Shown piece by piece: positions 1 through 64,000 of a DNA stretch of 64,000 bases. Origin of the DNA: a virus. Its lineage: Duplodnaviria > Caudoviricetes. Numbering within the stretch: the stretch's first letter is position 1; the number at the start of each line of letters is the position of its first letter. Below the pieces are notes generated by a model that searched no databases, was not told where the DNA came from, and worked only from the letters and a program-made list of their open reading frames with translations. Position numbers and translations under genes: made by a program. The stretch lies in the IMG/VR virus record IMGVR_UViG_3300032007_000001; one strand, given 5' to 3'.

Positions 1-324
1 TTTAGAAGTACCAGCAGTTGAACTACCTTCTAAAAATTCTCCGCCAGTTAAGTTAGGAAGATTGAAGGTTGTTTCTCCATTGCCAATCCCATATGTTGTA
101 CCAATAATAGAAAATAAATCACTATATGTTTTTCTAGATAGAGCGCTTCCATCACAAAAAAGAAAATTATTCGGAAGAGTATTCACATTCCCAATATATG
201 GAACTATAGTTCCTACAGGAACACTATCTAAATTTAAGTCTTTTATGTTTTCAGTTGTTATGTTTTTTACTACCTTAAATTTGGCAGTACCATACGTTAT
301 AATATCATCCAAATATGTTGACAT
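1..324 (-). CDS. Tail fibre protein with phage tail-collar domain (N-terminal part; runs off window)
   Basis: Not in ORF track. Manual translation MSTYLDDIITYGTAKFKVVKN...VPVGTIVPY...FLFCDGSALSRKTYSDLFSIIGTTYGIGNGETTFNLPNL is a collar motif; paralogue of 51372..52385. Confidence 0.85.
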   Translation of the reverse strand, partial: MSTYLDDIITYGTAKFKVVKNITTENIKDLNLDSVPVGTIVPYIGNVNTLPNNFLFCDGSALSRKTYSDLFSIIGTTYGIGNGETTFNLPNLTGGEFLEGSSTAGTSK

Positions 325-409
325 GCTATCACCAAAATCGTTTTAGTTATTCTAAATAAAAATAAAAAAAGCCAAACTAAAATGTTTGGCTCGAGTTTAT
401 ACATTATTC

Positions 410-862
410 TTAATATCCCATTTCTAAAAGATATTCTTTCTTTTTATACATTTTTGGATTTGAAAGAAATTGATTATATTCATTCTTAAAATCGTATTCT
501 TGTAAGAATTTGCAAAAGTATGTAGCAGCTTTATCAACGTATAATCTATATAATAATTCTTTTATTTGTTTGTTAAATTTATTTTCATATGAGAACTTAA
601 ATTTGTAATTATCGTCTTCATCTATAAAAATTTTAATGTTGTTCATATCATATCTGTCATAAAAAATCATTAAAAACAAAGCTGTTGGGTGTTGGTTATT
701 AAAATTTTTAAATTCAGCATTAATGCCAAAATGATTGAATAAAATCGATTGTTTCATTTTGAATTTATCAATACGAATAATTTCTTCTTCCAATATATTT
801 ATTAGAAATTTATGTTCAATTTTTTTCTTAAAGATTTCAAACATATCATAACCCCATGTCAA
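410..862 (-). CDS. Hypothetical protein, C-terminal G-Phi family (ends MGY); likely start 844
   Basis: ORF; C-terminal motif. Confidence 0.6.
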   Translation of the reverse strand: MTWGYDMFEIFKKKIEHKFLINILEEEIIRIDKFKMKQSILFNHFGINAEFKNFNNQHPTALFLMIFYDRYDMNNIKIFIDEDDNYKFKFSYENKFNKQIKELLYRLYVDKAATYFCKFLQEYDFKNEYNQFLSNPKMYKKKEYLLEMGY

Positions 863-1277
863 TCATAGACATTGATTGTATTTGTCGTTCATCCATGTTT
901 TTTAATGATTCATATAATTTCAAATAAGATTTTCCTTCTATAAAGTTTTTTAATGTTTTGACTTCTTCATATGAATATTTATCGCAAACTGAAATAAAAT
1001 TTTTTAAGTCTTTATTGAAGTATTTCATAGATTCATATTGGTCTGGTCTAAAATATGTAGCAGTTGCCAATAAATTATATGTAAAATTGTATTTATTTTT
1101 CTTAAATTCCATTATGACATATATCATAAATCCAATATCTTGATTATTAATTTCAAAACTTAATTCTTTTGTTTTTACATTATAGAACATATCACATTCA
1201 AAATATTTTGGCAAATCAAAAAAGTGTTTTGAATTCAAGATATATAGCAGATTCTTTTGTCTTATGTAATTTATCAT
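846..1277 (-). CDS. Hypothetical protein, C-terminal G-Phi family (ends MGL)
   Basis: ORF with AAGGA RBS. Confidence 0.65.
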   Translation of the reverse strand: MINYIRQKNLLYILNSKHFFDLPKYFECDMFYNVKTKELSFEINNQDIGFMIYVIMEFKKNKYNFTYNLLATATYFRPDQYESMKYFNKDLKNFISVCDKYSYEEVKTLKNFIEGKSYLKLYESLKNMDERQIQSMSMIDMGL

Positions 1278-1342
1278 AGTCTTGTCCTTATTTTTAATTT
1301 AGTAGTTATTTAATTATATAAAAATCATTAGGAAGTGTACAT

Positions 1343-1831
1343 ATGAATATTGTAAAAAATCGTTTAATGAAATTAGCTTCTATAGAAGAAGTAGAAAAAT
1401 ACATGAGTGACAATGGCTATACAAAAGAGGGTCAACATTATAAACAAGAATTTAAGGGATTAGTTGCCACTCCATATGTATCTGAAGTAACAGAGGCATT
1501 AAAAACGAATGATGTAAAATTTACTATGCAAGTAGACATTCAAAATGCTGGTGAACCAAATGAAGAAATTGATGATTTGAATAAAAGTGTAATCATGCAT
1601 GTTACTCATTTGATTGATGCAAGAGTTAATAAGATACATTATTCTATGGCTATAGAAGATACTTTTAACAACATAAAAGATGCTGTAGAAGAAATTAAAA
1701 AAATCACTAAAAATACTATTGACATCAATTACGCAAAAGATGATATTATTAAGTATATGAAGCAAAAGAAAATGTTAAAAGAAGAAACAATAGATAATTG
1801 CGTCAATGATAATTTCTATGCTTATATATGA
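1343..1831 (+). CDS. Hypothetical protein with MNIVKNRLMKLA leader
   Basis: ORF, RBS, followed by terminator. Confidence 0.7.
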   Translation: MNIVKNRLMKLASIEEVEKYMSDNGYTKEGQHYKQEFKGLVATPYVSEVTEALKTNDVKFTMQVDIQNAGEPNEEIDDLNKSVIMHVTHLIDARVNKIHYSMAIEDTFNNIKDAVEEIKKITKNTIDINYAKDDIIKYMKQKKMLKEETIDNCVNDNFYAYI

Positions 1832-1833
1832 TT

Positions 1834-1860
1834 AAAAGAGACCATATTGGTCTCTTTTTT
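1834..1860. terminator. Bidirectional intrinsic terminator
   Basis: AAAAGAGACC-ATATT-GGTCTCTTTTTT between convergent genes. Confidence 0.75.
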
Positions 1861-1944
1861 ATTTCTTCATTTCCACTATCATTATTTTTTTCATCATCAA
1901 AATGAAATAAAAAAATGATAGTAAATGAATACTATCACCATTTT

Positions 1945-2340
1945 TTATAATCCGTGTGTTGTTTTTAATATTTTTTTTGTTTGCTCTAAATTTAGATTAT
2001 CAAATATTTCATACCAATGATTGAAATCAATTGCATTAAATATTTCATCAAACAAATCATCATGTGAAAATATTTTTTTTGAATCTATAGGTATATGAAA
2101 AACTCTGCATTTTCTAGTATATCCTTCATTGTAACTATACGTTATTAAAAAATATTTATATTTTTTTGTTATCATTATTTCTTTATGGTCATTATTTAAT
2201 GAACGTATAACACAATCTGTTTTGTTTGAATAAAAATCTCTCCGTATGTAAAAATAAAAGTTTTTTACTAAAAAATCAGAATTTCTTGTTTGTTTTAAGA
2301 AACACAGATTTTGTCGTATAACGATAAAATTATTTGACAT
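1945..2340 (-). CDS. Hypothetical protein, G-Phi family (ends HGL)
   Basis: ORF directly after the PurA-like gene. Confidence 0.6.
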   Translation of the reverse strand: MSNNFIVIRQNLCFLKQTRNSDFLVKNFYFYIRRDFYSNKTDCVIRSLNNDHKEIMITKKYKYFLITYSYNEGYTRKCRVFHIPIDSKKIFSHDDLFDEIFNAIDFNHWYEIFDNLNLEQTKKILKTTHGL

Positions 2341-2343
2341 AAT

Positions 2344-3528
2344 TTATAGTTCCTTGCTAAGAATATCTAATGGATAAATTATTTTTTTATCTTCTATAAA
2401 ATCACTTTGCATTTCTTTTAAGTTAATGATTTGGTCATCGGGGATTTGCCAGTTGCCAGTCATTTTTTTATTTGTCGTATCCCACCAAGACACAAAGTAC
2501 ATTGGCTTATCTACATTAATATCGTTTTCAATATATTTCTTAAAGTCATTTTCTGTTCTTTCTTTTAATTTATCATCCATAATACTGCAACGAATACTTC
2601 CTTGCCAATCGTTGTTTATATTCGTTGTATCAAATCTTTTTACTATCTCCATGGCTTTTTCATTGAAAGTAGCATTAAATGGGCCGGCGCCATGTTTCGT
2701 CAAATATGTTCTTGTACAATACACAGGAATAGTCTTTTCTTTTTCAAGACCATTTCTTAAAATAATATTGATTGGATTAGTAGAGTCAGTTTTTGAAGGT
2801 GTAGTATGTGGATAGGATTCTTCGTTATCTTCATCAAGCAATAATCCCTGTGCATTTTCAAAAATAAAATTATCATAATCCTTAAATAAAGATTTTTCTT
2901 CTTTTATAAGATACACTTTAGGATTATTCAACGATTTATCCAATTCTTCATAAAAGTCATCCATAGCCAAAGCCAAATTTATATCTTTGAATTGTTCAGG
3001 TATTCTTCTATTTATTTCTATCATTGCTTGTTCAAACCCATAAAAGTGTTGAATCAAACTTTTCGTAAATTCTCTTCTTTGCGAAAATGACATTTTTTGC
3101 AGTGTTCCAATACTCATAGGAAGTCTTTGACTTCTTATTTTTGTCGCAAAAATGCCCATGCCGCAAGACCCATGTCTATCTTTTGAACGTATCGTTTCAA
3201 TAAGATGATTCATAAGAATGTCTATTGGTGTAGTGATTCTACATTTTTCATTAATAAAAACGTCTGGAGAATAAGTCTTTGATTTTTTTTCGTATTCATC
3301 ATTAAAAGAGAAAGGATTGAAAATGAATGTATTTGCTAAATACGTAGGAATTGGAGCAGAACACAACGAATGATGTATAAATCCATAACTCGTATGTCCA
3401 GCTTGACAACCGCCATTGTGTTTAATTCCAAGGACGTAGTGGGCTGCAAGATTGTCTTTTATATATCTAACTGCGCGCCCTTTTCCTTCATCACCGTAGT
3501 TACTTCCAATCACTATGTAATTGCTCAT
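2344..3528 (-). CDS. Adenylosuccinate synthetase-like protein (divergent PurA family)
   Basis: GSNYGDEGKG P-loop, GGCQAGHT, FENAQGLLLD, YPHTTPS, YLTKHGAGPF. Confidence 0.85.
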   Translation of the reverse strand: MSNYIVIGSNYGDEGKGRAVRYIKDNLAAHYVLGIKHNGGCQAGHTSYGFIHHSLCSAPIPTYLANTFIFNPFSFNDEYEKKSKTYSPDVFINEKCRITTPIDILMNHLIETIRSKDRHGSCGMGIFATKIRSQRLPMSIGTLQKMSFSQRREFTKSLIQHFYGFEQAMIEINRRIPEQFKDINLALAMDDFYEELDKSLNNPKVYLIKEEKSLFKDYDNFIFENAQGLLLDEDNEESYPHTTPSKTDSTNPINIILRNGLEKEKTIPVYCTRTYLTKHGAGPFNATFNEKAMEIVKRFDTTNINNDWQGSIRCSIMDDKLKERTENDFKKYIENDINVDKPMYFVSWWDTTNKKMTGNWQIPDDQIINLKEMQSDFIEDKKIIYPLDILSKEL

Positions 3529-3546
3529 TTTCAATCCTTCTTCCAA

Positions 3547-4473
3547 TTAGAATTCTACTAATTCATCATTTTTTTGATTGACATTTGCAATTGATTCTTC
3601 ATTATTTGCTAAATCTTTTACAGTCTTAAGAACAGTTAATGCTGTTGACTTATCATATTTTTCGAGAATATCATCCAATTTTTTGCCCATTTTCAATTCA
3701 AGCGTCGTTTCAATGACTTGCGGAATACGTTTGATATCTGAAATGAACATTGCTCTCTCACCAATTTTTTCCTGCCACGACCTAAGTGATTCTTTTCCCC
3801 AATGTCCATCTGCTACTATATGATAGATATCATAACTTTTTGATACTTCATTGAAGATATCATTAAAGATAATGTCATGGTTTACATCATCTCCAAAAAT
3901 GGCCTTAATATGACGTTGCGGTATGACATCCAAACATGGTTCATCGCCGATAGTATAAATGACGCCTTTTTGATTACGCTTATTCATGCAATCAATGTTT
4001 GTATGCCGTGCAGCAAAATAGTATAACAACAGATAACTTTCTCCATCATTTCCGCCGCCACCACCTTCAAACCAAATTTTATTCAAGCTTTCAGCAATGC
4101 GTATATCACTTTCAAATTGAGAAACCTGAAGCGGTGCAGAATCATAATAAGAATCTCCAATAGCTGCAATCATGATTTGTGGGTCCACAAGAGATTTATT
4201 ATTGTAAATTTCAGTGATAAGAGTATTGAGTGATTCTTTTGCTATTTCTTCAGCAAGATGTCCCATTGACCCAGTTACATCTAATCCAAGAATAATAGCA
4301 TTTGAATTTGGATGTTCATCGCTGTCAAGACTATCTCTCATCTTTACTCCAAGTGGGTCCATTGATTTGTCTAAAGAAGACGAATAAATTTCATCAACTG
4401 TAGACGTACTACTAATACCTCTCGAAGACTTGTAGCTATCCCAAGAACTACTTGACCAAGAACCATAACCCAT
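3547..4473 (-). CDS. vWA-domain protein
   Basis: MIDAS LDVTGSMG, AIGD, GGGGNDGESY, TIGDE. Confidence 0.8.
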   Translation of the reverse strand: MGYGSWSSSSWDSYKSSRGISSTSTVDEIYSSSLDKSMDPLGVKMRDSLDSDEHPNSNAIILGLDVTGSMGHLAEEIAKESLNTLITEIYNNKSLVDPQIMIAAIGDSYYDSAPLQVSQFESDIRIAESLNKIWFEGGGGGNDGESYLLLYYFAARHTNIDCMNKRNQKGVIYTIGDEPCLDVIPQRHIKAIFGDDVNHDIIFNDIFNEVSKSYDIYHIVADGHWGKESLRSWQEKIGERAMFISDIKRIPQVIETTLELKMGKKLDDILEKYDKSTALTVLKTVKDLANNEESIANVNQKNDELVEF

Positions 4474-4519
4474 AATAAAATCTCCTTTCTTTTATAAAAA
4501 GAAGCAATAATGCTTCAAG

Positions 4520-4885
4520 TTACCAAGTATTGCTTATGGTTTGAATTTCATTGCTTTTTGGAACGTAATTCTTTTTTGCTTCATTTTCTACTTCATCTAA
4601 ATCTATAAACAAAGCATTATTAAGATTTTTAATGTTTCTTATTGATTCATTAATATTATTTACAATAGTTAAAAATACAATATCTCTAAATTCTTTGTCT
4701 TTATAGCTTACTGATATTATATATCCATCTTCCAGGTTTTCTTTTTCTGTTAGTTTATTATAAAAATCAATGTAGCTAAGGTCTGAAAGCAATCCATCTC
4801 TTGTACCATTACGTTTTAAGAACATAAAATTATTTGTAGCATTTATGTAAATACCTCTATTTTTTGATTGAAGACCAATATCCAT
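4520..4885 (-). CDS. Hypothetical protein
   Basis: ORF with GGAGG RBS. Confidence 0.6.
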   Translation of the reverse strand: MDIGLQSKNRGIYINATNNFMFLKRNGTRDGLLSDLSYIDFYNKLTEKENLEDGYIISVSYKDKEFRDIVFLTIVNNINESIRNIKNLNNALFIDLDEVENEAKKNYVPKSNEIQTISNTW

Positions 4886-4897
4886 TGTTTTTCCTCC

Positions 4898-5923
4898 TTA
4901 ATCAATGTATGGGTCAACATCATCAATTTTAATGAATTCTCTATTTGGAAAGGTCTTGTCTCTTACTTTTTCCCATTCTTTTAATTCATCCAATAAATCC
5001 ATTTCAACTTCATTTGCTAACATGCCATAGTTTGATGAACCAGTTTTTGTTTGTGTATGCAATAAAAATTCTGTCATATCATATCCGCATATTTTATTCA
5101 ATTGATTAAAAGTGTTTGCTTGCAAAAGATTTCTAATAATAGCTTTTGAACATTCTACATCTGTTAAATAATTTGAAATCTTTTCGTCTTTTATCAATGG
5201 AGGAAGTAGGTTGAAAATTTCTTTTGACGTTCCAATCATTTTTTCTCCAGCTTCAGTACCAAATTGCCAACCTCCATATAAGCATACTCCATGTTTTGCT
5301 AAATTGACATAACAATTATTAATGCATATTCCGTTATGTACAAATCTGCTCATCCAAAACAATACGCAAAGGTTAAGCAAACGCGTAAGTACCCAAGCGG
5401 CATGTTCTTTTTGTTTGAAAATTTCTTTCACTAACATTAATGGATATTCGTCAACTTCTTTTTCCAACACGATATAAAAAATATTGTCAGCCGATTCAAA
5501 ATTGTCTATGATTTTAGGAATGAATTTTTCAAAATATTCTTTTTGACGATTGTCTTTGAAGTCAATATTATTTACAGAATTGATGTAATTATCATAATAT
5601 TTTTTTTGATTAAAAGAGAAAACAATAATTTTATCTCCAGCATAAGCATTTCCGACTTCAGTAGAATACGAATAACGATATTTTAACTGCATTTTTTTGT
5701 TTAACTTGTTTATGATAATAGAATGTTTGCTTTCTCCCCAAGAATTATTTTCAAAATGTTGTTTTGCTTCTTGATAGAACATATTCAACTTAAACATCAA
5801 TTGTTCTGCTTCTTCAGAATGATTGACATCCGGATGATATTCTTTTGCTAAATTCAAATATTCTTTCTTGAAATTCTCTTTTGAAAATATATCGCTATAT
5901 ATCTTAGCTTTTTCAAGATTCAT
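4898..5923 (-). CDS. J-domain (HPD) plus degenerate protein-kinase-like protein
   Basis: EYLNLAKEYHPDVN; VHNGICINN in place of the catalytic-loop HxD. Start moved to MNLEK after AAAGGAG and the promoter. Confidence 0.65.
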   Translation of the reverse strand: MNLEKAKIYSDIFSKENFKKEYLNLAKEYHPDVNHSEEAEQLMFKLNMFYQEAKQHFENNSWGESKHSIIINKLNKKMQLKYRYSYSTEVGNAYAGDKIIVFSFNQKKYYDNYINSVNNIDFKDNRQKEYFEKFIPKIIDNFESADNIFYIVLEKEVDEYPLMLVKEIFKQKEHAAWVLTRLLNLCVLFWMSRFVHNGICINNCYVNLAKHGVCLYGGWQFGTEAGEKMIGTSKEIFNLLPPLIKDEKISNYLTDVECSKAIIRNLLQANTFNQLNKICGYDMTEFLLHTQTKTGSSNYGMLANEVEMDLLDELKEWEKVRDKTFPNREFIKIDDVDPYID

Positions 5924-5949
5924 TCCTTCATCTCCTTTATATAAGAAGT

Positions 5950-5978
5950 ATTCTATATCAATGCAAATAAAAAGTAAA
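5950..5978 (-). promoter_or_regulatory. Sigma-A-like promoter TTTACT-17-TAGAAT
   Basis: Consensus match upstream of the J-kinase/vWA/PurA-like genes. Confidence 0.55.
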
Positions 5979-6019
5979 TAATGTATTACAAATAATGAAA
6001 AAATGGGCATTATGCCCAT

Positions 6020-6232
6020 TTAACTTAAATAATTAATTACATCTTGTACTGTTATCCAATTTAAGTCATTGTCTTTTATTGTAATATCATATTTTTCTTC
6101 TATGTCCATAGCTATTTCAGCTAAATCCAAAGAATCGAATCCTAAATCATCGATAAGAGAATCTTCATTCTTTATTTCTTCAGCGCTTAATTGGCTATGA
6201 TTGGATAAAAGTTCTTTTATTTCTTGCTCCAT
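6020..6232 (-). CDS. acpP: Acyl carrier protein
   Basis: 70 aa, acidic, DLGFDSLDLAEI phosphopantetheine site, TVQDVINY. Confidence 0.9.
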   Translation of the reverse strand: MEQEIKELLSNHSQLSAEEIKNEDSLIDDLGFDSLDLAEIAMDIEEKYDITIKDNDLNWITVQDVINYLS

Positions 6233-6250
6233 TTATTTTCACCTATTTCA

Positions 6251-6964
6251 TTACATATGATGTACTTTAAGATTTTCTCTACTTTCTTCTGTTTCTAATT
6301 CTTTGATTTTTTTGTCTATTAATTTTTCATCTTCTTTTGTTAAATGATTGATATATCCATTCTTAAATTTTTTTAATTCATCAATTGAATAAAAATCAAT
6401 ATTTTCCATGAGTTTTTCATGTACTTTATCATTAATAGCTTTTCTTAATTTATCTATTGCTTTATCAGATAATTCAAAACGATTTTCATCTTTGAATTTT
6501 GCAATATCTTCTGGTTCTTTTGCTGTTTGGATTACATTATCAATTTCTTTCTCGTTTTCTTCAACAGCTTTTTGCCATCTTTTATCTTCTTCTATTACTA
6601 TTTGTTCTAAATAGTCCATTCTTTCTTTATAATCTTTTAAGAAAGTATCTTTTGACGATTCATCCAACTTTTCTCCTCTTGGACGAAAACCATGTGCATC
6701 TTTGTAATAATCAGAATAACAATCATAGCAACTAGATACAGTAAAACCATTGTCAATCTTTTCAATGATTTTTGGAGAAGTTACTTCTTCTTTTGACATA
6801 TTAAGTGCTTTTGAAAGAAGTTCTGCATTATCCTTGACCCATTTTTCTGTACTAAAATTTTTATCATATACGTTAGGATAATCATCCCAGCTTATTTTTC
6901 CATGCAAACAAATATACCAATCTGCGTCGGCAAATTTTTGCAATCTTTTTTCAATTATATTCAT
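6251..6964 (-). CDS. Hypothetical protein with MNIIEKRLQKFA leader
   Basis: ORF, AAGGAG RBS; contains SDYYKDAHGFRPRG. Confidence 0.7.
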   Translation of the reverse strand: MNIIEKRLQKFADADWYICLHGKISWDDYPNVYDKNFSTEKWVKDNAELLSKALNMSKEEVTSPKIIEKIDNGFTVSSCYDCYSDYYKDAHGFRPRGEKLDESSKDTFLKDYKERMDYLEQIVIEEDKRWQKAVEENEKEIDNVIQTAKEPEDIAKFKDENRFELSDKAIDKLRKAINDKVHEKLMENIDFYSIDELKKFKNGYINHLTKEDEKLIDKKIKELETEESRENLKVHHM

Positions 6965-7120
6965 TATAGTATAACTCCTTGTTACATTCGTTTTTTATAA
7001 AATATTTTATTCAATAGAAAAAATTTAGTTACGATATTTTTTTTTGCATAAAATAAATTTATAAAGGTTTTTAAGCTATTAAATTTTTAGAAAAACATAC
7101 TCTTGTGAGGAATGATATAA

Positions 7121-7882
7121 ATGAGCGAATATAATATTGTACCAAGAACCAATGGTGATGGTAATATTGGTACACCAGCAAAAAAATGGAATGGAATATA
7201 TGCGAATTCAATAAATAAAGAAGCTTTGCCAAATGCAACATCAGAAAACAAGGGTGCTGTCGTAGTTGGTGACAATATAACAGTAAATAATGGAACAATT
7301 TCAATTACAGAAAGCGATGTAGTCGCTGCGCTTGGGTATTATCCAGCAACAAACAACGATATGCTTCAACCTTCTACAACTTATGCTGTTGGTGACCAAG
7401 TATATCATTCAAAATTTCAAAAAGGATTGTTATTAGAATGTATTCAAGCTGGAACTACATCAGCAGAAGAACCAGTGGAACTTGGTCATGCTCCAACATT
7501 GAATAGTAAAATGGTTGAACCTTCTACTACATATGCAGTTGGCGACCAAGTATATAGCAACCAACTTCCTTATGGAATGATGTTAGAATGTGTTCAAGCT
7601 GGGACAACTGATTCAAACGAATTGGATTTAACAGAATATATATTAACATTATCTGGAACAACAAATCAAACAATAACTTTAACATATACAGAACCTGGTG
7701 CAATGGCCGTAACTGTAACCAGCACATCTTCGGACCAAACGTTCTCTGTTCTTACTGGTACAACTTGGACGGCTAGTGTAACTGGTGCAACTGGTTATAC
7801 AGCTGGTGCGTTGTCTGCATCTTCTGGTACAGTGAGTGCAAATACCACGATTAGTGCAGAAGCAGCAACATTGAATAGTTAA
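7121..7882 (+). CDS. Tail/fibre-associated structural protein with two ~37-aa repeats
   Basis: IVPRTNGDGNIGT..KKW N-terminus; PSTTYAVGDQVY...LEC(I/V)QAGTT twice; Thr/Ser/Ala-rich C-terminus. Confidence 0.65.
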   Translation: MSEYNIVPRTNGDGNIGTPAKKWNGIYANSINKEALPNATSENKGAVVVGDNITVNNGTISITESDVVAALGYYPATNNDMLQPSTTYAVGDQVYHSKFQKGLLLECIQAGTTSAEEPVELGHAPTLNSKMVEPSTTYAVGDQVYSNQLPYGMMLECVQAGTTDSNELDLTEYILTLSGTTNQTITLTYTEPGAMAVTVTSTSSDQTFSVLTGTTWTASVTGATGYTAGALSASSGTVSANTTISAEAATLNS

Positions 7883-7898
7883 AAAATAAGGAGCTGTT

Positions 7899-8282
7899 AT
7901 GCTCCTTTATTTTGGTGATTTTATGAATGTAAAGGAATTATATAATCCGGAATACTTAAAATTTAAGAGTAGATATGAACAAATAAACAACAATGAAAAA
8001 TCTTTATTATGCAAGGATTGTAGATATTATAATGGAGAAATATCTATTGGAAATTTTAAGGCTTATGGTTGTAAATTAACTAATACTATTATTGTTGGTA
8101 CTGGTTGCGACTTAAAAAATAAAGATTTTTCAAATGAAAAAATATGTTATAATTGCAAACATTTTCTTGGTGGAAATGATTGGGGACTATCTTGTAAAAA
8201 AGATTATTATAAATTAGTTGGGTCGTTTGATGAAGCATGCAAAGATTTTTGTTTTGGTGATGATAAATGTCAATCAACTTAA
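7899..8282 (+). CDS. Cys-rich hypothetical protein (two CxxC...C modules)
   Basis: CKDCRYY...C; CYNCKHF...C. Confidence 0.6.
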   Translation: MLLYFGDFMNVKELYNPEYLKFKSRYEQINNNEKSLLCKDCRYYNGEISIGNFKAYGCKLTNTIIVGTGCDLKNKDFSNEKICYNCKHFLGGNDWGLSCKKDYYKLVGSFDEACKDFCFGDDKCQST

Positions 8283-8433
8283 ATGATATAATCAATTATG
8301 GAACATGTAAGTTCAAAGTTGTAAAATATGCAACTTTAGAAGATGTTAATCGTCTTCAAAATCAATTGAATAATTTATCTACAATTCCATACTCCAATGT
8401 AGAGTCAAAGTTTGGAAAATAGAAAAAATTTGA
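8267..8433 (+). pseudogene. Internally deleted tail-fibre gene remnant
   Basis: MSINLNDIINYGTCKFKVV (N-terminus of the 51372 fibre) joined out of frame to CRVKVWKIEKI (its C-terminus). Confidence 0.7.
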
Positions 8434-8494
8434 ATATAATTTAAGCAAACATGATAAATTAAATGTTTGCTTTTATTTTTGTTTTAGAAAATTT

Positions 8495-8842
8495 ATGAAA
8501 AGGATTTTTTATATGATGAACGAAAAATTGGAAATTGCTTTAGCAACATTTGTACATGTAGCCTATTTATTTTTTGGTGTTGGTTTCATATTTGTACCAG
8601 CAATTGTATATTTATTCTTTGGAGATGAAAGTGCATATGTGAAATTTCACGCAAAACAAGCGTTGAAAGTTCAATTTGCGCTAACTTTATCCATGGTTAT
8701 TCTTATAGCCGCATCATTCTTGGTTATCCCAATTATATTGTGGCCAGTATTCTTATTGGTTATTATTTTATATATTCCAACATCTATGTATGCTGCATAT
8801 AAAGCATTTAATTATCAAGAATATAGATACCCATTTTTATGA
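8495..8842 (+). CDS. DUF4870-like small membrane protein
   Basis: Three hydrophobic segments, HAKQAL, YRYPF. Confidence 0.7.
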   Translation: MKRIFYMMNEKLEIALATFVHVAYLFFGVGFIFVPAIVYLFFGDESAYVKFHAKQALKVQFALTLSMVILIAASFLVIPIILWPVFLLVIILYIPTSMYAAYKAFNYQEYRYPFL

Positions 8843-8850
8843 GGTAATGT

Positions 8851-9237
8851 ATGAGCAGATTAAATGACTTAAAAGAATGGTGCGCCACAACAGGAGAAGA
8901 AAAATTTCTTAAATTTATAAAAGATTATGATATGCATTATTATGAAGATTTTGAACTTGCATATCTAAAAAATGTTTCTACTCCAATAGACGAAAATAAT
9001 GATGAAAGCGAAACAATTGATGTAGAAGAACACAAAGATAGTTGGGCAAAAGAAAACAAATTAACACGCAATTCTAACAATATAGTTAGGATAAATAATA
9101 GATTTTATTTTTTTGCCACTAAAAACATGGCATTGAGGTTCATGTTCGAAGAATTTGTAAAAGAATATTCTCATAATATGAGAAAACTGTTTGAAATTAG
9201 AAAAGGTAGCATAACAAAACATTTAATTAAAAAATAA
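8851..9237 (+). CDS. Hypothetical protein (ends KHLIKK)
   Basis: ORF with GAGG RBS. Confidence 0.65.
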   Translation: MSRLNDLKEWCATTGEEKFLKFIKDYDMHYYEDFELAYLKNVSTPIDENNDESETIDVEEHKDSWAKENKLTRNSNNIVRINNRFYFFATKNMALRFMFEEFVKEYSHNMRKLFEIRKGSITKHLIKK

Positions 9238-9294
9238 AGTGCTATGTTGTATAAAAAAAGAATAACTTAAGGCCACTAAAAATTAGTGGCTCTT

Positions 9295-9478
9295 GTTTAT
9301 AATCAATACGTAAACGAACGATATTTTATTATCGATATAAATTTAATTTGAAAAATGAAGCTAGAGGGGGAAATACCTTATGGCAGTTGATTTGAGACGC
9401 CTCGACGCCAATGGCCTTAATTATTATTTTAAGGAAGTTGGTTTATTATATGACCAAAAATATGTTTCCAAAGATGAA
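9295..9478 (+). repeat. Imperfect direct repeat, copy 1 (upstream region plus first 33 codons)
   Basis: Aligns by eye with 20235..20411; identical peptide MAVDLRRLDANGLNYYFKEVGLLYDQKYVSKDE. Confidence 0.9.
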
Positions 9479-10333
9479 GTACGAGTAACCAATGTTACGT
9501 TAGAAGGTAATTCTTTAGTTATATATTTTAATGACGGAACAAGGAAAAAACTTGACGAATATGATGAAGAATTTGAGAACCTAAGAACATACTTAAATGA
9601 TAAATTCAGTGAAGTTGAAAATTCTGTTAATAATATAAATTTAACTGTGACAGGCAAATGTGCTAGTGATGAAATAACATTAAGCCCAAATAATAATGTA
9701 AATATTGATATTAGTTCTGTTGATGCAGATACAATCAATGTAACATCTGTAACTGATAATAATAGATATTTAGCACTCGTTGATGGCGTTGGCAATCAGG
9801 AAGTACATAATATCGAAGATTTTTATGTTAATTGTGATAATAAAAAATTATACGTTACAAATATCGAATGTTCTGGAGATATTAAAGGTAATCGTGTATT
9901 TAATGCAGTCTGGAATGACTATGCTGAATTAATGCCTCGAGGAGAAGAAACTGAACCTGGCGATATAATCATGTTAGACCTTAAAACCAAAGATGAACGT
10001 TATATTAAAGCTACAGATAAATTAGGTACAGTAGTAGCTGGTGTTCATTCGGATGAATTTGGTATGCTAATAGGCGGAGAAAAGCCAGTTGATAGTAAAG
10101 ACCTATTAGAGTATAATATAGACAAATATATTCCAATAGCTCTATCCGGCAGAGTTCACGTTAAATTTATCGGTAAAGCTAAGAAAGGAGCTAAAGTAGT
10201 TCCTTCTTCTGAACCTGGATATGGACGTTTATATAATAAAGGAGTAGATGACCCAGATACTATTATTGGGTATTTGGTTGAAGATGATGACAAAACAGAC
10301 AAGAGAAAACTTAAAATTAGAATCACGAGGTAA
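9380..10333 (+). CDS. Tail fibre/spike protein with C-terminal peptidase-G2-like intramolecular chaperone domain
   Basis: RVFNAVWNDYAE, GVHSD.FG..IGG, PIALSGRVHVK. Confidence 0.7.
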   Translation: MAVDLRRLDANGLNYYFKEVGLLYDQKYVSKDEVRVTNVTLEGNSLVIYFNDGTRKKLDEYDEEFENLRTYLNDKFSEVENSVNNINLTVTGKCASDEITLSPNNNVNIDISSVDADTINVTSVTDNNRYLALVDGVGNQEVHNIEDFYVNCDNKKLYVTNIECSGDIKGNRVFNAVWNDYAELMPRGEETEPGDIIMLDLKTKDERYIKATDKLGTVVAGVHSDEFGMLIGGEKPVDSKDLLEYNIDKYIPIALSGRVHVKFIGKAKKGAKVVPSSEPGYGRLYNKGVDDPDTIIGYLVEDDDKTDKRKLKIRITR

Positions 10334-11309
10334 ATTAGACTTAATTATTAAGCCTACACAAGCTTGCAATTTTGCTTGTGAATTTTGTTCTTCTAATGAT
10401 ATTAGTAATAGTAATAATAAAATATTACCATTAGATTTTCTCTGTGATTATATATTAAAAAATAATATTAATAGAATAATAGTAAACGGAGGAGACCCAT
10501 TGATGGTATCTCCCGTTTATTATTTGAAATTGTTGTCTTTCGTAGATGCTAATAAATTGGATGTCCATATATCATTTACTACTAATCTTTGGGATTTTTA
10601 TATTAATCCAAGCAAATGGGTAAATATATTTAAGAATTCTAAAGTTGGTATATGTACAAGTTTTCAATATGGAAATGAAAGAAAACTGAGAGATGGAACT
10701 ATTTTTTCGGAAAAATTATTTGTAAAAGTATTCAATAAATTCAAAGAATTAATAGGATATAATCCAATGTTTATTGTTGTTATTAATAAAAACAATGAAC
10801 ATTTGGCATTAAAACATGTGGAATTAGCCAAAAAATTAAATACAAAATGCAAAATGAATCCAGCATTGGCATCTGGACGAACAACAGAACCTTATCCTTT
10901 ATATAAAATGTACAATATATATGTGGATATTATTAAGCATGGATTATCTGATTATGAATTTAATTCTAAAGAAATAGTAAAATTATATAATAATCAACCC
11001 GCATGTTGTCCATATAGCAGAAATTGTTATAAAGGGATAAGATGCATTGACCCGGACTTAAATATATATACATGCGGAGCTTTTAACGATAATCATAACA
11101 ATAAAGATTATGCTATTCATAGTGGAAATTTTATTGCAAAAGATTATCCTTTTATAAAAAACGAGTGCTTAGCTTGTGAGTTATTCAAATTTTGCAATTC
11201 ATGCTATAAAAATATAGCCGATATTAAAAATTTTAATTTAATAGATGAGCACTGTATTGGTATGAAAAAGATAGGCAAAGAATTATGCAAAGTATGTACA
11301 TTAAATTAA
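10248..11309 (+). CDS. Radical SAM/SPASM protein (start uncertain)
   Basis: CNFACEFC, GGDPL, C-terminal CLACELFKFCNSC. Confidence 0.9.
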   Translation: MTQILLLGIWLKMMTKQTRENLKLESRGKLDLIIKPTQACNFACEFCSSNDISNSNNKILPLDFLCDYILKNNINRIIVNGGDPLMVSPVYYLKLLSFVDANKLDVHISFTTNLWDFYINPSKWVNIFKNSKVGICTSFQYGNERKLRDGTIFSEKLFVKVFNKFKELIGYNPMFIVVINKNNEHLALKHVELAKKLNTKCKMNPALASGRTTEPYPLYKMYNIYVDIIKHGLSDYEFNSKEIVKLYNNQPACCPYSRNCYKGIRCIDPDLNIYTCGAFNDNHNNKDYAIHSGNFIAKDYPFIKNECLACELFKFCNSCYKNIADIKNFNLIDEHCIGMKKIGKELCKVCTLN

Positions 11310-12142
11310 CTGAATCATGCAACTTAAAATGTCCGTTTTGTTATGTTGTTCAGAATAATAATAAAATGACATTAAAAACCGCATTAGAATCAATAGATAA
11401 GTATAATCCTGAAGAAATAATATTTCATGGTGGCGAACCAACATTAGAGAAAAAATTAATATTAAATATCTTAAAAAATAGACCAAATTATAAATATTCA
11501 ATAACAACAAATCTAATGACAAATATTGATAAGGAATTGGAATATATATTAAAAAAATGTTCAGTTGCAACAAGTTATTCATATGATAGATTTATCAATA
11601 AGAATCAATTTGATAAATTTAAGAGTAATTTTAATAAGGTTATTAAAATAAATGATATTACTTTGTTAATAACATTAACACCAAAACAACTGATAAGACC
11701 AACCAAAGAATTATGTAATATTATTAAAGAATTAAATCCTACTAATGTTACATTAGAACGAGTAAGGTTAGATTATATAACTGACATAAATGAATATAAA
11801 AATTTATATAAACTTACTGACGAATATTTGTATGAAATATTTTCTAGAGGTCTAATACCAATAGAAAAGAACAATCTATACAAAATGATAGTTAAATCAA
11901 TTAAAACCAATACACCAGTTTTTAGTAATTGTAATGTAATAACTGTTAACCCAGATGGGTCTGTTATTAATTGTCCAAATGGACCATTAGAAAAGAAAAG
12001 ATTAAAGGAATGTATTACTTGTAATATATATCAATATTGCAAAAATGATTGCCAGAGTTTTTCATCATTGGCATGTAGTTTTCCTATTAAAACTGTAAGC
12101 TTTGTAAAGGAGGCGCTGTATAATGGCAGTAACGAAAGATAA
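11285..12142 (+). CDS. Radical SAM/SPASM protein
   Basis: CNLKCPFC, FHGGEP, NPDG...C, CITCNIYQYCKNDC. Confidence 0.9.
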   Translation: MQSMYIKLTESCNLKCPFCYVVQNNNKMTLKTALESIDKYNPEEIIFHGGEPTLEKKLILNILKNRPNYKYSITTNLMTNIDKELEYILKKCSVATSYSYDRFINKNQFDKFKSNFNKVIKINDITLLITLTPKQLIRPTKELCNIIKELNPTNVTLERVRLDYITDINEYKNLYKLTDEYLYEIFSRGLIPIEKNNLYKMIVKSIKTNTPVFSNCNVITVNPDGSVINCPNGPLEKKRLKECITCNIYQYCKNDCQSFSSLACSFPIKTVSFVKEALYNGSNER

Positions 12143-12704
12143 TGTTATATCGTTATCAGAACTTTGTAATTACATAAATACCAATGTAGTAGATTATATA
12201 CAATCTCAAATACAATACTATAAAGAAAATCCTCCTCCGAATTTTAGTGGTAATGAAGATTATCTTCATTCTGGAACAACATTAGAAACCTTAACTCCAG
12301 ATATTATTACTAATTCAAATGATAAAATTAGTTTTAACGTATTGTATGAAAAATTGCAGCAATTATTTAAGAATTGGGCATTAGTAAGAATAATTGCTCA
12401 TACATATTATGTTGGTAATAATACAAATGGTGGAACAATAACTTATACTAGTAATGAATATTCCGGATATGCTTATTTAACAACAGACCCAAAAGATAAT
12501 TCTCTTACATTAACCAATTTGTTAAATACTAAAATAACCACAGACCATCTATCAAATATAGTATCAAAAATTAAAAATAGATGGTTTACAGTAGCGTCTG
12601 CTGACCAACAAAATACAGATACAACCAATTGTCATACGAATTGCCACAGCAGTTGTCACAGCAGCTGTCACAGTAGTTGTCATGGGAGTAGTGGTGGCTG
12701 GTGA
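12123..12704 (+). CDS. Protein with C-terminal (CHxx)5 repeat; candidate modification substrate
   Basis: Ends NCHTNCHSSCHSSCHSSCHGSSGGW; GGAGG RBS; lies between rSAM genes. Confidence 0.75.
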   Translation: MAVTKDNVISLSELCNYINTNVVDYIQSQIQYYKENPPPNFSGNEDYLHSGTTLETLTPDIITNSNDKISFNVLYEKLQQLFKNWALVRIIAHTYYVGNNTNGGTITYTSNEYSGYAYLTTDPKDNSLTLTNLLNTKITTDHLSNIVSKIKNRWFTVASADQQNTDTTNCHTNCHSSCHSSCHSSCHGSSGGW

Positions 12705-13441
12705 TTAATATGAATGAGAATATTATTAAGACACAGATACCTTTTGATGATGAACTGCTTGACAAATGCTTAAATGATGACGATGGTTCTTTATATGTCA
12801 TTGAATTTGATAAAAGCCAATATAAAGATGTTCGTTTTTTGAACTATATATATAATTTGGAATTAAAAAATTTTATAGTAAATTTTCAAAACCTAAGTAC
12901 AGAATTGTCAGATATTTTGATTGAATATATAACTATCAACAAAATACTGAGCGTTGACATATTTAACAGAATATGGATAAATGTATTGGAAAAACATTTA
13001 TTTAATAAACATTATGATAATGAACAATATGATGCATTTTTAAGTGAATTTATCAATAAAAATCATAACATCATAGAAGAATTATCAATAATATTATGTT
13101 CTCTTAAGTCTTATTTGTTGCAATTTACTTTTAATAAAAATTTTGATATAACCAAATACTTAAATAATAGTGAAGAATTCAAACAAATAGGTATTAATTT
13201 AGTATCATTAAGAAATTCAATAACGTTTTGGAATTTATTTGAAGAACTTGATAATGCTAAAAACATAAATATCAAAAAATATAAGAATTTTTATAACAAT
13301 TCATTTGAAGGATATAATATAGATAAGTATTTTCTTAAAGAATTCAACCCATTGGGATTAATATTTACAATGTCAAATGATAATTATAAGCAACTTAATG
13401 ATTTTACAAAGGAATTAAAATGTACGTTTACATCAGATTAA
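12701..13441 (+). CDS. Hypothetical protein in the rSAM operon
   Basis: ORF overlapping both neighbours. Confidence 0.7.
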   Translation: MINMNENIIKTQIPFDDELLDKCLNDDDGSLYVIEFDKSQYKDVRFLNYIYNLELKNFIVNFQNLSTELSDILIEYITINKILSVDIFNRIWINVLEKHLFNKHYDNEQYDAFLSEFINKNHNIIEELSIILCSLKSYLLQFTFNKNFDITKYLNNSEEFKQIGINLVSLRNSITFWNLFEELDNAKNINIKKYKNFYNNSFEGYNIDKYFLKEFNPLGLIFTMSNDNYKQLNDFTKELKCTFTSD

Positions 13442-14334
13442 CTGAAAAATGTAACTTAAATTGTGAACATTGTTTTAACAATATTAGAACTAATAAAATT
13501 ATAGATTTTGATAAATTAAAAGTTGTTCTTACCAACTTGAATAAAAGATTCAATAATAATATTTTTATAATTCATGGTGGAGAACCACTTTTGGTGAACA
13601 CAAAAGACATAATAAAATTAATCAACGATTTTCCAAATAATAAATGGCAAATTACAACGAATCTGATTTATGATTTAACAGATGATATGATAAGTTTGTT
13701 CAAACTCATAAATATATTAAGAATTTCGTTTGATATAAAAATCAGATTCAATAATTTTAGAAATTTACATACATGGGTTAAAAATATCAAAATATTGAAA
13801 CAAAATAATATTGACATTAACTTAAACTTGTGTTTAACGAAATATTTGATTAATCATAGTATTAGCAGTTTCATTAATTTTATAAATAGATTGGACACAA
13901 AAACATATAGATTAGAAATTCTTAGATATCATGGAAATGTTAATTGTAAAAGTCAATTTGTTATTAATAATAATCAAATAGACGATTGGATTTTTGATTT
14001 ATATAAATATGATAAAACTGATAATAGATGCATTAACATACAAGAAATAAAACATTGTATAAATAGTAAAAATAGTTTTTATAAAACCTGTTGTAATAAT
14101 ACATTAACTATTAATAGTGACTTAAGTATTGGTAATTGTCCAGCATATACGAGCAATAATTCAAAATTATTGTTGGATGAAATTTTACATAATCATAGAA
14201 AAATTCGTAATGAATGCTTAATATGTGATTATTACCAATATTGTCGTGGTTGGTGTAATAAAATGAATTGGACTAATAACATATGTCCTTTTCCAAAGAA
14301 ATTAGCTAATGAAATACTGGAGGGTATGAAATGA
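13420..14334 (+). CDS. Radical SAM/SPASM protein
   Basis: CNLNCEHC, HGGEPL, CLICDYYQYCRGWC. Confidence 0.9.
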   Translation: MYVYIRLTEKCNLNCEHCFNNIRTNKIIDFDKLKVVLTNLNKRFNNNIFIIHGGEPLLVNTKDIIKLINDFPNNKWQITTNLIYDLTDDMISLFKLINILRISFDIKIRFNNFRNLHTWVKNIKILKQNNIDINLNLCLTKYLINHSISSFINFINRLDTKTYRLEILRYHGNVNCKSQFVINNNQIDDWIFDLYKYDKTDNRCINIQEIKHCINSKNSFYKTCCNNTLTINSDLSIGNCPAYTSNNSKLLLDEILHNHRKIRNECLICDYYQYCRGWCNKMNWTNNICPFPKKLANEILEGMK

Positions 14335-15551
14335 TAATAAATATATTTGAGAAGCCATTCAGTAAAACGGAATTTAAGAAATTTGACGATAACGTTGATT
14401 TTACAAATGGCAAGATAAATAATTATAATGCTATAATCAACGATGATATGATACTTATAAATTCAGAATGGTATAATTCGGATGAAACTACAACAACGGC
14501 ATTGTATAATAAATCATCTGATATTAAAACCTCAAACAATTATATTGAAATTGATAATGTAATTTGTAAAAATATTCCTACTTTTGGTGTAACTCTTGAA
14601 GACAATTTTAATATATTGCAATTCAATTTAACTAGAGAAGAAGTTAATAATAGCAACGTAATGTCATCAATCATTAAACATAGAGGTTGTTTAATGTTTT
14701 GGGACACTAACAAAAAATATAATTATTCTAGTAAAGAAATTGATGAAAATAAATTAAAAGAATTAGTTGCTATATATAAGAAACAAGGATATATTGCACC
14801 ATTAGTTTTGTATGCAGATAAGGATTTTATTAGACCCTATTATCATGATTATATTATCTACTTGTATAAAGTACTTAATTTAGATATTCTACCAGTTCGT
14901 ATCATAACATATAAAGATATAAGATACATTAAAAATATTGATGAATTAATATATAATAAAATCAAATCGATACAAAGCAATAAATACTATGAAGCTGTTG
15001 ATAATGAAGACATGTCGCCTTACATGATATCAAATTACAGCAATAAAAGAGATATTATAAAAAAATATCTCAATGGTCAGTTTAACAACTTGCAATTCGA
15101 TGATTTGCATGAATTTTTGCCTTATGTTTTTAACGACGAAAAAGAAAACTTAAATAAAAATTTAATAACGAATGTAATGAATCATGATTTTTCTAAATAT
15201 TTCTACTTAAAAAATGGAAAACAATTTTATAGTATGTCATTGAGTGAGTCACTATTTAATTATCTTAATGGACATTTAGATACTAAAGAAATTAGTATTA
15301 CAGAAGACCAGATAATTAAAAAATTTCCAAAATTTGAAATAAAAAAAATAATTGACTTTGACCCATCTTTGCTTGCATTAGATTATTTTGATTATAATAT
15401 CAACAACGAAATAATTGGTGAGATTAGTAAACAATTTGGTAGAAATTGTTTATATGAAGAATCGCCAAATGCATTAATAGACTTTCATGTATTAAACGAT
15501 TTATTAAATGGTTCTGAAACCAAAATAAAAATTCTTAAAATAAAGAAATGA
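14331..15551 (+). CDS. Hypothetical protein in the rSAM operon
   Basis: 406-aa ORF, ATGA overlap; weak ParB/Srx-like segment GYIAPLVLY...LPVRI. Confidence 0.65.
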   Translation: MIINIFEKPFSKTEFKKFDDNVDFTNGKINNYNAIINDDMILINSEWYNSDETTTTALYNKSSDIKTSNNYIEIDNVICKNIPTFGVTLEDNFNILQFNLTREEVNNSNVMSSIIKHRGCLMFWDTNKKYNYSSKEIDENKLKELVAIYKKQGYIAPLVLYADKDFIRPYYHDYIIYLYKVLNLDILPVRIITYKDIRYIKNIDELIYNKIKSIQSNKYYEAVDNEDMSPYMISNYSNKRDIIKKYLNGQFNNLQFDDLHEFLPYVFNDEKENLNKNLITNVMNHDFSKYFYLKNGKQFYSMSLSESLFNYLNGHLDTKEISITEDQIIKKFPKFEIKKIIDFDPSLLALDYFDYNINNEIIGEISKQFGRNCLYEESPNALIDFHVLNDLLNGSETKIKILKIKK

Positions 15552-15556
15552 GTTAA

Positions 15557-16378
15557 ATGTTCATAAACACATTAAGCAAAATTATATTTATTAATAAGAG
15601 TTCCGAACCAAAAATTAAAATATGTAAATTTTTGAGTTATAGTTATTTAGAAGATTATAAAAAACTAAAAAAGTCATATCCAACAATTGAATTTTTATAT
15701 AAAGATTTATTAAAGCAAAGTAGAATTTATAATAAATTCAATAACTATCACATATTCATATTTGATAATGATGATTTTATCAATGCGTTAATTGATTACT
15801 GCGTATTATTACAATTGGATAAAACTGCATTGGATAAAATGATAGAATATTCAAATGTTTGCGAAATGTATGAAGAAAATCATCAATATTTCATTTCTGT
15901 ATATGATGAAGATTTTATATTAGATACCAGTAAAATTGTACTCAATAAATCAAAGATACATATTAAAGATTTATCAATGTTTCCAGCAGAATTTTTTGTT
16001 AATTGTATGGATAATAATATTGCTATACAAAAATACTCTAGAATGAGATTATTTGATTTATACATCACTATAAAAGACTTACAATATTTATTAATAAAAG
16101 AAAATAAAAGTATTCCAAAAGAACTTCAATGTTTTGGAAACAGTGACCAAACAACCTTATTATTGGAAAATAATGATATATTTAATAATGTTATAAAAAC
16201 ATTAAACGAATACAATGTTGATACAAATAAATTTACTTGTCCAATCAATAAGTACTTGGACTTAAATCCAAATTTTGGATACGATAGGTATTTCATGACA
16301 AAATATAATTATATGTTGGCTAAATACTTAAAATCTATTAATTATAGGATAACACAATATGTTGCGAAAAGATTATGA
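15557..16378 (+). CDS. Hypothetical protein in the rSAM operon
   Basis: 273-aa ORF. Confidence 0.65.
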   Translation: MFINTLSKIIFINKSSEPKIKICKFLSYSYLEDYKKLKKSYPTIEFLYKDLLKQSRIYNKFNNYHIFIFDNDDFINALIDYCVLLQLDKTALDKMIEYSNVCEMYEENHQYFISVYDEDFILDTSKIVLNKSKIHIKDLSMFPAEFFVNCMDNNIAIQKYSRMRLFDLYITIKDLQYLLIKENKSIPKELQCFGNSDQTTLLLENNDIFNNVIKTLNEYNVDTNKFTCPINKYLDLNPNFGYDRYFMTKYNYMLAKYLKSINYRITQYVAKRL

Positions 16379-17189
16379 ACATATAGAAAAAACATTTTTT
16401 TCTATTAAAAATGAACCAATAGGATATAGTTATCCAGATATGTATTCTGCTTATAAAAATTTTTCAAAAAATTTTAATATACCTATAGGCAATTTTATAT
16501 TAACAAATGGTTGCGAAAATGCCATTAGGATATTATTATCTTTATTCTCTAAAGAAATAACTACAGAAAAACCTCTTTTAATAGAAAAACCAGGGTGGGA
16601 ATTAGTATCTGTATTAGCATATGCTATGGATATACCTTATAAATTCTATTATTATGATAATGAATTTAAGACTAATTATGATAAAACTCATATAGTTTAT
16701 ACGACAGATACTTATAATAATGTAATCAAACATGAGTTTCCATCTGGTGAAGCAGATATTTATATAATAGATGAATCTTATACGATGAAACATTATTTTA
16801 ATGAAATACAAATACAAGATAATCACATAATCATTGGGTCATTTAGTAAGTTGGTTGACCCAGGTATAAGATTAGGATATATATTGTTTTCAGATAAATA
16901 TAGAGATAAAATGAATTTGTTAAGAGAGCAATATGTTAATAAAAATGCAGTAGATATATTAAAAAATTTATTTATAAAAAAGCCAGATTTTACAAAACCC
17001 AAAATTGAAAATAGCGAATTAATTGTGGCTTCACATTCTACTTATCTTACATTAAAAATTAATGATTTCCCGCTCAGTCATAAAAAATTTTCAATAAACA
17101 ATATTAATTACTGTAGAATAGGTAGACTTTCTGATAAATCTCAGGAGGTACTATTATTAAATGACATACTCAGAAACATTAAAGAATAG
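16359..17189 (+). CDS. PLP-dependent aminotransferase, class I/II (HisC-like)
   Basis: YPD, LTNGCENAI, IIDESY, GSFSK....GIRLGY. Confidence 0.85.
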   Translation: MLRKDYEHIEKTFFSIKNEPIGYSYPDMYSAYKNFSKNFNIPIGNFILTNGCENAIRILLSLFSKEITTEKPLLIEKPGWELVSVLAYAMDIPYKFYYYDNEFKTNYDKTHIVYTTDTYNNVIKHEFPSGEADIYIIDESYTMKHYFNEIQIQDNHIIIGSFSKLVDPGIRLGYILFSDKYRDKMNLLREQYVNKNAVDILKNLFIKKPDFTKPKIENSELIVASHSTYLTLKINDFPLSHKKFSINNINYCRIGRLSDKSQEVLLLNDILRNIKE

Positions 17190-17958
17190 ATATAAAATTA
17201 ATAATAATGATAATGAAATAGATTGCTTAAAAACTATATGTATTAATGTAACAGACTATTGCAACTTAAAATGTTCTTATTGCCCGCACGGGCATTCTTT
17301 TAATAGTAAAGAACATATTATGAATCTAAATACATTGGACAAATTAATAGAAAGACTTAATGAACTTAACTATAAAAATAGATTAACTATATCTGGATTT
17401 GGAGAACCAATGCTTCATCCATATATAGATATAATTATAAATAAACTGAAAAAATTTAATGTAGAAATATTAACAAATGGGTTAGTGGTTCCTAAGAATA
17501 AAACATCAATATTGAAAAACGCTAACAAAATAATTGTTAGCGTTCATAACATAAATGATTTAGATAAAATAAAAGAATTTTGGCCAAATGCAATAATAAG
17601 AAATCATGATATTGCTGATAAAAATTGCGAATTAATAGTAACGAATAGAGCTGGGTACTTAAACGATAAATATATAGATAATATATGTTCTTGCCCTTTT
17701 TACAAAATGTTTATAGATTATGACGGTTCGTATTTATTGTGTGCTGATGATTTCAAAAGAAAATCATTTCATAATCAAGTAAACATATTTAATCTATCAA
17801 TTAAAGATTATTTCATCAATTGCTTAAAAACAACCAAAATTAATATGCTTAATAGTAGAAAACTAATCGAGCCTTGTAATAAATGCAATATTAATGGAAC
17901 TGTATACGGATTAGATATAATTGAAAAATTCAAAAAAGAGGTATTAAAAATTGGATAA
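17161..17958 (+). CDS. Radical SAM protein with SPASM/twitch domain
   Basis: CNLKCSYC, GFGEPMLH, CSCPF...IDYDG..LLC, CNKC. Confidence 0.9.
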   Translation: MTYSETLKNRYKINNNDNEIDCLKTICINVTDYCNLKCSYCPHGHSFNSKEHIMNLNTLDKLIERLNELNYKNRLTISGFGEPMLHPYIDIIINKLKKFNVEILTNGLVVPKNKTSILKNANKIIVSVHNINDLDKIKEFWPNAIIRNHDIADKNCELIVTNRAGYLNDKYIDNICSCPFYKMFIDYDGSYLLCADDFKRKSFHNQVNIFNLSIKDYFINCLKTTKINMLNSRKLIEPCNKCNINGTVYGLDIIEKFKKEVLKIG

Positions 17959-18364
17959 TAGAAAAATAGGCAAATTTAAGGATATGTTTTATTTAATAGA
18001 TGAAAAAATTAGAAAGAATGTATTTAAGTTAAATCAAGCTGGATTTGTTACTTTTACAAGCAGTCAGGGAAATAATATAGAATTACCAAAAATTGGGATA
18101 GTATGTAAATCGTTATATGAAGCAAATGAAATAATAAAATTAATTGATACAAATAAAACAAATATATGGTATGAATTGTCAAATAGATGGTATAAAGAAA
18201 ATCCAATGTGTTGTAACGAAATAAATTATGATAATCAAACTAATTGTGATAATATATGTAAACCGTTCGATTTAGATTGGGACAGATGCTATTTTTTATT
18301 ATTTAAGGCTAAAACATTGAAAGAATTAGATGATTTGACCGATTTTCTAATTAAGAAGGAATAA
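17951..18364 (+). CDS. Hypothetical protein with TYW3-like N-terminal motif
   Basis: IDEKIRKNVFKLNQAGFVTFTSSQG. Confidence 0.5.
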   Translation: MDNRKIGKFKDMFYLIDEKIRKNVFKLNQAGFVTFTSSQGNNIELPKIGIVCKSLYEANEIIKLIDTNKTNIWYELSNRWYKENPMCCNEINYDNQTNCDNICKPFDLDWDRCYFLLFKAKTLKELDDLTDFLIKKE

Positions 18365-18366
18365 TA

Positions 18367-19269
18367 ATGAAATCAGATTGTTTATATGGTCATAAAATAA
18401 CTGTTGGATATAATTGCAAAGGTCAAGATTTTTTTGATATATTATCTTTTTATAAGAAATATATAGAAGAATTCTATTTTTCTTTTAGGCATACTATGCC
18501 CAAAACACCATTAGATTTAAGTATTATTTATAATCAATTAAAAGATTCAGAACAATATGATATTCCTTCTAATTTGTTATTAAATACAGAACAAGAAGAA
18601 TTGGAATGGGAATATCTTATTAATAAAGCTTATGAATGTACAAAATTGCAAGCTGTGTCTGTATTAAATATAAAAACTGCTAAAATTATAAAAGAAAAAT
18701 TTCCAAATATAAAAATTCACATATCTACTCATGGTGCGCAATATATTGATATTAAAGAATTAGATAAAAACTTAATTTATTGTGTTAATGTGAATGAACC
18801 GGCAATTTATACAGAACAACAACAAAATGTTATTAAAAAATGTAAAAAAATTGGAATTAAACTTAAGCATATAACTAATAGAGGCTGTATTTTTAATAAA
18901 CACGATTTTATGTCTCGTTTAACTGGGAAAAATATAATGTGTTGCAATGGATATCAATGCAAAAAAATATTGAAAGATTATCCATGGGTAGATTTAATTA
19001 GAACGAATTTATATAAAGAACAATTAAAATATCTTAATTTTGATTTTATTAAACTTTCTACTAGGGAAAGAACAAATGAAGAAATTAGTATGATGCTTAA
19101 ATATTGGACAAATCCAAAAATATCTACTGCTCATTTGTCGAATATTTATATATCAGAAAATAAATATCCAATTTTCTTAGAATGGTGTAAACAAAGATTT
19201 ATTTGTAATGGAAATTGCATAACTTGTAATATATGTAAAGAATACTATAAAAAATTAAAAGAAAATTAA
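18367..19269 (+). CDS. U32-family (UbiU/TrhP-like Fe-S) protein
   Basis: IHISTHG, ITNRGC, FIKLSTRE, C-terminal CNGNCITCNIC. Confidence 0.7.
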   Translation: MKSDCLYGHKITVGYNCKGQDFFDILSFYKKYIEEFYFSFRHTMPKTPLDLSIIYNQLKDSEQYDIPSNLLLNTEQEELEWEYLINKAYECTKLQAVSVLNIKTAKIIKEKFPNIKIHISTHGAQYIDIKELDKNLIYCVNVNEPAIYTEQQQNVIKKCKKIGIKLKHITNRGCIFNKHDFMSRLTGKNIMCCNGYQCKKILKDYPWVDLIRTNLYKEQLKYLNFDFIKLSTRERTNEEISMMLKYWTNPKISTAHLSNIYISENKYPIFLEWCKQRFICNGNCITCNICKEYYKKLKEN

Positions 19270-19301
19270 ATCATAAATATTGTTATACGTTAAGAGGGAT
19301 T

Positions 19302-20207
19302 ATGATGTATAATTATATAAATGAAATTGATAATGATTCTATAGTAGATAGAATAATAAAAATATCAAATAATACTAATGTTCATTTGTATGATACACCA
19401 GTCACTGTTAAAATAGAGTTGACTGGTGTTTGTACTTTGGGATGCGTTTTTTGTTTTAATCAAATTATGAAGAAAAACAAAATAAGACAAAAAATGATGT
19501 CAGATAAAGAATTTGATATATGCCTTAAATATATTGGTAAAATACCAACAATAAAAGAAGTTGGATTATTTTATATGGGCGAATCGACTTTACATCCAAA
19601 ATTAGTAGAATACTATAAGAAAGTAAAAGAATTGGGATATTTTACATTTTTAACTACTAACGGAACGTATATAAAAGAATTAATAAAAGCTATCCCATAT
19701 ATAGACAGCTTAAAAGTATCTTTCAATTATATAAATGATAAAGATTTTTCAATAAAAACCGGTTTACCCAATAAGGTTTATTTTGATATAGTTGATAATA
19801 TATCAATATTAAAAAATGAATGTCATAAACAAGGCAAAAAACTATATGGTTCAACTGTGCTTGATTATAATGAACAAGACTATTTGAGTAATGAAGTTAT
19901 AAAAACTTTTGATGAACACTATTTCATTCCGTTGCAAAATCAAGGTGGACTTATAAATAAAGGAAAAGGCGGAGTTGTTGGAGAAAGTAAACATCAAGTA
20001 AAAACCATTCCATGTTGGTCTTTATTTAAGGGATTATATATAGATGTAGACTTAAATGTCAGAACATGTTGTTATGGACATACAAAAGAACATATATTAT
20101 TTAATTTAAGAGATTGTAATCGCGATTTGGAAAAATTATATAAAATCAGAAATCAACAATTATCGAAAAAAATACCAAATATTTGCAACAAATGCTTAAA
20201 AATATAA
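19302..20207 (+). CDS. Radical SAM protein with SPASM/twitch domain
   Basis: CTLGCVFC, YMGES, TTNG, PCWSLF...TCC, CNKC. Confidence 0.9.
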   Translation: MMYNYINEIDNDSIVDRIIKISNNTNVHLYDTPVTVKIELTGVCTLGCVFCFNQIMKKNKIRQKMMSDKEFDICLKYIGKIPTIKEVGLFYMGESTLHPKLVEYYKKVKELGYFTFLTTNGTYIKELIKAIPYIDSLKVSFNYINDKDFSIKTGLPNKVYFDIVDNISILKNECHKQGKKLYGSTVLDYNEQDYLSNEVIKTFDEHYFIPLQNQGGLINKGKGGVVGESKHQVKTIPCWSLFKGLYIDVDLNVRTCCYGHTKEHILFNLRDCNRDLEKLYKIRNQQLSKKIPNICNKCLKI

Positions 20208-20234
20208 GCCATGTCACCAAAATTAATAGTATTA

Positions 20235-20411
20235 GTTTATAATCAAAATGTAAATAAATGATATTTTATTATTGATATAAATTTGATTTAAAAAGCTGTA
20301 GGAGGAAACCTCATGGCAGTCGATTTAAGGCGTCTAGATGCCAATGGTCTTAATTATTATTTTAAAGAAGTTGGCTTATTATATGACCAAAAATATGTCT
20401 CTAAAGATGAA
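20235..20411 (+). repeat. Imperfect direct repeat, copy 2
   Basis: See 9295..9478. Confidence 0.9.
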
Positions 20412-20939
20412 AAAAGAGTAATCAATATTTATTTAAGTGGTAATACATTAATTATTCAATTTAGTGATGGTTCTACACAAGAAGTAGATGTAAAATATAG
20501 TGAAGCATCTAATGATGAATACGGACTTGTAAAATTATATTCCAGCGAAGGTAACAATACAGACGGCGCAATGTCGCAAAAAGCTATTACAGATTTGATA
20601 ACACAAAAAACATCTTCTGCTAGATATGGTGTTTGTTCAACAGCTGCTGAAACGGCAGCAAAAACAGTTGAATCGGCAGGACAATTTATTTTAGAAGCCG
20701 GTTCTAGAGTAACCATTAAATTTACAAATGTCAATACTGCAAATGCGCCAACATTAAATGTAAATAATACTGGTGCAAAATATATTTATGCTAATGGGCA
20801 TCAACTTACAGCAAATAGCAATTTGATAGTTGCTGGTGGCATATATGATTTTGTATATGATGGAACAAATTGGGAAATGCCAAATATTACAAATGTTCCA
20901 AAAGAATCTGGAATTATAGATTTCTATACAACTCCATAA
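20313..20939 (+). CDS. Tail fibre-like protein (same N-terminus as 9380)
   Basis: YGLVKLYSSEGNNTDGAMSQKA, YGVCSTAAETAAKTV, PTLNVNNTGAK, FVYDGTNW fibre motifs. Confidence 0.8.
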   Translation: MAVDLRRLDANGLNYYFKEVGLLYDQKYVSKDEKRVINIYLSGNTLIIQFSDGSTQEVDVKYSEASNDEYGLVKLYSSEGNNTDGAMSQKAITDLITQKTSSARYGVCSTAAETAAKTVESAGQFILEAGSRVTIKFTNVNTANAPTLNVNNTGAKYIYANGHQLTANSNLIVAGGIYDFVYDGTNWEMPNITNVPKESGIIDFYTTP

Positions 20940-20956
20940 TAAAGAAGTGATAATTA

Positions 20957-21646
20957 ATGAAATTTTTAGGCACAACCGGCTTGGAAACACTTGCAAGATT
21001 GGCAAAACGAAAATTTGTTTCTGCTGATAATTTGAATATAGTATATGTTGCTATTGAAAACTCGAATTTGTTTGTTCCAAGAAATGAAAATGTATTTGTA
21101 GATGAATTATATTTTGATGAATCACTTCCAGATGAATGGTGTTTGCATTGTATAGAAAATGGCGTAACTTCTGGAGAAACAGATTCAAACGAAAGAATTT
21201 ACACAATACAATTTAGTCCAGATATAAGCGGACAATTAACGGTATCATATATTACTCCGTTCGTTCAACATTCTTATTACTATATCAAAGGTGTAAATAC
21301 TCATTATTCGATGGGTATGTCAACGTACGTTACAAATCAAGATATGGTTATTATAAGAATGTCTGTTCCAGCAAATGTTAGTTTTGAAACTGCTAAAAAA
21401 TACTTGGTAATAAGTATTTTTAACAACGAAGATAATAACAAATTGCCAGTTGAAATAAATGAATATTATGCTATTGATAGGCCAACAATAGATAGTATAA
21501 TACACAATTTATATGTCAATTCAGATTTAGATACATCTGCTGTAAATACTGGTGATATTGATGATATTATAGCAGAAACATATACAAACGGAGATATACA
21601 AACAAATATATTATCAGATGATGATGTAGATTTGATTTTGTCATAA
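20957..21646 (+). CDS. Probable virion fibre-associated protein
   Basis: MKFLGTTGLETL N-terminus; three I/VDxII-type motifs at the C-terminus. Confidence 0.55.
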   Translation: MKFLGTTGLETLARLAKRKFVSADNLNIVYVAIENSNLFVPRNENVFVDELYFDESLPDEWCLHCIENGVTSGETDSNERIYTIQFSPDISGQLTVSYITPFVQHSYYYIKGVNTHYSMGMSTYVTNQDMVIIRMSVPANVSFETAKKYLVISIFNNEDNNKLPVEINEYYAIDRPTIDSIIHNLYVNSDLDTSAVNTGDIDDIIAETYTNGDIQTNILSDDDVDLILS

Positions 21647-21804
21647 TTCATTATTAAAACCTCCCAAATTAAAAGAGAACTTAATTGTTCTCTTTTAATT
21701 TAGTGTGTTATCAATTTTATTTATATATTGAAACATAATAACGAAACAACAAATCAATATTATGTTTTTAGATGTTGATGTTCTATTTTATGGAAGGTGA
21801 AAAA

Positions 21805-23013
21805 ATGGAAATAATCAAAAGAGATTTTTGGATTGATGAAGATGAATTATCCGAAAGAGACGAAACAGATATGATTGTCATTCATCATACTGGTGGTGCA
21901 GATATTGACCCATCAGCAGAAGATATAAACGGCTGGCATGTAAATCAAGGTTGGGTCTGCATAGGATATCATTATGTAATATGTAAAGATGGGTCGATAG
22001 AAGAAGGAAGACCGGAATGGGCTGTCGGTAGTCACGCTTACGGAGAGAACAGTCATACTATTGGTATTCATCTTGGCGGAGATTTTAGCGAAGCTATGCC
22101 AACAGATGAGCAAATTGAGTCTTGTGCAGAACTGATTGCTCATTTATGCAAAAAATATGATATAGAAATTAATAGAGATAATATTGTTGGACATAGGGAT
22201 TTAATGTCAACTGATTGTCCTGGTGATAATTTATATGATTTAATTCCAACAATCATTCAAAAAGCAAATTGGTATAGTGGAGAAGATATTAAAGAAACAA
22301 ATGATGTTGCTGAAGCTATTGAAAAATCTCAAATCAACGTTGATGATATTGCCATTCTTACAAGAAAATACGAATCTTCAGGTAATCCAGCAACCGTTTC
22401 AACTGGTTACGGTGACCTTGGCGGTATTAGTTATGGAACATATCAATTTGCAAGCAATCTTGGGATAGTGGATAAGTTTGTAAATTGGCTTTGCAATTAT
22501 CCGGATGATGATTTTGCAAATTATGGTAGAGTATTAAAAGAACATAACGTTAATAGTGAAGAATTCATTAGTCAATGGAAAGAGCTTGGAGAAGTAGACC
22601 CTGGAAATTTTGGAATGTTGCAGGATGAATACGTTAAAAGCGTATATTTTGACAATGCAATAAATAGACTAAGAAATAATGGCTTAAATATTGAAAAACA
22701 TTCCAAGGCTTTAATGAACGTTGTAATGAGTCGCGCAATTCAAAATGGCGTTGGCGGATGTAATGAATTGTTTGCTATTGTATGCAATCAAATGGGACAC
22801 CCAAATCTTTCTTATATAGATGATGCTTATTTTGATAGAGAAATAATTGAAAAAATTTATGATTTCTTAATTGAAGAATGCGACAACGCGCAAGAAGACG
22901 ATAATGGAATTTATCGTTCGCCAAACGGGTTCTGCAATGGTTCACAAGGTGTAATTAATGGATTAAAGAATAGATTCATTAATGAAAAACAAGATGCAAT
23001 TGATTTATTGTAA
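21805..23013 (+). CDS. Endolysin: amidase_2 (T7 lysozyme-like) plus lysozyme-like second domain
   Basis: IVIHHT, IGYHYVI, GSHAYGEN, VGHRD..TDCPG; then KYES...GDLGGISYGTYQFAS. Confidence 0.85.
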   Translation: MEIIKRDFWIDEDELSERDETDMIVIHHTGGADIDPSAEDINGWHVNQGWVCIGYHYVICKDGSIEEGRPEWAVGSHAYGENSHTIGIHLGGDFSEAMPTDEQIESCAELIAHLCKKYDIEINRDNIVGHRDLMSTDCPGDNLYDLIPTIIQKANWYSGEDIKETNDVAEAIEKSQINVDDIAILTRKYESSGNPATVSTGYGDLGGISYGTYQFASNLGIVDKFVNWLCNYPDDDFANYGRVLKEHNVNSEEFISQWKELGEVDPGNFGMLQDEYVKSVYFDNAINRLRNNGLNIEKHSKALMNVVMSRAIQNGVGGCNELFAIVCNQMGHPNLSYIDDAYFDREIIEKIYDFLIEECDNAQEDDNGIYRSPNGFCNGSQGVINGLKNRFINEKQDAIDLL

Positions 23014-23016
23014 AAC

Positions 23017-23046
23017 AAAAAGGTAGGATTTGTTCCTACCTTTTTT
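23017..23046 (+). terminator. Intrinsic terminator
   Basis: AGGTAGGA-TTTGT-TCCTACCT followed by a T-run. Confidence 0.75.
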
Positions 23047-23047
23047 A

Positions 23048-23076
23048 TTTACAAATATTGAAAAACAATGTATAAT
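23048..23076 (+). promoter_or_regulatory. Sigma-A-like promoter TTTACA-17-TATAAT
   Basis: Consensus match. Confidence 0.65.
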
Positions 23077-23095
23077 GTGTTCGGAGGCGACTAAC

Positions 23096-23584
23096 ATGAC
23101 ATATGACTCAGAAATAACAAGACGCAGAAATAGAGTAAATATAGATATTCTTGATAAAAAAACTGGATTAATTATATTTCGTCACAATGTATCAAAAGAA
23201 GCATTTGAAAAACACGAAAATGAAATTTTTGATACATTAAATAAAACGTTGGAAAAAAGAGAATTTTTAATTAATTCTTTAGAAAAAAAAGGTTTCAAAC
23301 GTGTAAGAAAAAATACGTATGAAATGAAAACAAAAATAAATAACAATAAATATAAAATCAATCAAAAAACAAGAATATGTTTGACAGTTATCAATCATGT
23401 AAGAAAAAAGACATCAATAAATCAGCAATATGATTATATGTTTGTTCAATTTTTGTTTGACGAAAACGTTTTATATAAAAAGACATATATATTCAAGGTA
23501 TCAGAAGAAGATATTTTAATAATGAATGAAAACGATTTATTTGAAAAATATCTTGAGATAGAAAAAATAAAAACCGGATTATGA
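23096..23584 (+). CDS. Hypothetical protein, G-Phi family (ends TGL)
   Basis: GGAGG RBS fixes the start at 23096. Confidence 0.65.
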   Translation: MTYDSEITRRRNRVNIDILDKKTGLIIFRHNVSKEAFEKHENEIFDTLNKTLEKREFLINSLEKKGFKRVRKNTYEMKTKINNNKYKINQKTRICLTVINHVRKKTSINQQYDYMFVQFLFDENVLYKKTYIFKVSEEDILIMNENDLFEKYLEIEKIKTGL

Positions 23585-23595
23585 AAGTGACTCGT

Positions 23596-24582
23596 TCATT
23601 TGAGTCCCTTTTTTGATTTTTCGTACATATATAAATCTGGTCTAAATGGTCGATTGAATATTGGATATTCTTCATATAATTGATTACATATCTTACATTC
23701 ATCACAATGAAATTTATCACAATATAAAAGAGAATCTGGAATTACAGATGTATTTACGTCATAAATATTTTTATTTGCTGGGTCTATAAATAATTCGCTT
23801 AATTTGCAATCTTTTCTAGACGCATATATGTCAATAGGATGAAATATGCTTGAAATGTATTTTCTTGAACGAGTATTTAATTTATAAATATCTACATATT
23901 CATCTAAAATATTTAGCCATCTTGGCAAAACATAACATCTTTTCAAAATTTCGTTATTGTTAAGACAATTTCTTTTTGAGTAATTACATCCGCACGTCGA
24001 ATAATTTGTACATGTTATTGAACATGTTTCGTTAATTAACAATCTTATTTTGAATCCATTTTCTTTAAGCACTTTAAGAAATGGGATATTTCTGGCTGCG
24101 TCTCTTGGTGGATTTATATAATTGAATCCTTCATCATACCATTGTTTATAATGATTTAAGTTATAGTACGGTAAATTACAACTTGTAACTATTTCCAATT
24201 CCGGATAACGTTTTTTTATTGTTTTTGCAATTGTAAAATTTGTGGTTGCCATTCCATACAAATTATATTTTTCTATAGCGTTTGAAATTTTTTCAATAAT
24301 TTCTTGTAGTTCATTGTTGGTATATTTTATATAATAATCAATATCGTTACATAAAATTGTTATTCTTAAATCAGAATTTTTCGATTCTTCTAAAAAATTA
24401 ATGCAGTTTGTCTTATAATTTTCATGTTTTTGGTCATTACAGATTGTCATGAATGTATCTATTCCTGGACATTCTGTAAAAATATCGTGAATTAAGTTTT
24501 TTCTTTTTTCAGCTTCGTATAAAAAATCATTTATTTTATTTGTACCATTAAATCCTATAGCAAATTGTTTCATTGACTTCAT
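23596..24582 (-). CDS. U32-family protein
   Basis: IVTSC, PPRDAARN, LLINETCSITC, IYKLNTR, CDKFHCDECKIC; paralogue of 33453. Confidence 0.75.
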   Translation of the reverse strand: MKSMKQFAIGFNGTNKINDFLYEAEKRKNLIHDIFTECPGIDTFMTICNDQKHENYKTNCINFLEESKNSDLRITILCNDIDYYIKYTNNELQEIIEKISNAIEKYNLYGMATTNFTIAKTIKKRYPELEIVTSCNLPYYNLNHYKQWYDEGFNYINPPRDAARNIPFLKVLKENGFKIRLLINETCSITCTNYSTCGCNYSKRNCLNNNEILKRCYVLPRWLNILDEYVDIYKLNTRSRKYISSIFHPIDIYASRKDCKLSELFIDPANKNIYDVNTSVIPDSLLYCDKFHCDECKICNQLYEEYPIFNRPFRPDLYMYEKSKKGLK

Positions 24583-24627
24583 CCTTTATATTCTTTGATT
24601 TATTCTATAAAAAATGAGGAGTGATTT

Positions 24628-25899
24628 TCACTCCTCATCAATGTTTTTTATGCCAAATGAATTAAAAAATGATATGTAGTTGTTTGTGCCGATTATTTCT
24701 GACAATTTCATATATTGCGGTGATTGAGTATTTTCGTATTTTTTCAATATATGAAAAGATTGACCATTGAATTTGCTAAACATAAAACGTTTCAATTCAT
24801 TTGGTACACTTTTATTGACTGCAATTGCGAACGTTTTTCTATCATTTTTAGGCATTTTTTCATACCATTCGTCAATCGCTTTTTGTGTATCGCGAACATA
24901 CTTATACACAATGTCAGCAACCTTTCTAATATTTTCTCTATATGCTTCTGGTACTTTTGATATAATATCATCAAAATAATCGTCTGCTATGGACTTCATT
25001 ATAATATTTGGTGCTGACACGAAAGAGAGAATTCTATGAACTTCTCTATATTCGTTGCATTTCATCTTATACATATTGCCGTCTACATATAATACCCAAC
25101 CTTCTTTTTCTTCGGCGTGGTAATTATCAATTGAATTTATGACTTCGTTAAACGTTCTATTTTCAACTTCTGTATGAGGAACGTTATATTTGTTTGCATA
25201 TTCAACCATTTCATTATATGTAAATTGTCTTCCAGTATATACATCTCTAATACCAATCAAACAAAGTTTTGTTTCGTTGTACTTAACAACTATTAAATTA
25301 TTTGGAGATATATATTCGAAAATGAAAGTTAGATTTGGATTTTCTTTTACCATATTTTGGTGATTAACGCTAGAATTAAAGATATCCAATCCGTCTTTTA
25401 GTTGTTGACTTTCTTTTGGGTCAATGGCTGAAGAACCAGTATAAAAAAATTGATTATTATACCAACGAGCTTGTTGCATGGACCCATCCAATTTATTTGA
25501 TATTTCAACCGTTTTTGCACATTTAATGTTATTGATTACATTTTCCATGCTCGTTTCTGGAATTTCATTTACATTAAAAAACTTTTTAAATGGACACAAT
25601 ACAATATTTTCGTTCTTTATATCAATAACCAAACTACGTAATTCACGATAAATGGAATTCGGATTTTCATATAAATCCGGTTGTTCTTTTCCGATAAGCG
25701 AATATTTAATTAAAGCAATGGAAGGAAACATTTCGTCATTTTGCGTAATCTTAACGCAATTGACAAAATGATTATATTCATCTTTATTCAATTGATGAAT
25801 CATATTCTTAAGATTATAAATTTCTTTTTCACCGAATGTATTGATATAATCTTTTTTTATTTTCATTATGAAATTGAATCCAATATTCCATTCAAACAC
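24628..25899 (-). CDS. RNA ligase, T4 Rnl1-like
   Basis: KFFNVNE, KLDGS (motif I), FEYISPNNLIVVKY, EGWV, KMK; GTG start after GAGGTG. Confidence 0.85.
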   Translation of the reverse strand: MFEWNIGFNFIMKIKKDYINTFGEKEIYNLKNMIHQLNKDEYNHFVNCVKITQNDEMFPSIALIKYSLIGKEQPDLYENPNSIYRELRSLVIDIKNENIVLCPFKKFFNVNEIPETSMENVINNIKCAKTVEISNKLDGSMQQARWYNNQFFYTGSSAIDPKESQQLKDGLDIFNSSVNHQNMVKENPNLTFIFEYISPNNLIVVKYNETKLCLIGIRDVYTGRQFTYNEMVEYANKYNVPHTEVENRTFNEVINSIDNYHAEEKEGWVLYVDGNMYKMKCNEYREVHRILSFVSAPNIIMKSIADDYFDDIISKVPEAYRENIRKVADIVYKYVRDTQKAIDEWYEKMPKNDRKTFAIAVNKSVPNELKRFMFSKFNGQSFHILKKYENTQSPQYMKLSEIIGTNNYISFFNSFGIKNIDEE

Positions 25900-25917
25900 G
25901 TTTTTCACCTCAATGTA

Positions 25918-25946
25918 ATTATACCACAAATGAAATCATGTGTAAA
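25918..25946 (-). promoter_or_regulatory. Sigma-A-like promoter TTTACA-17-TATAAT (extended TG)
   Basis: Consensus match upstream of the ligase. Confidence 0.65.
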
Positions 25947-25963
25947 TAAAAAAGAGAAGGTTT

Positions 25964-27124
25964 TTAAGCCTTCTCTTTGTTCATTTGAAAACCGAGCAAT
26001 GTTATTAGAAATCCAATTACTGTAAATCTAAAATCAAATGTTAAAAAATATCCAATTGGACAAATTGTACATGAAAGTAGCGTTACATAAAATAATCTTT
26101 TTTCATTAAATTTATTAAAAATAATCATTAAACTTGGCAAAACAATACATGCTCTTATTGTATTGTAAGATAAAAATGCTTGAGTAATATTAAAAATATC
26201 AAATAAGAATACAAAACATGCAAATGATAATGCTATTACCATTATAATTCTCGAAATGTTATCACTAAACTTAAATTCATTTTTTGCAAAACTCGCTATA
26301 GAAATTAAATTACTATCCAATGTAGATACCAATGCACAAAGAATAGCTACCAACATAACATGTTGTAATACGCCAGTATAATTATGCATTCCTAAAAATC
26401 CAACATATCCAAACATTAATGGTATTAACATAAATAAAAATGATGCTAACCCAAATGTTTTTACCAAATTTTCAGGTTGTATACTCCATGCGCGTTGCCA
26501 CATTGTTGAATCACTATATGGAGACGAAAGCAATCCCATTCCAGCTGTTATCCCAAACGTCATCCAAATTTCCATTGTTGATAATCCTTTATGACCAACC
26601 CAAGAAATATTTGCTAACGTTTCTGAATTTGTAGATGCAATACAAATTACAGCGGCACAAATAAATAAAATAATATATTTATATGAATCTGTAATAATAC
26701 TTGCTTTTAATCCATTTCTCCATACTAATAAAAGTGCTATTAATGAAATAAAGATACAATTGAAATATTTGTTTGGAATTAAATATTCCAATGCCGTACT
26801 AATTCCAACAATTTGAACGCATACAGACATTAATAAAATTACACAACTTACAAACAAATGAATTTTTTGTTGTCTTTGTGATGCATTTTTGAATCCGTCT
26901 ATTAATGTATATCCTTCTTTTGATTCTCTTATTCGTTTAATAACCAAACTAAATAAAAACATTGTCAATGTATTTGGAATTAAGAACATTAAAAATCCAG
27001 CAATACCATTATTATATGCCTGTGCACTAGAAATTAAAAGCGCTGGCGCCCAAATCCAAGTTGCAGCTAGACTTGATGCATATTGAAATAAATTACCGTC
27101 ATACCATCTGTAATAATTATTCAT
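25964..27124 (-). CDS. Sodium:solute symporter-like membrane transporter
   Basis: About 12 hydrophobic segments; SLAATWIWAPALLISSAQAY..G, GLKASIITD, WQRAWS, STLDS. Confidence 0.75.
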   Translation of the reverse strand: MNNYYRWYDGNLFQYASSLAATWIWAPALLISSAQAYNNGIAGFLMFLIPNTLTMFLFSLVIKRIRESKEGYTLIDGFKNASQRQQKIHLFVSCVILLMSVCVQIVGISTALEYLIPNKYFNCIFISLIALLLVWRNGLKASIITDSYKYIILFICAAVICIASTNSETLANISWVGHKGLSTMEIWMTFGITAGMGLLSSPYSDSTMWQRAWSIQPENLVKTFGLASFLFMLIPLMFGYVGFLGMHNYTGVLQHVMLVAILCALVSTLDSNLISIASFAKNEFKFSDNISRIIMVIALSFACFVFLFDIFNITQAFLSYNTIRACIVLPSLMIIFNKFNEKRLFYVTLLSCTICPIGYFLTFDFRFTVIGFLITLLGFQMNKEKA

Positions 27125-28154
27125 TATTATTTTCCTTTTCTAAATCAATTTTTTCAAAATTAATATTATATAAACTAATTCCATCTGTTGCTACTATAAA
27201 TTTTTCATTGATTTGATTTTGATAATCTGATGGCGTAATATTATGAAAAGAAAACCCTTTTCCATAATTATCAAATTCATCCTTGAATACTTTTCTTAAA
27301 ACTTGCTTAAATTGTGGTTTGTATTTTTTATTATCCCATGATTCTCTTTTATGAAGAATATAATCTAAATTATTTAATGACCAATCTGTAAAATTTTGTG
27401 TTGTAAAAAATGGTTTATGTACTTTTGGTGGTAATTGATGATACATAAATATGCTGGATGTTTCCCAATCTGTCCATCTTACAGCAAAATTAAAAAACCA
27501 AGAAAGTTGTTGTAATGTTTTAATTTGGTCGCCAAAATTAAAATGTGATAACCATTCTTTCAATTTTTCATTTGTTGCCAATGTAAAAAAATTTTCATAT
27601 TGTTCGTCTAAATCGTTGAAGTTCTTTTCAGATGACATTACGCCATGGTCTATTTGGTCTCCACAATGACCATTTACTATGACATAATTTTCATTTTTCG
27701 TTGTATTAGCAAGAATGGCATCCGAAAAACCAGTTACATCTTCATCGAAAAATAATGTTTTTATATTATTTTTTTCAATCCATGGTAAAAGGATTTCTTT
27801 GTTTTCTAGAAATTTTTTGTCAGTAGCAATAATACATTTATCTATATTCCCAGTTAAATAAAAAGATGCGGCTATTGTTGATGAATCAATACCACCAGAA
27901 ACACATATGAAAATTTTATCATATTTTTTTGAAATTTCATTTGCTCTATCTATACAAATTTCTTCAAAAGATTTTTTACATTTTGCATTTAAGTTATATT
28001 TATAATCAATGATATCTTTATACAATATTAAATCTAATTTATTAAATCTATCATATGTGTCAACTTGACATTCAAACATATTAAGAGGTCTTTTAAATGA
28101 CATCCCTCTTAATTTATATAAACAAAAATTTCTAAAACCAGTAAGTTTATTCAT
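27117..28154 (-). CDS. AsnB C-terminal/PP-loop ATP-pyrophosphatase-like protein
   Basis: VSGGIDSS, NGHCGDQI, KPFF. Confidence 0.7.
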   Translation of the reverse strand: MNKLTGFRNFCLYKLRGMSFKRPLNMFECQVDTYDRFNKLDLILYKDIIDYKYNLNAKCKKSFEEICIDRANEISKKYDKIFICVSGGIDSSTIAASFYLTGNIDKCIIATDKKFLENKEILLPWIEKNNIKTLFFDEDVTGFSDAILANTTKNENYVIVNGHCGDQIDHGVMSSEKNFNDLDEQYENFFTLATNEKLKEWLSHFNFGDQIKTLQQLSWFFNFAVRWTDWETSSIFMYHQLPPKVHKPFFTTQNFTDWSLNNLDYILHKRESWDNKKYKPQFKQVLRKVFKDEFDNYGKGFSFHNITPSDYQNQINEKFIVATDGISLYNINFEKIDLEKENNNE

Positions 28155-28294
28155 TGCTGTTTTTCCTTTCTTTTTGAATTATAAAACATAATATCAAAAA
28201 ACATAAAAAATTAAAAATGATTCATTAAAATATTAAAATTTACAATAATTAAATTTCATTTCTATATTTATTCTTTTTTATTTTAAGTAATTTT

Positions 28295-28665
28295 TTAATT
28301 TTCTTTTCTCACAATAACAGATACTTGAATAATTCCTTTATATGCTATGGTCGTTTCTTCATTATTATCAATAATATTATTATCTTTTTCAAATTTGTTT
28401 TTATCTAATTTTGATGTATTTATAAATAATACAAATATACCAGAATCATATATATCATCGGTTACACTATCAGCAACTTCACAGAAATCTATAGCTCTAT
28501 CTTATCTGTTTCTAAATAAACACAATTATTATTTGCCATACTTTCCTAATTAGAATGTTTTCCTGGGATGATTCCTTCTGACATAATTGAATCAATATAT
28601 GCATTATATGTTGCATGATATAAAATTTTTGGTATTTCAACATTTGATTTTTTTAATCTTTTCAT
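28295..28665 (-). pseudogene. Disrupted ADP-ribosyltransferase/Tpt1(KptA)-like gene
   Basis: MKRLKKS...LYHATY...DSIMSEGIIPG; in-frame TAG at 28546-28548, then VYL, then a frameshift near 28500. Confidence 0.55.
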
Positions 28666-28736
28666 TTTTTCTCTCTATAAATCATTAAATCTTAAATAAA
28701 ATAAAAAAAGAATATATATATTTTATTATCAGGACG

Positions 28737-28937
28737 GTGATTCATTTGGGAAATTTTGATAATAATTCATTTCATAACGAAATTAAAAAAATGAAAGAAC
28801 AAAACTCTCTTATAAGAGAAGATATAAACGATTTGATATTAATGAGTAAAGAAGAAGCATTGGAATTGCTTGAAAATATAAAAACAAATCTAAAAACAAT
28901 TCATCAAAATATTAAAAGCATGAAACAGGAGGATTGA
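28737..28937 (+). CDS. Small hypothetical protein
   Basis: ORF; first gene of the rSAM mini-operon. Confidence 0.5.
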   Translation: MIHLGNFDNNSFHNEIKKMKEQNSLIREDINDLILMSKEEALELLENIKTNLKTIHQNIKSMKQED

Positions 28938-28940
28938 AAG

Positions 28941-29141
28941 ATGAATTTAGAAGACGATAAAAATTATAATTTAGTACTTACATATAATCGTTTTTTTTCT
29001 AATCAATGCGATTTAGCATTATCATACAATTCTCCTGATGATGATAAAAATATAAACGATTTGTTAACAAAAATGGAACATTTATGTGGATATTGTATGG
29101 ATGAAATTGACAATTTGATAAAAATAGTAAAGAATGATTAA
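28941..29141 (+). CDS. Small hypothetical protein
   Basis: GGAGG RBS. Confidence 0.6.
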   Translation: MNLEDDKNYNLVLTYNRFFSNQCDLALSYNSPDDDKNINDLLTKMEHLCGYCMDEIDNLIKIVKND

Positions 29142-29156
29142 AGAAAGGAAATATAG

Positions 29157-30182
29157 ATGAAGAAAATAAATCCAATACAATCAATATTTATAATGCTTGG
29201 AAATGAATGCAATTTAAGTTGCAAGTATTGTATTCAGCATGTTATGGTCAATGAAGTAACACCGCATGGAATCAATAAAGATATTATTAAGTTTATAAAA
29301 AATCTTTCTGATAGACAAATATTGCCATTCCAAATTTTTTTCTACGGTGGCGAACCGTTGCTTTGGTTTGAAGATATTAAAAAATATACAAAAGAATTTT
29401 ATGGATATGCTAATTTTGCAATCATTACAAATGGAAAAGCTTTGGACGAAGAAAAAGTAGAATTTATAAATGAATATAATATTGGCGTTGGTGTTAGTTA
29501 TGATGGAAGAAATTCCAATTTTACAAGAGGATACGACGTCTTAAAAGATAAATACGATATCTTATTGAATATTGTTAATTTATCTTTTTCTGGTGTTATA
29601 TCTTGTTACAATTATCCTCAAGATTGGTTGGAAGATTTGAAGTGTTTTTCAGATGATTTCTTAAAAAAATATAATCGTTACGTTGGTACTAATTTAGATT
29701 TATTAATGAATAACAATAAATTGGAAAACACAGACAATTTCGATATGTCAAAAATTAGAAAGCAAATGGAAAATTTGTGTAATGATTATTATAAAAGGAG
29801 CATATCGGAAACTAAAAAAACATTCAATGATACTTTTATAGATAGTTTATTAAATATGAGCAATAACTATCCAGATTTAGACCATTACGGAAAATGTATG
29901 AATGGTATAAATGTATTAAATATTGACGCAAATGGTGAAATGTATTTATGCCATAATTCTAGAATCAAACTTGGAAATTTAGAAACTCCAAGAAAAGAAA
30001 TGACAAAAAAATGTTTAGATATGTATACTCCAAAATTACATTGCAAAGAATGCAATGTATTAAGTTATTGTTGCGGTGGATGTATGCTAAGCACACAAGA
30101 AGACTTAGATAATTATTACTGTGAATTAGCTAGGAATATGTACGAACCCGTAAAAGAATTATATGAAAAACTAAACAACTGA
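29157..30182 (+). CDS. Radical SAM/SPASM protein (anSME/peptide-maturase-like)
   Basis: CNLSCKYC, FYGGEPLL, ITNG, VSYDG, C..G....IDANG.MYLCH, CKEC.....CCGGC...C. Confidence 0.9.
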   Translation: MKKINPIQSIFIMLGNECNLSCKYCIQHVMVNEVTPHGINKDIIKFIKNLSDRQILPFQIFFYGGEPLLWFEDIKKYTKEFYGYANFAIITNGKALDEEKVEFINEYNIGVGVSYDGRNSNFTRGYDVLKDKYDILLNIVNLSFSGVISCYNYPQDWLEDLKCFSDDFLKKYNRYVGTNLDLLMNNNKLENTDNFDMSKIRKQMENLCNDYYKRSISETKKTFNDTFIDSLLNMSNNYPDLDHYGKCMNGINVLNIDANGEMYLCHNSRIKLGNLETPRKEMTKKCLDMYTPKLHCKECNVLSYCCGGCMLSTQEDLDNYYCELARNMYEPVKELYEKLNN

Positions 30183-30192
30183 ATGGTGATAA

Positions 30193-30621
30193 AATGTAAC
30201 TGCACTTTCTACTGAAGTTACTAAAAAATTTGACTTAAATACAGATTTTTGTTATATTTATCCGAATAATGGGACAGAACAAAATCCAGCAAACGTTTCT
30301 ATAGGTACTCGGTATGTTGAAAGCAATCCATTTCCTGGTTATATTGTGAATTGCATAGCTGAGGTTTTGTTTAATAATCTTTGGTCTGAAGCAAAATATG
30401 CTAATTGGTTGTATAATTCTACTTATAAATCTTATGGTATTGTCGCTATACATCATAATAACGACAGTATTATTGTTCAAACTGGGGTTACACGTTTGTT
30501 GGAACACTCCGGTTTTACCGGTAATGCATATGGAGAAAATTTTCCATCAACTACAGATACTTCATCACTTCCATGTAGAATTAAAGTTTGGAAGATAGGA
30601 AAAATAAAAGAGACCGATTAG
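30193..30621 (+). pseudogene. Orphan tail-fibre C-terminal (tip) domain lacking its N-terminus
   Basis: KFDLNTDFCYIYPNNGTEQNPANVS...ESNPFPGY...PCRIKVWKIGKI aligns to the C-terminus of 51372; the RBS-ATG at 30194 is out of frame and followed by TAA. Confidence 0.7.
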
Positions 30622-30632
30622 GTCTCTTATTT

Positions 30633-30914
30633 TTATGCTTTTTTAATAAGATGTTTTGTTTTTTTAGCAGCTCTAAACGCCTTTTCGTAATTTTCATAAT
30701 CTCCACGCATGAGATATTTTTTTTCAGTATGATAATTAATTTCTGTTAAAACATCCTCTATTTTCTTAACGACTTCTTGGTTGCCATTTTCTTTTGCTTC
30801 TTGATATATATCATATAGTTCTTTTGATTCTTCTGGATAAAGTCCATAATCCAATTCTTTTGCTATTTCGTGAGCATCTCCAACACTATAAAATAATTCT
30901 TCTAAATTTGTCAT
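30633..30914 (-). CDS. Hypothetical acidic protein (ends KHLIKKA)
   Basis: GGAGG RBS. Confidence 0.65.
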   Translation of the reverse strand: MTNLEELFYSVGDAHEIAKELDYGLYPEESKELYDIYQEAKENGNQEVVKKIEDVLTEINYHTEKKYLMRGDYENYEKAFRAAKKTKHLIKKA

Positions 30915-30965
30915 ATTTGTTCCTCCAAATAATTTTTCTAATTAGAAAATACAACAAATTTAATG

Positions 30966-31289
30966 TTATAAACCATTTCGTTTGATAAGTTTTTTCTTAA
31001 AATGTCTTAAATAATCGTTTATGCAATTTCTTTCTTTCAAAATAAAATCAATTTTTCCAAAATGAAAATTTTTACATTTTTCATAATTGTGACATAAATA
31101 ATTTTCTATTTTGTTTGAATAAATAGGAACCATAAACGATAAAATTCCCTTACTGAAATTAGACTTAAAATAATTGTTTTTACTTAAGTTAATATAACTA
31201 GCATGAATTATAAAAAAATCGCCATATTTATATTCATCAACGTAAATTCTCAATGCCTTTGAAGCATTTATAAAACATTTGAGACTCAA
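30966..31289 (-). CDS. Hypothetical protein, G-Phi family (ends NGL)
   Basis: GAGGTG RBS, TTG start. Confidence 0.6.
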   Translation of the reverse strand: MSLKCFINASKALRIYVDEYKYGDFFIIHASYINLSKNNYFKSNFSKGILSFMVPIYSNKIENYLCHNYEKCKNFHFGKIDFILKERNCINDYLRHFKKKLIKRNGL

Positions 31290-31412
31290 AAAATTTCACC
31301 TCTCATATTTTTTCTAATATATATTAGAAATTTTTACAATTATGCTTTTTAAGCCAATTATATTAATTTTAGATATATTTTATTAAATTATAGATAGTAA
31401 ATTAAGAGATAG

Positions 31413-32033
31413 GTGAAGAATATGAGCGAAAGTACGCAAACTCTTCATATAAACGGAGAAACAATAAAATTATACGATAATGTCAATGATGTTGGCGCAA
31501 ATAAAACAACAGTTGGTTCTTTATTTGCAAAAATGGACACACCAGAAAACAATAATGTTAATAATAGCAAAACCGTTATTAACGGAAAAAAAATATTGGT
31601 TAGAAATTTTACAACGATTTCAACGCTTCCAAGCCAATCTGGAAGCTTAATTTATACTGGTTCGTCCAGAACACCATTATGGAACGATTATAATGCATCA
31701 AATCTATCAATTAGTGGAACAACATCTGCTGTTTCTGCCGGTTCTTATACTGCAACATTTACACCTAAATATGGTTATTCATGGAACGATTGGAGTACAG
31801 ATTCTAAATCAAATACATGGGCAATTGGAAAGGCTGGCGGGATATGTTCGCCAACTTCTACAAGTACAAGTGTAACGCATTCAAATTGCGAATGTAATCA
31901 ATGCCAACAATGTAAAGATTGCACGTATTATGAATGTAATATTGTGCAATGTAATTATTATCAATGTTCTTTTTACCAATGTACTGATTGTTCTTATTAT
32001 TACTACTATTATTATTCGTGTAGTTGCGGTTAA
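31413..32033 (+). CDS. Fibre-like beta-repeat protein with Cys/Tyr-rich C-terminal tail
   Basis: PSQSGSLIYTG...AGSYTATFTPK.GY.W domain; 12 Cys in the last 47 aa. Confidence 0.75.
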   Translation: MKNMSESTQTLHINGETIKLYDNVNDVGANKTTVGSLFAKMDTPENNNVNNSKTVINGKKILVRNFTTISTLPSQSGSLIYTGSSRTPLWNDYNASNLSISGTTSAVSAGSYTATFTPKYGYSWNDWSTDSKSNTWAIGKAGGICSPTSTSTSVTHSNCECNQCQQCKDCTYYECNIVQCNYYQCSFYQCTDCSYYYYYYYSCSCG

Positions 32034-32050
32034 TTGGAGGTTAATATATA

Positions 32051-32398
32051 ATGAGTTCTACAACAATTCCCATTAATACACATGGTGGTACATTATCGGC
32101 GACGTCCAACAATAATTCTGTTGCTACAGCTTATACAAGCGGAAATGATGTTGTTATATCTGGCGCTGGTTCCGGTATTTGCACTGTAACAATAACAAGT
32201 GGTGAAACATCAAATTATAAATCGGCATCAGCTGGTATTACTGTTAATTCTACAGCAACAAATTGTCAGTGTGATAAATCACAATGTAATTCTTATAAAC
32301 AGGACAAAAAAAAATCAGCACCGAGCAATTGCGCACAACAATGTTATAATTGTTATAGTTGCAGTTGTAGTTGTAGCTGCGGTGGCGGCGGTGATTGA
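32051..32398 (+). CDS. Ig-like (Big_2-type) protein with Cys-rich C-terminal tail
   Basis: SATSNNNSVATA...G.G...VTIT; 10 Cys in the last 44 aa, ending CSCSCSCGGGGD. Confidence 0.75.
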   Translation: MSSTTIPINTHGGTLSATSNNNSVATAYTSGNDVVISGAGSGICTVTITSGETSNYKSASAGITVNSTATNCQCDKSQCNSYKQDKKKSAPSNCAQQCYNCYSCSCSCSCGGGGD

Positions 32399-32431
32399 TA
32401 TCATTATGAATGAAATGGAGTATAACAACAT

Positions 32432-33463
32432 ATGAATAATTTAATTGGATTTAAGAATATTTCTTTATATTCATTAAATGGACTTCGTTCTGGGAAATCT
32501 TTAGTTAGACGAAGAACTTTTGAGATGCTAAAATGTAAAGAATTCTATTATGATAGATTTAAGAAATTTAACAATGTTTTTTTTAGTGACAAAATAAATT
32601 GGAAATATAATTTAGATGGGAAATGTAAGAAAACGTTTGAAGAAATATGCATAGATAGAGTAAACGAATTTTATAATAAATACGATAAAATCATATTATG
32701 CGTATCTGGAGGTATTTCTTCAGTTACAATTTTAAGTGCATTTGCATTAGCAAATTGTTTAGATAAATTAATAGTTATTTTTGACCAAGATATTATTGAA
32801 AATAAATCAATTTTAATTGATTGGTTCAAAAAAAATAATATTGAAATGGTTAATTGTAAAGAAGAAGATTTTATAGATAAAATAAAAAATATCTTAAAAA
32901 TCTATCCGAATAGCGTTATTACTAATGGAAAATGTGGAGACCAAATAAGTCATGGTATCAGTTCTATTGACTTAAAACGCTTTGGACAATTTGACCCAAA
33001 TGTTGATTATAATTATTATTTTGAATTTTCAAGGTTTGATTTATTGAAAGAATGGATTGAAAAATATCCTTTTAAGGAAGATATAAAAACATTACATCAT
33101 TTGACTTGGTTAGTAAATTTTTCTGTTTGTTGGATGTATCAAGAAACAATATTTATGTTTTTATATAAGCAACTTCCTCCATCCATACATAAAGCATTTT
33201 TTGCAACGCAAGAATTTACCGATTGGGCAATTAATAATTTAGACATTATTTTAAGTGGAAAACCTTGGGAAGGCGACATATACTATAAACCACATTTTAA
33301 GGAAGTAATAAGAAAAGTTTTTGGTAATCAGTTCGATAGATGTAGCAAATTAGAATCATTGAATGTATTATGGAATTTAGATATGGAAAAAATTGCACAA
33401 AACGATAATATTTTTGCTACAGATGGTCAAAAATTTTATACGTTAGATTTTATTGAAAAATGA
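32432..33463 (+). CDS. AsnB/PP-loop-like protein (degenerate SGGISS)
   Basis: Paralogue of 27117; NGKCGDQI. Confidence 0.7.
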   Translation: MNNLIGFKNISLYSLNGLRSGKSLVRRRTFEMLKCKEFYYDRFKKFNNVFFSDKINWKYNLDGKCKKTFEEICIDRVNEFYNKYDKIILCVSGGISSVTILSAFALANCLDKLIVIFDQDIIENKSILIDWFKKNNIEMVNCKEEDFIDKIKNILKIYPNSVITNGKCGDQISHGISSIDLKRFGQFDPNVDYNYYFEFSRFDLLKEWIEKYPFKEDIKTLHHLTWLVNFSVCWMYQETIFMFLYKQLPPSIHKAFFATQEFTDWAINNLDIILSGKPWEGDIYYKPHFKEVIRKVFGNQFDRCSKLESLNVLWNLDMEKIAQNDNIFATDGQKFYTLDFIEK

Positions 33464-34442
33464 TAAGGAAGATTATAACATGAGTTTATTTTCTGTTCCA
33501 TATAATGGATATGACGTAGATACATTTTTATGTGAATTAAATAAAAGAATAGACCATATTAATGATGTATATTGCGAACTTCCTAAAATCCAATCTTGTA
33601 AAACGATGAGTTTGCAATCGTTAGATTTCTTAGATTATGAACAATATTCAAAAAATTGCGAAGAATTTCTCATAAAAACAATGAATACGGACCTCCAAAG
33701 ATATGTTACATTAAATGCAATAAACTACTATAAAAAATATGATGATTATCAATTAATGTATATGATAGATGTTATATGCAAAAAAATAGAAAAATATAAA
33801 ATACAAGGTATTATCGTTGCAAACCAAACGATAGCATCTTGTGTAAAAGATGCATTTCCAAATATAAAAATTTCTATTTCAACAAATGCAAATTTATATA
33901 CATTAAATGAAACTAGAAAATGGAAACTTATTGGTTCTGATTTTTTAACACCACCAAGAGATATGAATAGAAATATCAATTACTTAAAAATGATAAAAAA
34001 AGCTGGATTTAAGATTAGATTAATGTTAAACGAAGCTTGTTCTATGTTTTGTAATAATTATTCAATGTGCGGGAAAGCCAGAGGAAAAAGAGGATGTTTG
34101 GACCCAAGTCATTGGTTGCAAAGAACATATATTATTCCTCGTTGGTTAGATATTTTAGATGAATATGTTGATGTATATAAATATGCTGGAAGATTTTCAA
34201 GAACAGAACATATTTTTAAGTCTTTAGATTGTTATATTAGTAGAAAAGATTGTACACTAAAAGATTTATTTGACCAAAAAGGTACAAAATTATTTGGCGA
34301 TTTTAATACATCTGAAATTCCTGATAAACTCATATATTGTAATTGTGAGGAATGCGATACTTGTAATGTATGTTCTTCAATTTACGAAAAATATCCATAC
34401 TTAAATGATAAATCGCGTTCGCTTATAACATTAAATGAATAG
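33453..34442 (+). CDS. U32-family protein (likely start 33480)
   Basis: ISISTNA, PPRDMNRN, MLNEACSMFC, YKYAGR, CNCEECDTCNVC. Confidence 0.75.
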   Translation: MKNDKEDYNMSLFSVPYNGYDVDTFLCELNKRIDHINDVYCELPKIQSCKTMSLQSLDFLDYEQYSKNCEEFLIKTMNTDLQRYVTLNAINYYKKYDDYQLMYMIDVICKKIEKYKIQGIIVANQTIASCVKDAFPNIKISISTNANLYTLNETRKWKLIGSDFLTPPRDMNRNINYLKMIKKAGFKIRLMLNEACSMFCNNYSMCGKARGKRGCLDPSHWLQRTYIIPRWLDILDEYVDVYKYAGRFSRTEHIFKSLDCYISRKDCTLKDLFDQKGTKLFGDFNTSEIPDKLIYCNCEECDTCNVCSSIYEKYPYLNDKSRSLITLNE

Positions 34443-35634
34443 AGATGATTTTATGAATAATCTTATTGGATTTAATAATATGTCATTATATCCAAATTTT
34501 GGATTTCTTTATAAAGATAGTCGTAGCACATTGTCAGATTATATGGGGTTAATATCAATTTTTAAGTGGTTTTTAATTCCAGACGGTTCATATGATAGAT
34601 TTCATAACATACCAACGTTGTTTGATGATAAAATCAATTGGCGATATAATTTGGATGGGAAATGCAAAAAGACATTTGAAGAAATATGCATTGACAGAGC
34701 AAAAGAAATATATGATTCGCATGACAAGATTTTTTTAGGATTTACAGGTGGAATTACGTCTTTAACATTATTAAGTACATTTGTATTAAATAATCAATTG
34801 GATAAATTGATTATTTTATATGATGAAAATATTGAAAATAAAGAAATATTATTTGATTTTTTCAAAAAAAATAATATTAAAAATTATCTTTTTGGATATA
34901 AGGATAATATGAAATCATATTCAGATACAATAAAAGAACATGTATCAGAAAATGAAAAATTTTGCATAATAAATGGGTTGTGTGCTGATTATTTTGAATT
35001 CGGAAAATGTACAGCCTTATATACAAGACAAAATGTTGATGATATTATTGATGAATATAATAATACAATATTTAGCCCATATGAAAATTTTTTCAAAGAA
35101 AAAAAATATTCGCAATTAAATATTGTCAATGAATGGGTCTCAAAATTTCCATTTGGTGATAAAATAAAAAGTATAAGAGATTTGGCCTGGTTGTTTTCAT
35201 TTTCTGTATTATGGACACATTTGGAAACAAAGCATATGTTTACATATGATAAATTTATGCCGTACGTACATAAGCCATTTTTCTGTACTCAAGAATTTAC
35301 AGATTGGGCAATTAATAATTTAGATGAAATTTTAGAAAACAATTATATATGGACGAGAGATGGCAAAAATTATAAATTAAAATTCAAAAAAATTATTTCA
35401 AAAGTATTTGATGATAAATTTGACAATCTTCAAAAAGAAAATAGTTCCTTATATATAAGGAGCAGAAGAAGAGACAGATATATAAAAGATAAAGTAGAAA
35501 GAGATTTTAATGCCCATGATGCAAAAAAATATAAAGATATTCAAACTTTTTTATATTATGGTGATGAATATATATATAAAAATTTTGCAACTGATGGAAA
35601 AAGGTTTTACGGTCTTGACTTTATAGAAAAATAA
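34435..35634 (+). CDS. AsnB/PP-loop-like protein (degenerate TGGITS)
   Basis: Paralogue of 27117 and 32432; NGLCADY. Confidence 0.65.
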   Translation: MNRDDFMNNLIGFNNMSLYPNFGFLYKDSRSTLSDYMGLISIFKWFLIPDGSYDRFHNIPTLFDDKINWRYNLDGKCKKTFEEICIDRAKEIYDSHDKIFLGFTGGITSLTLLSTFVLNNQLDKLIILYDENIENKEILFDFFKKNNIKNYLFGYKDNMKSYSDTIKEHVSENEKFCIINGLCADYFEFGKCTALYTRQNVDDIIDEYNNTIFSPYENFFKEKKYSQLNIVNEWVSKFPFGDKIKSIRDLAWLFSFSVLWTHLETKHMFTYDKFMPYVHKPFFCTQEFTDWAINNLDEILENNYIWTRDGKNYKLKFKKIISKVFDDKFDNLQKENSSLYIRSRRRDRYIKDKVERDFNAHDAKKYKDIQTFLYYGDEYIYKNFATDGKRFYGLDFIEK

Positions 35635-35682
35635 AAAATAAATGCATAGATTGTTATCTATGCATTTTAATTAAGGTGAAAA

Positions 35683-36675
35683 ATGTATTATTGTGATTCT
35701 TTGAATAATAGCGAATTTAATATAACTGGAAATATAAATAACATTTTCATTAAATTATGTGTTGCTGGTATAAAAAATCCGCCAGTTGTAAAATTAAATG
35801 TCAATCCACAAAAAACATTTGATGATTTTTTTAACTTAAAAAATAAATGTATAGAAAAATTTATTTTTCATAAAAATAATGACTTAAAAAATTTTTCTTG
35901 CATAGATTGCTATAGAAAAACAGAACGTGACAATCTTATAAATTTAGACAACAATATAAAACATATAAACATTAATATACATAGTTCTCCGTGCCAATGT
36001 AAATGTATATATTGTCAAAATGTCTATAATTTTAACGACAATGAAGAAACTAAAAAATGGTATAATGTTTTTTTTGAAACTATGTTATATGGAATTAAAA
36101 AACAATATATCTCGAAAGATTGTATGTGGAGACTAGATGCTGGAGAAATAACAATTCATCCATATAAAAAAGAATTTTTTAATTTATTAAAAGATTTTAA
36201 GACAAGATATTACACTAACGGATTTATATTTGATAATGATATTGCAAATGCATTGAAAAACATTAATAATGAATTAAGTATTTCCATTGATTGTGGTACA
36301 TCTCTTTCTTGGGAAAAAATAAAAGGATTTAATAATTTTGATAATGTAAAAAAACACATAAGCAAATATATACAACATTGCATAAATACACAACAAATAC
36401 ATATAAAATATATAGTACTGCCAGAATATAACAATAATTTGGATGATTATATTGGGATTATTAATTTCTTAAAAGAAAACAATATTAAAGAATTACAAAT
36501 AGCAAGAGATATACATTTAAGATATACTAAAGATATTAAATATAAAAATTCATTATTAACATCAGTTTCACAATTAAGTAAAATATGCAAATCTAGCAAT
36601 ATATACCCAGATATTATGAATAAATTCTTTTCGAAAGAAGAAAAAGATTATATAAAAATAAAAGAGCTTAATTAA
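35683..36675 (+). CDS. Radical SAM protein with N-terminal Cys cluster
   Basis: CQCKCIYC, AGEITIHP, YTNG, ISIDCG. Confidence 0.85.
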   Translation: MYYCDSLNNSEFNITGNINNIFIKLCVAGIKNPPVVKLNVNPQKTFDDFFNLKNKCIEKFIFHKNNDLKNFSCIDCYRKTERDNLINLDNNIKHININIHSSPCQCKCIYCQNVYNFNDNEETKKWYNVFFETMLYGIKKQYISKDCMWRLDAGEITIHPYKKEFFNLLKDFKTRYYTNGFIFDNDIANALKNINNELSISIDCGTSLSWEKIKGFNNFDNVKKHISKYIQHCINTQQIHIKYIVLPEYNNNLDDYIGIINFLKENNIKELQIARDIHLRYTKDIKYKNSLLTSVSQLSKICKSSNIYPDIMNKFFSKEEKDYIKIKELN

Positions 36676-36683
36676 GCTCTTTT

Positions 36684-36974
36684 TTATAGTCCTTTTCTTC
36701 TTTTTATTTGTTCTTTTTCATATATGTCATATAATTGTTTCAATAAATCTAATTTTTTTGCTTTTATTTTATTGTCTTCTGCTACTCTTTCTACATAACA
36801 CGGTGAACCATGATAAGATATATCTTCCTTGAAGCAAACTTTATCATCTTTTACATATAAAATATTTATATCGCTTCTTTCACCAAACTCATTGTGAAAG
36901 ATATGTTCTATCATTTCCAATTCTGACATTTGGATTTCTATATTTTTAATTATAGCATTTGTTGTTATATACAT
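36684..36974 (-). CDS. Hypothetical protein, G-Phi family (ends KGL)
   Basis: GGAGG RBS upstream. Confidence 0.6.
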   Translation of the reverse strand: MYITTNAIIKNIEIQMSELEMIEHIFHNEFGERSDINILYVKDDKVCFKEDISYHGSPCYVERVAEDNKIKAKKLDLLKQLYDIYEKEQIKRRKGL

Positions 36975-37070
36975 AACATTTATCCTCCAGCCGTATCTCA
37001 GAATTCACAGTGTGTTCAAGAACAAAACAAATAAATAAAAGAGAGGTAATCCTCTCTATTTTTAATTTAT

Positions 37071-37145
37071 TGGCAGGAACTGCCCGAATCGAACAGGCGT
37101 CCACGAATTTGGAGTTCGTGATGCTAGCCACTACACCAAGTTCCT
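37071..37145 (-). tRNA. tRNA-Trp(CCA)
   Basis: Cloverleaf; loop CT-CCA-AA; encoded CCA end. Confidence 0.9.
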
Positions 37146-37151
37146 ATAAAA

Positions 37152-37227
37152 TGGAGCTGGCGATAGGACTCGGACCTACAACCTGCGGTTTACAAAACCG
37201 CTGCTCTGCCAATTGAGCTACGCCAGC
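37152..37227 (-). tRNA. tRNA-Thr(TGT)
   Basis: GCGGT TT-TGT-AA ACCGC; T-loop TCCGAG. Confidence 0.9.
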
Positions 37228-37232
37228 ATAAA

Positions 37233-37306
37233 TGGAGCGAATGATGGGAATCGAACCCACGTAATCAGCTTGGAAGGCTGAAATTCTACCATTGAATTAC
37301 ATCCGC
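37233..37306 (-). tRNA. tRNA-Gly(TCC)
   Basis: TCAGC CT-TCC-AA GCTGA. Confidence 0.92.
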
Positions 37307-37478
37307 ATTATTTTTTATGAAATCAAATTTTACAAATTAAATAAAACAATAATTGCAATAAATATGACTGGAATAAATGCACGAGAACGCATTCTTATTG
37401 TTTGCATTTTGTTCTTTAATTGCATTGTTTCTTTCTTAAATTCTGTGTTTTTATAAGTTTTCATTATTTATCTTCCTT

Positions 37479-37889
37479 TCAATTAAGAATTTTTAGTGCT
37501 TTTTCAATATCTTCTTTTTGCAATCCTTTGTTAGAATCAGTAAGTACAAGATTCGTTTCTGTCAATTCATCCATATCCTTATCGTCATCAATGATTACAA
37601 AAGATTCAATATCTTTATCTTTCATCCAGTCTTTTATTTCTGAACCGCGAGTTCCAGGAAGACTTCTTGTAGCACCTATAACTTCAGTATTAATTAATTT
37701 CATTTTGTTTTCTACTAATTTTCTTAATGAAGGAATTCCTCGCCAAGAAGAAGACAAAACAATTTTTGCATTTGTCTTTTTCACTAATTCTCCTAAAAGG
37801 TCCAAGTGACTTTGTGTTTCAAGAGTTTGTGAAAATTTATCATTTATAGAATTTAATACTCCGTCTATATCCAAAAATATGACTTTCAT
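37479..37889 (-). CDS. HAD-superfamily phosphatase (Swiss-Army-Knife RNA-repair type)
   Basis: IFLDIDGVLN, VLSSSWR, RGSEI, FVIIDD. Confidence 0.85.
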   Translation of the reverse strand: MKVIFLDIDGVLNSINDKFSQTLETQSHLDLLGELVKKTNAKIVLSSSWRGIPSLRKLVENKMKLINTEVIGATRSLPGTRGSEIKDWMKDKDIESFVIIDDDKDMDELTETNLVLTDSNKGLQKEDIEKALKILN

Positions 37890-37907
37890 ATCTTTTCCTT
37901 TCTTAAA

Positions 37908-37996
37908 TGGCGGAGTGGGTGGGATTTGAACCCACGCAGGATTTCTCCTCTAACGATTTAGCAAACCGTCCTCTTCAACCACTTGAGTACCACTCC
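37908..37996 (-). tRNA. tRNA-Ser(GCT)
   Basis: Long variable arm; TT-GCT-AA. Confidence 0.92.
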
Positions 37997-38002
37997 ATGT
38001 TA

Positions 38003-38078
38003 TGGTGGAGACAAGGGGAATCGAACCCCTGACCTCTTGCTTGCAAGGCAAGTGCTCTCCCAGTTGAGCTATGTCCCC
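38003..38078 (-). tRNA. tRNA-Ala(TGC)
   Basis: G3:U70; CT-TGC-AA. Confidence 0.95.
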
Positions 38079-38082
38079 ATTA

Positions 38083-38173
38083 TGGCGGATGGGGAGGGAT
38101 TCGAACCCCCGCGCGCTTTGCGACGCCTATCGGTTTTCAGGACCGAACTCTTCAGCCACTTGAGTACCCATCC
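38083..38173 (-). tRNA. tRNA-Ser(TGA)
   Basis: Long variable arm; loop CC-TGA-AA (C33). Confidence 0.88.
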
Positions 38174-38178
38174 ATATA

Positions 38179-38255
<77 letters not shown>

Positions 38256-38445
38256 ATATTTAATCTATCTTTTTTAGATGTTTCTATGATTTCTTTAAGT
38301 TTTTCTTCTGTCTTTTTTTTTGAAAAGATTCATCTATCTCTTTTTGCATTTGCAATTGTTCTTTTGTTCCTGTCCAATTTGGAACTGCAAATGACATGAT
38401 ATCACCTTTTTGTTATGTAATTACTATATATTGAAATTTTAAGAT

Positions 38446-38474
38446 ATTATAACATATTTTTGAGAAAATGTAAA
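38446..38474 (-). promoter_or_regulatory. Sigma-A-like promoter TTTACA-17-TATAAT upstream of the tRNA cluster
   Basis: Consensus match. Confidence 0.65.
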
Positions 38475-38482
38475 CAACTTTT

Positions 38483-38746
38483 TTACAAACCAAATTCAAA
38501 AATAAATTTATTTTTCAAAGTAAGATTTTCATTAAAAATAAATTTATCTAAAATTTTCAAAATTGGAATTACTTTATCTTTTTTTCTTAAATAGGAAAAC
38601 ACTTCGTCCAAAAACGAAATATCCAACGTATGTTTTCTAACAATTCTAACGCAATCTTTTACAGAAACAATTTTTAGAAAATATAAAATTGTATCAGATA
38701 AAATTAATTCGTTATGCATATCAATCATCAAATAAAAGAATCGCAA
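38483..38746 (-). CDS. Hypothetical protein, G-Phi family (ends FEFGL)
   Basis: C-terminus paralogous to 38835; start uncertain. Confidence 0.5.
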   Translation of the reverse strand: MRFFYLMIDMHNELILSDTILYFLKIVSVKDCVRIVRKHTLDISFLDEVFSYLRKKDKVIPILKILDKFIFNENLTLKNKFIFEFGL

Positions 38747-38834
38747 TAAGCAATACTAACCATGCATCAAACGAAATAACCTGAAATATCAACAATAATG
38801 TAATTGTAAATATTAACATATATATTTACTCCAT

Positions 38835-39119
38835 TCATAATCCAAATTCAAAAACGAAATGATTCTGAAGTTCGATATTTTTCTTATTAAATAAATTATA
38901 GAAAAAAGTAATAATTTTATGTTTTCTCTTTTCAATTATATATTGATAAATTTCATCCATCAATGACCATTTGGTAGTAAACTCCAAAATGGAAAAATTG
39001 TTAATATAAAAAATAATTGTATTTGATGGTTCTTCATTGTGACACAACAAATATTGCATCATATGATGATTATTTTCAGAAAATTGTCTCATTATATAAC
39101 CACTCATGCAAAACACCAA
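38835..39119 (-). CDS. Hypothetical protein, G-Phi family (ends FEFGL)
   Basis: C-terminus paralogous to 38483; start uncertain. Confidence 0.5.
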   Translation of the reverse strand: MVFCMSGYIMRQFSENNHHMMQYLLCHNEEPSNTIIFYINNFSILEFTTKWSLMDEIYQYIIEKRKHKIITFFYNLFNKKNIELQNHFVFEFGL

Positions 39120-39269
39120 TTTTCAAAATTATATTGCTATTTGATTTTAATATAAAGAAACATTTAAGTAAATAAAAAATTGTTTTTCAATACTTTGATT
39201 TACAAAAAAATATGTCCAATTCAAGCATCATGTTATATAATAAGGAAAATTTTTGAGGAGGCATATAAG

Positions 39270-39929
39270 ATGCGATATTCAAAAGGAGATTTAGTTTGGA
39301 TTAAGCAAGAAAAGAAGCTTGTAAATGAAATCAATGAAAACAAAATTGATGGTAATTATTTTGGAGACCATTTTATTGTAAAAGGCTATCCTTTTAAGTC
39401 ATGTTATTGCAATACAATGATGTGCATTGAACAAATTAACGTTAATATGAAGCATCAGTGTTTTATTACGTTGGTTGATCGTGATGATAGCGGAATCAAA
39501 ATTGAAGTTCCTGTAGAAGTACTTGAAGACCATACGCCATATAATACGATTACTCTGCTTTGCTATGCATTGGATGTAAAACGTTATGATGTGTTTGGTC
39601 TTAATAATGTGCCAGACAAATACGAGAAAACATTGTTTAGATTTACAGAAGATAGCGTCGAAATGATATTTGATGATGAAAATGAATGGAGACAATGTGA
39701 CCTTGGCATTAATTATTTCTTATATGGTGGAGATGTCGTAAAAGAAGAATTCCCAGAAGACCATACGATGTTTTATGTTCCGTCAGTTTCTGGTGACCCA
39801 GATACATTTATTTATGAAAGAAAGAAAAACCACGACAAATACGAAGAATTGAAAGCAATGGATTGCTTATTTGAAAATAAAGATGATGCTATAAAAAGAG
39901 CAAGTGAAATTAGAGAATTGCTTCTTTGA
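39270..39929 (+). CDS. Hypothetical protein
   Basis: GAGGAGG RBS before MRYSKGD. Confidence 0.7.
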   Translation: MRYSKGDLVWIKQEKKLVNEINENKIDGNYFGDHFIVKGYPFKSCYCNTMMCIEQINVNMKHQCFITLVDRDDSGIKIEVPVEVLEDHTPYNTITLLCYALDVKRYDVFGLNNVPDKYEKTLFRFTEDSVEMIFDDENEWRQCDLGINYFLYGGDVVKEEFPEDHTMFYVPSVSGDPDTFIYERKKNHDKYEELKAMDCLFENKDDAIKRASEIRELLL

Positions 39930-39945
39930 TACTGGAGGATATTAT

Positions 39946-40263
39946 ATGCCAGCAACAAATGCTAATCTTTTGGATTCATTAAATCAAGATTATGGAAGAA
40001 TTCATTATCTTGCAGAAGATTACATTAAAAAAATAGACAACTTATACGAACGAGGAAAATACAAAATTTATGGAAATACTTTTGCGTTTACATGCAATGC
40101 TCTTCATGAAGACAGTTGCGAAAAGATAGCAGATGAGATAAAAAACATAAGGGGTTATGCAAATGTCGAAATAAAAATTGTATCTGATGGTGGATATGAA
40201 GAACTTGAATGCAAATGTGATTTTATAGCATCAATATTTATTGAACCAAAATTAATAAAATAA
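39946..40263 (+). CDS. Hypothetical protein
   Basis: GGAGG RBS before MPAT. Confidence 0.65.
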   Translation: MPATNANLLDSLNQDYGRIHYLAEDYIKKIDNLYERGKYKIYGNTFAFTCNALHEDSCEKIADEIKNIRGYANVEIKIVSDGGYEELECKCDFIASIFIEPKLIK

Positions 40264-40297
40264 TATATATTTTTCTATAAATGAAAGGAGAATTATC

Positions 40298-40519
40298 ATG
40301 TTAGCTGAAGTTAGGAGAAAGAAGAACGGGAAGACTATTTTCGAGTATAAACACAAGGATTATGAAACCTTGAAGGCTATTCTGCATGAGTATCTTCAAA
40401 ATCATGGTTATATTGTAGATGAGTGCAATTATGACGTTTATAAAATCGATGGCGGAGAATTTTTTGCATATATCTACGATGATATAGAAACAGAAGATTC
40501 GGAAGCAAAGGAAGAATAA
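40298..40519 (+). CDS. Hypothetical protein
   Basis: AAAGGAG RBS. Confidence 0.65.
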   Translation: MLAEVRRKKNGKTIFEYKHKDYETLKAILHEYLQNHGYIVDECNYDVYKIDGGEFFAYIYDDIETEDSEAKEE

Positions 40520-40521
40520 AT

Positions 40522-40707
40522 ATGAATAAACACGAAGGAATGAAATTGTATCATTTCGTTGCCAGACTTCTGTTTACGAAAAAGTTAATAGAAGAAGGTA
40601 AGGGTGACATAGAATCCTTAAAAATCAAGAAACAAAAAAATCTAGAATATTTGTATGATATGCTTGATGAAAGTGTTTACAAAAAATTAATTAAAGCAAA
40701 CGTATGA
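40522..40707 (+). CDS. Hypothetical protein
   Basis: ORF in gene run. Confidence 0.55.
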   Translation: MNKHEGMKLYHFVARLLFTKKLIEEGKGDIESLKIKKQKNLEYLYDMLDESVYKKLIKANV

Positions 40708-40719
40708 GGAGTTGAAAAT

Positions 40720-41091
40720 GTGAGAGAAAAATACACAGATGATGATTTGAAAATTAAAATGCGTTGCGTGGAGAACATAAATCATTTTTATAATGAAATC
40801 ACATATTTTGTATATTTTACAATTTCTCTCACAAATGATAAAAGCAAAAAAATAAGTGGGATTATAGATTTCCATAATCTTATTTATAATTGTTGCGGCC
40901 ATTATGGACCATATAAGCTATATATAGAAAGAAATATTGATAATAGTTTGAATTCATTTTTACTCGGTTCTGCTAAAGCTAAAGATTTTGATTTTGTTAC
41001 ATACTTAAAAAACAATTATAATGAAAAAATAAAAGATGTCATCTCTTGTTTCATTATAAATAAAGTTTCAAAAATAATGTTTGGATTTTGA
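40720..41091 (+). CDS. Hypothetical protein, G-Phi family (ends FGF)
   Basis: GAGGAG RBS. Confidence 0.6.
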   Translation: MREKYTDDDLKIKMRCVENINHFYNEITYFVYFTISLTNDKSKKISGIIDFHNLIYNCCGHYGPYKLYIERNIDNSLNSFLLGSAKAKDFDFVTYLKNNYNEKIKDVISCFIINKVSKIMFGF

Positions 41092-41118
41092 AAGTGCACA
41101 AAAGGTGCACTTTTTTTA

Positions 41119-41147
41119 TTTACATTTTTTCTTTTTTATGGTATAAT
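41119..41147 (+). promoter_or_regulatory. Sigma-A-like promoter TTTACA-17-TATAAT
   Basis: Consensus match ahead of the G-Phi array. Confidence 0.65.
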
Positions 41148-41175
41148 TTACAATAAAAAAAGGAAAAAATAATGA

Positions 41176-41505
41176 ATGCAAATTCAATTTAATGGTATTA
41201 CTGGAGAATTGAATATAGAAAGAGAACCAAGTCCATTTGCAAGAAATCATCTCAAACTTTCTTATGAATTTAGAAATAAATCGGAACAAATAAAAAATTG
41301 GTTTTATTTGGACCGCATGAAAGAATACATTTTTGGAAAAGAAAATTTCATTAGTAATTTTATGATATCGTTATTTGTAATAAAGAATCTACATGAAGAT
41401 AAAAAATTATATCGTGATTTAACTCAAAATAAAAGATTTGAATTATGTCAAGAATTACATAGATATTTCAAAACATATTTAGCTTTGGTGTATGTGGGGC
41501 TTTAA
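41176..41505 (+). CDS. Hypothetical protein, G-Phi family (ends VGL)
   Basis: Paralogue of 41508 (LNI..E.S.FAR). Confidence 0.65.
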   Translation: MQIQFNGITGELNIEREPSPFARNHLKLSYEFRNKSEQIKNWFYLDRMKEYIFGKENFISNFMISLFVIKNLHEDKKLYRDLTQNKRFELCQELHRYFKTYLALVYVGL

Positions 41506-41507
41506 TT

Positions 41508-41846
41508 ATGGATATAAGATTTGAAGATATTACGTTAAAATTGAATATAAAAAAAGAAACTAGTCGTTTTGCTAGAGGACAAAATAGATTGGATTGGGAA
41601 ATGAAAAACGACCGTGGTGAAGAATTGAAAAGTTATTTTTACTTAAAAGACATAAGAAAATATTTGTTTGGTTATAGCGAAAGTTTTAGAAGCGATTTTG
41701 AAAGGTCTTTTTATGGGATTATAAATGATTCAAATAGAAACATGCAATTATATAAAGACATAATTTGGAATAAAAGAGATAAGTTTTATGATGCTATAGG
41801 CAATTATTTTATCGAATATCTTGCATTAAGGTCGATTGGGTTTTGA
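41508..41846 (+). CDS. Hypothetical protein, G-Phi family (ends IGF)
   Basis: Paralogue of 41176. Confidence 0.65.
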   Translation: MDIRFEDITLKLNIKKETSRFARGQNRLDWEMKNDRGEELKSYFYLKDIRKYLFGYSESFRSDFERSFYGIINDSNRNMQLYKDIIWNKRDKFYDAIGNYFIEYLALRSIGF

Positions 41847-42165
41847 TATGCAATTTAGAAAAAATATAAAAAATTTCCTAAATATGTTGGTTATTTCATA
41901 CAAAATGTACGATGATAAAAATAATTTGAAATATGTTGGAAACGTAATTGAACGAAAAGACATGTGTTATGAAAATATTACTATTGGAATAATGCATGAA
42001 AATACATTTAACAACTGTGTTAGGGAATTTGAAATGATTAAAAAAGATATAGTTCCAACTGCAAAAAGTTTATCAAAAGGAACGAATATATCTTTAAGTC
42101 ATGCGATTGAGTTTATTCAATTTTTATTGAAAGATGATTTGTTTATAAAAACAAGAGGATTGTAA
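41836..42165 (+). CDS. Hypothetical protein, G-Phi family (ends RGL)
   Basis: ORF in array. Confidence 0.6.
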   Translation: MGFDMQFRKNIKNFLNMLVISYKMYDDKNNLKYVGNVIERKDMCYENITIGIMHENTFNNCVREFEMIKKDIVPTAKSLSKGTNISLSHAIEFIQFLLKDDLFIKTRGL

Positions 42166-42166
42166 A

Positions 42167-42793
42167 ATGAATTATATAGAATTGGAAGATTTGGATAATA
42201 TCATTTTTAGAAACAAAACTTATTTTAAGCATCTTGGCTATATACATAGCAATAAATTTATTAATGAAATTTTCAATACGACAAGCAATAAATACAATAT
42301 TTTCTTTTTCAAAGAAAGTATAAAAAATGGCATAAATATTAAGCATTATATTACAAGAAGAAACAAAAAAATAATAGCATATTGGCTTCATAGAAAACAA
42401 TGCTCGAGGATTTTGCAATGTTTCGATGAATTTATGATACATCATAGTATTCTTACAGACTTCGATGAAAAAAATGTAGATAAAAAATACATAAAAGAAT
42501 TTTGGGAAAATCATTCCATCGAAGAAATAGAAAACATGGATGAACAATGGTTTTTTGACCGTATGTTTTTTTATTCAAGAGTAATAGATTATTGGCATGT
42601 TTCTGACCCATATTATGCAAAAAATATGAGAAAAAAAGATGTTGATATTATTTTGTCAAGGGATTTTAGTAAGGCAAAATACTTGAGAGTAACGCCTGGC
42701 CAATGGAGAACAGAATATTGGCTCGAACCATTTTTTGATAAAAAGAATTTTGGCAATTTATATGATAGAAGTATATTCGGTTGGTTTTTATAA
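42167..42793 (+). CDS. Hypothetical protein, paralogue of 48121..48777
   Basis: Shared MNY.[ED]LE.L, QW.FDR, LEP.F.KK. Confidence 0.7.
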   Translation: MNYIELEDLDNIIFRNKTYFKHLGYIHSNKFINEIFNTTSNKYNIFFFKESIKNGINIKHYITRRNKKIIAYWLHRKQCSRILQCFDEFMIHHSILTDFDEKNVDKKYIKEFWENHSIEEIENMDEQWFFDRMFFYSRVIDYWHVSDPYYAKNMRKKDVDIILSRDFSKAKYLRVTPGQWRTEYWLEPFFDKKNFGNLYDRSIFGWFL

Positions 42794-42802
42794 GGAGAAA
42801 CA

Positions 42803-43105
42803 ATGAATTTTAAGAACAAAAAAATATATAAAATTGATAACAAATATATTGCTATCAAATATTATTTGTATGAAGGAGACAATAAAATATATATTATTAT
42901 GTCTAAGAATAAATGTTTTGCTGAACACATGCATGGAGAATATTCTTTTGAAACGCCAACAATCGATGATATGTATTTGCACAACCTAAAAATAGAAAAG
43001 GATTTTTACATAACTGGGAAAGATGTTGGATTAAGAGATTTATTAAGATTAAATGTTGTTGTTAACGATTTTGTAAAATCATTGAATATATATTTTGGTT
43101 TGTAG
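42803..43105 (+). CDS. Hypothetical protein, G-Phi family (ends FGL)
   Basis: AAGGAG RBS. Confidence 0.65.
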   Translation: MNFKNKKIYKIDNKYIAIKYYLYEGDNKIYIIMSKNKCFAEHMHGEYSFETPTIDDMYLHNLKIEKDFYITGKDVGLRDLLRLNVVVNDFVKSLNIYFGL

Positions 43106-43232
43106 CGTGCAGTTTTTTATGCATAGAAAAAAATATTGATTTTCTATATAAAAACGTACTAATGGTTCACATTTCGCGAGATAAAATTTATAAAAAAATT
43201 TAAGATATTAAAAAAATAAAAGGAGAATTACA

Positions 43233-43445
43233 ATGAGATTAGATGCATATGATTTAATAAATCAAGTAAAAGGATTGTCTGGCGATGAAAAAACAAAACA
43301 GACAGTAATTAGTTTACTTTACGCATTAAATGACCACGGATATAATTTTACTGTTTGCGATAGATGTGGTACAATAACAGATGAAAAATATGTATGCAGA
43401 AATTGTGGATACGATGATTCCATGATTGAGGATGACAGAGATTAA
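43233..43445 (+). CDS. Small zinc-ribbon protein
   Basis: CDRCG...CRNCG; AAAGGAG RBS. Confidence 0.65.
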   Translation: MRLDAYDLINQVKGLSGDEKTKQTVISLLYALNDHGYNFTVCDRCGTITDEKYVCRNCGYDDSMIEDDRD

Positions 43446-43500
43446 AGAATATGAGCATATTTATTTTCGATATGCTCTTTTAAGTTGAAAGGAGAAATAT

Positions 43501-43761
43501 ATGAAAAGATATTGGGGCGTTATGCCAGGTGATGAAATAGACAAAACATTATATTTTAAGGAAGAAAATGGTACCAATGTAATCATTGATGTTGGCAAGA
43601 ATGGATGGACCGTTACATTTTGCGACCGTTCTATGATATATAAAGATAAGACACAAGATGTTCTTGACAATCTTAGAGATGCTATAAAACAAGCAGAATT
43701 TAAGGTTGGAAAGTTAACATTGATTTACAATACAGATAAAGAACTGGAAGAATTTAGATGA
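43501..43761 (+). CDS. Hypothetical protein
   Basis: GAAAGGAG RBS. Confidence 0.65.
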   Translation: MKRYWGVMPGDEIDKTLYFKEENGTNVIIDVGKNGWTVTFCDRSMIYKDKTQDVLDNLRDAIKQAEFKVGKLTLIYNTDKELEEFR

Positions 43762-43848
43762 TCTTAAAAATATTGCTTAATGGATATTTTGTTGGTCTTA
43801 TTACAGGAATAATTATAACAGCAGTTGTTGGGGTTATAATAACAAAAA

Positions 43849-44160
43849 ATGAAGAAGACGATTCAGATAAATAAAACGGCATTTATTGATTTTATTCTTA
43901 TAAAAAATAAAGTTGTGAATTCATATCTTGATTGTTATACAATAAAATATTTTATTTACTGTAATGAGGGTGTAATTACAAAAGGTGATATAAACGTTTT
44001 TTCATTAAGAGATATTATTTTTGGAAAAACTGATTTATGCATTAAATTTATACATTCTACATCATATAAGGAATTAGCAAAAATTGATTATAAAACATAC
44101 ATTTTCAGTGCGATTCAAGAATATAGAAAATATATGATTAAAAGGTTTATAGGATATTAA
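43849..44160 (+). CDS. Hypothetical protein, G-Phi family (ends IGY)
   Basis: Paralogue of 44162. Confidence 0.6.
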   Translation: MKKTIQINKTAFIDFILIKNKVVNSYLDCYTIKYFIYCNEGVITKGDINVFSLRDIIFGKTDLCIKFIHSTSYKELAKIDYKTYIFSAIQEYRKYMIKRFIGY

Positions 44161-44161
44161 G

Positions 44162-44488
44162 ATGAAAGAAATGACAATTCCAATAAACGAAAAAACGAAT
44201 ATATATTTAAGCTTAAATAAATTTAGAACAAATCATATTAGAAATTATTTGTTTGAATATAAAATTTTTGATAAAAAAGAATCAATATCTGGTAGTATTG
44301 GTTCTTTTTCTATAAATGAATTTTCTTTTGAAAATATAAATTTGCATGGACATTTCTTAGAATCTATATATATGAAATCACCCAAAACTGAAAAAATTTA
44401 TGATACTATAATAAGTGAAAAACATAATATTTATAGAGCAATGCTTTTATATAGAAGATTTATAATTAAAATGAATATTGGGTTGTGA
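44162..44488 (+). CDS. Hypothetical protein, G-Phi family (ends IGL)
   Basis: Paralogue of 43849. Confidence 0.6.
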   Translation: MKEMTIPINEKTNIYLSLNKFRTNHIRNYLFEYKIFDKKESISGSIGSFSINEFSFENINLHGHFLESIYMKSPKTEKIYDTIISEKHNIYRAMLLYRRFIIKMNIGL

Positions 44489-44712
44489 GGAGTAATAAAA
44501 TGAAAAACGATAATTTGAAATTTTTAAGAGAAATGTACCCAAAAGGAACAAAGGTACAATTGGATTTTATGGATGATATTCAAGCTCCTCATATTGGAAG
44601 TATTGGAATAGTAGAATGCGTTGATGATGCTTGTCAAATTCATGTTAAATGGGAAAACGGTTCTCGTCTGGCGTTAATATCAGAATGCGATAAATTTCAT
44701 ATTGTGGAGTGA
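44485..44712 (+). CDS. DUF4314-like protein
   Basis: YPKGTKVQL..MDD.QAP..G..G.V..VDD..QIHVKWENGSRLALI..CD.F. Confidence 0.75.
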   Translation: MRSNKMKNDNLKFLREMYPKGTKVQLDFMDDIQAPHIGSIGIVECVDDACQIHVKWENGSRLALISECDKFHIVE

Positions 44713-44993
44713 AAAAAATGATAAAAGAAAAAGACATTATAATGTTCAATACTTTAATGAAACAATTAAATGATTTACAAGAAAAAATAAAAGATTATAA
44801 TCAAAACGCTTCTATAAATTTGTTTTCGTGTTGTGATAAAAATGAGAATGATTATTGTGCTCTATTTATAACAGATGGAAATGTCAAAGAAATAAAAAAT
44901 ATATTTATCACTGGCAAAAAATTAGAAAACGCAGAATTCTATAGTAGAAGTGATATAAAAACATTGATAGAAAATATAAAGGAAAAATTATGA
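44709..44993 (+). CDS. Hypothetical protein
   Basis: ORF in gene run. Confidence 0.55.
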   Translation: MKKMIKEKDIIMFNTLMKQLNDLQEKIKDYNQNASINLFSCCDKNENDYCALFITDGNVKEIKNIFITGKKLENAEFYSRSDIKTLIENIKEKL

Positions 44994-45313
44994 ATACAAC
45001 CATGCAAATTAATGATATTATAATAGAAATTGATATCATTAAAAATGGTGCAATAAGAATATATTACACTATTTATGATGGAAAAGACATTATAAAAAAT
45101 TGGTTTGTTTGTGAAGAATTACATAGATATATGTCCTGTTGGGAAAATATGTTCTATTGGGAAAGTATGGTTAATGCTTTTTTAAGAAATTTAAGTATTT
45201 ATTATGAACGACCAATATATAAAAAAATCAAATATAATAATGATTATTTGGTATTTTTAAGCGAATTGGAAAAATTTTTCGATAAATATGTAAGAATATG
45301 TTGTGGATTATAA
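44990..45313 (+). CDS. Hypothetical protein, G-Phi family (ends CGL)
   Basis: ATGA overlap. Confidence 0.6.
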   Translation: MNTTMQINDIIIEIDIIKNGAIRIYYTIYDGKDIIKNWFVCEELHRYMSCWENMFYWESMVNAFLRNLSIYYERPIYKKIKYNNDYLVFLSELEKFFDKYVRICCGL

Positions 45314-45323
45314 GGAGAAATAA

Positions 45324-45557
45324 ATGAATAAATCAAGAGCAAAAATTATTGGATTAAATGCATGTATCGATGCAATTGGAAGAGAGTATTATTTTGAACA
45401 TAAAAAAGACGCAATGTCATGTTATGGCATTGTTGGAAACGAAATGATGTGTGTCGCTGGTATTGGGAAAATAAAACGAAATTTTGGAGAAATAGATGAA
45501 TTTGAGAAACAGGTTATATGTTACGTTAATTTAACAACTGGTAAAGTTAGATTTTAA
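45324..45557 (+). CDS. Hypothetical protein
   Basis: AAGGAG RBS. Confidence 0.6.
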   Translation: MNKSRAKIIGLNACIDAIGREYYFEHKKDAMSCYGIVGNEMMCVAGIGKIKRNFGEIDEFEKQVICYVNLTTGKVRF

Positions 45558-45570
45558 GAGGAGACATATA

Positions 45571-45909
45571 ATGGTAGCACATATAGGTGGGAAAAAATGC
45601 AAAGTAAACGCTTCTTTCAAAGACAACAATGATTGCTATTCTGATTTATTTAGATTATTAGTCGTAATTACTGGGAATAGATATAACAATGATAATGACG
45701 GTGAAAGATTTTCGTTTTCTTTTGTATTGCCAAGAAATGTAAATAAAATAAAACAATATATAGATGCATCAATTTATTTGAATGTTGGATTAATAAGAAC
45801 TTCATGTAGTCAACAACATATGAAAATGTTTTTATTGGAACATAAAAATGAAATTGCAAATTTGGCTATAAAATCTTATATATATGGAATTAAAAAACAT
45901 GGGATGTAA
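45571..45909 (+). CDS. Hypothetical protein, G-Phi family (ends HGM)
   Basis: GAGGAG RBS. Confidence 0.6.
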   Translation: MVAHIGGKKCKVNASFKDNNDCYSDLFRLLVVITGNRYNNDNDGERFSFSFVLPRNVNKIKQYIDASIYLNVGLIRTSCSQQHMKMFLLEHKNEIANLAIKSYIYGIKKHGM

Positions 45910-45958
45910 TAGTAATGGAAAAATTATTATAAAAAAATAAAATTTATTTACTTTTCTA

Positions 45959-45987
45959 TTTACATTTTTTTAATTTTGTTGTATAAT
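45959..45987 (+). promoter_or_regulatory. Sigma-A-like promoter TTTACA-17-TATAAT
   Basis: Consensus match. Confidence 0.6.
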
Positions 45988-46020
45988 GATAATGTAAATA
46001 TTTTATTTTGAGGAGAAATT

Positions 46021-46971
46021 ATGAAAAACAATATCTTATATACTCATGATGATTTAGATGGAGTTGGTTGTGCTATTCTAGCAAAACTTGCTTTTGAAGA
46101 TGACGTTGATATTGTTTATTGCAAAGATAAGGATGAATGTACAAAATCTTTACTTTCTCTTATCCCAAACCATTTATTCAAGGCTTGTGAAAGGATTTTT
46201 GTAACAGATTTAAGTTTTGATAAAGAAAAATTTAGTGAAAACAAAAAAATTTTTTCCAAACTTAAAATATTTGACCATCATGAAACAGCTATCGTTGATT
46301 TTGAAAAAGAAAAATATGCATATGTAAAAAAAGACATTGACGGTGTCCAAACATGCGGAACAGAATTGTTTTATATTTATTTGAAAAGAAAAGGTTTTAT
46401 TGAAGATAGAAATTTTTTCGTTGAACAAATTAGATTATACGATACTTGGGAATGGAATAAATTCCCAAGCAAATTACCGTATTATCTTAATCTTTTAAGG
46501 TATACAATTGGAATTACTGGATTTGTCAATACATTTACAGAAAGATTAATGAAAAATGATGTTAATGAACTTAACATTTTTAATCAATATGAAAGAGATA
46601 TTATTGAACTTAAATTAAAAGAAAACGAAAGAGAAATAAAAAATTATTTATCAGATGTTAGAAGAGTAAAAACGAAGTATGGTACATTTGGATTTGTATT
46701 CGTTGGAAACAACTGTGATGTATCAAATCTTGGACATGCAATTTGTGATTTAGAAGATATTGATATTGCGGTTATGGCAAAACCAAATTCTGGTAAAATG
46801 TCATTTAGGACAAACAGAAACGATATTCACATTGGATTAATGTTAAAAGAATTATTTGGTGATTCTGCTGGTGGGCATTCTTCAAGTGCTGGTTGCAAAG
46901 TAAAAGATATGACTGTGCAAAGAGTAATTTGTCAAATGATGCAACCATTTGGGAATATTGAAATAGATTAA
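46021..46971 (+). CDS. DHH/DHHA1-family phosphoesterase
   Basis: THDDLDG, VTDLS, FDHH, SFRT, GGHSSSAG. Confidence 0.9.
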   Translation: MKNNILYTHDDLDGVGCAILAKLAFEDDVDIVYCKDKDECTKSLLSLIPNHLFKACERIFVTDLSFDKEKFSENKKIFSKLKIFDHHETAIVDFEKEKYAYVKKDIDGVQTCGTELFYIYLKRKGFIEDRNFFVEQIRLYDTWEWNKFPSKLPYYLNLLRYTIGITGFVNTFTERLMKNDVNELNIFNQYERDIIELKLKENEREIKNYLSDVRRVKTKYGTFGFVFVGNNCDVSNLGHAICDLEDIDIAVMAKPNSGKMSFRTNRNDIHIGLMLKELFGDSAGGHSSSAGCKVKDMTVQRVICQMMQPFGNIEID

Positions 46972-46973
46972 AA

Positions 46974-47381
46974 ATGAAAACAAAAATTGTTCGAAAAAAT
47001 GAAAAAGATATTGAAATTAAGGTTTTGTTTAGTGGAGAAACTAATGCAAAAGTATTTATTAAGATTCAATATGATGAAATTTATATAAGAGAACCATCAA
47101 AGTACCACACTCTTTTATTTAATTTCTATTTTTTCAGAGATTTTTTACAAAAGATAGACGAACATGTATATAATGTAATACTTTATCATTTTTTGAAAAA
47201 GAAAGATAAAAAAGTAGATGATGAAACAATTTCCCAAAATTTTTTTTGGACAGAAAATGGAGAAGAGGAATGTAATGAACACAACAATCATTTACAAACA
47301 TTCATATTAGATAGAATAGACGTTATAACAAATTCATTAAAAGATGCTTATTTATTAACAATACGTAAGAATGGTTTTTAA
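46974..47381 (+). CDS. Hypothetical protein, G-Phi family (ends NGF)
   Basis: ORF. Confidence 0.6.
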   Translation: MKTKIVRKNEKDIEIKVLFSGETNAKVFIKIQYDEIYIREPSKYHTLLFNFYFFRDFLQKIDEHVYNVILYHFLKKKDKKVDDETISQNFFWTENGEEECNEHNNHLQTFILDRIDVITNSLKDAYLLTIRKNGF

Positions 47382-47384
47382 GAG

Positions 47385-47774
47385 GTGATTATTATGACAG
47401 CGGCTAACAGCAAGGTTTATCAGAAAAATATTTTCGCAATGGGCAAGCTTATCAAAAAGAAAAGAGAAGAATATAACATATCTGCAAAATTTTTAGCTAC
47501 AGTGGCAAATGTAGATGTTTCTGTTATTCATAAATTGGAAAACGAACATGCACCAGCCAGTATAGAAGTCATTGAGAGGCTCATTGTGGCTCTTGAATTT
47601 ACACACAAATTGAATGCTATGGCAAATTTGTATGATGATTTGGATGAACATGAAAAAGCAGAATCGATGAGAAAAGCAAGACCGTTGTTTGAAAAACGGA
47701 AAATGCAGAAACTCTTAGATAAGCCTCTTGGTTCATTTAAGATTATTCACCCATTAGCAAAAAAAGAGGCGTAA
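47385..47774 (+). CDS. XRE-family helix-turn-helix protein
   Basis: GKLIKKKREEYNIS...LA....V..S.I..LEN....S.E.IERL. Confidence 0.75.
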   Translation: MIIMTAANSKVYQKNIFAMGKLIKKKREEYNISAKFLATVANVDVSVIHKLENEHAPASIEVIERLIVALEFTHKLNAMANLYDDLDEHEKAESMRKARPLFEKRKMQKLLDKPLGSFKIIHPLAKKEA

Positions 47775-47800
47775 AGCCTCTTTTTTAATGGAGAAAAAAT

Positions 47801-48112
47801 ATGATTAACTTAAAAAATATAAGAATAAAAAATCACGAATATAAAATTTTTAATGATGAACAATATAATGCAACCATTTATTACGAAATTGATTATAAAG
47901 AAATGGAATTTAAGAATTTTGTTCTTGCTGATACAATAAAATTTTCTCATGATAAATTTAAGAAAAGAGTCCTTGGATCTTTGCATAAATTTTCAAATTA
48001 TGTTGAATTTTGGTTTTTTGTTCAAAAACATATAGATGCAATTGCATTCGAACTAGCTTTTGTAACTGGTAAAAAACTTAAACACTATGAAATAAGTAAT
48101 GATGGATTATAG
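47801..48112 (+). CDS. Hypothetical protein, G-Phi family (ends DGL)
   Basis: GGAG RBS. Confidence 0.6.
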   Translation: MINLKNIRIKNHEYKIFNDEQYNATIYYEIDYKEMEFKNFVLADTIKFSHDKFKKRVLGSLHKFSNYVEFWFFVQKHIDAIAFELAFVTGKKLKHYEISNDGL

Positions 48113-48120
48113 GAGGTTAT

Positions 48121-48777
48121 ATGAATTATTTGGATTTAGAAACATTGACAGAAAAAGAGAGAAATACAAGAAGATTATCTAGAAAATTTAAGAAACAAAA
48201 TTTATATACTCCTCAATATCTTTGGTATTATTTGAAACACTCTACAAAATATAAATTTAATACAATGCCGGTTTTGTTAGCCATAAAAAATTTTGATTAT
48301 AATATTAATCATATAATTACTAGAGAAAATAAAAAAAATAAAACATGGTGGCTCAACGCTCATCAAACATATAAATTTATCGTTCATTTTGATTTTTATT
48401 TATCAAATGAATTACCATTTGCTTATAGCGTTGAACAAACGAATGAAAAATTCTTAAATCCATATATAAAAAAATTTATAAAATCAAAAAATATAAAATA
48501 CATGGAAAATACAGATAATCAATGGTTATTTGACCGCGCATATTTTTTTTGGCAATGCGAAGAATATGAAATGAGCAAACATTATTGTAATGTACATGCT
48601 CCTAAAACATTAAAAGATGATGAAATAACATCATTGAATTTAAGAGAATATAGAATAATAAATAATTTTCCAATTGAAGAATCTAGAATGAAAGTTCAAT
48701 TAGAGCCAATCTTTTCAAAAAAAGAAATTGGTAAAATGTTTGATTATAGAACATTTGGATATTATTGTGGATTATGA
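48121..48777 (+). CDS. Hypothetical protein, paralogue of 42167; G-Phi family (ends CGL)
   Basis: AGGAGG RBS. Confidence 0.7.
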   Translation: MNYLDLETLTEKERNTRRLSRKFKKQNLYTPQYLWYYLKHSTKYKFNTMPVLLAIKNFDYNINHIITRENKKNKTWWLNAHQTYKFIVHFDFYLSNELPFAYSVEQTNEKFLNPYIKKFIKSKNIKYMENTDNQWLFDRAYFFWQCEEYEMSKHYCNVHAPKTLKDDEITSLNLREYRIINNFPIEESRMKVQLEPIFSKKEIGKMFDYRTFGYYCGL

Positions 48778-48858
48778 AAATTGTATAAACAAAATTTTGC
48801 CGCTTATAAGCGGCATTTTATTTACATTTGTTCACACATAATATAATATAAATATTAG

Positions 48859-49185
48859 GTGATAATGATGAAAAATAAAAAAATGTTAGGAACATTAACA
48901 ATTGAAAACATCATTAATGACGCAATTTATAAAAATGGAAAAATTGGATTTTGCGATGCTGAAAACGTTATGATGATTTTCATTACATTGGAGAATATGC
49001 AATTTTTCGTTATTGGAATGTATGAATTACTTACACATGATAGATATGATAAAACGTCAAAAGATTCAATGTTTGAAGTATATACTAATGAAGAAAAACA
49101 TTTTTTAACTATAAATAAATACAAAATTTTAACGTCTATCAACAATTTCTTAAAAAGTTACTATAAATTAAAAGGCGGCATATAA
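48859..49185 (+). CDS. Hypothetical protein, G-Phi family (ends GGI)
   Basis: ORF. Confidence 0.55.
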   Translation: MIMMKNKKMLGTLTIENIINDAIYKNGKIGFCDAENVMMIFITLENMQFFVIGMYELLTHDRYDKTSKDSMFEVYTNEEKHFLTINKYKILTSINNFLKSYYKLKGGI

Positions 49186-49186
49186 A

Positions 49187-49477
49187 ATGTTCTTAAAGAA
49201 TACTAATAAAAATCCTGATTTTATTGAGTATAGTGAACATTTTTATATAAAAAACATTTATATTAACGTTAATTATCAACCAAATAGACATACATATAAT
49301 CTTTATTATAAAATAGATTCGATTTATAATATTATGAGATATACATTAAAATTGTTTGACAAAAAAATGTTTGATAAATACGCAAAAGGATATATTCATT
49401 TATGCGATATAAAAGAAGAAATATATGAAAAAATCTTAGAACAAAAAAATTTCATTGTAAATAAATTTGGATATTAA
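49187..49477 (+). CDS. Hypothetical protein, G-Phi family (ends FGY)
   Basis: ORF. Confidence 0.55.
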   Translation: MFLKNTNKNPDFIEYSEHFYIKNIYINVNYQPNRHTYNLYYKIDSIYNIMRYTLKLFDKKMFDKYAKGYIHLCDIKEEIYEKILEQKNFIVNKFGY

Positions 49478-49489
49478 AGGAGAGTTATT

Positions 49490-49792
49490 ATGCAATCGGA
49501 AATAACATCATTACAAATTTCATTATCTTCAAATAATTATAAAAGCGATTATATCAATTTAGTACAAATCAATAATGTAGATATAGATGTAGACATTCTT
49601 ACATTTACTGGTCATATTTTTTTAGATTATTGGTTTGATTTTTCTATTGATATGACACATAAAATGTATGAAAAGACTTCGCGCCAAGAAGTTGTTGATG
49701 CTATTTATAATTCTTTTTATAAAGGAAAATTACACAATATATTGTGTGGCGTTGTTGAAATAGCAAATAAAAACACAATAGAAATAAAATGA
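49490..49792 (+). CDS. Hypothetical protein
   Basis: AAAGGAG RBS. Confidence 0.6.
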   Translation: MQSEITSLQISLSSNNYKSDYINLVQINNVDIDVDILTFTGHIFLDYWFDFSIDMTHKMYEKTSRQEVVDAIYNSFYKGKLHNILCGVVEIANKNTIEIK

Positions 49793-50082
49793 AATTCAAA
49801 GATAAAAGCAAAAACAAAATAATCATTACAAATATAGAAATTGCATATGATAATCCAAAATATTTAGAGATAAAAATAATTGACGAAAACAAAAAATCAT
49901 TTAAGTTTTATGCTCATATTTTTAATATTTTTGGAATCAACGTATGCACAGATGCTTTTGCAAGTTTGAAACAAAAATTAAAAGAACAATCGATTTATAT
50001 AGAAAATGATTTTAAGAGAATGATAAAAGTACACATAAAAGAATTTATGATGAAAAATAGTATTTATTTCATTGGATTATGA
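49789..50082 (+). CDS. Hypothetical protein, G-Phi family (ends IGL)
   Basis: ATGA overlap. Confidence 0.6.
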   Translation: MKFKDKSKNKIIITNIEIAYDNPKYLEIKIIDENKKSFKFYAHIFNIFGINVCTDAFASLKQKLKEQSIYIENDFKRMIKVHIKEFMMKNSIYFIGL

Positions 50083-50252
50083 ATAAAGAAACAATCATAG
50101 AAATACTTGAAAATGAAATCAATTGCGTTAAAGCTGCAGAATATTGCACCAGAGAATGTAATAAATGTTTTCTCGTTAAAAAGCCTGAAGACATTATAAA
50201 TGCTTTAACTGTAGCTATAAAAACATTGGAGAAAAACTATGGAATTGATTGA
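50079..50252 (+). CDS. Small Cys-containing hypothetical protein (57 aa)
   Basis: Not in ORF track; MNKETIIEILENEINCVKAAEYCTRECNKC...; ATGA overlap. Confidence 0.55.
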   Translation: MNKETIIEILENEINCVKAAEYCTRECNKCFLVKKPEDIINALTVAIKTLEKNYGID

Positions 50253-50595
50253 TGTAAAAATATTGAAATCGCATTATCAATTTACTTTTTTACACAATAG
50301 TAAGAAAAGTAATAATGTATATAATATTTTTATTTTCATCAAAAAAAATGGATTAATTAAAATAGGTAAACGCACTACTTATCATTCTGATGATATTTTT
50401 TTAAGTGCAACATGTTATTCATTTAGATATGGGAGAAGCGAATCGTATAAATGTTATTTTGACTTATCAAAACAACAAATGGATGATATAGCAAATACGT
50501 TGAAATATGAACTTGGTTTATATAAAAGAAGCACAAAAAAGATGTTGAATATATTCTTAAATCACGAACTTACGAAAAAAGTTGTTGGACTTTGA
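50239..50595 (+). CDS. Hypothetical protein, G-Phi family (ends VGL)
   Basis: GGAG RBS. Confidence 0.6.
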   Translation: MELIDVKILKSHYQFTFLHNSKKSNNVYNIFIFIKKNGLIKIGKRTTYHSDDIFLSATCYSFRYGRSESYKCYFDLSKQQMDDIANTLKYELGLYKRSTKKMLNIFLNHELTKKVVGL

Positions 50596-50647
50596 ATTTT
50601 TTACAATACATGGTTTACAAATGATTTTTTTATGATATAATAAATTA

Positions 50648-50826
50648 CGGTTGGAATGAATTAAGTGCTTTTTTGGCGGCTCCTTTCGGCAAATGCTTAA
50701 TTCGTGAAAACTCTTCGTCATTGGATTTGGATTTCGGATTGATAACACATATCCCTGAACCAATTCGGAATCCTCTCCTCAAAATTAAGACCAACACTTA
50801 ATTTGCTTAGTGTTGGTCATTTTTTA
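50648..50826 (+). ncRNA. Candidate two-hairpin sRNA (copy A)
   Basis: Own promoter (50614-50641), two long stems, terminator, no ORF; motifs shared with 61245..61390. Confidence 0.5.
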
Positions 50827-50885
50827 TTTTTCAAAACAATAAATATATTTTTTTATTAGAATAAAAATAGAAAGGAGAATCAATT

Positions 50886-51182
50886 ATGCCCAATTTTTAT
50901 AGTCCAAAAGGTAATTATGAAGTTTGGGACAAAAAACCTAAAGGTTATTTTACATAAAAAGAATGGTTAAAAATACATCCTCCAGAAGTATATGTTCCAA
51001 CAAAAGAAGAACAACTTCAAAGTTTAGATATAACATATGAAAATCAAAAAAATGAATTGATTAAGCAATACAATGACGATATCATGCATCAAGATACTAA
51101 CGCTGCTAATAATGATATTACAGCCATGCAGGAATTAGATGCATGGTATGATGAAGAATATAATAAAATAAAAGGAGAATGA
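50886..51182 (+). pseudogene. Tail-fibre accessory protein-like gene with an internal TAA
   Basis: MPNFYSPKGNYEVWDKKPKGYFT*KEWLKIHPP...; stop at 50955-50957; strong RBS. Confidence 0.6.
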
Positions 51183-51186
51183 GATT

Positions 51187-51315
51187 ATGTCAGTAGTAAA
51201 AAAACGTTGCATTCGTTGCAGAAAACCTCTTAGAGAAGATGGGACTTGCCAAAATCCAGAATGTGTAAGATATACTCCACACAAAGAGGAAGAAGACAAA
51301 AAGGAAGACAAATAG
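51187..51315 (+). CDS. 42-aa Cys4 peptide upstream of the tail fibre
   Basis: MSVVKKRCIRCRKPLREDGTCQNPECVRY...; not in ORF track. Confidence 0.6.
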   Translation: MSVVKKRCIRCRKPLREDGTCQNPECVRYTPHKEEEDKKEDK

Positions 51316-51371
51316 TCTTCCTTTTTTATTTTAAAATTTTAATATCAATCTATATTAGTATTGAAAAATAA

Positions 51372-52385
51372 TTGATTGGTGATTTAATGTCAAACTTAAA
51401 TGATATAATTAATTACGGAACTGCAAAATTCAAAGTTGTAAGAAACGTAACGTCTGAAAATATGGGCAATTTTTCTTATGTCCCGGTTCCACTCGGTTCA
51501 ATTATTCCATATTCTGTTAATTCTTTAACACCTCCAAAAGGTTTTTTGTTTTGTGATGGTTCTGAAATTTCTCGTACAACTTATAATGATTTATTTAATG
51601 TAATAGGAACAACATATGGTTATGGAGACGAAGAAACAACTTTTAATCTTCCAAACTTAACGTCCGGTGAATTTCTTGAAAGTGGTTTAACGGCTGGAAC
51701 AAAACATACAGCAGGACTTCCAAATATCATTGGAACTCATACTGGTATTGTTGGAGACTTTCAAACAGGAACAGGGGCAATCCAAGTAACTCACGTCAAA
51801 AATGGTTATGCCACTGGCGGAGGACAAATATTTGATCTATCATTTGATGCTTCTAAATCTAATTCAATATATGGAAATTCAACAACAGTTCAACCAAAAT
51901 CTTTAACTGTAAAATACATTATAAAAGCATTTAATCCATTGATTGATGATGATTTATTTGTAGATGCAAATGAATTAAATAATACATTAAACAAAAAATT
52001 TGATGTAACAAAAGATTTTACAATTATATATCCAAACAATGGTACAGCGTCAAATCCAGCTAATGTGAGTTGTAATAACAGATATGTTGAGTCAAATCCA
52101 TTTCCAGGATATTATGTGCGTTGTCAGGTCGAAGTATATCAAGGAAACGAATGGGGAGTATCTCATTATGAAGGTTACAGAGAGATGGCAACTACAGCTG
52201 TTTATTATGGTGTAGGAATATATTGTTATCAACATAATGATAATAGTATAGTACTTGTTACTGGTACTCATTTAATTGGACAATCAGAACATATACATGA
52301 TGTTCATCCAAATACATTTAATTTTCCAAGTCTTTCTCAAAGCGTACCATGCAGAGTAAAAGTTTGGAAAATAGGAAAAATATAA
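51372..52385 (+). CDS. Tail fibre protein with collar domain (likely start 51387)
   Basis: PLGSIIPY...GFLFCDGSEISRTTYNDLFNVIGTTYG.GD..TTFNLPNL, AGLPNI, FDASKSNSIYGNSTTVQPKS. Confidence 0.9.
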   Translation: MIGDLMSNLNDIINYGTAKFKVVRNVTSENMGNFSYVPVPLGSIIPYSVNSLTPPKGFLFCDGSEISRTTYNDLFNVIGTTYGYGDEETTFNLPNLTSGEFLESGLTAGTKHTAGLPNIIGTHTGIVGDFQTGTGAIQVTHVKNGYATGGGQIFDLSFDASKSNSIYGNSTTVQPKSLTVKYIIKAFNPLIDDDLFVDANELNNTLNKKFDVTKDFTIIYPNNGTASNPANVSCNNRYVESNPFPGYYVRCQVEVYQGNEWGVSHYEGYREMATTAVYYGVGIYCYQHNDNSIVLVTGTHLIGQSEHIHDVHPNTFNFPSLSQSVPCRVKVWKIGKI

Positions 52386-52449
52386 AATTTTTTGTAATTT
52401 ATGGTTTACTTTTTAATTTCTTGTGATATAATAAACAAGTAAATGTAAT

Positions 52450-52525
52450 GCGACTGTAACTCAGTTGGTAGAGTAACTGACTTTTAATCAGTAAGTCGTG
52501 GGTTCAAGTCCCACCAGTCGCACCA
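52450..52525 (+). tRNA. tRNA-Lys(TTT)
   Basis: ACTGA CT-TTT-AA TCAGT; promoter at 52405-52432. Confidence 0.93.
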
Positions 52526-52664
52526 CTTAAAAATTGAGAACCTTAAAAACAGAGCAATTTATGTTTTTAAGACATTAAAATAGATTGTTTTTAAGGTTCT
52601 TTTGTTGTATTTATAATTATATAAAGAATATTTCATGGACGAAAAATTAAAGGAGAGATGATTC

Positions 52665-54368
52665 ATGGACAGAAAAATTTCATTAAACAAATTGATTGTT
52701 GGGATTTTTAGTTTTGTATTGATTGTTGTTTGTAGTGTTTTAGCGTTTGTTTCTTACGAAGTTGCAAATGATGGTTTCGGGGTTTCACTTGGTATTAAAG
52801 CAGAATCTGATTTAAAAGCAGTTGAAGAAGTAATTGACTTAAAATATCCTGGAACTTGGGAAATTAAAAATAATGTTTTATATAAAGGAAACAAAAATTT
52901 TGAAGGATTAACAGAAGAATTAGAACCAATTAAATCTATGACTGGAGATAATATCACTATATTTAGAAATGATACACGTGTATCAACAACTTTTATTAAG
53001 GAAGATGGTTCTCGTCCAGTTGGGACAAAAGCTTCTAAAATGGTTATAAAAACAGTATTACAAGAAAACAAACCGTTTTCTGGCGAAGCTAATGTATTAG
53101 GAAAAAATTATTTTTCGGCTTATCACACAATTAAAGATAAAACAGGGAAAACAATTGGTATGTTGTTTGTTGGAATACCAACAGAAGAAATTGAACTACT
53201 TCAAAGTATTTTTATAAGAAAAATGGCAATGTTTTCAATAGCAATACTTTTAATTATTGGAATTATTTCATTTGTTAGTATTACAAAAGCTTTAACAGTT
53301 GTAGATGACTTAAAGAAAAATATTGAAATAATTGCTGAGGGCAAATTAGCAAAAGAAAGTACAATGCTCGGCCAAAGTAAAATTAAAGAAATGGACGATA
53401 TTATTAATAGCGTAAGAGCTATGAAAGTAGCATTTAGAAATACTGTAAGACAAATAATTGAAACATCTCAATCTGTTGCAGCTTCATCAGAACAACTTAC
53501 GGCTACATCTGCACAAACAGCGCAAAGTATAAATATTGTAGCAGAATCTACAGTTAAAATGGCAGAAAGCGCAGAACAACAATTGGATTTTGTTAAGAAA
53601 ACAAACGAAGAAGTAAATAACATGAAAATAAATCTTGAAAATCTAATTGCGTCTTCAGAAGAAATGCAAAATACTGTAAACACTGTTAACGAAAATACAA
53701 ATTCTGGTAAAGAAATAGTAGAAAAAGCAATCAATAATATTGATATTATGTCAGATAAAATTGACCAATCAGCTGACATCATAAAATCTCTTGGAGAACA
53801 TTCAAAAGATATTGGAAAAATAGTAGATACAATTTCTAATATTTCAGGTAAAACCAGTTTATTAGCATTAAATGCAGCTATTGAAGCAAGTCACGCTGGA
53901 GAAGCTGGAAAAGGATTTTCTGTTGTTGCTGAAGAGGTAAGAAAATTAGCAGAAGCCTCTCAGGAGTCATCAGACAATATTTCTGCAATCATAGACAAAG
54001 TCCAAAAGGAAATCAATAATGCAATTTCTTCGATGAACGAGTCAGTGTCTAAAGTGAAAGAATCAAAGGATATGATTTCAGAAACAGGAATAGCATTTAA
54101 TAAAATTGATAATTCTGTAGAAGAACTTTCTAAATCTGTGAAAGATTCGGTAGAAAATATCAATCAAGTACAAGAGGTTGGGAAATCAGTATCTGATGCA
54201 ATAACAAACATTGAAGAATTGTCTGGCGTTGCTGTTGGAGAAGCACAAAATGTATCTGCTTCAACAGAAGAACAAACAGCGTCAATGCAGGAAATCAGTG
54301 AAGCTTCAAATCAATTAGCAATAATGGCACAAGACTTACAAAACAATATAGCAAAATTTGATGTATAA
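52665..54368 (+). CDS. Methyl-accepting chemotaxis protein (TM-Cache-TM-HAMP-signalling domain)
   Basis: TIF..DTRVST...G.R.VGT Cache motif; [30 protein letters not shown]. Confidence 0.95.
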
Positions 54369-54448
54369 AAACATAAATTATAGAAGTGCAATTCTATTTT
54401 TAGGATTGCACTTTATTTTTTTATAAATAAGATAAAGAGGTAAAAATC

Positions 54449-55129
54449 ATGTTTGTAAAAAGATATATAGAAGCTAGTAAAAAAGAAGCTAAAGGAATTA
54501 AAAATATTATCAAAAGAAGAATGTTTCTTGCTTATAGACTAAAAATAGCTGAGATTATAGAAGACTTAAAAACGTTTAATGACCTTAAAAAATATTTTGT
54601 TACAAAAAATGAAGCTGACAAAAAATTAAAAGAATTACAAAAACAACAAAAAGATAATGAAAATGTAAGAATAGATAGTGAAGACATAGATTGGTATGAA
54701 ATAAATGACGATAAGGAAGAATTTTATATTTATAGTACATTTGTATTGAGCGAAACAAATAAAATAGATGAAACATATGAAAAAAATACTCATAATATGC
54801 AAAAAAATCATTATATGATAGGAAAATGTTGTTTAGTAGAATTAAGAAGAAGAGGATATGATGATTTTGTAACGCTTGCTGGAATATATTCAACAAATAA
54901 TCCTAAAATGATAGGACGTAAAATATATAAAACAAAAAAAATAGGCGAAACCATAAAAGAAATACAAACAAATGGAATACTGTGTTATGGCGAACATTTT
55001 AAGATTGCAGACGATATATATATGGATTTTCAACAGATAAATGATTTTGCTGAACAAAAACTAAAGGAAGAAATACACTTAAAATTGCAACAACACAATG
55101 AAGAACAAAAACAACAACAAAGTGCATAA
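54449..55129 (+). CDS. Hypothetical protein
   Basis: GAGGT RBS. Confidence 0.65.
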   Translation: MFVKRYIEASKKEAKGIKNIIKRRMFLAYRLKIAEIIEDLKTFNDLKKYFVTKNEADKKLKELQKQQKDNENVRIDSEDIDWYEINDDKEEFYIYSTFVLSETNKIDETYEKNTHNMQKNHYMIGKCCLVELRRRGYDDFVTLAGIYSTNNPKMIGRKIYKTKKIGETIKEIQTNGILCYGEHFKIADDIYMDFQQINDFAEQKLKEEIHLKLQQHNEEQKQQQSA

Positions 55130-55134
55130 AACTA

Positions 55135-55163
55135 TTTACAAATAGTCAATTTTATGTTATAAT
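55135..55163 (+). promoter_or_regulatory. Sigma-A-like promoter TTTACA-17-TATAAT
   Basis: Consensus match. Confidence 0.6.
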
Positions 55164-55177
55164 CTCAAAAAAAAGAG

Positions 55178-55669
55178 GTGAATAACATGAAAGGCTTAAA
55201 CAACAAAATGAAAGAAATAGCATTTTTTTTAGAAAAATTTGTACATAAAAGCAATGGATGCTATGTAGATATAAATTTTTCAAATGAAAATGATATTGGA
55301 AAAATTTGTAAAATTTTTACTATATGTATATCATATACAAATACAATTTTTTGTAGAAAAAACAAATATCCTTTTTATTCATATGATTATACAATCGACC
55401 TAATTTGTAAAAAGTCTGAAGAAAACGATATTATTTTTGATAATTCACAAATTCTATGGACAAAAAAAGCAACAATTACATTTATGATAAAAGATATAGA
55501 CGAAATGAAAAAAGTTGTTTCTGGAGAATTGAACGATATATTTAATAAATATGTCGTAAATACAGAACCAGCTAAAATAACAATGTGTGTTCCACCAGAA
55601 ATTAATGACCCCAATTATAGAGAACACATGAATGAATACATTAAAAATAAATTGGAAGGTAAAATCTAA
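55178..55669 (+). CDS. Hypothetical protein
   Basis: ORF after promoter. Confidence 0.6.
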   Translation: MNNMKGLNNKMKEIAFFLEKFVHKSNGCYVDINFSNENDIGKICKIFTICISYTNTIFCRKNKYPFYSYDYTIDLICKKSEENDIIFDNSQILWTKKATITFMIKDIDEMKKVVSGELNDIFNKYVVNTEPAKITMCVPPEINDPNYREHMNEYIKNKLEGKI

Positions 55670-55678
55670 AATAAAAAT

Positions 55679-55789
55679 GGAGGGTGTTCTGATATATCTT
55701 TTTGAAATTGCATTAACGTACGAATGCAATGGATAATGATGAATATAATGACGGTCGCGACTGACTCCGATAAATGTCACACCCTGCCA
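55679..55789. ncRNA. Candidate structured RNA with tRNA-like closing stem
   Basis: AGGGTGT pairs with ACACCCT; CCA end on either strand; internal ATTGCATT/AATGCAAT hairpin. Confidence 0.3.
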
Positions 55790-55903
55790 GAAAAAATTCA
55801 AGCCAACAATGTTGGCTTTTTATTTTTATAAAAATAGTAAATGATTTTTTAAATAAAATAAAAAAGCAATTGTTGCTAAAAATTTTTAATTGGAGGTAAG
55901 ATT

Positions 55904-56521
55904 ATGTTAGGAGCATGGGAAGTAAAAGTTAGTACTAGCGGTATGCCGCAGAAAGTAGCAACTGCATTTGACCAGCTTAATGAAATGGTTGGTGCTGAAT
56001 ATACTTTTGTAGCATATCTTGGTAGTCAGGTTGTGAATGGCACTAATCATGCTGTTCTCGCAGAACAGACTATCGTCGCTGGCAAAGACACAAAGAATGC
56101 CGTAGTTGTTATTTTCCGCGAAACCAAGGAAGGCGTAGCACTTTCTGGTATTGAACGCGTTCTTGAAACCGGCGGAGAACTTGGTGGAATTAAAGTAGAC
56201 GTTACTACTAATATTCCAGCAGAAGCAAAAGATGCTTTCACTACGACTATGGAAGGATTTGTTGGATGCAAGATTGAATTGATTGCTCTCCTTGGAACAC
56301 AGATGACAAAGGGCAATAACTATATCTTCGCTGCAACTTCAACAAGTGTTACACCAGAACCTGAAACAAAAGTTTGCATGATTACAGTCAATCCAATGAC
56401 TAAGGACATTGCATTTGCAGATTTGCTCGCAGCAAAACATGATGTTATGTCACTTGGTTATGCATTTACTTGGTTGAAACGCGGTACATCCTTTGGTGCA
56501 CCTCTTGGCGAATGGCCATGA
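55904..56521 (+). CDS. Tandem cystatin-like-repeat protein ending PLGEWP
   Basis: LGSQVVNGTNH and LGTQMTKGNNY repeats. Confidence 0.6.
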   Translation: MLGAWEVKVSTSGMPQKVATAFDQLNEMVGAEYTFVAYLGSQVVNGTNHAVLAEQTIVAGKDTKNAVVVIFRETKEGVALSGIERVLETGGELGGIKVDVTTNIPAEAKDAFTTTMEGFVGCKIELIALLGTQMTKGNNYIFAATSTSVTPEPETKVCMITVNPMTKDIAFADLLAAKHDVMSLGYAFTWLKRGTSFGAPLGEWP

Positions 56522-56534
56522 TAGGAGAAACATT

Positions 56535-56708
56535 ATGTCTGATATTCAAGAATATAACCAAATTGACATTGAAAACGATTCATTGACTGTTGTAAGAGCA
56601 AAGATTGAAGCAATTGCAAAATCTCTTCGTAATCGCGCAGCAAACAACAGTAATGAATCAGAAGAAATCAATAATATGCTTAGTAAACCGCTTGGTGAAT
56701 GGCCTTAA
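56535..56708 (+). CDS. Small protein ending KPLGEWP
   Basis: AGGAG RBS fixes the start; paralogue of the next gene. Confidence 0.7.
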   Translation: MSDIQEYNQIDIENDSLTVVRAKIEAIAKSLRNRAANNSNESEEINNMLSKPLGEWP

Positions 56709-56724
56709 TTAAAGGAGAATAATT

Positions 56725-57006
56725 ATGGCAAATATTCCAGAGTATAATCAAATTGATATTGATAACGATTCACTAGTAGTAATTACGGCTAAAATAGAAG
56801 CACTTGCCAAAGCACTTCGTCAACGCGCTGAAAAGACTACTAATGAAAAAGAAAAATCATATCTAAAAACAATTCTTTCAAAACCATTGATTCAATTAAG
56901 TCCTGAAGCTAAAGGCGAAGTAATTGAGCCAGTAGAACCAATTCAAAAAGAAGAAATTCTTGGAAATCCTGGGTCAGTACTTGGAAAACCACTTGCAGAA
57001 TGGTAA
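56725..57006 (+). CDS. Small protein ending KPLAEW
   Basis: EYNQIDI.NDSL.V..AKIEA.AK.LR.RA shared with the previous gene. Confidence 0.7.
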   Translation: MANIPEYNQIDIDNDSLVVITAKIEALAKALRQRAEKTTNEKEKSYLKTILSKPLIQLSPEAKGEVIEPVEPIQKEEILGNPGSVLGKPLAEW

Positions 57007-57083
57007 TTTTAAGAAAGCCGGTATAAACTATGCCGGCTTTTTTATTTTTCTAATAGAAAATTAATTGAATGGGAGAAAAGACT

Positions 57084-57605
57084 ATGAATATCATAAAAAA
57101 CAGATTACAAAAATTAGCAGAAAATAAATTTTCGTATAAATTTGCTTCTAATTGGGTATATTGGGTAGAAGGATTTGATAAGATGGAAGAAGAACTACCA
57201 GAATATTGGTCAGAATTTTATAGAGAAGCAAAAGAATTTGTAGAAAATGACTTTAATTCTTTTAAGAATGAATTTGTAGAAATAGCACAAAGAGATATAC
57301 CAAGCATTATTGATTTAGCCTTTACATTAAAGCAAGACGATGCTATTATGACTGTAACGTATAACGAAGAACCAACCGATGATATATTGGAAAAAACAAA
57401 AAATTGGATAGAAGGACAATATAGTGACGGTTGGGGAGAAGGATTAGAACAAAATGCTTTTTCCACTTATGAAGATGAAGATGAAATGGATTATGAAGAT
57501 GAAGAAACTGGTGAAACATATACAGAATATGAACCAGTACAACGAAATATTTCTGTAAAATTACATCCTTTTGAACAAAAATTTTCGATAAATGTCTTAA
57601 AATAA
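57084..57605 (+). CDS. Acidic hypothetical protein with MNIIKNRLQKLA leader
   Basis: WIEGQYSDGWGEGLEQ motif. Confidence 0.7.
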   Translation: MNIIKNRLQKLAENKFSYKFASNWVYWVEGFDKMEEELPEYWSEFYREAKEFVENDFNSFKNEFVEIAQRDIPSIIDLAFTLKQDDAIMTVTYNEEPTDDILEKTKNWIEGQYSDGWGEGLEQNAFSTYEDEDEMDYEDEETGETYTEYEPVQRNISVKLHPFEQKFSINVLK

Positions 57606-57640
57606 TAAAAGAGAAGTCATAATGACTTCTCTTAATTTTT

Positions 57641-57717
57641 TGGCAGAGGCGGTAGGAGTCGGACCTACGAATATTCGGGTCAAAGCCGAACGTGTTCAAC
57701 CACTTCACCACGCCCCT
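57641..57717 (-). tRNA. tRNA-Gln(TTG), atypical
   Basis: TTCGG CT-TTG-AC CCGAA; A1:U72; T-loop TCCGAC. Confidence 0.8.
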
Positions 57718-57757
57718 ATTTTAAGTATGCAATTTGTATAAATGTTTTGTTTTTAAT

Positions 57758-57834
57758 TGGAGCGTACAGTTGGATTTGAACCAACGAATAACGGTTTTGC
57801 AGACCGTGCCCTTAGACCACTTGGGTATGTACGC
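57758..57834 (-). tRNA. tRNA-Cys(GCA)
   Basis: CT-GCA-AA; U73. Confidence 0.92.
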
Positions 57835-57836
57835 AT

Positions 57837-57914
57837 TGGCTCCCGAGGTAGGACTCGAACCTACGACCTACGGTTTAACAGACCGTTGCTAACCACCAGC
57901 TGAGCTACTCGGGA
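57837..57914 (-). tRNA. tRNA-Asn(GTT)
   Basis: CT-GTT-AA; U1:A72, G73. Confidence 0.92.
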
Positions 57915-57919
57915 ATATT

Positions 57920-58005
57920 TGGTTGGTCGGGTAGGATTTGAACCTACGAAGGATTACTCCGCGTGATTTACAGTCACGATGCTTTAACCACTTGCATACC
58001 GGCCA
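57920..58005 (-). tRNA. tRNA-Tyr(GTA)
   Basis: CT-GTA-AA; long variable arm. Confidence 0.88.
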
Positions 58006-58038
58006 TTATATTTTTTAATACTTTATCAAACAATAGAT

Positions 58039-58067
58039 ATTATATCATGTTTCAATAAATTTGTAAA
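58039..58067 (-). promoter_or_regulatory. Sigma-A-like promoter TTTACA-17-TATAAT upstream of the tRNA cluster
   Basis: Consensus match. Confidence 0.65.
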
Positions 58068-58083
58068 TATTTTTTTATGAAAA

Positions 58084-58356
58084 TCAAAGACCAAATGTTG
58101 TTATAATTATTTTTTTGCTATTAAAAATTTTTTTTATGATTTCATCTTCAAAAGAATATGTCCAATGTTTATTATTTTTTCTAAAGTGTCTCTTCAATTC
58201 TTTTTTATCAAACATTTTGCACGGTTCGAATAAAAAATTAGTTGTATTATCCATAAAAAATGCTATTTGATAATTCATTACAACAAGATAGCAATCTAAA
58301 TAAAATTTTATACCATGTATTTCAAATGTATGATAATACTTCATTTTTATTCTCAT
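58084..58356 (-). CDS. Hypothetical protein, G-Phi family (ends FGL)
   Basis: ORF in array. Confidence 0.6.
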   Translation of the reverse strand: MRIKMKYYHTFEIHGIKFYLDCYLVVMNYQIAFFMDNTTNFLFEPCKMFDKKELKRHFRKNNKHWTYSFEDEIIKKIFNSKKIIITTFGL

Positions 58357-58601
58357 AATCCAATCTTTTCCAATAAAACACCCTTAAATATTGAAATGGC
58401 GAAGTCACTATTATCTGGATTTAGTTCTTCTATATATCCATCTTGACTTGTTGAAAATGAAAAATTATCATAATTAAAAATTATTTCTACTTTTTTGTTA
58501 TTTACATAAACCATACCGCCTATAATGCGTTTTTGCCTCGTATAAAATTCATAAAAATTAAAATTCATTATGTCATATGGCATATCAATATCCCACTTCA
58601 A
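58353..58601 (-). CDS. Hypothetical protein, G-Phi family (ends IGL)
   Basis: ORF in array. Confidence 0.55.
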   Translation of the reverse strand: MKWDIDMPYDIMNFNFYEFYTRQKRIIGGMVYVNNKKVEIIFNYDNFSFSTSQDGYIEELNPDNSDFAISIFKGVLLEKIGL

Positions 58602-58821
58602 TCATAAAATATTTTTTTCTATCTTCTACAACAAGAGCGCATGGACCAACAAATCTATAACTACTAAAATAATCAAAAATCTCGTCAAAGATTGTATCTT
58701 TTTCTAATGCACGACATAAATCTTTTGATGATTTTGGATAAACGTTAAGAGCTAATCTATTTAATTGTTTATTTTGAGTTAAAATAAAATCAATATATGA
58801 TTGGTAGCTTATAATCTTCAT
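58585..58821 (-). CDS. Hypothetical protein, G-Phi family (ends VGY)
   Basis: ATGA overlap with the upstream stop fixes the start at MKIISYQ. Confidence 0.6.
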   Translation of the reverse strand: MKIISYQSYIDFILTQNKQLNRLALNVYPKSSKDLCRALEKDTIFDEIFDYFSSYRFVGPCALVVEDRKKYFMIEVGY

Positions 58822-59174
58822 GTAATTTTCCATTCTCCGTCTGGACGCATTTTCGCTAAAGCTAAAAGTTGATTTAATGCTCGTTTCGCATTGCCTTCTG
58901 TAGCATTCCAATAATTGGAATCCACATTATCTTTAAGTTTATTGATAGCACTTTGAAGAATTGGAATTGAATCAACAGCCGACATACCTTCAATTTTATG
59001 AATTCCGTCTTTACCCATCACTTTTTGGAAAATACTGCTATAATTATATGTAATATTTAACCACATTTCTTTCGTACCACCAACAACATATGTCCCACCG
59101 GTCATGAGATGCTCTGTAGTGGTCTCTAACACTTCTTTTGTTACTGGGTCAATAAGATACATGTCGTAACTCAT
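58818..59174 (-). CDS. Hypothetical phage protein
   Basis: MSYD...LNITYNYS...YWNATEGNAKRAL; GAAAGGAG RBS. Confidence 0.7.
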   Translation of the reverse strand: MSYDMYLIDPVTKEVLETTTEHLMTGGTYVVGGTKEMWLNITYNYSSIFQKVMGKDGIHKIEGMSAVDSIPILQSAINKLKDNVDSNYWNATEGNAKRALNQLLALAKMRPDGEWKIT

Positions 59175-59192
59175 AATGCATTCTCCTTTCCC

Positions 59193-59549
59193 TTATAGCC
59201 CTATTCTTTGGATTAAATTTAATCTTTTATAAAAATTCTTAACAACTTCTATAATTGCATTTTTTTCTTCATTAGTAAAGTAATCTTTTATAGTTTTTAA
59301 GATATATTTTTTTGTAAAAATATCATATTCATCTAATGTTTCGCAATATTCTTTCCCATTACATTTTACAATCAAATCACTTGTATAAATTTTCCTAAGT
59401 GCTATACCAAATGTATTGATACGCATTGTTCTCAATATACCTAAGTTAATTATTACAAGTATATTTCTATTTTCGCGAATAACGTAACTTCCAGTAAATT
59501 GTCCATGATTACTGGAGAATGATTTTTCTTGTACTTTATAGTCCATCAT
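59193..59549 (-). CDS. Hypothetical protein, G-Phi family (ends IGL)
   Basis: ORF in array. Confidence 0.6.
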   Translation of the reverse strand: MMDYKVQEKSFSSNHGQFTGSYVIRENRNILVIINLGILRTMRINTFGIALRKIYTSDLIVKCNGKEYCETLDEYDIFTKKYILKTIKDYFTNEEKNAIIEVVKNFYKRLNLIQRIGL

Positions 59550-59820
59550 GCAAAACCTTTTTATAAAATGATTGACGAATGATTTTATCTATCCATTTAT
59601 AATATCTAGCAAAGACTATCTTTCTTTTTAGATTCATTCTTTGAGATATTCTTTTCATATCATTAAAGTAGTCGTTATTGTATCTTATGACAATAGTTTC
59701 TCTAAAAGAATCGTTTAAGATAAAAACTGCATAAATTTTATTAAATTCATATTTTTCGCTGAGCAATAGATTTATTTTCAATTGTATGTCATTGTTTTTC
59801 AAAGAAAAAATTTCTTTCAT
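59536..59820 (-). CDS. Hypothetical protein, G-Phi family (ends DGL)
   Basis: ORF in array. Confidence 0.6.
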   Translation of the reverse strand: MKEIFSLKNNDIQLKINLLLSEKYEFNKIYAVFILNDSFRETIVIRYNNDYFNDMKRISQRMNLKRKIVFARYYKWIDKIIRQSFYKKVLHDGL

Positions 59821-60158
59821 AATCCGTTAACTCCAATAAAATTATTGTAGTATTTATGCAAAATATCTATAATTTCTTTATTCGAATTTATGAGGTATCT
59901 TTGTGCTATTGGGTCTAAATTTGAATTTTTGATTTCAATGAATAGATATTGTGATAAGAAATTTATGAAATTTGGAAACAAAATAAATGTAAAGATAGCA
60001 TTGTATTGATAAGAATGACCATCATGATATGGCACATAAGTTGTTACTTGCATATATATTTTATCTATTGATGGGTCGAAACTGTTTTTAAGTCTTAGAA
60101 AAATAGTTTTATTGATATTTTCGCTGACTTCAAATTCCATAAAAATCACCAAATACAT
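59817..60158 (-). CDS. Hypothetical protein, G-Phi family (ends NGL)
   Basis: First gene after the promoter at 60157-60185 (TTTACA-17-TACAAT); true start probably slightly downstream. Confidence 0.6.
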   Translation of the reverse strand: MYLVIFMEFEVSENINKTIFLRLKNSFDPSIDKIYMQVTTYVPYHDGHSYQYNAIFTFILFPNFINFLSQYLFIEIKNSNLDPIAQRYLINSNKEIIDILHKYYNNFIGVNGL

Positions 60159-60218
60159 TGTACCATAAATTCAAAATAATGTAAATAAAAAAGAGGTTAA
60201 AAACCTCTTTTTAAATTA

Positions 60219-60712
60219 TTAAAGTCTATCAAAAATATTATTTACAATATCGTCTACAAGATACTTTTTCAAACTTGATAAATCATAATTTGTATTTATA
60301 TATTTTAATATTTTTTCTTTTACAATATTTTCGTTTCTGTTTGTTTTATATATTTTTTTACAATCTTTTAAAATTTTGTCTTCATTATAATTAATTTCAT
60401 GAAGAGAATTTGCTGTATCTATATCCATATAACAATCACAATTTTCTACATCATTAAACGGAACATACATCATTGTTACTATTTCTCTATCATCTTTATT
60501 ATATTTATCATCTTCTTTTTCATCATTGTCTGGCCATTCAAGGATATCATCATCATAACTATAGTCACTGTCATCATAATCGTTTTCTATGTCGCATATT
60601 TCTCCGTAATCATTTATATAACATTCTCTTTCTTCCATAGAAGAAGTATCAAATCCAGTATAATATCAACTCTTGCTATTTTCTTTCTAAGTCTTTTTGT
60701 TATTGCATTCAT
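60219..60712 (-). pseudogene. Acidic protein gene with MNAITKRLRKKIA leader, split by a 1-nt frameshift
   Basis: GAGGT RBS and ATG at 60712; leader is out of frame with ORF 60219..60638 by one base near 60665. Confidence 0.55.
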
Positions 60713-60815
60713 TTGTTTTTACCTCACTTAATTAATCAATTTTAATATATATAAACATTCCATATAAAAAAATTACAAAAATAAAAAGCGAAGCGTTTGC
60801 TTCGCTGTAATTTTC

Positions 60816-61179
60816 TGGTGGAGATGAGGAGAATCGAACTCCTGTCCGAAACAAGACTTCAAATGGGTCATTACCGCTGCTAGCTGGCTTATCGCACCAG
60901 TATACGTATAAAAGAAAGGGGGATTTGATGAAAATGGTTTTCTTAATTCTTAAGAAAAGTCCAAAGAAATAGTGGGAATTATCTGAAACCCAGTAGCGGC
61001 TTCTCCACAGTCTTACTGGGGGCTGGTAAAGCGTGGCAGACTTACGCCGGCATTACCTTACGCAGCGATGGCAACATAATCGTTGTCAGTTATTTTTTTG
61101 AAACGTTTTTTAGGATTCAGTTTCTTCATCCCGCGGAACCTCAAATGATTTCTCATCCCGTCGAAACCATTGCATCCCC
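60816..61179 (-). ncRNA. ssrA: tmRNA; tag (A)DNDYVAIAA
   Basis: 5' GGGGATGCAATGGTTTCGAC; 3' GGACAGGAGTTCGATTCTCCTCATCTCCACCA; tag ORF 61058-61087 after AATAACT. Confidence 0.95.
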
Positions 61180-61244
61180 AATATTCAATTTTATGTATTT
61201 ACAACATAATATATGTTTGTGTTGAAGTAATAACCATTTTTAAG

Positions 61245-61390
61245 TAAAGAGGAAGAGACATTGGTTTTGATGATTTTCACAGGAAGAATGAACTTGAACC
61301 AATGTCTCTACTCCAATAACGAAGGCTTTTAGCGAGGTTGTAAATATACAAAGGAGGCTGCAAAATACAGAGAGGCCTCGCTTCAAGCTT
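61245..61390 (-). ncRNA. Candidate two-hairpin sRNA (copy B)
   Basis: Promoter TTTACT-17-TATAAT at 61397-61425; stems AGCGAGG/CCTCGCT and GAGACATTGGTT/AACCAATGTCTC. Confidence 0.5.
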
Positions 61391-61434
61391 GAAGATATTA
61401 TACCATAGAATTTCTAAAAAGTAAATAACTTTAG

Positions 61435-62409
61435 TTATACAATTTTTGAAGCACAAAGACCATCACACGTTTCTGTAAAATTAGAACATTTATAACACGG
61501 TGTTTTTTGAAAATTATTTTGCATATATTGATTATATCTTTCTTTTAATACTTTTATAAGAATTTTTGGATTTCTAAAATCGAAAACATTATCTACTTTA
61601 ATAAATTTTGAAGATGAACACCAAACAACAGAATTATCAACTAAAATATCGAGAGGCGGTACTTTCTTATAACAGCATATGGTACTAAACTTAATTTTAT
61701 TTTTATATTTTGTGGTAAATAATTTAATGGTTTCTTGTTTTACTTCGCATTCATTGATTGAACAATCAAACCCAAATGTTGTTTCTGGATAAACATCTAA
61801 TATTTTTTCCATAAAATATACAACATCATTGCCGCTATCGTGCTTAAAATCATATTTAATCTTAAAATTTGGAGTCATCGGAGCAACCCTTACATTAATA
61901 TATTCTCTATTTAAGATTCTTATTGTATTTAATATTCTATCTATAGATTTATCTATATCATCCTTATTTGGAAGCAATGTTGTTCCTATACTCATATAAA
62001 AATTATTTGGAATGCGACTCACATTTTCTTCAAATTGTTTTTTTTGTGAATCGTTATAATCACAATTAATTAACATTCCGCTAATGATGCTTAAATTTTT
62101 TAAGAAAATATCTATTTTATCTGATGAAACATTAAAATTTGTAAGAAACCCAATTGATTTATTATTTTCATTAAATACATCAAATAATCCTTGTAAATCA
62201 GAATACAAAAGCGGTTCTCCACCAAAAACTTTTATATTTTTCATTTTTGGAGCCCATTTAAGTATTTTGTCTATATTTTCTAGAGTCATTTCTCGTTTAG
62301 GTATCTTATCATTTGACAAATACCATTCTTTTTGAAAACAGAATTCACATCTTCTATTGCATTCATTTGTAATTGATATATTCATTATTTCACTTCTTTC
62401 TTTTTTCAA
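61435..62409 (-). CDS. Radical SAM/SPASM-like protein (likely start 62385)
   Basis: CNRRCEFC, FGGEPLL, C-terminal CYKC...CDGLC. Confidence 0.88.
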   Translation of the reverse strand: MKKERSEIMNISITNECNRRCEFCFQKEWYLSNDKIPKREMTLENIDKILKWAPKMKNIKVFGGEPLLYSDLQGLFDVFNENNKSIGFLTNFNVSSDKIDIFLKNLSIISGMLINCDYNDSQKKQFEENVSRIPNNFYMSIGTTLLPNKDDIDKSIDRILNTIRILNREYINVRVAPMTPNFKIKYDFKHDSGNDVVYFMEKILDVYPETTFGFDCSINECEVKQETIKLFTTKYKNKIKFSTICCYKKVPPLDILVDNSVVWCSSSKFIKVDNVFDFRNPKILIKVLKERYNQYMQNNFQKTPCYKCSNFTETCDGLCASKIV

Positions 62410-62595
62410 TTTATCTTATTCAAAGTGTACTTTTATTTTAATTTATGATAGAATAATCATGCTAAAAGAATTTTTCCAAGATTAATTGGATGGGATTAAT
62501 TTCTCATCCAATTTTTCTTTTTATAAAGGAAAAGAGATGAGTAGTGTGGGTTACTCATCTCTTTTCTATATATAGAGGAGGTATAGTGATGTCAA

Positions 62596-63068
62596 TGGTA
62601 CACATGAATGGAGTTGAACCATTGTCACTGGTTTATCGTACCACACATGGTTATGATTTCCCATGCCGTTTATTATGCCCATCCTTGGACGAAACGTTGT
62701 GGTCTGGAACATGTCTTCACCATATTTTTCAATTGCAATAATAAGCAAGCCTATCATTACACAAAAAACTTAGGTGGCTGGTATATGTTCTCTACACATT
62801 TACCAAAATCTTACTAAAATTGCAGATGTTATATATGCCATTAAAATACGTTGTAGTATCTTTTTGCATATCATCTATGGTGCAAATTAGTATTTGGATT
62901 TAGCACGGCATACCCTAACTCTCTGCCGATTTAGCCAGCATTCACTTAAACCGTTTCCAATCTAAGTGCTCCCGTTCTCACGGATAAGACATCGTAACCA
63001 TAGTAGGATTACTAGACTTATATTAGGAAATTTTAAGACCAGCGCACTCACCGTTGTGCTACATGTGC
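62596..63068 (-). tRNA. Intron-split tRNA-Ile(UAU); exons 63068-63035 and 62636-62596
   Basis: Joined exons give a complete 75-nt cloverleaf: GCACATG/CATGTGT acceptor, GCAC/GTGC D-stem, CTGGT CT-TAT-AA ACCAG, AATGG TTCAACT CCATT, ACCA. Confidence 0.8.
62637..63034 (-). mobile_element. Group I intron (398 nt, no homing endonuclease ORF)
   Basis: Follows exon U, ends in G; GCTGG/CCAGC (P3-like), GAACAT/ATGTTC (P7-like), GTGTAGAGAAC and AAGACATGTTCC (R/S-like). Confidence 0.75.
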
Positions 63069-63106
63069 GTTACAAATTATAATAAACAGAAAAATGGTTT
63101 TTGTTT

Positions 63107-63406
63107 TTAATTTCTTGGATAAATACAAATACTTAAATAATTTTTAGTTTCTTCGACAGTCCATGTATTTGGAAATTTATTTTTTAAGATTTCGCTGTCA
63201 CTTTTGAAAACAATTGATTTAACATCATCATTGAATTTTAGCTTAAATCCTTGTATCTTAAAAAATTGGTCAAGGAATGTTTTAACTGGCATTATCGTTA
63301 TCATTAATGTTTTACCGTCCAATCCAAAAGATACGTTGCTACAAAATATGACATTACACAACACATAAAAACAGCCAATAAAAAGTAACAAAACATAAGT
63401 TTGCAA
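63107..63406 (-). CDS. Hypothetical protein, possible signal peptide
   Basis: AAGGA RBS, hydrophobic N-terminus. Confidence 0.5.
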   Translation of the reverse strand: MQTYVLLLFIGCFYVLCNVIFCSNVSFGLDGKTLMITIMPVKTFLDQFFKIQGFKLKFNDDVKSIVFKSDSEILKNKFPNTWTVEETKNYLSICIYPRN

Positions 63407-63450
63407 TAACTTATAAATTCCTTATAAGAAAAATCATCAAAAAAATTCAT

Positions 63451-63714
63451 CTACCTCACCACTTCAAAATATTGTTTCTGAAAGTCTTCTTTTATATTGA
63501 AAGAAGCGGCATTCAATGCCTTGACAAGGCTTTTATCGGTTTTTATATTTAAGTCAATATGTTTATTACCTTCTTTTATTTCAGCATTCTTGCCGTCTGC
63601 CAGAAGGCCAGAATACTTTCCAATCAATTGCTGAAGAGTACCTGTAACATATTTTCTAACATCGTTTTCTCTTACTTCTATAGTGAAAATTCTTTTATTA
63701 TTCAAATCAATCAC
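63451..63714 (-). CDS. Hypothetical protein
   Basis: ORF. Confidence 0.6.
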   Translation of the reverse strand: MIDLNNKRIFTIEVRENDVRKYVTGTLQQLIGKYSGLLADGKNAEIKEGNKHIDLNIKTDKSLVKALNAASFNIKEDFQKQYFEVVR

Positions 63715-63757
63715 CCTTTATCTATTTTATCAAAAAAATTAGTCAAAGTACAATTGA

Positions 63758-64000
63758 TTATTTTACCCAATAATTAATTTTGATGGTTTCTCCTACATAC
63801 AAGATAAATCCTTCTTTTTCTCTTTTTGCTAAAAAAGGATTGATTTCAACAATACCATATTCGAATTCTTTTAATTCTCTTTTTGAATACGTATTTTTTT
63901 CCATGAATTCCTGTGCAATCGTACTTAATGTATCTCCATCTTGCACATCATACATTTCTGTAATCAATTGATATGCGTGACATATGTTACTAACAGCTAA
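63758..64000 (-). CDS. LysM-like domain protein (5' end off window)
   Basis: YDVQDGDTLSTIA...EINP...ILYVGETIKI; frame open to the window edge. Confidence 0.7.
   Translation of the reverse strand, partial: LAVSNICHAYQLITEMYDVQDGDTLSTIAQEFMEKNTYSKRELKEFEYGIVEINPFLAKREKEGFILYVGETIKINYWVK

Follow-up and report, generated by a model that had tools for sequence, protein, structure and literature searches.

Does a phage-like genome carry a tRNA gene whose anticodon is split by an intron, and if so, which tRNA would it give and where does the intron come from? The window studied here, that is, the whole 64-kb stretch of DNA that was analysed, is phage-like with a GC content of ∼27% and encodes a T4 Rnl1-type RNA ligase, an amidase/VgrG3-C lysin, an adenylosuccinate synthetase-like protein, and a chemoreceptor. 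In it, 12 tRNAs and one tmRNA are detected by ARAGORN with default settings and by the Rfam tRNA model, but positions 62596..63068 are left blank by both. For this interval, the initial annotation had claimed two tRNA halves, 398 nt apart, that make up a tRNA-Ile with the anticodon UAU and are separated by a group I intron, which splits the anticodon after U34; it had also warned that standard scans may miss the gene. The latter is indeed the case, the Rfam group I intron model (Intron_gpI) being equally blank at the locus. Our analysis points to one tRNA-Ile(UAU) gene with a group I intron of the IC3 type, 398 nt long and without an ORF, between U34 and A35, a reading to which we give a probability of about 85%.

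The tRNA exons and their junction

With introns allowed, ARAGORN returns a single tRNA-Ile(tat) of 75 nt for the minus strand of 62596..63068, with a 398-nt intron at 34/35 (gtctt-intron-ataaa). All features of the locus given below lie on this strand. The 5′ exon (63035..63068) comprises the 5′ strand of the acceptor stem, the D arm, the 5′ strand of the anticodon stem, and C32 U33 U34. The 3′ exon (62596..62636) starts with A35 U36 A37 A38 and continues with the 3′ strand of the anticodon stem, the variable loop, the T arm, the 3′ strand of the acceptor stem, A73, and an encoded CCA. The joined exons form a cloverleaf at minimum free energy (folding prediction), in agreement with the initial claim that the two halves complete one, and the T-loop UUCAACU, G53-C61, U8, and A73 are all canonical. 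The variable loop has a length of 4 nt; therefore, the locus is not a leucine tRNA gene.

The exon sequences allow eight possible splits within the anticodon loop, three of which lead to UAA, two to UAU, and three to GAU. The group I rule of a U at position −1 together with a G as the last intron base is obeyed only by the split after U34 (CUU/AAAAU...GGUACG/AUAA), which gives the loop CU-UAU-AA; a neighboring split also results in UAU. The proposed placement is thus unique among the eight. The outcome that would give an ordinary tRNA-Ile(GAU), a junction reading CU-GAU-AA, departs from this rule, since the GAU-giving split ends the intron in C. Furthermore, the junction CUU/AUAA is fixed by homology with more than 50 introns of the Leu.3Ug and Ile types.

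Identity elements for isoleucyl-tRNA synthetase (IleRS) are known for Escherichia coli: A35, U36, A37, A38, A73, C4-G69, U12-A23, and C29-G41. The first six of these are present in the joined tRNA, while positions 12-23 are A-U and 29-41 are G-C; this comparison refers to the E. coli set, and the host enzyme may differ. A σ70 promoter scan upstream of the gene gave no match and no consensus −35 element. A −10-like TATAAT was noticed by eye at 63081..63076, 8 nt 5′ of G1, and a strong hairpin lies 3′ of the gene (62522..62566).

The codon usage of the window is in line with a demand for such a tRNA. As had been noted from inspection of the genes, ATA is frequent: in 75 ORFs, which make up 77% of the window, it accounts for 690 of 1605 isoleucine codons (43%), or 41.9 per 1000 codons, and is twice as frequent as ATG. 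In the same ORFs, 51% of the leucine codons are TTA, and most of the other tRNAs in the window read A-ending codons via U34. No second tRNA-Ile was found within the 64-kb window. Taken together, the intron-split tRNA-Ile(UAU) gene is real, and it is very probably functional.

Assignment of the insert to the IC3 family

The sequence between the exons (62637..63034) starts with AAAAU and ends with GGUACG. Its RNA is structured (z = −4.7 relative to shuffled sequences) and contains two GNRA-capped hairpins. Rfam RF00028 (Intron_gpI) did not match at its gathering score or at E ≤ 10, irrespective of whether 64 kb, 1.1 kb, or 486 nt were searched. This missing match would be expected if the insert were some other element, such as a mobile insertion, an unclassified ribozyme, or an archaeal-type intron, that is removed by protein or not removed at all. 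We compared the insert with known tRNA introns by a different route.

A motif taken from the insert, TAGAGA-N(8-18)-CCTAAG-N(4-34)-TATGGTGAAG, was scanned across one genome per bacterial species. It had been chosen because of a resemblance, seen by eye, to the tRNA introns of Azoarcus and Anabaena, and by our own estimate ∼23 matches would be expected by chance. The scan retrieved at least 120 bacterial loci, and among the matches listed, ARAGORN identified 111 of 120 as intron-split tRNA genes. After refinement of the intron boundaries by the rule of U at −1 and a terminal G, the matches listed comprised 40 tRNA-Leu(UAA) genes with the junction CUU/AAAA, 16 tRNA-Leu(CAA) genes with CUC/AAAA, and 17 genes with a CAU anticodon and the junction CAU/AAUC; the remainder had various junctions in tRNA genes for Thr, Arg, Asp, and others.

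An alignment of 30 representatives of the listed tRNA introns served as the source of two models, each covering one half of the intron. Model R1 consists of the guide, P2, the 5′ strand of P3, J3/4, P4, P5, and P6, and has no base in common with the fishing motif. Model R2 consists of P7, the 3′ strand of P3, P8, J8/7, the 3′ strand of P7, and P9. In a search of both strands of the window, R1 had a single match (62872..62978) with a modest score of 26.8 bits (E ∼1e-4). R2 also matched only once (62661..62797), with 58 bits (E ∼1e-13), a score that is partly built in, since 22 nt of this very intron had been used to retrieve the training sequences. Both matches lie inside the insert and are collinear with the family. 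The insert keeps 49 of the 49 columns that are invariant in the 30 bacterial tRNA introns, 27 of them outside the fishing motif, compared to 19–34 in shuffled copies. Within the family, covariation is strong: 94–95% of the cells are paired, a value reached by none of 500 shuffles and not approached in any slid register, and across the matches, changes on both sides were seen for 14 of 18 and 18 of 21 pairs. The alignments were fitted to the models, which favors pairing, but the margin is very large.

Judged from these comparisons, the insert is clearly a member of the IC3 family of bacterial tRNA introns (Azoarcus/Anabaena type). The suggestion that it is an unrelated element is scarcely credible any more: besides the two half models matching in order and the intact invariant positions, the insert has a canonical P3/P7 pseudoknot, a terminal G, and homology to more than 100 tRNA introns. 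The group I core elements noted initially are real, and they are recognized by family models, albeit not by Rfam. The missing Rfam match is a limit of the RF00028 model rather than a defining biological feature. That the Rfam model misses a share of tRNA introns is also reported by Williams 2020 (bioRxiv 10.1101/2020.01.27.920355).

Related split tRNA-Ile(UAU) genes

A search of GenBank phages with the locus (blastn) gave no match. Likewise, no related loci were found via the neighboring radical-SAM protein, by its exact look-up, or with exact 19-mers of the intron, and a long-P8 version of the core motif found nothing in IMG/VR. By contrast, a second pattern, consisting of the conserved ends of the P7 3′ strand and P9 followed by an exon starting with ATAA, matched 10 loci in IMG/VR and 33 in metagenomes. 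At least 13 distinct tRNA-Ile(UAU) genes on viral and metagenome contigs are split as CUU/...G/AUAA and matched by both R1 and R2. Besides the window gene, such split genes are L123, L125, L127, L129, L130, L135, L136, L140, L141, L146, L159, and L164. They have the junction and the IC3 core in common with the window, but most of their introns differ from it in being shorter (196–301 nt), in having no insertion in the P1 loop, and in carrying the guide UAU-GAG. The UAU anticodon had been called rare in the initial annotation. This may hold for bacteria, whereas the split tRNA-Ile(UAU) gene recurs in phage-like contigs. Uninterrupted tRNA-Ile(UAU) genes also occur in such contigs.

L135 comes from a metagenome contig of 1 kb; it shares 90% identity with the window gene and has homologous genes upstream and an identical 3′ exon. 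L123, from an IMG/VR contig of 89.8 kb, combines the same tRNA body with a compact intron of 233 nt, in which GAG lies next to P2. The D and anticodon arms are common to the window, L135, and L123. Between them, the two relatives show compensatory or wobble-compatible changes in P3, P4, P7, P8, P9, P9a, and P9b. The core changes in L135 keep the pairing (A246-U327 to G·U in P7; U346·G357 to C-G), and its helix 145–154/211–221 is better paired. P2 is the exception, with two apical pairs lost or needing another register, and the distal part of P8 in L135 is an unrelated hairpin in place of the one in the window. In L123, both sides changed in P3 (C-G to U-A), P4 (two pairs), the base of P8, P9, and P9b.

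Structural model of the intron

In the model, window coordinates are 63035 minus the intron position. Every core helix pairs without mismatch, and the P3/P7 pseudoknot is canonical. The intron begins with a P1-loop insertion of 63 nt (intron nt 1–63; 62972..63034), in which helices 14–18/47–51, 23–28/36–41, and 52–55/60–63, the latter with a GAGA loop, are predicted. Within helix 23–28/36–41, U-G and C-G of the window are replaced by U-A and U-G in L135. The putative internal guide sequence G64 A65 G66 (62969..62971), assigned by homology with the invariant GAG/GGG column, is followed directly by P2 (67–77/82–92; 62943..62968), an 11-bp helix with a GAAA tetraloop that covaries in the family. 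The 5′ strand of P3, GCUGG (96–100; 62935..62939), pairs with its 3′ strand, CCAGC (254–258; 62777..62781); the compensatory change in P3 of L123 supports this helix. J3/4 (CUAAAU; 62929..62934) comes directly after the first strand of P3.

P4 (CGGCA/UGCCG, 107–111/125–129; 62906..62928) encloses a reduced P5 of 13 nt and is supported by family covariation in addition to the two pairs changed on both sides in L123. P6 (131–239; 62796..62904) has a long irregular extension of ∼109 nt in all and a symmetric UAAAU/UAAAU internal loop; L123 has a short form of P6 with the same internal loop. The 5′ strand of P7 (62785..62792) consists of G243, the bulged A244, and G245 to U250, and its 3′ strand is AUGUUCC (A323–C329; 62706..62712). 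G245-C328 is the predicted guanosine-binding pair. This G-C pair is invariant (32 of 32), and P7 as a whole covaries in the family. The sequence GUUCCAGACCACA had been considered as an "R" element, i.e., the 5′ strand of P7, but the family comparison shows that it represents the 3′ strand of P7 and the start of P9. P8 (259–317; 62718..62776) has the base CACC/GGUG, an 11-nt tetraloop-receptor motif (CCUAAG...UAUGG), and a long distal hairpin, and J8/7 (AAGAC; 62713..62717) lies directly 5′ of the second strand of P7. The P9 domain (62640..62703), in which ACCACA/UGUGGU (332–337/390–395) closes the hairpins 339–368 and 370–389, is followed by ACG, whose last base, G398 (62637..62637), is the ω G of the conserved 3′ end GUGGUA(A/C)G.

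L9 is a 10-nt loop, GAAAUCAUAA, instead of a GNRA tetraloop, and P5 has no tetraloop receptor. Because of the reduced P5 and the non-GNRA L9, the intron lacks one of the two tertiary contacts that are classic for IC3. Since P5 is similarly reduced in the Clostridia and Tenericutes relatives, it is the subgroup that departs from the IC3 type. The partners of the other tertiary contact, GAAA in L2 and CCUAAG/UAUGG in P8, are present.

These departures raise the question of whether the intron is a decaying, splicing-dead remnant, which would make the tRNA-Ile(UAU) gene a pseudogene. In addition to the reduced P5 and L9 and the lack of an Rfam match, the short P1, the insertion in its loop, and the lack of an adjacent P10 could be read this way, as could the three G·U pairs in the acceptor stem of the closest relative, L135. 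But none of the 49 invariant core positions is altered, every core helix is paired, the divergence of L135 and L123 is found mostly in peripheral elements and keeps the helices, the exons are intact with an encoded CCA, and ATA is heavily used. Decay is therefore very unlikely.

Guide sequence and P1

Throughout the family, the guide (GAG, GGG, GCA, etc., depending on the exon) adjoins P2 on its 5′ side, in 30 of 30 members. As for the three bases 5′ of the guide GAG, 29 of 35 Leu(UAA) introns have UUU or AUU there, compared to UAU in 10 of 13 Ile(UAU) introns. The change from UUU to UAU is the one needed to pair with A35-U36-A37 rather than A35-A36-A37 (P10). The UAU-GAG guides are thus independent evidence that the Ile(UAU) intron class would splice to UAU. 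The window intron, L135, and L123 are atypical due to their large P1-loop insertion, and in the window GAG (64–66) is preceded by ACGG instead of UAU. By homology, P1 would consist of C32-G66, U33-A65, and the U34·G64 wobble at the splice site, i.e., of 3 bp only.

A second candidate lies further upstream. UAUAAG (intron nt 13–18; 63017..63022) is a perfect complement of the ligated CUUAUA, is conserved in L135, and needs a single substitution to become UAUGAG, the guide of other Ile(UAU) introns. The intron could thus have a group I core but a different P1, in which UAUAAG forms 6 bp (P1 and P10) with CUU/AUA of the two exons, U34-A16 replacing the U·G wobble and the later hairpins becoming extra P2-like helices. 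The minimum-energy fold, too, pairs the hexamer with the exon. Nevertheless, this arrangement remains doubtful: L123, which has the same tRNA and core, is devoid of the hexamer and has GAG adjoining P2, a U-A pair at the cleavage site departs from the family norm, and the hexamer can pair with CUUAU at 47–51 instead. UAUAAG may serve as an alternative guide, be the relic of one, or form one strand of a helix within the P1 loop. A third candidate, GAGA at intron nt 56–59, was ruled out, as L135 has AGAA there. Because of the position next to P2 and the lack of the hexamer in L123, we favor G64-A65-G66 as the probable P1 guide of the window intron.

Predicted splicing pathway

Based on this model, the transcript would fold into a core of P3-P8, P4-P6, and P7 with the G-C guanosine pocket, and docking of the GAAA tetraloop of L2 into the 11-nt receptor of P8 is predicted. 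Exogenous guanosine would then attack after U34, held in the short P1 (CUU with G64-A65-G66, including the U·G wobble). Subsequently, G398 would occupy the pocket and the exons would be ligated. The product would be a tRNA of 75 nt with the loop CUUAUAA and the encoded CCA, which should read AUA. That this copy splices without protein, that its product is charged by the host IleRS, and which nucleotides make up P1 is what we infer from the sequence.

Conversely, splicing might depend on a protein or chaperone, or the intron might serve timing and gate the supply of the AUA reader during infection. Such gating had been suggested in the initial annotation, along with a bypass of the host TilS by this tRNA, a role that is hypothetical. 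A weak P1/P10 and one lost tertiary contact could make folding cofactor-dependent. Moreover, in the window as well as in L135 and L123, intron nt 20–24 (CUAGU) are able to pair with the anticodon stem (5′ strand), which would allow a competing fold. But the intron contains no credible ORF, there is no maturase or endonuclease ORF in or beside it, and we found no sign of timing. The family members from Azoarcus and Anabaena self-splice, which also speaks against a cofactor. We therefore consider such a dependence improbable.

Relationship to known tRNA introns and origin

The initial annotation had drawn a parallel to the cyanobacterial tRNA-Leu(UAA) intron. The relationship goes beyond a parallel: it is one of homology, with both introns belonging to the same IC3 family and occupying the same site. 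The tRNA-Leu(UAA) intron of cyanobacteria, plastids, and other bacteria (Leu.3Ug; Williams 2020) is likewise inserted after U34, with the 5′ exon ending in CUU and GAG next to P2. The GAAA loop of P2, J3/4, P4, P6, P7, J8/7, the sequence CCAGACCACAA after P7, and the 3′ end GUGGUACG are all as in the window. The two systems differ in the tRNA, which is a class I tRNA-Ile with UAU in the window and a class II tRNA-Leu in the other case, in the start of the 3′ exon (AUAA versus AAAA), and in the setting (phage versus cell or plastid). With 398 nt, the window intron is also longer than the ∼200–250 nt of Leu(UAA) introns, L1, P6, P8, and P9 being expanded.

The Azoarcus-type intron has the family core in common with the window, including the GAAA loop of L2 and the 11-nt receptor CCUAAG/UAUGG in P8, and a shared motif retrieved the comparators described above. 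A P2 with a GAAA loop is given for Azoarcus olearius in the seed alignment of Williams 2020. The Azoarcus intron, however, lies after position 36 of a CAU anticodon (lysidine tRNA), has 205 nt, and makes the L9-P5 contact, whereas the window intron lies at 34/35 of a UAU anticodon and has a reduced P5 and L9.

The introns nearest to that of the window among the blastn matches listed are the tRNA-Leu(UAA) introns L017 from Clostridia and L064 from Tenericutes. Like the window intron, both have a P1-loop insertion and a reduced P5. The P1-loop insertions of these relatives and of L123 are their own and shorter, whereas canonical family members have none. In a quick maximum-likelihood tree, which is weak owing to 215 columns and uneven composition, the window, L135, and L123 group with Leu(UAA) introns from one MAG each of Clostridia and Tenericutes and with an Oscillospiraceae intron (SH-aLRT 97). 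Ile(UAU) introns occur in at least three places of this quick tree based on a short alignment. A pattern search of 401 Bacillota genomes found the intron type only in the genome containing L017 (Leu-UAA) and no Ile(UAU) copy. The anticodon loops of tRNA-Leu(UAA) (CUUAAAA) and tRNA-Ile(UAU) (CUUAUAA) are identical except for one base, and for this reason the window intron would most likely have reached its tRNA-Ile(UAU) gene by transfer from a tRNA-Leu(UAA) gene. The viral contig L124 contains 20 tRNA genes and four IC3 introns. Among 70 introns, its Ile(UAU) intron has its best match (78.5%) in the Leu(UAA) intron of the same contig, and vice versa. This, together with the tree, fits repeated transfer between Leu(UAA) and Ile(UAU) genes.

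A more far-reaching scenario is that IC3 introns without endonuclease genes are mobile in phage tRNA clusters. They would move, probably by reverse splicing, between near-identical anticodon loops, with the guide retuned from UUU-GAG to UAU-GAG, and would be kept in the AUA reader of giant phages for the benefit of the phage. We regard this scenario as speculative and rather unlikely in its entirety. If true, the intron could be of use in timing the supply of the tRNA, in keeping the anticodon loop unformed and thereby away from host anticodon nucleases, or in controlling U34. Intron-dependent modification of the eukaryotic tRNA-Ile(UAU) provides a parallel to the proposed control of U34.

Significance

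An AUA-reading tRNA-Ile(UAU) has precedents in Mycoplasma mobile and in tilS suppressors of Bacillus subtilis, whose tRNA-Ile has U34 and does not require lysidine. Those genes are uninterrupted and cellular, whereas the window gene is split and carried by a phage. With respect to the intron, a 2014 review by Hausner and colleagues (PMC3984707) placed all phage group I introns known at that time in protein genes, despite the many phage tRNA genes. Devoto et al. 2019 (PMC6784885) described "enigmatic" introns, left unclassified, in tRNA genes of Lak megaphages, very large phages with ∼26% GC. Like the window intron, these reside in phage tRNA genes and could not be classified by Rfam; they differ from it in that none was placed in group I and one itself resembles a tRNA, whereas the window intron is assignable to IC3. 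Williams 2020 (bioRxiv 10.1101/2020.01.27.920355) lists four classical and 17 further bacterial classes. Apart from the table that names these classes, the open-access literature searched mentions no group I intron for tRNA-Ile(UAU) genes or for phage tRNA genes. The window intron is thus a new member of the IC3 family, with a target gene and a phage host that have no description in the literature searched.

Together with the class of at least 13 genes, the window locus makes a recognizable class of IC3 introns in phage tRNA-Ile(UAU) genes. Since default tools are blank at such a locus, the AUA decoder would be missing from phage tRNA inventories and from analyses of codon supply. Finally, the Leu/Ile pair represents a natural case of a guide co-evolving with a one-base change in its target site.

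Relatives of the split tRNA-Ile

The split tRNA-Ile(UAU) gene of the window carries a G1·U72 wobble pair (63068/62600), which is also found in two phage tRNA-Ile genes without an intron, with anticodons UAU and GAU (L001:641-714 and L002:1811-1885). The T arm, GACAAUGGUUCAACUCCAUU, is likewise identical in all three genes. The common wobble pair and T arm suggest a single lineage of phage tRNA-Ile.

The nearest relative of the window gene is located on a 1-kb metagenome contig (L135:18-484, minus strand), and its acceptor stem reads GCGCGUG/CAUGUGU. Three G·U pairs can be read from this sequence: G1·U72, G3·U70, and G5·U68. Because G3·U70 is the classical identity pair for alanine, this UAU-anticodon tRNA might be mischarged; alternatively, the gene may be decaying.

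We also observed that CUAGU at intron nt 20-24 (63011-63015) is complementary to GCUGG at tRNA positions G26-G30 (63039-63043), a segment that covers position 26 as well as the 5' strand of the anticodon stem. This complementarity is present in all three related genes, those of the window, L135, and the 89.8-kb IMG/VR contig L123. The two segments can pair, and if they did so, folding of the tRNA or formation of P1, the helix at the 5' splice site, would face a competing structure.

Further intron-containing tRNA loci

On a 10.3-kb viral contig (IMGVR_UViG_3300031998_003058; L124:1175-5728), 20 tRNA genes occur together with four IC3 group I introns. One of these introns interrupts a tRNA-Leu(UAA), another an Ile(UAU)-type gene, and a third a UCA-anticodon tRNA; a fourth is also present. 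The introns in the Leu and Ile genes are each other's best match (78.5%). A further class of split genes (L142, L143, L152, L155, and L158) encodes anticodon-CAU tRNAs with the junction CUC|...G|AUAA, the -1 base being C and not U. The introns of this class are 933-976 nt long, a length into which an ORF would fit.

Genomic neighborhood

A strong 15-bp hairpin (62522-62566) lies between the split tRNA and a radical-SAM gene (61435-62409) and may serve as a terminator. Its Rfam matches (RsaE, various miRNA models) are weak and below threshold, probably reflecting mere hairpin shape. A phage-encoded tmRNA was detected beyond the radical-SAM gene, at a distance of 1.4 kb on the downstream side of the split tRNA (60816-61179, minus strand; 104.7 bits; tag peptide DNDYVAIAA). 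The window additionally encodes a T4 Rnl1-type RNA ligase (24628-25929, minus strand; Pfam RNA_lig_T4_1 and T4_Rnl1_C), whose T4 counterpart mends anticodon-loop breaks. This ligase fits a phage that invests heavily in tRNA, but no observation ties it to the intron.
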